Below, in pieces: positions 1-3,059 of a stretch of DNA of 3,059 bases. A program made the translations under genes and the position numbers. The stretch comes from a phage. Position 1 is the first letter of the stretch. The number at the start of each line of letters is the position of its first letter. Location: the sequence record PZ195122.1. One strand, written 5' to 3'. The notes beneath the pieces were generated by a model. The model searched no databases, was not told where the DNA came from, and worked only from the letters and a program-made list of their open reading frames with translations.

Positions 1-58
1 GTTTTGCATAAGCGACTCATTCCTGCAGTCTTTTCACCATGCCGTTAGGTTTAGGTGA

Positions 59-77
59 CGGTATGTTCCACATACCG
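59..77 (+). promoter_or_regulatory. Stem-loop immediately 5' of, and sharing a base with, the maturation-gene Shine-Dalgarno
   Basis: Perfect 7-bp inverted repeat seen directly: cggtatg (59-65) and cataccg (71-77), with a 5-nt loop ttcca (66-70). G77 is the first base of the GGAGG Shine-Dalgarno. Confidence 0.4.
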
Positions 78-81
78 GAGG
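77..81 (+). promoter_or_regulatory. Shine-Dalgarno (GGAGG) for the maturation protein
   Basis: GGAGG at 77-81, 4 nt upstream of the ATG at 86-88. Confidence 0.65.
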
Positions 82-85
82 ATCT

Positions 86-1258
86 ATGTTTCCGAAGTCC
101 AATATAGACAGAAATTACAAGGTTAAACTTGTATCTTACGACAAGAAGGGTAGGTTGATTTCCGACGACTCTTTTGAGCAAGTCGAAAACTACCTCTTTC
201 AAAATCGTTCGAGCACGTATAAACCTGGTTATCTCCGTCGTGACTTTCGAAGACCAACTAACTTTTGGAATGGCTTTCGCTATTTTAATCAGCCAGTTGG
301 TACCTTCGTTCGGAAACTCTCTGATGGTGGGAGTCAAGTTGCCGACTATGGTATCGTGAACCCTAATAAGTTCACGGCCAACAGTCAGCACTTGGGGGAC
401 AACATGGTAATTTACCCTGGTCCCTTTTCTATAAACATTGATCAGCGTGCTTCTGTCGAAGTCCTCAATAAACTCTCACAATCCAACCTCAATATCGGGG
501 TTGCGATTGCTGAAGCTAAGATGACTGCTTCATTACTCGCTAAACAATCTATAGCTCTCATCAGAGCCTACACTGCCGCAAGGCGCGGTAATTGGCGAGA
601 GGTGTTTTCGCAACTCCTCATCTCCGAACACCGTTTCAGAGCTCCCGCTAGGGATCTCGGAGGTCGATGGCTCGAACTGCAGTACGGTTGGTTACCCCTC
701 ATGAGTGATATGAAAGCTGCATATGATTTGCTCACGCAAACCAAACTGCCCGCTTTCATGCCTCTAAGAGTTACCCGAACCGTTGGCGGTACACATAATT
801 ACAAAGTGCGTAACGTCGAATCTGCAGGGGATACTTGGTCCTACAGTGACCGCTTGTCGGTGAATTACCGAATATGGTATTTCATTTCCGATCCGCGACT
901 CGCATGGGCCAGTTCCCTCGGGCTTCTTAACCCTTTAGAAATTCTCTGGGAGAAGACGCCCTGGTCGTTCGTAGTTGACTGGTTCTTACCTGTCGGAAAT
1001 CTGATTGAAGCCATGAGTAATCCTCTTGGTCTCGATATCATATCCGGCACGAAGACTTGGCAACTCGAATCTAAACTTAATGCAACGCTTAAGGCATCGG
1101 GTTGGTCTGGAACTGCGAAGCTGTCTGCATACGCCAAGGCGTATGACAGATCAACTTTCTATTCCTTTCCCACTCCTTTACCTTATGTGAAATCCCCACT
1201 TAGTGGGCTTCACTTAGCGAATGCATTAGCCTTAATCAACCAACGCCTGAAAAGGTAA
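86..1258 (+). CDS. mat: Maturation (A / assembly) protein, 390 aa
   Basis: Complete 390-aa ORF with a strong Shine-Dalgarno, first gene in canonical levivirus order. Translation contains blocks I recognise from the MS2 A protein ([70 protein letters not shown]). Stop TAA at 1256-1258. Confidence 0.93.
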
Positions 1259-1262
1259 TTAC

Positions 1263-1266
1263 GGAG
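1263..1266 (+). promoter_or_regulatory. Shine-Dalgarno (GGAG) for the coat protein
   Basis: GGAG at 1263-1266, 8 nt upstream of the ATG at 1275. Confidence 0.6.
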
Positions 1267-1274
1267 TTAGCCAT

Positions 1275-1667
1275 ATGGCAACTTTACGCAGTTTCGTACT
1301 CGTCGATAATGGCGGTACGGGGAATGTTACTGTCGTTCCTGTTAGCAATGCCAACGGCGTCGCTGAGTGGCTTTCTAATAACTCACGTAGTCAAGCTTAT
1401 CGCGTGACTGCAAGTTATCGTGCGTCAGGCGCGGATAAGCGCAAGTACACCATCAAACTCGAGGTACCGAAAATCGTTACCCAAGTTGTAAATGGTGTCG
1501 AGCTGCCTATCTCCGCGTGGAAGGCTTATGCCTCCATCGACCTGACCATCCCGATCTTTGCTTCTACCGACGATGTGACTGTTATTTCCAAGTCACTTGC
1601 CGGCTTGTTCAAAGTCGGGAACCCTGTTGCCGAAGCTATCTCTTCACAGAGTGGCTTCTACGCTTAA
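1275..1667 (+). CDS. cp: Coat (capsid) protein, 130 aa including the initiator Met
   Basis: 130-aa ORF beginning MATLRSFVLVDNGGTGNVTVVP...NGVAEWLSNNSRSQAY...IPIFA...SGFYA, the signature levivirus coat fold sequence (compare MS2 FVLVDNGGTGDVTV / NGVAEWISSNSRSQAY / TIPIFA). From memory it is closest to the group II phage GA coat. Stop TAA at 1665-1667. Confidence 0.96.
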   Translation: MATLRSFVLVDNGGTGNVTVVPVSNANGVAEWLSNNSRSQAYRVTASYRASGADKRKYTIKLEVPKIVTQVVNGVELPISAWKAYASIDLTIPIFASTDDVTVISKSLAGLFKVGNPVAEAISSQSGFYA

Positions 1668-1858
1668 TGGGTCTGAAAGCAAAACATAAGGAAAACCTAT
1701 GTTCCGATTCACAGAGATCGAAAAGACTCTATGTATGGATCGCACTCGCGATTGTGCTATCCGATTTCACGTCTATCTTCAGTCATTGGATTTGGGGTCT
1801 TCTGATCCTCATTCTCCAGACTTTGATGGACTTGCCTACCTTCGTGATGAATGTCTAA
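1667..1858 (+). CDS. lys: Lysis protein (L-type single-gene lysis), 63 aa
   Basis: ATG at 1667-1669 overlaps the coat stop (TAATG). Translation MGLKAKHKENLCSDSQRSKRLYVWIALAIVLSDFTSIFSHWIWGLLILILQTLMDLPTFVMNV has a basic N-terminal part and a hydrophobic C-terminal transmembrane stretch with an L-S dipeptide, as in MS2 L (LYVLIFLAIFLSKFT). Lies in a different frame from the replicase, overlapping its 5' end. Stop TAA at 1856-1858. Confidence 0.85.
   Translation: MGLKAKHKENLCSDSQRSKRLYVWIALAIVLSDFTSIFSHWIWGLLILILQTLMDLPTFVMNV
1684..1702 (+). promoter_or_regulatory. Translational operator hairpin (coat-protein binding site) enclosing the replicase start codon
   Basis: ACAUA-A-GG-AAAA-CC-UAUGU: a 5-bp lower stem (1684-1688 with 1698-1702), unpaired A1689, a 2-bp upper stem (G1690-C1697, G1691-C1696) and a 4-nt loop AAAA (1692-1695). 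The replicase AUG (1699-1701) sits in the 3' arm. Same architecture as the MS2 operator ACAUGAGGAUUACCCAUGU. Confidence 0.78.
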
Positions 1859-3059
1859 CTAAACATCCCTCACTAGGAGACAGTAATTCGGAGGCACGCC
1901 GTAAGGAATTGGCATATGCCAAACTTATGGATAGTGATCAAAGATGCAAAATCCAAAACAGCAACGGATACGACTACTCTCATATCGAGAGCAGCGTACT
2001 GAACGGCATACTCAAGACCGCTCAGGCCCTAATTGCGAACTTGCTCAAGGGTTTTGAATCTCACTTCCTGAACGATTGTTCGTTCTCCAACGGAGCCTCA
2101 CAAGGGTTCAAGTTGCGGGATGCAGCGCCGTTTAAGAAGATCGCTGGGCAAGCAACCGTTACAGCTCCTGCCTATGACATTGCCGTAGCCGCCGTTAAAA
2201 CGTGCGCGCCGTGGTATGTTTATATGCAGGAAACGTATGGCGATGAAACCAAATGGTTCCGTCGGGTATACGGCAACGGTTTGTTTTCTGTTCCGAAGAA
2301 CAATAAAATAGATCGGGCTGCCTGTAAGGAGCCTGATATGAATATGTACCTTCAGAAAGGGGCGGGATCTTTTATAAGAAAACGCCTTCGCTCTGTCGGT
2401 ATAGATCTTAATGATCAAACGTGTAATCAAGAATTGGCCCGACTCGGCAGCATTGATGGTTCTCTCGCTACTATTGATCTCAGTAGCGCGAGTGATTCCA
2501 TCTCTGATCGCCTCGTCTGGGACCTACTTCCTCCACACGTTTATTCATACCTCGCCCGCATTCGGTCATCATTCACTATGATTGATGGCCGCCTGCATAA
2601 GTGGGGTCTATTTTCTACCATGGGAAACGGCTTCACATTCGAACTTGAGTCCATGATTTTCTGGGCTCTGAGTAAGAGTGTTATGCTGTCCATGGATGTT
2701 ACTGGCTCATTAGGCATCTACGGTGACGATATAATCGTCCCTGTACAGTGTGCCCCAACTCTCCTTAAGGTACTATCCGCTGTGAACTTTCTTCCTAATG
2801 AAAGGAAGACATTTACGACGGGTTACTTTCGTGAAAGTTGCGGTGCTCACTATTTTAAAGGTGCCGACATGAAACCTTTTTACTGCAAGCGGCCAATGGA
2901 AACCCTTCCCGATGTCATGTTGCTTTGCAACAGGATAAGGGGTTGGCAGACCGTTGGTGGAATGTCAGATCCGCGGCTCTATCCAATTTGGAAAGAGTTC
3001 GCTGATATGATTCCGCCGAAGTTTAAGGGTGGATGCAACCTAGATCGTGATNNNNNNCT
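1699..3059 (+). CDS. rep: RNA-dependent RNA polymerase (replicase beta subunit), 3'-truncated by the window end
   Basis: Open frame from the ATG at 1699 for 451 codons up to the N run, with no stop. Blocks shared with MS2 replicase include NGASQGFKLRDAAPFKK, VPKNNKIDRAACKEPDMNMYLQKG, IDLSSASDSISDRLVW, FSTMGNGFTFELESMIFW, YGDDII (YGDD at 2719-2730) and RESCGAHY. Not in the ORF track, probably because it has no in-window stop. Confidence 0.96.
   Translation, partial: MFRFTEIEKTLCMDRTRDCAIRFHVYLQSLDLGSSDPHSPDFDGLAYLRDECLTKHPSLGDSNSEARRKELAYAKLMDSDQRCKIQNSNGYDYSHIESSVLNGILKTAQALIANLLKGFESHFLNDCSFSNGASQGFKLRDAAPFKKIAGQATVTAPAYDIAVAAVKTCAPWYVYMQETYGDETKWFRRVYGNGLFSVPKNNKIDRAACKEPDMNMYLQKGAGSFIRKRLRSVGIDLNDQTCNQELARLGSIDGSLATIDLSSASDSISDRLVWDLLPPHVYSYLARIRSSFTMIDGRLHKWGLFSTMGNGFTFELESMIFWALSKSVMLSMDVTGSLGIYGDDIIVPVQCAPTLLKVLSAVNFLPNERKTFTTGYFRESCGAHYFKGADMKPFYCKRPMETLPDVMLLCNRIRGWQTVGGMSDPRLYPIWKEFADMIPPKFKGGCNLDRDXX
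3052..3057. other. Run of 6 ambiguous bases (N), a sequencing or assembly gap inside the replicase gene
   Basis: Literal nnnnnn at 3052-3057, followed by 2 nt before the window ends. Confidence 0.9.

Follow-up and report, generated by a model that had tools for sequence, protein, structure and literature searches.

Members of the genus Emesvirus have linear plus-strand RNA genomes, about 3.4-3.6 kb in length, whose termini are structured (5' GGG..., 3' ...CCCA). In MS2, the maturation protein is present in one copy per virion and binds the genomic RNA as well as the F pilus, and translation of the replicase is made dependent on translation of the coat protein by a long-range pairing. Species are delimited by the ICTV at about 80% identity of the RdRp. 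MS2 (NC_001417; Emesvirus zinderi) belongs to genogroup I, and GA (X03869 / NC_001426) is the prototype of genogroup II. Five genogroup II genomes, namely GA, KU1, DL10, DL20 and T72, were compared by Friedman et al. 2012 and have lengths of 3458-3486 nt and a within-group replicase similarity of 92-98% (PMC3499819). KU1 (AF227250) and the BZ13 strain T72 (FJ483838) form the second subgroup of this genogroup.

The stretch of DNA analysed here (PZ195122.1, 3,059 nt; hereafter the window) almost certainly derives, judging from its sequence, from an F-specific coliphage of the species Emesvirus japonicum, GA subgroup, and reproduces about 88% of its plus-strand RNA genome in DNA letters. This is the BZ13/GA species of levivirus genogroup II, which is placed in the genus Emesvirus (former Levivirus) of the family Fiersviridae, and nothing contradicts the assignment. 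In the alignment, the first base of the window falls at GA position 52-54 and the last at about position 3109 of the 3466 nt of GA. Both genome termini lie outside it; the missing parts amount to about 51 nt on the 5' side and, with the 3' UTR included, to about 365 nt on the 3' side. The original prediction had described a near-complete, GA/MS2-like genome. Most of the genome is indeed present, but the first term goes too far for a sequence that covers only 88% of the GA length, has a truncated replicase gene and lacks the termini and the 3' UTR. The second is better narrowed to GA-like, since MS2 is 42% divergent in nucleotides. The MS2 proteins are 41-63% identical to those of the window. 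As predicted, four plus-strand genes are found in the levivirus order of maturation, coat, lysis and replicase, with the lysis gene overlapping the coat/replicase junction:

1-85, + strand: partial 5' untranslated leader, aligning to GA 52-135
86-1258, + strand: maturation (A) protein gene, 390 aa, Pfam Phage_mat-A (PF03863)
1275-1667, + strand: coat protein gene, 130 aa, Pfam Levi_coat (PF01819)
1667-1858, + strand: lysis (L) protein gene, 63 aa, Pfam Phage_MS2_lysis (PF11125)
1699-3051, + strand: replicase gene (RNA-dependent RNA polymerase beta subunit), running off the window, Pfam RNA_replicase_B (PF03431)
3052-3057, no strand: run of six undetermined bases (N) within the replicase gene

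The expected scarcity of non-coding space is also seen, as non-coding sequence is limited to the 85-nt leader and a 16-nt spacer (1259-1274), about 3.3% of the window. The annotated coding sequences of the relatives, among them GA, DL10 and DL20, agree with the gene coordinates of the window after a constant offset, and every relative carries ACTTAC (Thr-Tyr codons) at the position of the N run. The genome plan and the four Pfam families are shared with MS2.

The proteins match levivirus families, as had been proposed, and all four exceed the curated Pfam thresholds (cut-off 25 bits each). The maturation protein scores 213 bits (E=9e-63), the coat protein 129 bits (E=1e-37) and the lysis protein 29.3 bits. 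The replicase scores 700 bits (E=2e-210) over profile positions 14-442 of 540; 451 of its 532 codons are present, the last 81 lie outside the window, and the catalytic motif YGDD is located at residues 341-344 (nt 2719-2730). In MS2, the replicase has 545 aa. Comparison with PDB sequences recovered the MS2 maturation protein chain 5tc1_M (E=8e-76), the solved GA capsid 1gav (E=7e-79) and Q-beta replicase structures (E=8e-67) for the maturation protein, the coat protein and the replicase, respectively. The coat protein also matched MS2 coat in the PDB. Since the maturation protein shares 95% of its residues with its counterpart in the F-specific phage GA, F specificity is likely for the phage of the window as well.

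The use of DNA letters raises the question of whether the sequence represents a DNA-borne copy, be it cloned as cDNA, built as an expression or VLP construct, or inserted endogenously into a bacterial replicon. The window and the DL10 record FJ483837 begin at exactly the same base, a hint that this end was set by an RT-PCR primer. However, no vector or host flank is present and every base aligns to GA-like genomes. A megablast search against 5,426 complete E. coli genomes returned zero matches, as did one against 72,556 plasmids (PLSDB), and a genome contig collection contained no exact match. With matches to four levivirus protein families and none in E. coli genomes or plasmids, a DNA-genome context finds no footing. 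Furthermore, the four genes show a natural wild-type organisation and purifying selection, and cDNA sequencing is the usual route for RNA phages, which would leave the biology unchanged. A DNA-borne copy is therefore very improbable.

None of the collections searched contained a sequence identical to the window. The nearest records are those of the Escherichia phage BZ13 strains DL10 (FJ483837) and DL20 (FJ483839). In the proposed nucleotide search, the best matches were levivirus genomes over the whole length, with high identity to GA-like isolates: 92.9% for DL10, 92.7% for DL20 and 92.6% for GA (GA 54-3101). Over 3016-3052 aligned nt, the identity to these three was 92.5-92.9%, which supports the claim of a known family and not a new system. 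KU1 and T72 reach about 84% nucleotide identity, and MS2 matches in patches only. GA is colinear with the window at 54-3101, with one 1-nt indel and about 7.4% nucleotide divergence, and has the same gene order and lengths (maturation 390 aa, coat 130 aa, lysis 63 aa). Its proteins are 95.4-96.9% identical to those of the window, within the 95-98% observed for GA, DL10 and DL20 together. The maturation protein shows an identity of 95.1-95.9% to DL10, GA and DL20. For the coat protein, the values of 97.7% for DL10, 96.9% for GA, 96.2% for DL20 and 62.6% for MS2 bear out the expected closeness to group II coliphage GA. Over the 451 aa available, the replicase is identical to GA by 95.8%, to DL10 by 96.2%, to DL20 by 96.7%, to KU1 and T72 by 90% and to MS2 by 55%. 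The values of the window are consistent with the genogroup II ranges (PMC3499819).

The four genes are intact, colinear with GA and under strong purifying selection. The dN/dS values are 0.06-0.07 for the maturation gene, 0.03-0.06 for the coat gene and 0.05-0.07 for the replicase gene, with an overall range of 0.03-0.07. Most differences fall on third codon positions, both in the maturation gene (72 of 96) and in the replicase gene (76 of 98). Compared with GA, the coat protein has four substitutions (initiator Met counted), which are T59 for A, I79 for G, S97 for A and V118 for I.

Relative to the three GA-like strains already sequenced, the window has a slightly basal position. While DL10, GA and DL20 differ among themselves by 5.3-5.7%, the divergence of the window from each of them is 7.2-7.4%, and it has 104 private sites compared to about 50 each in GA, DL10 and DL20. 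The window therefore represents a sister or basal lineage and is neither DL10 nor DL20. At 44 of the 104 private sites, it has a state present in KU1 or T72. This also bears on the possibility of a defective or decaying genome, for example an environmental fragment that is not viable or a chimera assembled from several group II strains. Such a reading could draw on the truncation of both ends, the six Ns and the absence of the exact maturation and coat proteins from the collections searched. Nevertheless, it is very unlikely, because the ORFs are all intact with lengths as in GA, the dN/dS values are low, the regulatory hairpins are intact, and the states shared with KU1 or T72 fit a real basal lineage, unlike sequencing noise. 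There is about an even chance that the window stands for a new strain of the known species: a GA-subgroup lineage that takes a basal position to GA, DL10 and DL20, is not represented by any of the five genogroup II genomes sequenced in full, and carries coat I79/S97/V118 and an upstream-open lysis frame.

Since levivirus recombination has been reported in environmental strains (PMC3499819), a recombinant or mosaic levivirus was also considered, for example one of the GA subgroup with the KU1 subgroup or group I, like the JS strains. The nearest relative does change slightly along the window, from DL20 at 301-700 to GA at 801-1200 and DL10 at 2500-2900, and eight of the 28 sites grouping the window with DL10 fall in 2511-2679. 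However, GA- or DL20-grouping sites are interleaved with the DL10 sites there, as expected for a variable region and not for a breakpoint. In every 200-nt interval, the identity to GA, DL10 and DL20 is 0.83-0.99 and that to MS2 at most 0.73. The lowest value is that of DL20 (0.830) in the first interval, the only one in which it barely exceeds KU1 (0.819); from position 101 on, the identity to GA, DL10 and DL20 is always higher than that to KU1 and T72. The 2:2 informative sites evaluated with GA, DL10 and DL20 (28, 21 and 24) are interleaved and star-like. Due to this distribution and the uniform identity profile, no recombination signal was seen with either approach, and a mosaic origin is very unlikely.

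Placement in the GA subgroup is further reflected in the coat/lysis junction. KU1 and T72 share the species and gene order of the window, have proteins 89-95% identical to its own and carry an identical operator hairpin. Unlike the window, they contain an 18-nt insert after the coat stop and are 2-3 nt longer just ahead of the operator, which sets their lysis AUG apart from the coat stop and gives a lysis protein of 64 aa. The window shows the features of the GA subgroup, namely the UAAUG junction, the 63-aa lysis ORF and no 18-nt insert, which only KU1 and T72 carry. The UAAUG junction, the operator hairpin and the lysis-control hairpin are all shared with GA. The following regulatory elements were located:

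77-81, + strand: maturation-gene Shine-Dalgarno sequence GGAGG, to which the annotated GA RBS 127-131 maps
1263-1284, + strand: coat-gene initiation region with Shine-Dalgarno sequence GGAG at 1263-1266 and a small hairpin at 1264-1284
1370-1375, + strand: GCUUUC, candidate 5' partner of a Min Jou-type long-range pairing (restricted duplex search)
1633-1657, + strand: hairpin directly upstream of the lysis start, to which GA feature 1683-1707 maps
1675-1680, + strand: GAAAGC, candidate 3' partner of the Min Jou-type pairing, just 5' of the operator hairpin
1683-1703, + strand: translational operator hairpin, putative coat-protein binding site (fold, alignment and GA annotation)

A consensus fold of four group II leaders contains two conserved hairpins at about 34-58 and 59-77. 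In the latter, the loop-closing pair changes from G-C to A-U on both sides among these leaders. Compared to GA, a leader hairpin loop has an extra U at position 66, an insertion common to DL20. At the coat gene, the AUG (1275) is located in the loop and 3' arm of hairpin 1264-1284. The local fold of this hairpin (-8.8 kcal/mol, z=-0.96) is not significant alone, and we infer a regulatory role for it. The coat gene ends with UAA at 1665-1667, followed two codons on by a second in-frame stop, UGA at 1674-1676. For this reason the coat protein has no read-through extension, as in Emesvirus and in contrast to Qubevirus (Allolevivirus) with its coat read-through A1 protein.

The coat stop and the lysis AUG share the A at 1667 in UAAUG (1665-1669), and the 3'-most 160 nt of the lysis gene overlap the replicase gene in a different frame. 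In this overlap, the synonymous divergence of the replicase frame is 0.01-0.06, as opposed to 0.28-0.36 elsewhere. The annotated lysis coding sequences of GA, DL10 and DL20 have the same position as in the window, and the proteins are 96.8-98.4% identical to that of the window, with 98.4% for both DL10 and DL20. The protein has a basic N-terminus followed by a hydrophobic segment, and an LS dipeptide is found at residues 31-32. In MS2, the lysis start lies 50 nt inside the coat gene, and the protein has 75 aa. In the window, the lysis frame is open for 76 codons 5' of its AUG. There is no support for an N-terminal extension of the lysis protein as in MS2, with GUG 1517 as the start codon: this codon has no Shine-Dalgarno sequence in front of it, and in all relatives the frame 5' of the AUG is closed. 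The GA annotation describes the equivalent of hairpin 1633-1657 as a potential lysis-gene control element. This hairpin folds with -8.5 kcal/mol (z=-2.7), and 81% of its cells are paired over seven phages with little covariation.

The operator hairpin at 1683-1703 consists of a lower stem of 6 bp, a bulged A at 1689, an upper stem of 2 bp and the loop AAAA at 1692-1695. The replicase AUG (1699-1701) lies in its 3' arm and the Shine-Dalgarno sequence AGGA (1689-1692) within the hairpin. As drawn, the fold has -4.2 kcal/mol (z=-2.4). The sequence is identical in six of six group II genomes, including the window and GA, and GA annotates the site as a potential coat-protein binding site. MS2 has the same architecture with a bulged A, a 4-nt loop and the replicase AUG in the 3' arm. 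It differs in its loop, which is AUUA, and in one pair changed from G-C to A-U on both sides. The Rfam model of the MS2 operator (RF02359) matched at 1682-1702 over model positions 16-36 only, and its 18.1 bits fall short of the gathering score of 40.

The restricted duplex search points to GCUUUC at 1370-1375 and GAAAGC at 1675-1680 as a possible Min Jou-type pairing. It was found in the window, DL10, DL20, KU1 and T72; in GA, another site (coat 112-127) was ranked above it as the top-scoring duplex. As a control, the known UGAAUGG/CCAUUCA pairing of MS2 was recovered at the homologous coat position. There is no covariation for GCUUUC/GAAAGC because both partners are invariant within group II. 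Over the regulatory hairpins, two of 18 pairs are compensatory, and 48 of 500 shuffles do as well. This thin covariation support reflects how little the hairpins and the long-range pairing vary within group II.

The regulatory steps described here are drawn from the MS2 and GA literature and from the conserved sequence elements in the window. Translation would take place from the plus strand only, and of the gene starts only that of the coat gene would be freely accessible. The passage of ribosomes over the coat gene would open the long-range pairing, for which GCUUUC/GAAAGC is the candidate, making replicase initiation possible. The replicase subunit would act with the host factors EF-Tu, EF-Ts and S1. 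As coat dimers accumulate, they would bind the operator hairpin, which is predicted to bury the replicase Shine-Dalgarno sequence and AUG, and would thereby switch off replicase synthesis. The 63-aa lysis protein would be made at a low level by ribosomes that reinitiate at the overlapping AUG after ending coat translation at the UAA. The maturation gene may be translated from nascent, still unfolded 5' leaders only, and its product would link the RNA to the F pilus.

The window is a slightly divergent strain of a thoroughly studied virus family and is otherwise ordinary; no new biology is indicated. Features flagged in it are to be read as RNA-phage biology, in which RNA hairpins and translational coupling regulate. 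Minus-strand ORFs and promoter-like or terminator-like sites are meaningless here. To the only five distinct genogroup II genomes in the annotated collection searched, the window adds one more slightly basal GA-subgroup strain, which is of modest use for genogroup II primer and probe design in faecal source tracking.

By megablast against 50,697 phage records, the whole 3059-base window could be aligned to genogroup II RNA coliphages, and the end-to-end matches to GA-like phages that the original prediction had anticipated from a BLASTN search were obtained.

Nucleotide identity of the window to known phages (megablast)
BZ13 strain DL10 (FJ483837): 92.9%
BZ13 strain DL20: 92.7%
GA (X03869 / NC_001426): 92.6%, covering GA 54-3101 of 3466
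KU1 and T72: about 84%
MS2: 74-75% over about 13% of the window, within the replicase gene

The GA, DL10, DL20, KU1, T72 and MS2 records are all classified in Fiersviridae, genus Emesvirus, and the species of the group II records is Emesvirus japonicum. The sole indel relative to GA is an extra U at window position 66. Identity to GA, DL10 and DL20 amounts to 95.1-95.9% for the maturation protein, 96.2-97.7% for the coat protein, 96.8-98.4% for the lysis protein and 95.8-96.7% for the replicase (451 codons compared), in contrast to 41-63% for the proteins of MS2. In comparisons with structures, the coat protein matched the solved GA capsid (1gav) at E=7e-79. Chain 5tc1_M of the MS2 virion was hit by the maturation protein at E=8e-76, and structures of Q-beta replicase by the window's replicase at E=8e-67. 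The resemblance of the coat to that of GA, as first noted, is borne out by these values. The strain belongs to a species that is already known and has been studied intensively; as had been claimed, this is a known family rather than a new system.

Four plus-strand frames keep the levivirus order, and all four were matched by their Pfam families, for each of which the cut-off was 25 bits.

Genes of the window
86-1258, plus strand: maturation ORF, 390 aa; Phage_mat-A, 213 bits
1275-1667, plus strand: coat ORF, 130 aa; Levi_coat, 129 bits
1667 (AUG) to 1858 (stop), plus strand: lysis ORF, 63 aa; Phage_MS2_lysis, 29.3 bits
1699 (AUG) to the window end, plus strand: replicase ORF, open; RNA_replicase_B, 700 bits

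The N-terminus of the lysis protein is basic; a hydrophobic segment and an LS motif (residues 31-32) are also present. Non-coding sequence in the window is confined to an 85-nt leader and a 16-nt spacer. Both the gene order and the near lack of non-coding space had been read correctly from the sequence. The description as a near-complete genome holds in part: it is the genome of a levivirus, but the replicase is truncated and only 88% of a GA-length genome is present, because the window starts about 51 nt into the genome and stops short of both the last 81 codons of the replicase and the 3' UTR. The left end corresponds to GA position 52-54 and the right end lies near GA position 3109. The first base coincides with that of the DL10 record (GTTTTGCA...), at GA position 52, which suggests a common RT-PCR primer site and thus a sequencing boundary rather than a biological end. 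In the replicase gene, 451 codons are readable before a run of six Ns (3052-3057), where all five group II relatives have ACTTAC; the last two bases (CT), 3' of the Ns, are again in register with the relatives. The Ns could reflect masking or an unresolved base call.

A DNA-borne copy was rejected, since megablast of the window against 5,426 complete E. coli genomes and 72,556 plasmids gave no match, which agrees with the original prediction that this is not a cellular or DNA-phage locus. An exact 51-nt pattern from the window was absent from IMG/VR, the JGI metagenomes and the GTDB species genomes, and an exact-sequence look-up returned no record for the maturation and coat proteins. A recombinant origin of the window is unlikely: identity to the relatives follows a uniform sliding profile, informative sites of the 2:2 type (28 shared with DL10, 21 with GA and 24 with DL20) are intermixed along its length, and no breakpoint was seen in either. 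Separately, positions 1-78 of the DL20 record (FJ483839) align to the MS2 5' end rather than to the GA/KU1 leader, apparently near-identically in the part of the alignment inspected. GA-like sequence begins at about DL20 position 79, where the megablast match to the window also starts. The first ~78 nt of DL20 stem either from group I/II recombination at the 5' end or from an artefact of primers or laboratory work.

Over window positions 40-3051, the window diverges by 7.2-7.4% from DL10, GA and DL20, compared with 5.3-5.7% among these three, and by 15-16% from KU1 and T72. Private sites number 104 in the window and about 50 in each of DL10, GA and DL20, and at 44 of the 104 the window carries the KU1 or T72 state. 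Because of these larger distances, the private sites and the states shared with KU1/T72, the window is placed by sequence comparison as slightly basal within the GA subgroup. The coat stop overlaps the lysis start in UAAUG (1665-1669), which is the GA-subgroup architecture, whereas KU1 and T72 carry an 18-nt insert between the two that the window does not have. Among the genogroup II genomes compared by Friedman et al. 2012 (GA, KU1, DL10, DL20 and T72), lengths are 3458-3486 nt and replicase similarity is 92-98% (PMC3499819), and the window fits these ranges.

A maturation-protein-guided locus search of IMG/VR and the JGI metagenomes found no relative closer than GA, DL10 and DL20; the hits were GA itself, fragments resembling KU1/T72, and distant leviviruses with 26-31% aa identity. 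Two IMG/VR fragments, L008 and L009, are of KU1/T72 type (86-88% nt identity to the window), as are the metagenome contigs L015 (OGVH01004950) and L016 (OGVK01005982), with 89-93% aa identity; L015 is a maturation-gene fragment with 89% protein identity. L008, L009 and L016 share the T72-typical sequence ...GTCAGAAAGCAATTA ahead of the operator. In the coat gene, counting Met, codon 59 (nt 1449-1451) encodes Thr in the window, DL10, DL20 and MS2 and Ala in the GA reference, and codon 79 (nt 1509-1511) encodes Ile in the window, where DL10 and DL20 have Val and the GA reference has Gly. At both residues the outlier seems to be the GA reference.

By far most of the divergence from the relatives is synonymous. 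For the three large genes, dN/dS is 0.03-0.07 against GA, DL10 and DL20 and 0.05-0.11 against KU1 and T72, and third codon positions account for 72 of the 96 differences from GA in the maturation gene and 76 of the 98 in the replicase gene. Synonymous divergence in the replicase frame falls to 0.01-0.06 in the lysis overlap (1699-1857), compared with 0.28-0.36 downstream. This dip is what two genuine overlapping genes, together with the operator, would be expected to leave.

Four minus-strand ORFs are interrupted in relatives and were dismissed as antisense frames open by chance within conserved coding sequence.

Minus-strand ORFs judged not to be features
17-391, minus strand: 124 aa; stop-interrupted in GA, DL10 or DL20
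568-759, minus strand: 63 aa; stop-interrupted in GA, DL10 or DL20
865-1137, minus strand: 90 aa; stop-interrupted in GA, DL10 or DL20
2098-2430, minus strand: 110 aa; intact in four GA-like sequences, broken in KU1, T72 and MS2

In this strain only, the lysis frame contains no stop in the 76 codons that precede its AUG (1439-1666); the same opening spans 11 codons in GA and DL10, 31 in DL20 and 17 in KU1 and T72. A GTG-started ORF of 113 aa (1517-1858) was called in this frame, and no Shine-Dalgarno (SD) sequence precedes GUG 1517. The opening is probably due to chance.

Several RNA hairpins were located around the coat-replicase junction and in the leader, which contains two conserved hairpins.

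Hairpins of the window
59-77, plus strand: leader hairpin, CGGUAUG-UUCCA-CAUACCG
1633-1657, plus strand: hairpin annotated in GA as a potential lysis-control element; folds at -8.5 kcal/mol
1683-1703, plus strand: operator hairpin, AACAUA-A-GG-AAAA-CC-UAUGUU; contains the replicase SD and AUG (1699)

The computed fold of the operator hairpin agrees with the drawn structure, and the hairpin is identical across all six group II genomes. Compared with the MS2 operator, one base pair is A-U in place of G-C, a change of both bases that preserves the pairing, and the loop is the GA-type AAAA. The Rfam MS2 operator model matched the hairpin at 18.1 bits, under the threshold of 40; the GA record annotates the site as a potential coat-protein binding site. 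In the leader hairpin at 59-77, the extra loop base U66 is common to DL20 and distinguishes the window from GA, DL10, KU1 and T72, and the loop-closing pair covaries (G-C in the window and GA, A-U in DL10 and KU1). A possible control of the maturation gene, pairing of its SD with a complementary upstream leader sequence, amounts to only ~4 bp drawn by eye, the first 51 nt being absent from the window; this pairing is not used in the minimum free energy fold of the leader (z=-1.4).

An unrestricted duplex search for a Min Jou partner gave inconsistent sites and missed the known MS2 pairing. The restricted search recovered this positive control (UGAAUGG/CCAUUCA) and yielded a candidate pairing at the homologous coat position, GCUUUC (1370-1375) with GAAAGC (1675-1680), in the window, DL10, DL20, KU1 and T72; in GA, a different coat site outscored it. 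Since both partners are invariant within group II, the candidate rests on positional homology, not on covariation.

Taken with established MS2/GA biology, the elements found make the following regulation most likely. The coat gene would be translated freely, and its translation would open the long-range pairing and so license replicase initiation. Coat dimers, as they build up, would then bind the operator and thereby repress replicase synthesis. The lysis protein would arise by termination-reinitiation at UAAUG, and the maturation gene would be translated on nascent chains only.

Follow-up and report, generated by a model that had tools for sequence, protein, structure and literature searches.

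A coat stop–lysis start overlap in a GA-like RNA phage isolate and its predicted role in coupling lysis to coat translation

The stretch of phage sequence analysed here (3059 nt; henceforth referred to as the window) very probably comes from a GA-like phage whose lysis (L) gene lacks a Shine–Dalgarno (SD) sequence and is read by ribosomes terminating on the coat gene, via a UAAUG junction between the two genes. Termination–reinitiation had been proposed for this lysis gene in a preliminary description of the sequence, and the proposal coincides with a mechanism that is published and experimentally supported in phage GA, from which the window differs over 80 nt around the junction (1632–1711) by a single nucleotide (position 1664, a synonymous change in an Ala codon). 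The lysis junction as such is already known: it has been part of the GA annotation since 1986 and its mechanism was dissected in 2000 and 2023, meaning that the window represents another isolate.

By identity and gene order, the window belongs to the group II F-specific ssRNA coliphages (species Emesvirus japonicum) and is GA-like. Specifically, in megablast comparisons with phage records, which covered 99–100% of the window, identity to the window was 92.9% for BZ13 strain DL10, 92.7% for DL20 and 92.6% for GA, and approximately 84.5% (84–85%) for KU1 and T72. Both this high whole-genome identity and the order maturation–coat–(lysis)–replicase are those of Emesvirus japonicum. The window carries four genes on the + strand, all of them assigned by Pfam above curated thresholds (Table 1), while around 50 nt are absent at the 5′ end and around 360 nt at the 3′ end, where the final bases are a run of N. 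Coat, lysis and replicase genes occupy three distinct reading frames (coat 0, lysis −1 (+2) and replicase +1), and their coordinates are the same in the GA, DL10 and DL20 records once the offset is applied. In the GA GenBank record (X03869; Inokuchi et al. 1986) the three genes are found at 1325–1717, 1717–1908 and 1749–3347, respectively, i.e., at the positions of the window features plus 50 nt.

Table 1 Features of the window and the evidence on which each was placed. Positions refer to the window unless GA is named.
Feature	Position	Strand	Evidence
Maturation gene	86–1258	+	ORF list; Pfam Phage_mat-A
Coat gene (130 aa; upstream ORF of the putatively coupled pair; stop TAA 1665–1667)	1275–1667	+	ORF list; Pfam Levi_coat, 129 bits; homologue is GA coat 1325–1717
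Predicted hairpin, coat 3′ end	1632–1658	+	MFE −12.8 kcal/mol; GA record counterpart 1683–1707
UAAUG junction (1-nt stop/start overlap)	1665–1669	+	Sequence; identical in GA, DL10 and DL20
Lysis (L) gene (63 codons + stop)	1667–1858	+	Translation; Pfam PF11125; MS2 L homology
Replicase operator hairpin (predicted coat-protein binding site)	1684–1702	+	Fold; GA annotation; invariant in relatives
Replicase beta-subunit gene (first 450 codons; cut off by the window end)	1699–3059	+	Translation; Pfam RNA_replicase_B, 699 bits

The junction has the layout that the preliminary description had given it. The coat gene ends in TAC GCT TAA (1659–1667) and is followed by TG (1668–1669), which makes A1667 common to the coat stop codon and the lysis ATG, and the lysis ORF then runs for 192 nt in another frame up to its stop codon at 1856–1858, crossing both the operator and the replicase ATG on its way. 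The same description had noted no obvious SD for the lysis start, and we found this to be the case when the 3′ end of 16S rRNA was hybridised to the 22-nt stretch preceding each start, with all positions in the window taken as background: the best anti-SD duplex at the lysis start was −2.7 kcal/mol vs. a window-wide median of −2.5 kcal/mol. Duplexes at the other starts were −9.5 (maturation), −6.1 (coat) and −6.2 kcal/mol (replicase). Given that a stop codon followed by UG is expected by chance around once in 16, the UAAUG motif alone has no significance. The junction combines the two structural features of SD-less, GA-type coupling, namely a stop/start overlap in another frame and no functional SD.

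Translation across this junction has been studied experimentally in GA by Inokuchi, Quaglia, Hirashima, Yamamoto, Kaji & Kaji (PLoS One 2023; PMC9955659), who, as in the earlier study from 2000 (EMBO J), used lacZ fusions in which the reporter is joined to the lysis start downstream of the coat 3′ end. The conclusion was that the GA lysis gene is translated solely by ribosomes that have completed the coat gene: changing the coat AUG to AUU left no lacZ expression from the lysis start, and lysis translation needed the AUG of UAAUG. In their account, ribosome recycling factor (RRF) frees the ribosome at UAA and the ribosome then rebinds AUG; coupling was kept when AUG was shifted by a few nucleotides downstream (d = −1 to 4) and was lowered when it was shifted upstream. 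Because the window and GA differ within 1632–1711 only at the synonymous position 1664, we infer that this isolate behaves like GA, and we consider such a transfer safe for a near-identical junction.

In the isolate, ribosomes ending coat translation at UAA 1665–1667 would be released (by ribosome recycling factor in the GA experiments) and would at once re-engage the overlapping AUG at 1667–1669, with a frame shift of −1. Having no ribosome-binding site of its own, the lysis gene would be expressed in a low, constant proportion of the rounds of coat translation; lysis output would be slaved to coat synthesis, and lysis protein would accumulate only after much coat protein had been made. Ribosomes reading the lysis gene would then traverse the operator hairpin and 53 codons at the replicase 5′ end, in the +1 frame with respect to replicase, and this double coding would be expected to remove nearly all silent variation from the overlap. 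Work on MS2 by van Duin’s group reportedly bears on the timing of lysis. Taken together with the general statement that lysis is coupled to coat in enterobacterial leviviruses (PMC3561173), this leads us to infer that the coupling sets lysis timing.

By homology, the ORF at the junction is an L-type single-gene lysis gene, and the isolate’s protein is predicted to have lytic function. Its product, MGLKAKHKENLCSDSQRSKRLYVWIALAIVLSDFTSIFSHWIWGLLILILQTLMDLPTFVMNV (63 aa, translated from 1667), had a match to Pfam PF11125 (Phage_MS2_lysis) with 29.3 bits vs. a gathering score of 25 (E = 8.9e-7), and showed 41% identity to MS2 L over 51 aa (BLASTP E = 6e-10) with the LS motifs aligned. Hydropathy and charge divide the protein into a basic N-terminus (6 K/R vs. 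2 D/E in residues 1–20), a hydrophobic stretch at approximately residues 21–30 that is followed by Leu31-Ser32, and a hydrophobic C-terminus, which is also the part of L that varies among isolates. This is the domain layout of L-like Sgls as given in PMC10229422 (basic N-terminus, hydrophobic domain with Leu-Ser at its C-terminal end, and variable C-terminus), in which KU1 L was employed as a functional toxic Sgl. The exact L and coat proteins of the window are absent from a collection of 15 billion proteins.

If the same nucleotides encode both L and replicase, an alignment of GA-like isolates should, as the preliminary description had predicted, display synonymous-site suppression in the overlap, and it did. 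The first 160 nt of replicase (1699–1858) also encode L, which is read in the +1 frame with respect to replicase. Across six full genomes, 4 of 53 replicase third positions were variable inside this overlap, whereas the figure for the rest of replicase was 187 of 397 (Fisher p = 4e-9). In the same six genomes we found 1 variable site in the 34 nt of the junction (1665–1698), compared with 26 in the last 100 nt of coat. The lysis ORF was intact, with 63–64 codons, in 11 out of 11 related sequence records (10 distinct sequences): GA twice (X03869 and an IMG/VR copy, L008), DL10, DL20, KU1, T72, three other IMG/VR contigs and two metagenome contigs. These 11 records (10 distinct) and three distant loci make up the whole comparative set; repeated exact-pattern scans of viral contigs converged on one set of four contigs and a metagenome scan gave two, while a coat-protein scan of viral contigs gained only the three distant loci and a search with the L protein yielded a single cluster. 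The further suggestion that three functions (lysis coding, replicase coding and operator structure) constrain the same nucleotides was upheld for approximately 4 nt (1699–1702) but not elsewhere, where only two of them coincide, i.e., lysis and operator at 1684–1698 and lysis and replicase at 1703–1858.

The operator is predicted to fold as ACAUA-A-GG-AAAA-CC-UAUGU, with a lower stem of 5–6 bp, a bulged A at 1689, a GG/CC upper stem and an AAAA loop; the replicase AUG sits in its 3′ stem, and the whole element lies within lysis codons 6–12. Binding studies on the GA operator were reportedly carried out by Gott and colleagues in 1991. The dot-bracket pattern is the same as that of the MS2 operator (one bulged purine, two base pairs in the upper stem and a loop of 4 nt), the element is invariant in all relatives, and its counterpart is labelled ‘pot. 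binding site coat protein’ in the GA record. The sole Rfam match in the window, to RF02359 at 1682–1702, remained below the gathering score of 40 (18.1 bits, E = 0.44) and extended over model positions 16–36 only. We put this low score down mainly to the partial match, with the AAAA loop and the different flanks probably also contributing. The operator is thus predicted to be MS2-like in function, yet it is no scored member of RF02359. A hypothetical consequence of the overlap is that ribosomes translating L, which have to melt the operator, might transiently de-repress the replicase start.

Initiation at the lysis start could be explained in ways other than re-engagement of terminating ribosomes. 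One is that ribosomes translating the coat gene melt the hairpin at its 3′ end, and that a free 30S subunit then initiates de novo at AUG1667 using GAGUGG as its SD. The hairpin (a lower stem of 7 bp, a bulged U, an upper stem of 4 bp and a UCAC loop) is strongly predicted (z = −4.1, with 0 of 200 shuffles equally stable) and is located just upstream of the junction, ending 6 nt before UAA; it sequesters GAGUGG, the only weak SD-like stretch, in its 3′ arm, and the GA record annotates its counterpart as ‘pot. stem loop structure; pot. function in lysis gene control’. However, the AUG lies outside the hairpin, 9 nt past its 3′ end, and the pairing of GAGUGG with the anti-SD is no stronger than that of a random position. 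Furthermore, uncompensated mismatches affect 3 of the 7 base pairs of the lower stem in a subset of relatives (DL10, DL20 and the KU1 clade). We detected zero compensatory changes among the relatives in either this hairpin or the operator, and because of this lack of covariation the case for both structures is drawn from thermodynamics and literature; a role of the hairpin in lysis control is accordingly best described as putative and unproven. In GA, free ribosomes were excluded at the lysis start for want of an SD (PMC9955659), and deletions and substitutions, to the extent that the earlier study (Inokuchi et al. EMBO J 2000;19:3788) is summarised there as ref. 39, revealed no sequence for independent expression. 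We therefore regard unmasking of the start as very unlikely. Alternatively, an N-terminally extended lysis product might arise through a −1 frameshift from coat or from an upstream start in the lysis frame. That frame is open for 228 nt upstream of 1667, with no stop back to around 1439, and it includes an ORF of 113 codons from GTG 1517 (1517–1858). The open stretch is not conserved, however, extending over 33 nt in both GA and DL10, over 93 nt in DL20 and over 51–72 nt in the KU1 clade; neither a slippery site nor an SD was seen, and the requirement for the overlapping AUG in the GA experiments also speaks against an extension, which we consider to have a negligible chance of being correct. 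Reinitiation at UAAUG by ribosomes that have finished the coat gene is our preferred reading.

Other explanations concern the ORF itself and its conservation. The length of the ORF was rejected as evidence for a gene, given that 37% of codon-shuffled replicase genes carried an out-of-frame ATG ORF of 63 or more codons, and by this measure the lysis ORF might be no more than a chance open frame. Its significance comes not from motif or length but from conservation (the synonymous suppression in the overlap), the Pfam match above the gathering score and the homology to MS2 L. Together with the intact ORF in all relatives, the lysis gene annotated in GA, KU1, DL10, DL20 and T72, and the use of KU1 L as a functional lysis protein (PMC10229422), these make a chance origin almost inconceivable. 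It could also be argued that the near-invariance of 1668–1858 mainly reflects RNA structure (the operator, long-range pairing that represses the replicase start and folding of the replicase 5′ end) and not a second reading frame. Such an explanation would suit the 31 nt at 1668–1698, which lie outside replicase, hold the operator and GAAAGC (1675–1680) and have 1 variable site, as well as the near-invariant bins that were found at 1311–1384, 2101–2160 and 2281–2340 in the absence of any overlapping gene. By contrast, the substitutions within the overlap respect the lysis frame: those at 1720, 1759 and 1792 alter the replicase residue and are silent in L, and changes that alter L and are silent in replicase are confined to the L C-terminus (1818, 1848 and 1851). 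L is moreover homologous to MS2 L at the protein level. While RNA structure could be a partial contributor to the conservation of 1668–1858, we consider it improbable as the main cause and favour double coding by the lysis and replicase genes.

Compared with GA, the window has the same UAAUG overlap, 63-codon L ORF and operator, with the replicase start likewise 32 nt downstream. The two differ by approximately 7.4% of nucleotides overall, in the last coat Ala codon (GCU in the window vs. GCG in GA) and in two residues of L (Q16 in the window vs. E in GA, and I49 vs. Y), and in L the window agrees with all other isolates. KU1 and T72, which belong to the same species, have an L of approximately 95% identity and an operator and replicase overlap as in the window, but the KU1-type junction is organised differently: the ancestral AUG is broken after its A by an insert of 18 nt and another 3 nt are inserted downstream, with neither insertion present in the window. 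Base pairing between the KU1-type insert and the coat 3′ end yields a hairpin (CUACGCC-UAA-GGCGUAG) with the coat stop in its loop, which is also absent from the window. This type accounts for 7 of the 11 related records, with 18 nt between UAA and the lysis start, and the start codon is UUG in 6 of the 7; the KU1-type lysis start is the subject that PMC12856241 attributes to Groeneveld, Oudot & van Duin (1996, Virology 218:141). An interruption of the 1667 ORF in an isolate that retains lysis had been put forward in the preliminary description as evidence against coupling. To the letter, the KU1 type is such a case, its start being split by 18 nt and its start codon being UUG, but coupling itself stands because reinitiation shortly downstream of the stop is expected. 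Going by these alignments, then, the exact UAAUG overlap is dispensable within the clade.

Other forms of the junction were found in metagenomic and more distant sequences. One metagenome contig (L010) has the KU1-type insert together with two substitutions (GCAUUG to GUAAUG) that restore both AUG and UAAUG. In a more distant relative (L015; 57% identity), the L start follows the coat stop at a distance of 12 nt and is preceded by an SD-like UAAGGA/AGGAG. One could speculate that how far the lysis start lies from the coat stop, and which codon serves as that start, together form an evolutionarily tunable ‘lysis clock’ within one species (UAAUG; UAA + 18 nt + UUG; the forms in L010 and L015), although we think this unlikely; if the junction forms did grade reinitiation efficiency, this one junction would let natural isolates try out different lysis timings.

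The resemblance extends to MS2 (and fr), which have a homologous L in the +1 frame relative to replicase, an overlap of L with the replicase 5′ end (145 nt in MS2 and 160 nt in the window) and the same operator architecture; MS2 L is also reported to be translationally coupled to coat (PMC3561173). In MS2, however, L starts at 1678, i.e., 47 nt upstream of the coat stop, inside coat and in the +1 frame relative to it, whereas in the window it starts at the stop and in the −1 frame, and MS2 L is a 75-aa protein with a longer N-terminal domain (vs. 63 aa in the window). Given that L is +1 to replicase in both, the relation between L and replicase is ancestral and the junction between coat and L is the labile part. 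Under the model of Berkhout/Adhin and van Duin, terminating ribosomes in MS2 are said to have to reach back to the L start.

At most stop-start junctions in operons, the SD of the downstream gene lies inside the upstream ORF. The window junction has no SD, and coupling there would therefore be obligatory and not modulatory, unlike at most operon junctions. It nonetheless resembles bacterial stop-start overlaps (UAAUG/AUGA, e.g., trpB-trpA) in which a 1- or 4-nt overlap gives translational coupling (PMC9955659, introduction).

Junctions of this kind illustrate, in textbook fashion, how the smallest RNA phages compress their genomes and couple the translation of their genes, and the GA junction has for 25 years been a model for the behaviour of the post-termination ribosome and the recycling factor. 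To this the isolate adds one more data point, in which junction, operator and overlap are near-invariant at 7–16% genome divergence. The practical value of the analysis is that of a positive control, in that a validated regulatory mechanism was recovered from raw sequence alone; it opens no new question. Only mildly new are the restored AUG of L010, the L start with its own SD-like sequence in the 57%-identity relative and a 74-nt invariant stretch in coat.

The last of these, coat 1311–1384, is fully invariant. An out-of-frame hydrophobic ORF in this segment (1309–1407) was rejected as a candidate gene, being absent from the 57%-identity relatives and from MS2. An RNAduplex search for a long-range duplex of the Min Jou type returned a different, loop-rich duplex. 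By eye, GAAAGC at 1675–1680 is complementary over 6 bp to an invariant GCUUUC at 1370–1375 in coat, at positions homologous to those in MS2.

A marked constraint lies in the coat gene, where 74 nt (1311-1384) show no variation among GA/KU1-type sequences whose overall identity is just 84-93%, the sole exception being a change at 1338 in the KU1-type metagenome contig L010. The constraint extends to silent sites: 25 third positions in a row are unchanged, compared with 55 of 130 variable gene-wide. Within this segment, GCUUUC (1370-1375) is the complement of GAAAGC (1675-1680), located just 5' of the operator hairpin. In MS2, the long-distance (Min Jou) interaction represses the replicase start, and the two hexamers occupy the positions homologous to it.

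The same invariant segment also holds an out-of-frame ORF, starting with ATG and encoding a hydrophobic peptide. Its start and stop are retained in every full GA/KU1-type genome, and its C-terminal residues vary. No Shine-Dalgarno (SD) sequence was found for this ORF, and the homologous frame closes after 17 codons in the more distant relatives (coat 57% identical) and after 6 in MS2. It was rejected as a candidate gene on the grounds of the closed frame in these relatives and MS2; it is probably not a gene. Two bins of the replicase gene were almost invariant in a comparison of six genomes, with approximately 2% variable sites versus approximately 22% in the remaining replicase gene, and no overlapping ORF was noted in either.

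Coordinates of conserved segments, ORFs and junction variants (window positions unless a record is named)
Feature	Location	Extent	Remarks
Invariant coat segment	1311-1384	coat codons 13-37	zero variation except in L010 (1338); GA/KU1-type sequences compared
Out-of-frame ATG ORF	1309-1407	32 aa	+ strand, +1 frame within coat; MAVRGMLLSFLLAMPTASLSGFLITHVVKLIA
Near-invariant replicase bins	2101-2160; 2281-2340	60 nt each	six-genome comparison
L010 junction	OGVH01001890.1, 335-443	homologous to window 1625-1712	metagenome contig; KU1-type with 18-nt insert
L-like ORF, L015	IMGVR_UViG_3300028088_000015, 1649-1876	70 aa	LS motif; see also L013, L014 (distant relatives)

Two relatives depart from the junction types of GA and KU1. 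In L010, two substitutions convert the GCAUUG of the KU1 type into GUAAUG, by which an AUG lysis start is regained and a UAAUG is formed anew; the UAA of this new motif is in the coat frame, 6 codons beyond the real coat stop. The 5' end of L010 is a random-PCR primer sequence (GTTTCCCAGTCACGATA), and its first bases are thus an artefact. In L015, one of the relatives with a 57% identical coat, an L-like ORF with the LS motif (44% identity to the window's L over 36 aa) starts 12 nt past the coat stop, with an SD-like UAAGGA/AGGAG in front of it. The lysis start in the L015 lineage may be independent of coupling.

The window is a truncated genome that lacks the terminal structures of both the 5' and the 3' end: at the 5' end (1-2), alignment to GA starts at GA position 54, and the 3' end (3052-3059) is within the replicase gene and reads NNNNNN followed by CT. 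Finally, the GA reference (X03869) alone has G at window position 1712 (GA 1762), where all other isolates have C, and alone has TA at 1811-1812 (GA 1861-1862), a dinucleotide swap relative to the AT of all other isolates. Each of these differences alters both an L residue and a replicase residue; they could reflect true differences between strains, or the 1986 sequence could have been misread at these sites.

Follow-up and report, generated by a model that had tools for sequence, protein, structure and literature searches.

Does the short hairpin that encloses the start codon of the replicase gene in this phage genome serve as the translational operator at which the coat protein shuts off replicase synthesis, and to which class of coat-operator pairs would it then belong? 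Pairs of the MS2-like kind are the textbook model of translational repression and are widely used for RNA tethering and imaging. Our analysis of the window (the entire 3059-nt stretch of DNA under study) leads us to assign the hairpin, with a probability of about 95%, as the operator that controls translation of the replicase in a single-stranded RNA coliphage of the GA type (group II, Emesvirus japonicum). By its sequence, the element is in fact an already described and known one, the operator of phage GA, present base for base in a slightly diverged strain.

The window contains three complete open reading frames and a fourth one, for the replicase, which is cut off at the window end by a run of six N (3052-3057) followed by CT (Table 1). 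Full-length megablast matches among phage records were obtained for BZ13 DL10 (92.9% identity), BZ13 DL20 (92.7%) and phage GA (92.6%) and, at a weaker level, for BZ13 T72 (84.6%) and KU1 (84.4%); all of them are group II F-specific ssRNA coliphages of the species Emesvirus japonicum. For the MS2-group phages the match was confined to one stretch of the replicase gene. Judged by these matches, the window is a Fiersviridae genome, that of a group II GA-like levivirus (Emesvirus japonicum: GA/BZ13/KU1). A replicase CDS homologous to the frame in the window is annotated in the GA, BZ13 and KU1 records, and an in-frame TAA (1687-1689) precedes the replicase ATG, so that AUG 1699 is the first possible start of this frame. 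The start of the lysis frame overlaps the coat stop codon (UAAUG), and the entire operator lies within the lysis frame, at codons 6-12 (KHKENLC). Its 19 nucleotides are therefore constrained by lysis coding, by the Shine-Dalgarno sequence and AUG of the replicase and by the hairpin itself. A separate, stable hairpin is found at the end of the coat gene directly before the lysis start (1629-1663; -13.7 kcal/mol, z = -2.9, 2/200 shuffles), and corresponds to the element that carries the label 'pot. stem loop structure; pot. function in lysis gene control' in the GA record.

Table 1. Coordinates of the genes in the window and of the elements at the replicase start.
Feature	Coordinates	Strand	Basis
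Maturation protein ORF, 390 aa	86-1258		
Coat protein gene, 130-aa ORF	1275-1667	+	translation, matches to GA coat
Lysis protein ORF, 63 aa	1667-1858	+	translation; homologous CDS annotated in GA, BZ13
Replicase (RdRp beta subunit) ORF	1699-3051	+	451 open codons; GIYGDDIIV motif with YGDD
Replicase translational operator hairpin	1684-1702	+	sequence, fold, conservation, covariation, GA GenBank annotation
Hairpin extended by one pair, A1683-U1703	1683-1703	+	p = 0.74 in whole-window partition function; in MFE
Shine-Dalgarno-like UAAGGA for replicase	1687-1692	+	read from sequence; 6 nt before AUG

Folded in isolation, the operator 19-mer ACAUAAGGAAAACCUAUGU (in DNA letters, ACATAAGGAAAACCTATGT) has the minimum free energy (MFE) structure (((((.((....))))))), which is also the centroid, at -3.3 kcal/mol. 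This equals the structure proposed in the first-pass annotation, with ACAUA and UAUGU as the outer arms, an unpaired A, GG paired with CC and an AAAA loop. The lower stem consists of five pairs (1684-1688 with 1698-1702) and the upper stem of two G-C pairs (G1690 and G1691 with C1696 and C1697), and the loop, A1692-A1695, occupies positions -7 to -4 relative to the replicase AUG. The structural hallmarks of an MS2-type operator are thus present: a loop of four nucleotides that has A at -4 and a purine at -7, one unpaired purine in the stem two pairs below the loop (A1689 in the MFE structure), and the replicase AUG in the 3' arm (1698-1702), between the coat and replicase genes. That AUG, correctly placed in the stem from the outset, opens the long RdRp frame. 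The Shine-Dalgarno-like UAAGGA, whose match to the anti-Shine-Dalgarno sequence is established knowledge, runs from the 5' arm across the bulge to the first base of the loop, so that both initiation signals are held in the one hairpin.

The hairpin is retained in the MFE structure with flanks of 0, 10, 25, 50, 100, 200 and 400 nt as well as in the whole 3050-nt fold, and its pair probabilities are 0.94-0.99 in every folding context, except for the pair of U1698. A more stable alternative, named beforehand as the outcome that would speak against the operator, was sought with flanks up to the whole window; given the persistence of the hairpin and the high pair probabilities in all of these contexts, none displaces it. 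The exception is of some interest. In the partition function U1698 pairs with either A1688 (p = 0.51) or A1689 (p = 0.48), and the unpaired adenine is therefore located at -10 or -11 with near-equal probability. This ambiguity of the bulge register arises from the A-U pair that the window has under the bulge, where MS2 has G-C.

The stability of the 19-mer is modest (z = -2.3, with 7 of 200 shuffles folding equally well), which lends itself to a different view, namely that the fold is incidental, that the sequence is conserved for the replicase Shine-Dalgarno and AUG together with the overlapping lysis frame, and that the coat protein has no specific role here. The weakness of the hairpin, the presence of both the Shine-Dalgarno and the AUG in it, and its location wholly inside the lysis frame are in line with this view. 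So is the outcome of a motif scan (5 bp, an unpaired purine, 2 bp and an RNNA tetraloop) on dinucleotide-shuffled windows, which contain 0.2 such sites on average; since 50 of 300 shuffled windows (~17%) have at least one somewhere, the motif is neither rare nor significant at the scale of the genome. In the window itself the scan returned exactly one plus-strand site, the operator, and no second strict-consensus coat-binding site was found on that strand (minus-strand matches were set aside, the plus strand being the one that is packaged). The only copy of the motif falls exactly on the replicase AUG, a coincidence that is very unlikely by chance (expectation at a fixed position, ~0.2/3030).

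To what extent is the hairpin conserved beyond its coding background? The 19-mer is identical in five database genomes (GA, three BZ13 genomes and KU1) and in five environmental group II contigs (L010-L012, L014 and L015), which were recovered via their coat protein and not by using the hairpin as a query. Identity within group II is uninformative, however, because the lysis and replicase frames overlap here and, over the 300 nt that follow the hairpin on its 3' side and comprise this overlap, the window and KU1 are likewise 94% identical, as would be expected of an incidental fold. On the other hand, the more distant metagenomic contig OGVK01001857 retains the hairpin at 19 of 19 positions while its coat gene is 68.8% identical to that of the window at the nucleotide level and its flanks 59-67% (59-69% for flanks and coat gene together). 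This comparison argues decisively, at the level of sequence, for conservation of the hairpin beyond its background. Variation around the operator is seen in the KU1/T72 lineage (KU1 itself, L004, at ~1718-1735, L005 and contigs L010-L012, L014 and L015), which carries extra sequence, GGCGUAGUUCUUCAGCAUUGGG..., after the coat stop and ahead of the lysis start, and in which AUUUAA or AAUUAA replaces AAA just 5' of an unchanged operator.

Across the genus, the operators diverge in sequence while their pairing is maintained. Besides the window, they include those of MS2 (ACAUGAGGAUUACCCAUGU), of fr and the uncultured OGVH01000845 (both with an ...AAUA... loop), of the uncultured AVE017, Emesvirus piscicola (ACGUGAGGAAAACCCAUGU), of OGVH01003227 (ACAUGAGGAAAACCCAUGU) and of Ga0255252_1001044 (ACAUGAGUAUAAACCAUGC). 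In an alignment of eight distinct Emesvirus operators, 98.2% of the cells are paired, compared with only 11-55% when the 3' partners are slid as a control. In two pairs both partners have been replaced, G-C having become A-U below the bulge and U-A in the upper stem. No variation is seen in nine Emesvirus operators at the unpaired A, at A-7 and A-4 or in the AUG. Such compensatory changes, together with the invariance of the three adenines, run counter to an incidental fold, although the sample is small (eight distinct rows), so that the covariation is supporting evidence and not proof. One departure from the common geometry was observed in OGVH01000181.1 (L018), an Emesvirus-like phage whose coat protein is 70% identical to that of the window and has Ser87. 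Its 20-nt operator (~1902-1921), ACAUGAGUAAAAUACCAUGU, folds into a 3-nt AAA loop on an upper stem of 3 bp, or alternatively into a 5-nt loop on one of 2 bp, that is, with an altered loop geometry on an unchanged lower stem and AUG.

Among characterized phages, the closest counterpart is GA itself. The GA record X03869 lists at 1733-1753 (about 1682-1702 of the window) a 'pot. stem loop structure; pot. binding site coat protein', and the GA replicase CDS starts at 1749, inside this annotated stem loop. The window hairpin is identical to X03869 1734-1752 at 19 of 19 positions, including the A at -5; the 5' flank AAAGCAAA and the spacing to the coat stop, the lysis start and the replicase AUG are shared as well, and the hairpin shows no difference in genomes that are ~7% diverged overall. 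The MS2/R17 operator shares 15 of the 19 bases and the same architecture (5 bp, an unpaired A, two G-C pairs, a 4-nt loop with A-4 and A-7, the AUG in the 3' arm and the Shine-Dalgarno in the 5' arm). It differs in its AUUA loop (AAUA in fr, as opposed to AAAA in the window), in the pair under the bulge, and in having, like fr, GAGGA at the place of UAAGGA. The best Rfam match in the whole window is likewise the MS2 operator family, RF02359, at 1682-1702 (18.1 bits, E = 0.44). Its gathering score of 40 is not reached by the window hairpin, because only model positions 16-36 of 36, those of the hairpin, can be aligned while the MS2-specific 5' flank (the first 15) is unmatched; the low score reflects a narrowly built model and not the structure of the hairpin. 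Rfam matches to the archaeal snoRNAs sR28 and sR43 (E = 1.3-3.9) were set aside as chance. Qbeta, from another genus, also has a coat-binding hairpin with an unpaired A in its stem at the replicase start. The loop of that hairpin is of 3 nt and its stem is longer; the 4-nt loop and 2-bp upper stem of the window hairpin led us to reject a Qbeta-type assignment.

The window's coat protein shares 96.9% identity with that of GA and 60.5% with that of MS2, and matches the structures 1GAV and 1UNA in PDB with E of about 1e-78. These two, both free of RNA, were the only entries found for the GA capsid or coat dimer. The residues that contact RNA in MS2 are kept (V29, T45, S47, R49, K57, T59, K61, E63 and Y85). 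At three further positions the protein is of the GA type, with R43, K55 and S87 where MS2 has K43, N55 and N87. It is the combination of a GA-identical hairpin with a cognate coat protein having Ser at MS2 position 87, K55 and R43 that places the pair in the GA-type specificity class. The first-pass annotation had tentatively suggested this class from the AAAA loop, as compared with AUUA in MS2, and both the loop and the coat residues fit it. Compared with the coat protein of strain GA, the window has T59, I79, S97 and V118 in place of A59, G79, A97 and I118. Among the group II sequences examined, T59 is common to the window, the BZ13 genomes and KU1, as it is to MS2, and contig L014 has I59. 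I79 and S97 are absent from all other group II sequences examined.

Coat residue 87 and the loop base at -5 are linked in the genus. Asn87 is found exclusively together with U at -5 (MS2 and fr), and every AAAA loop found is paired with Ser87, not only in the GA group but also in the uncultured AVE017, OGVK01001857 and OGVH01003227, whose AAAA loops resemble that of the window. Ser87 together with an AAUA loop (U-5) is seen in one lineage, OGVH01000845. The coats of these four uncultured Emesvirus are 61-73% identical to that of the window, and the operators of AVE017 and OGVH01003227, unlike that of the window, have an MS2-like G-C pair under the bulge. That the loop position tracks the coat residue is difficult to reconcile with a coat protein that plays no specific role. 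The pattern agrees with what Lim, Spingola and Peabody are said to have found in 1994, namely that discrimination at -5 is determined by residue 87. A literature search for Asn87 together with phage GA gave no match. Of the uncultured phages, OGVH01003227.1 (L019; operator 1259-1277, coat gene 811-1200) encodes an MS2/fr-like coat protein (K43, N55, Y85; 61% identical to that of the window) that nevertheless has Ser87, and it combines an AAAA-loop operator with the MS2-type G-C pair under the bulge. In its specificity, this phage may stand between the MS2 and GA types as a natural intermediate.

The GA coat reportedly differs from that of R17/MS2 in being indifferent to which of two positions holds the unpaired purine, and is said to lack a strong preference for a pyrimidine at -5; both points are attributed to Gott et al. 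The ambiguous register and the AAAA loop of the window hairpin fit this description. According to PMC3561173, the hairpin at the replicase start binds the coat protein, is the translational operator and may initiate encapsidation. Citing Gott et al. 1991 for GA, the same paper describes binding of the coat as critically dependent on the loop A at -4 and on an unpaired purine in the stem, in MS2 and PRR1 as well as in GA. The coat-protein binding site of GA has been the subject of an NMR study (Smith and Nikonowicz 1998). A study of repression in vivo used what it names the native GA site with the GA coat and described crosstalk between the MS2 and GA coats. Neither the exact 19-mer nor a 15-mer, sought in full texts as RNA or DNA, was found in any paper.

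The binding work cited for GA and the use of the native GA site with the GA coat in vivo also speak against an incidental fold. Together with the contig OGVK01001857, the compensatory changes and the link to residue 87, they make that view exceedingly improbable. Binding of a coat dimer to the window hairpin is predicted, and is supported by the cited GA literature and by the conserved RNA-binding face of the coat protein. Thus, the initial proposal of a coat-binding replicase operator, made by analogy with MS2, has gained support from the GA annotation, the identity of the 19-mer, the coat contact residues and the cited GA literature, and the comparison with GA and MS2 operators that was proposed along with it favors the GA type.

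A further possibility is that the replicase is controlled mainly by long-range pairing of the Min Jou type, coupled to translation of the coat gene, and that the hairpin with the coat protein acts only as an auxiliary brake late on, or mainly as a signal for packaging. The window has a candidate duplex of this kind, GAAAGC (1675-1680, just 5' of the hairpin) with GCUUUC (1369-1374, coat codons 32-34), at a place homologous to UGAAUGG:CCAUUCA of MS2, and the whole-window partition function gives p of about 0.43 for the pairing of 1676-1678 with 1372-1374. The same coat codons offer different complementary sequences in KU1, T72, OGVK01001857 and OGVH01003227, where only 0-7 of 200 shuffles are as good. 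In the window, on the other hand, the duplex is no better than 50 of 200 shuffles and competes with a predicted pairing of 1662-1681 with 2697-2715, so that a Min Jou-type pairing is plausible here but statistically unremarkable. Moreover, such a pairing would complement repression at the operator rather than exclude or replace it; in MS2 the two coexist. As the main control of the replicase, with the operator in a subordinate role, long-range pairing is therefore very improbable.

With the operator assignment preferred, the switch would be expected to work as follows. Early in infection ribosomes would open the hairpin, which they can do because in its free form it is only marginally stable, and would start at AUG 1699 by means of the internal UAAGGA. 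As coat protein accumulates, a dimer would bind the folded hairpin and stabilize it, presumably recognizing A-4 and A-7 of the loop and the unpaired adenine of the stem (A-10 or A-11). The bound helix would then clamp the Shine-Dalgarno sequence and the AUG and block access of the 30S subunit, so that translation of the replicase would be off late in infection. The operator-coat complex is probably one of several high-affinity sites by which the genomic RNA is singled out for encapsidation, and not an obligatory nucleation point. We infer both the timing of repression and the role in packaging by analogy; the latter is documented for MS2 and Qbeta, for which a review summarizes the roles of the operator in repression and as a packaging signal.

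Overall, the locus is an example of a cis-regulatory RNA-protein switch that can be recognized from raw sequence alone. As the known operator of GA, it adds no new biology by itself, and the GA coat and its AAAA-loop site are already known as an alternative to the MS2 pair, with which they partly cross-react. A more speculative suggestion, which we consider possible though rather unlikely, is that coat residue 87 and the loop base at -5 have co-evolved in a natural series, and that the sliding of the unpaired A in GA-type phages has possibly been selected to match a register-tolerant coat protein. If this were true, the series formed by -5 and residue 87, the shifted loop of OGVH01000181.1 and the sliding adenine would represent natural intermediate stages as RNA-protein specificity diverged.
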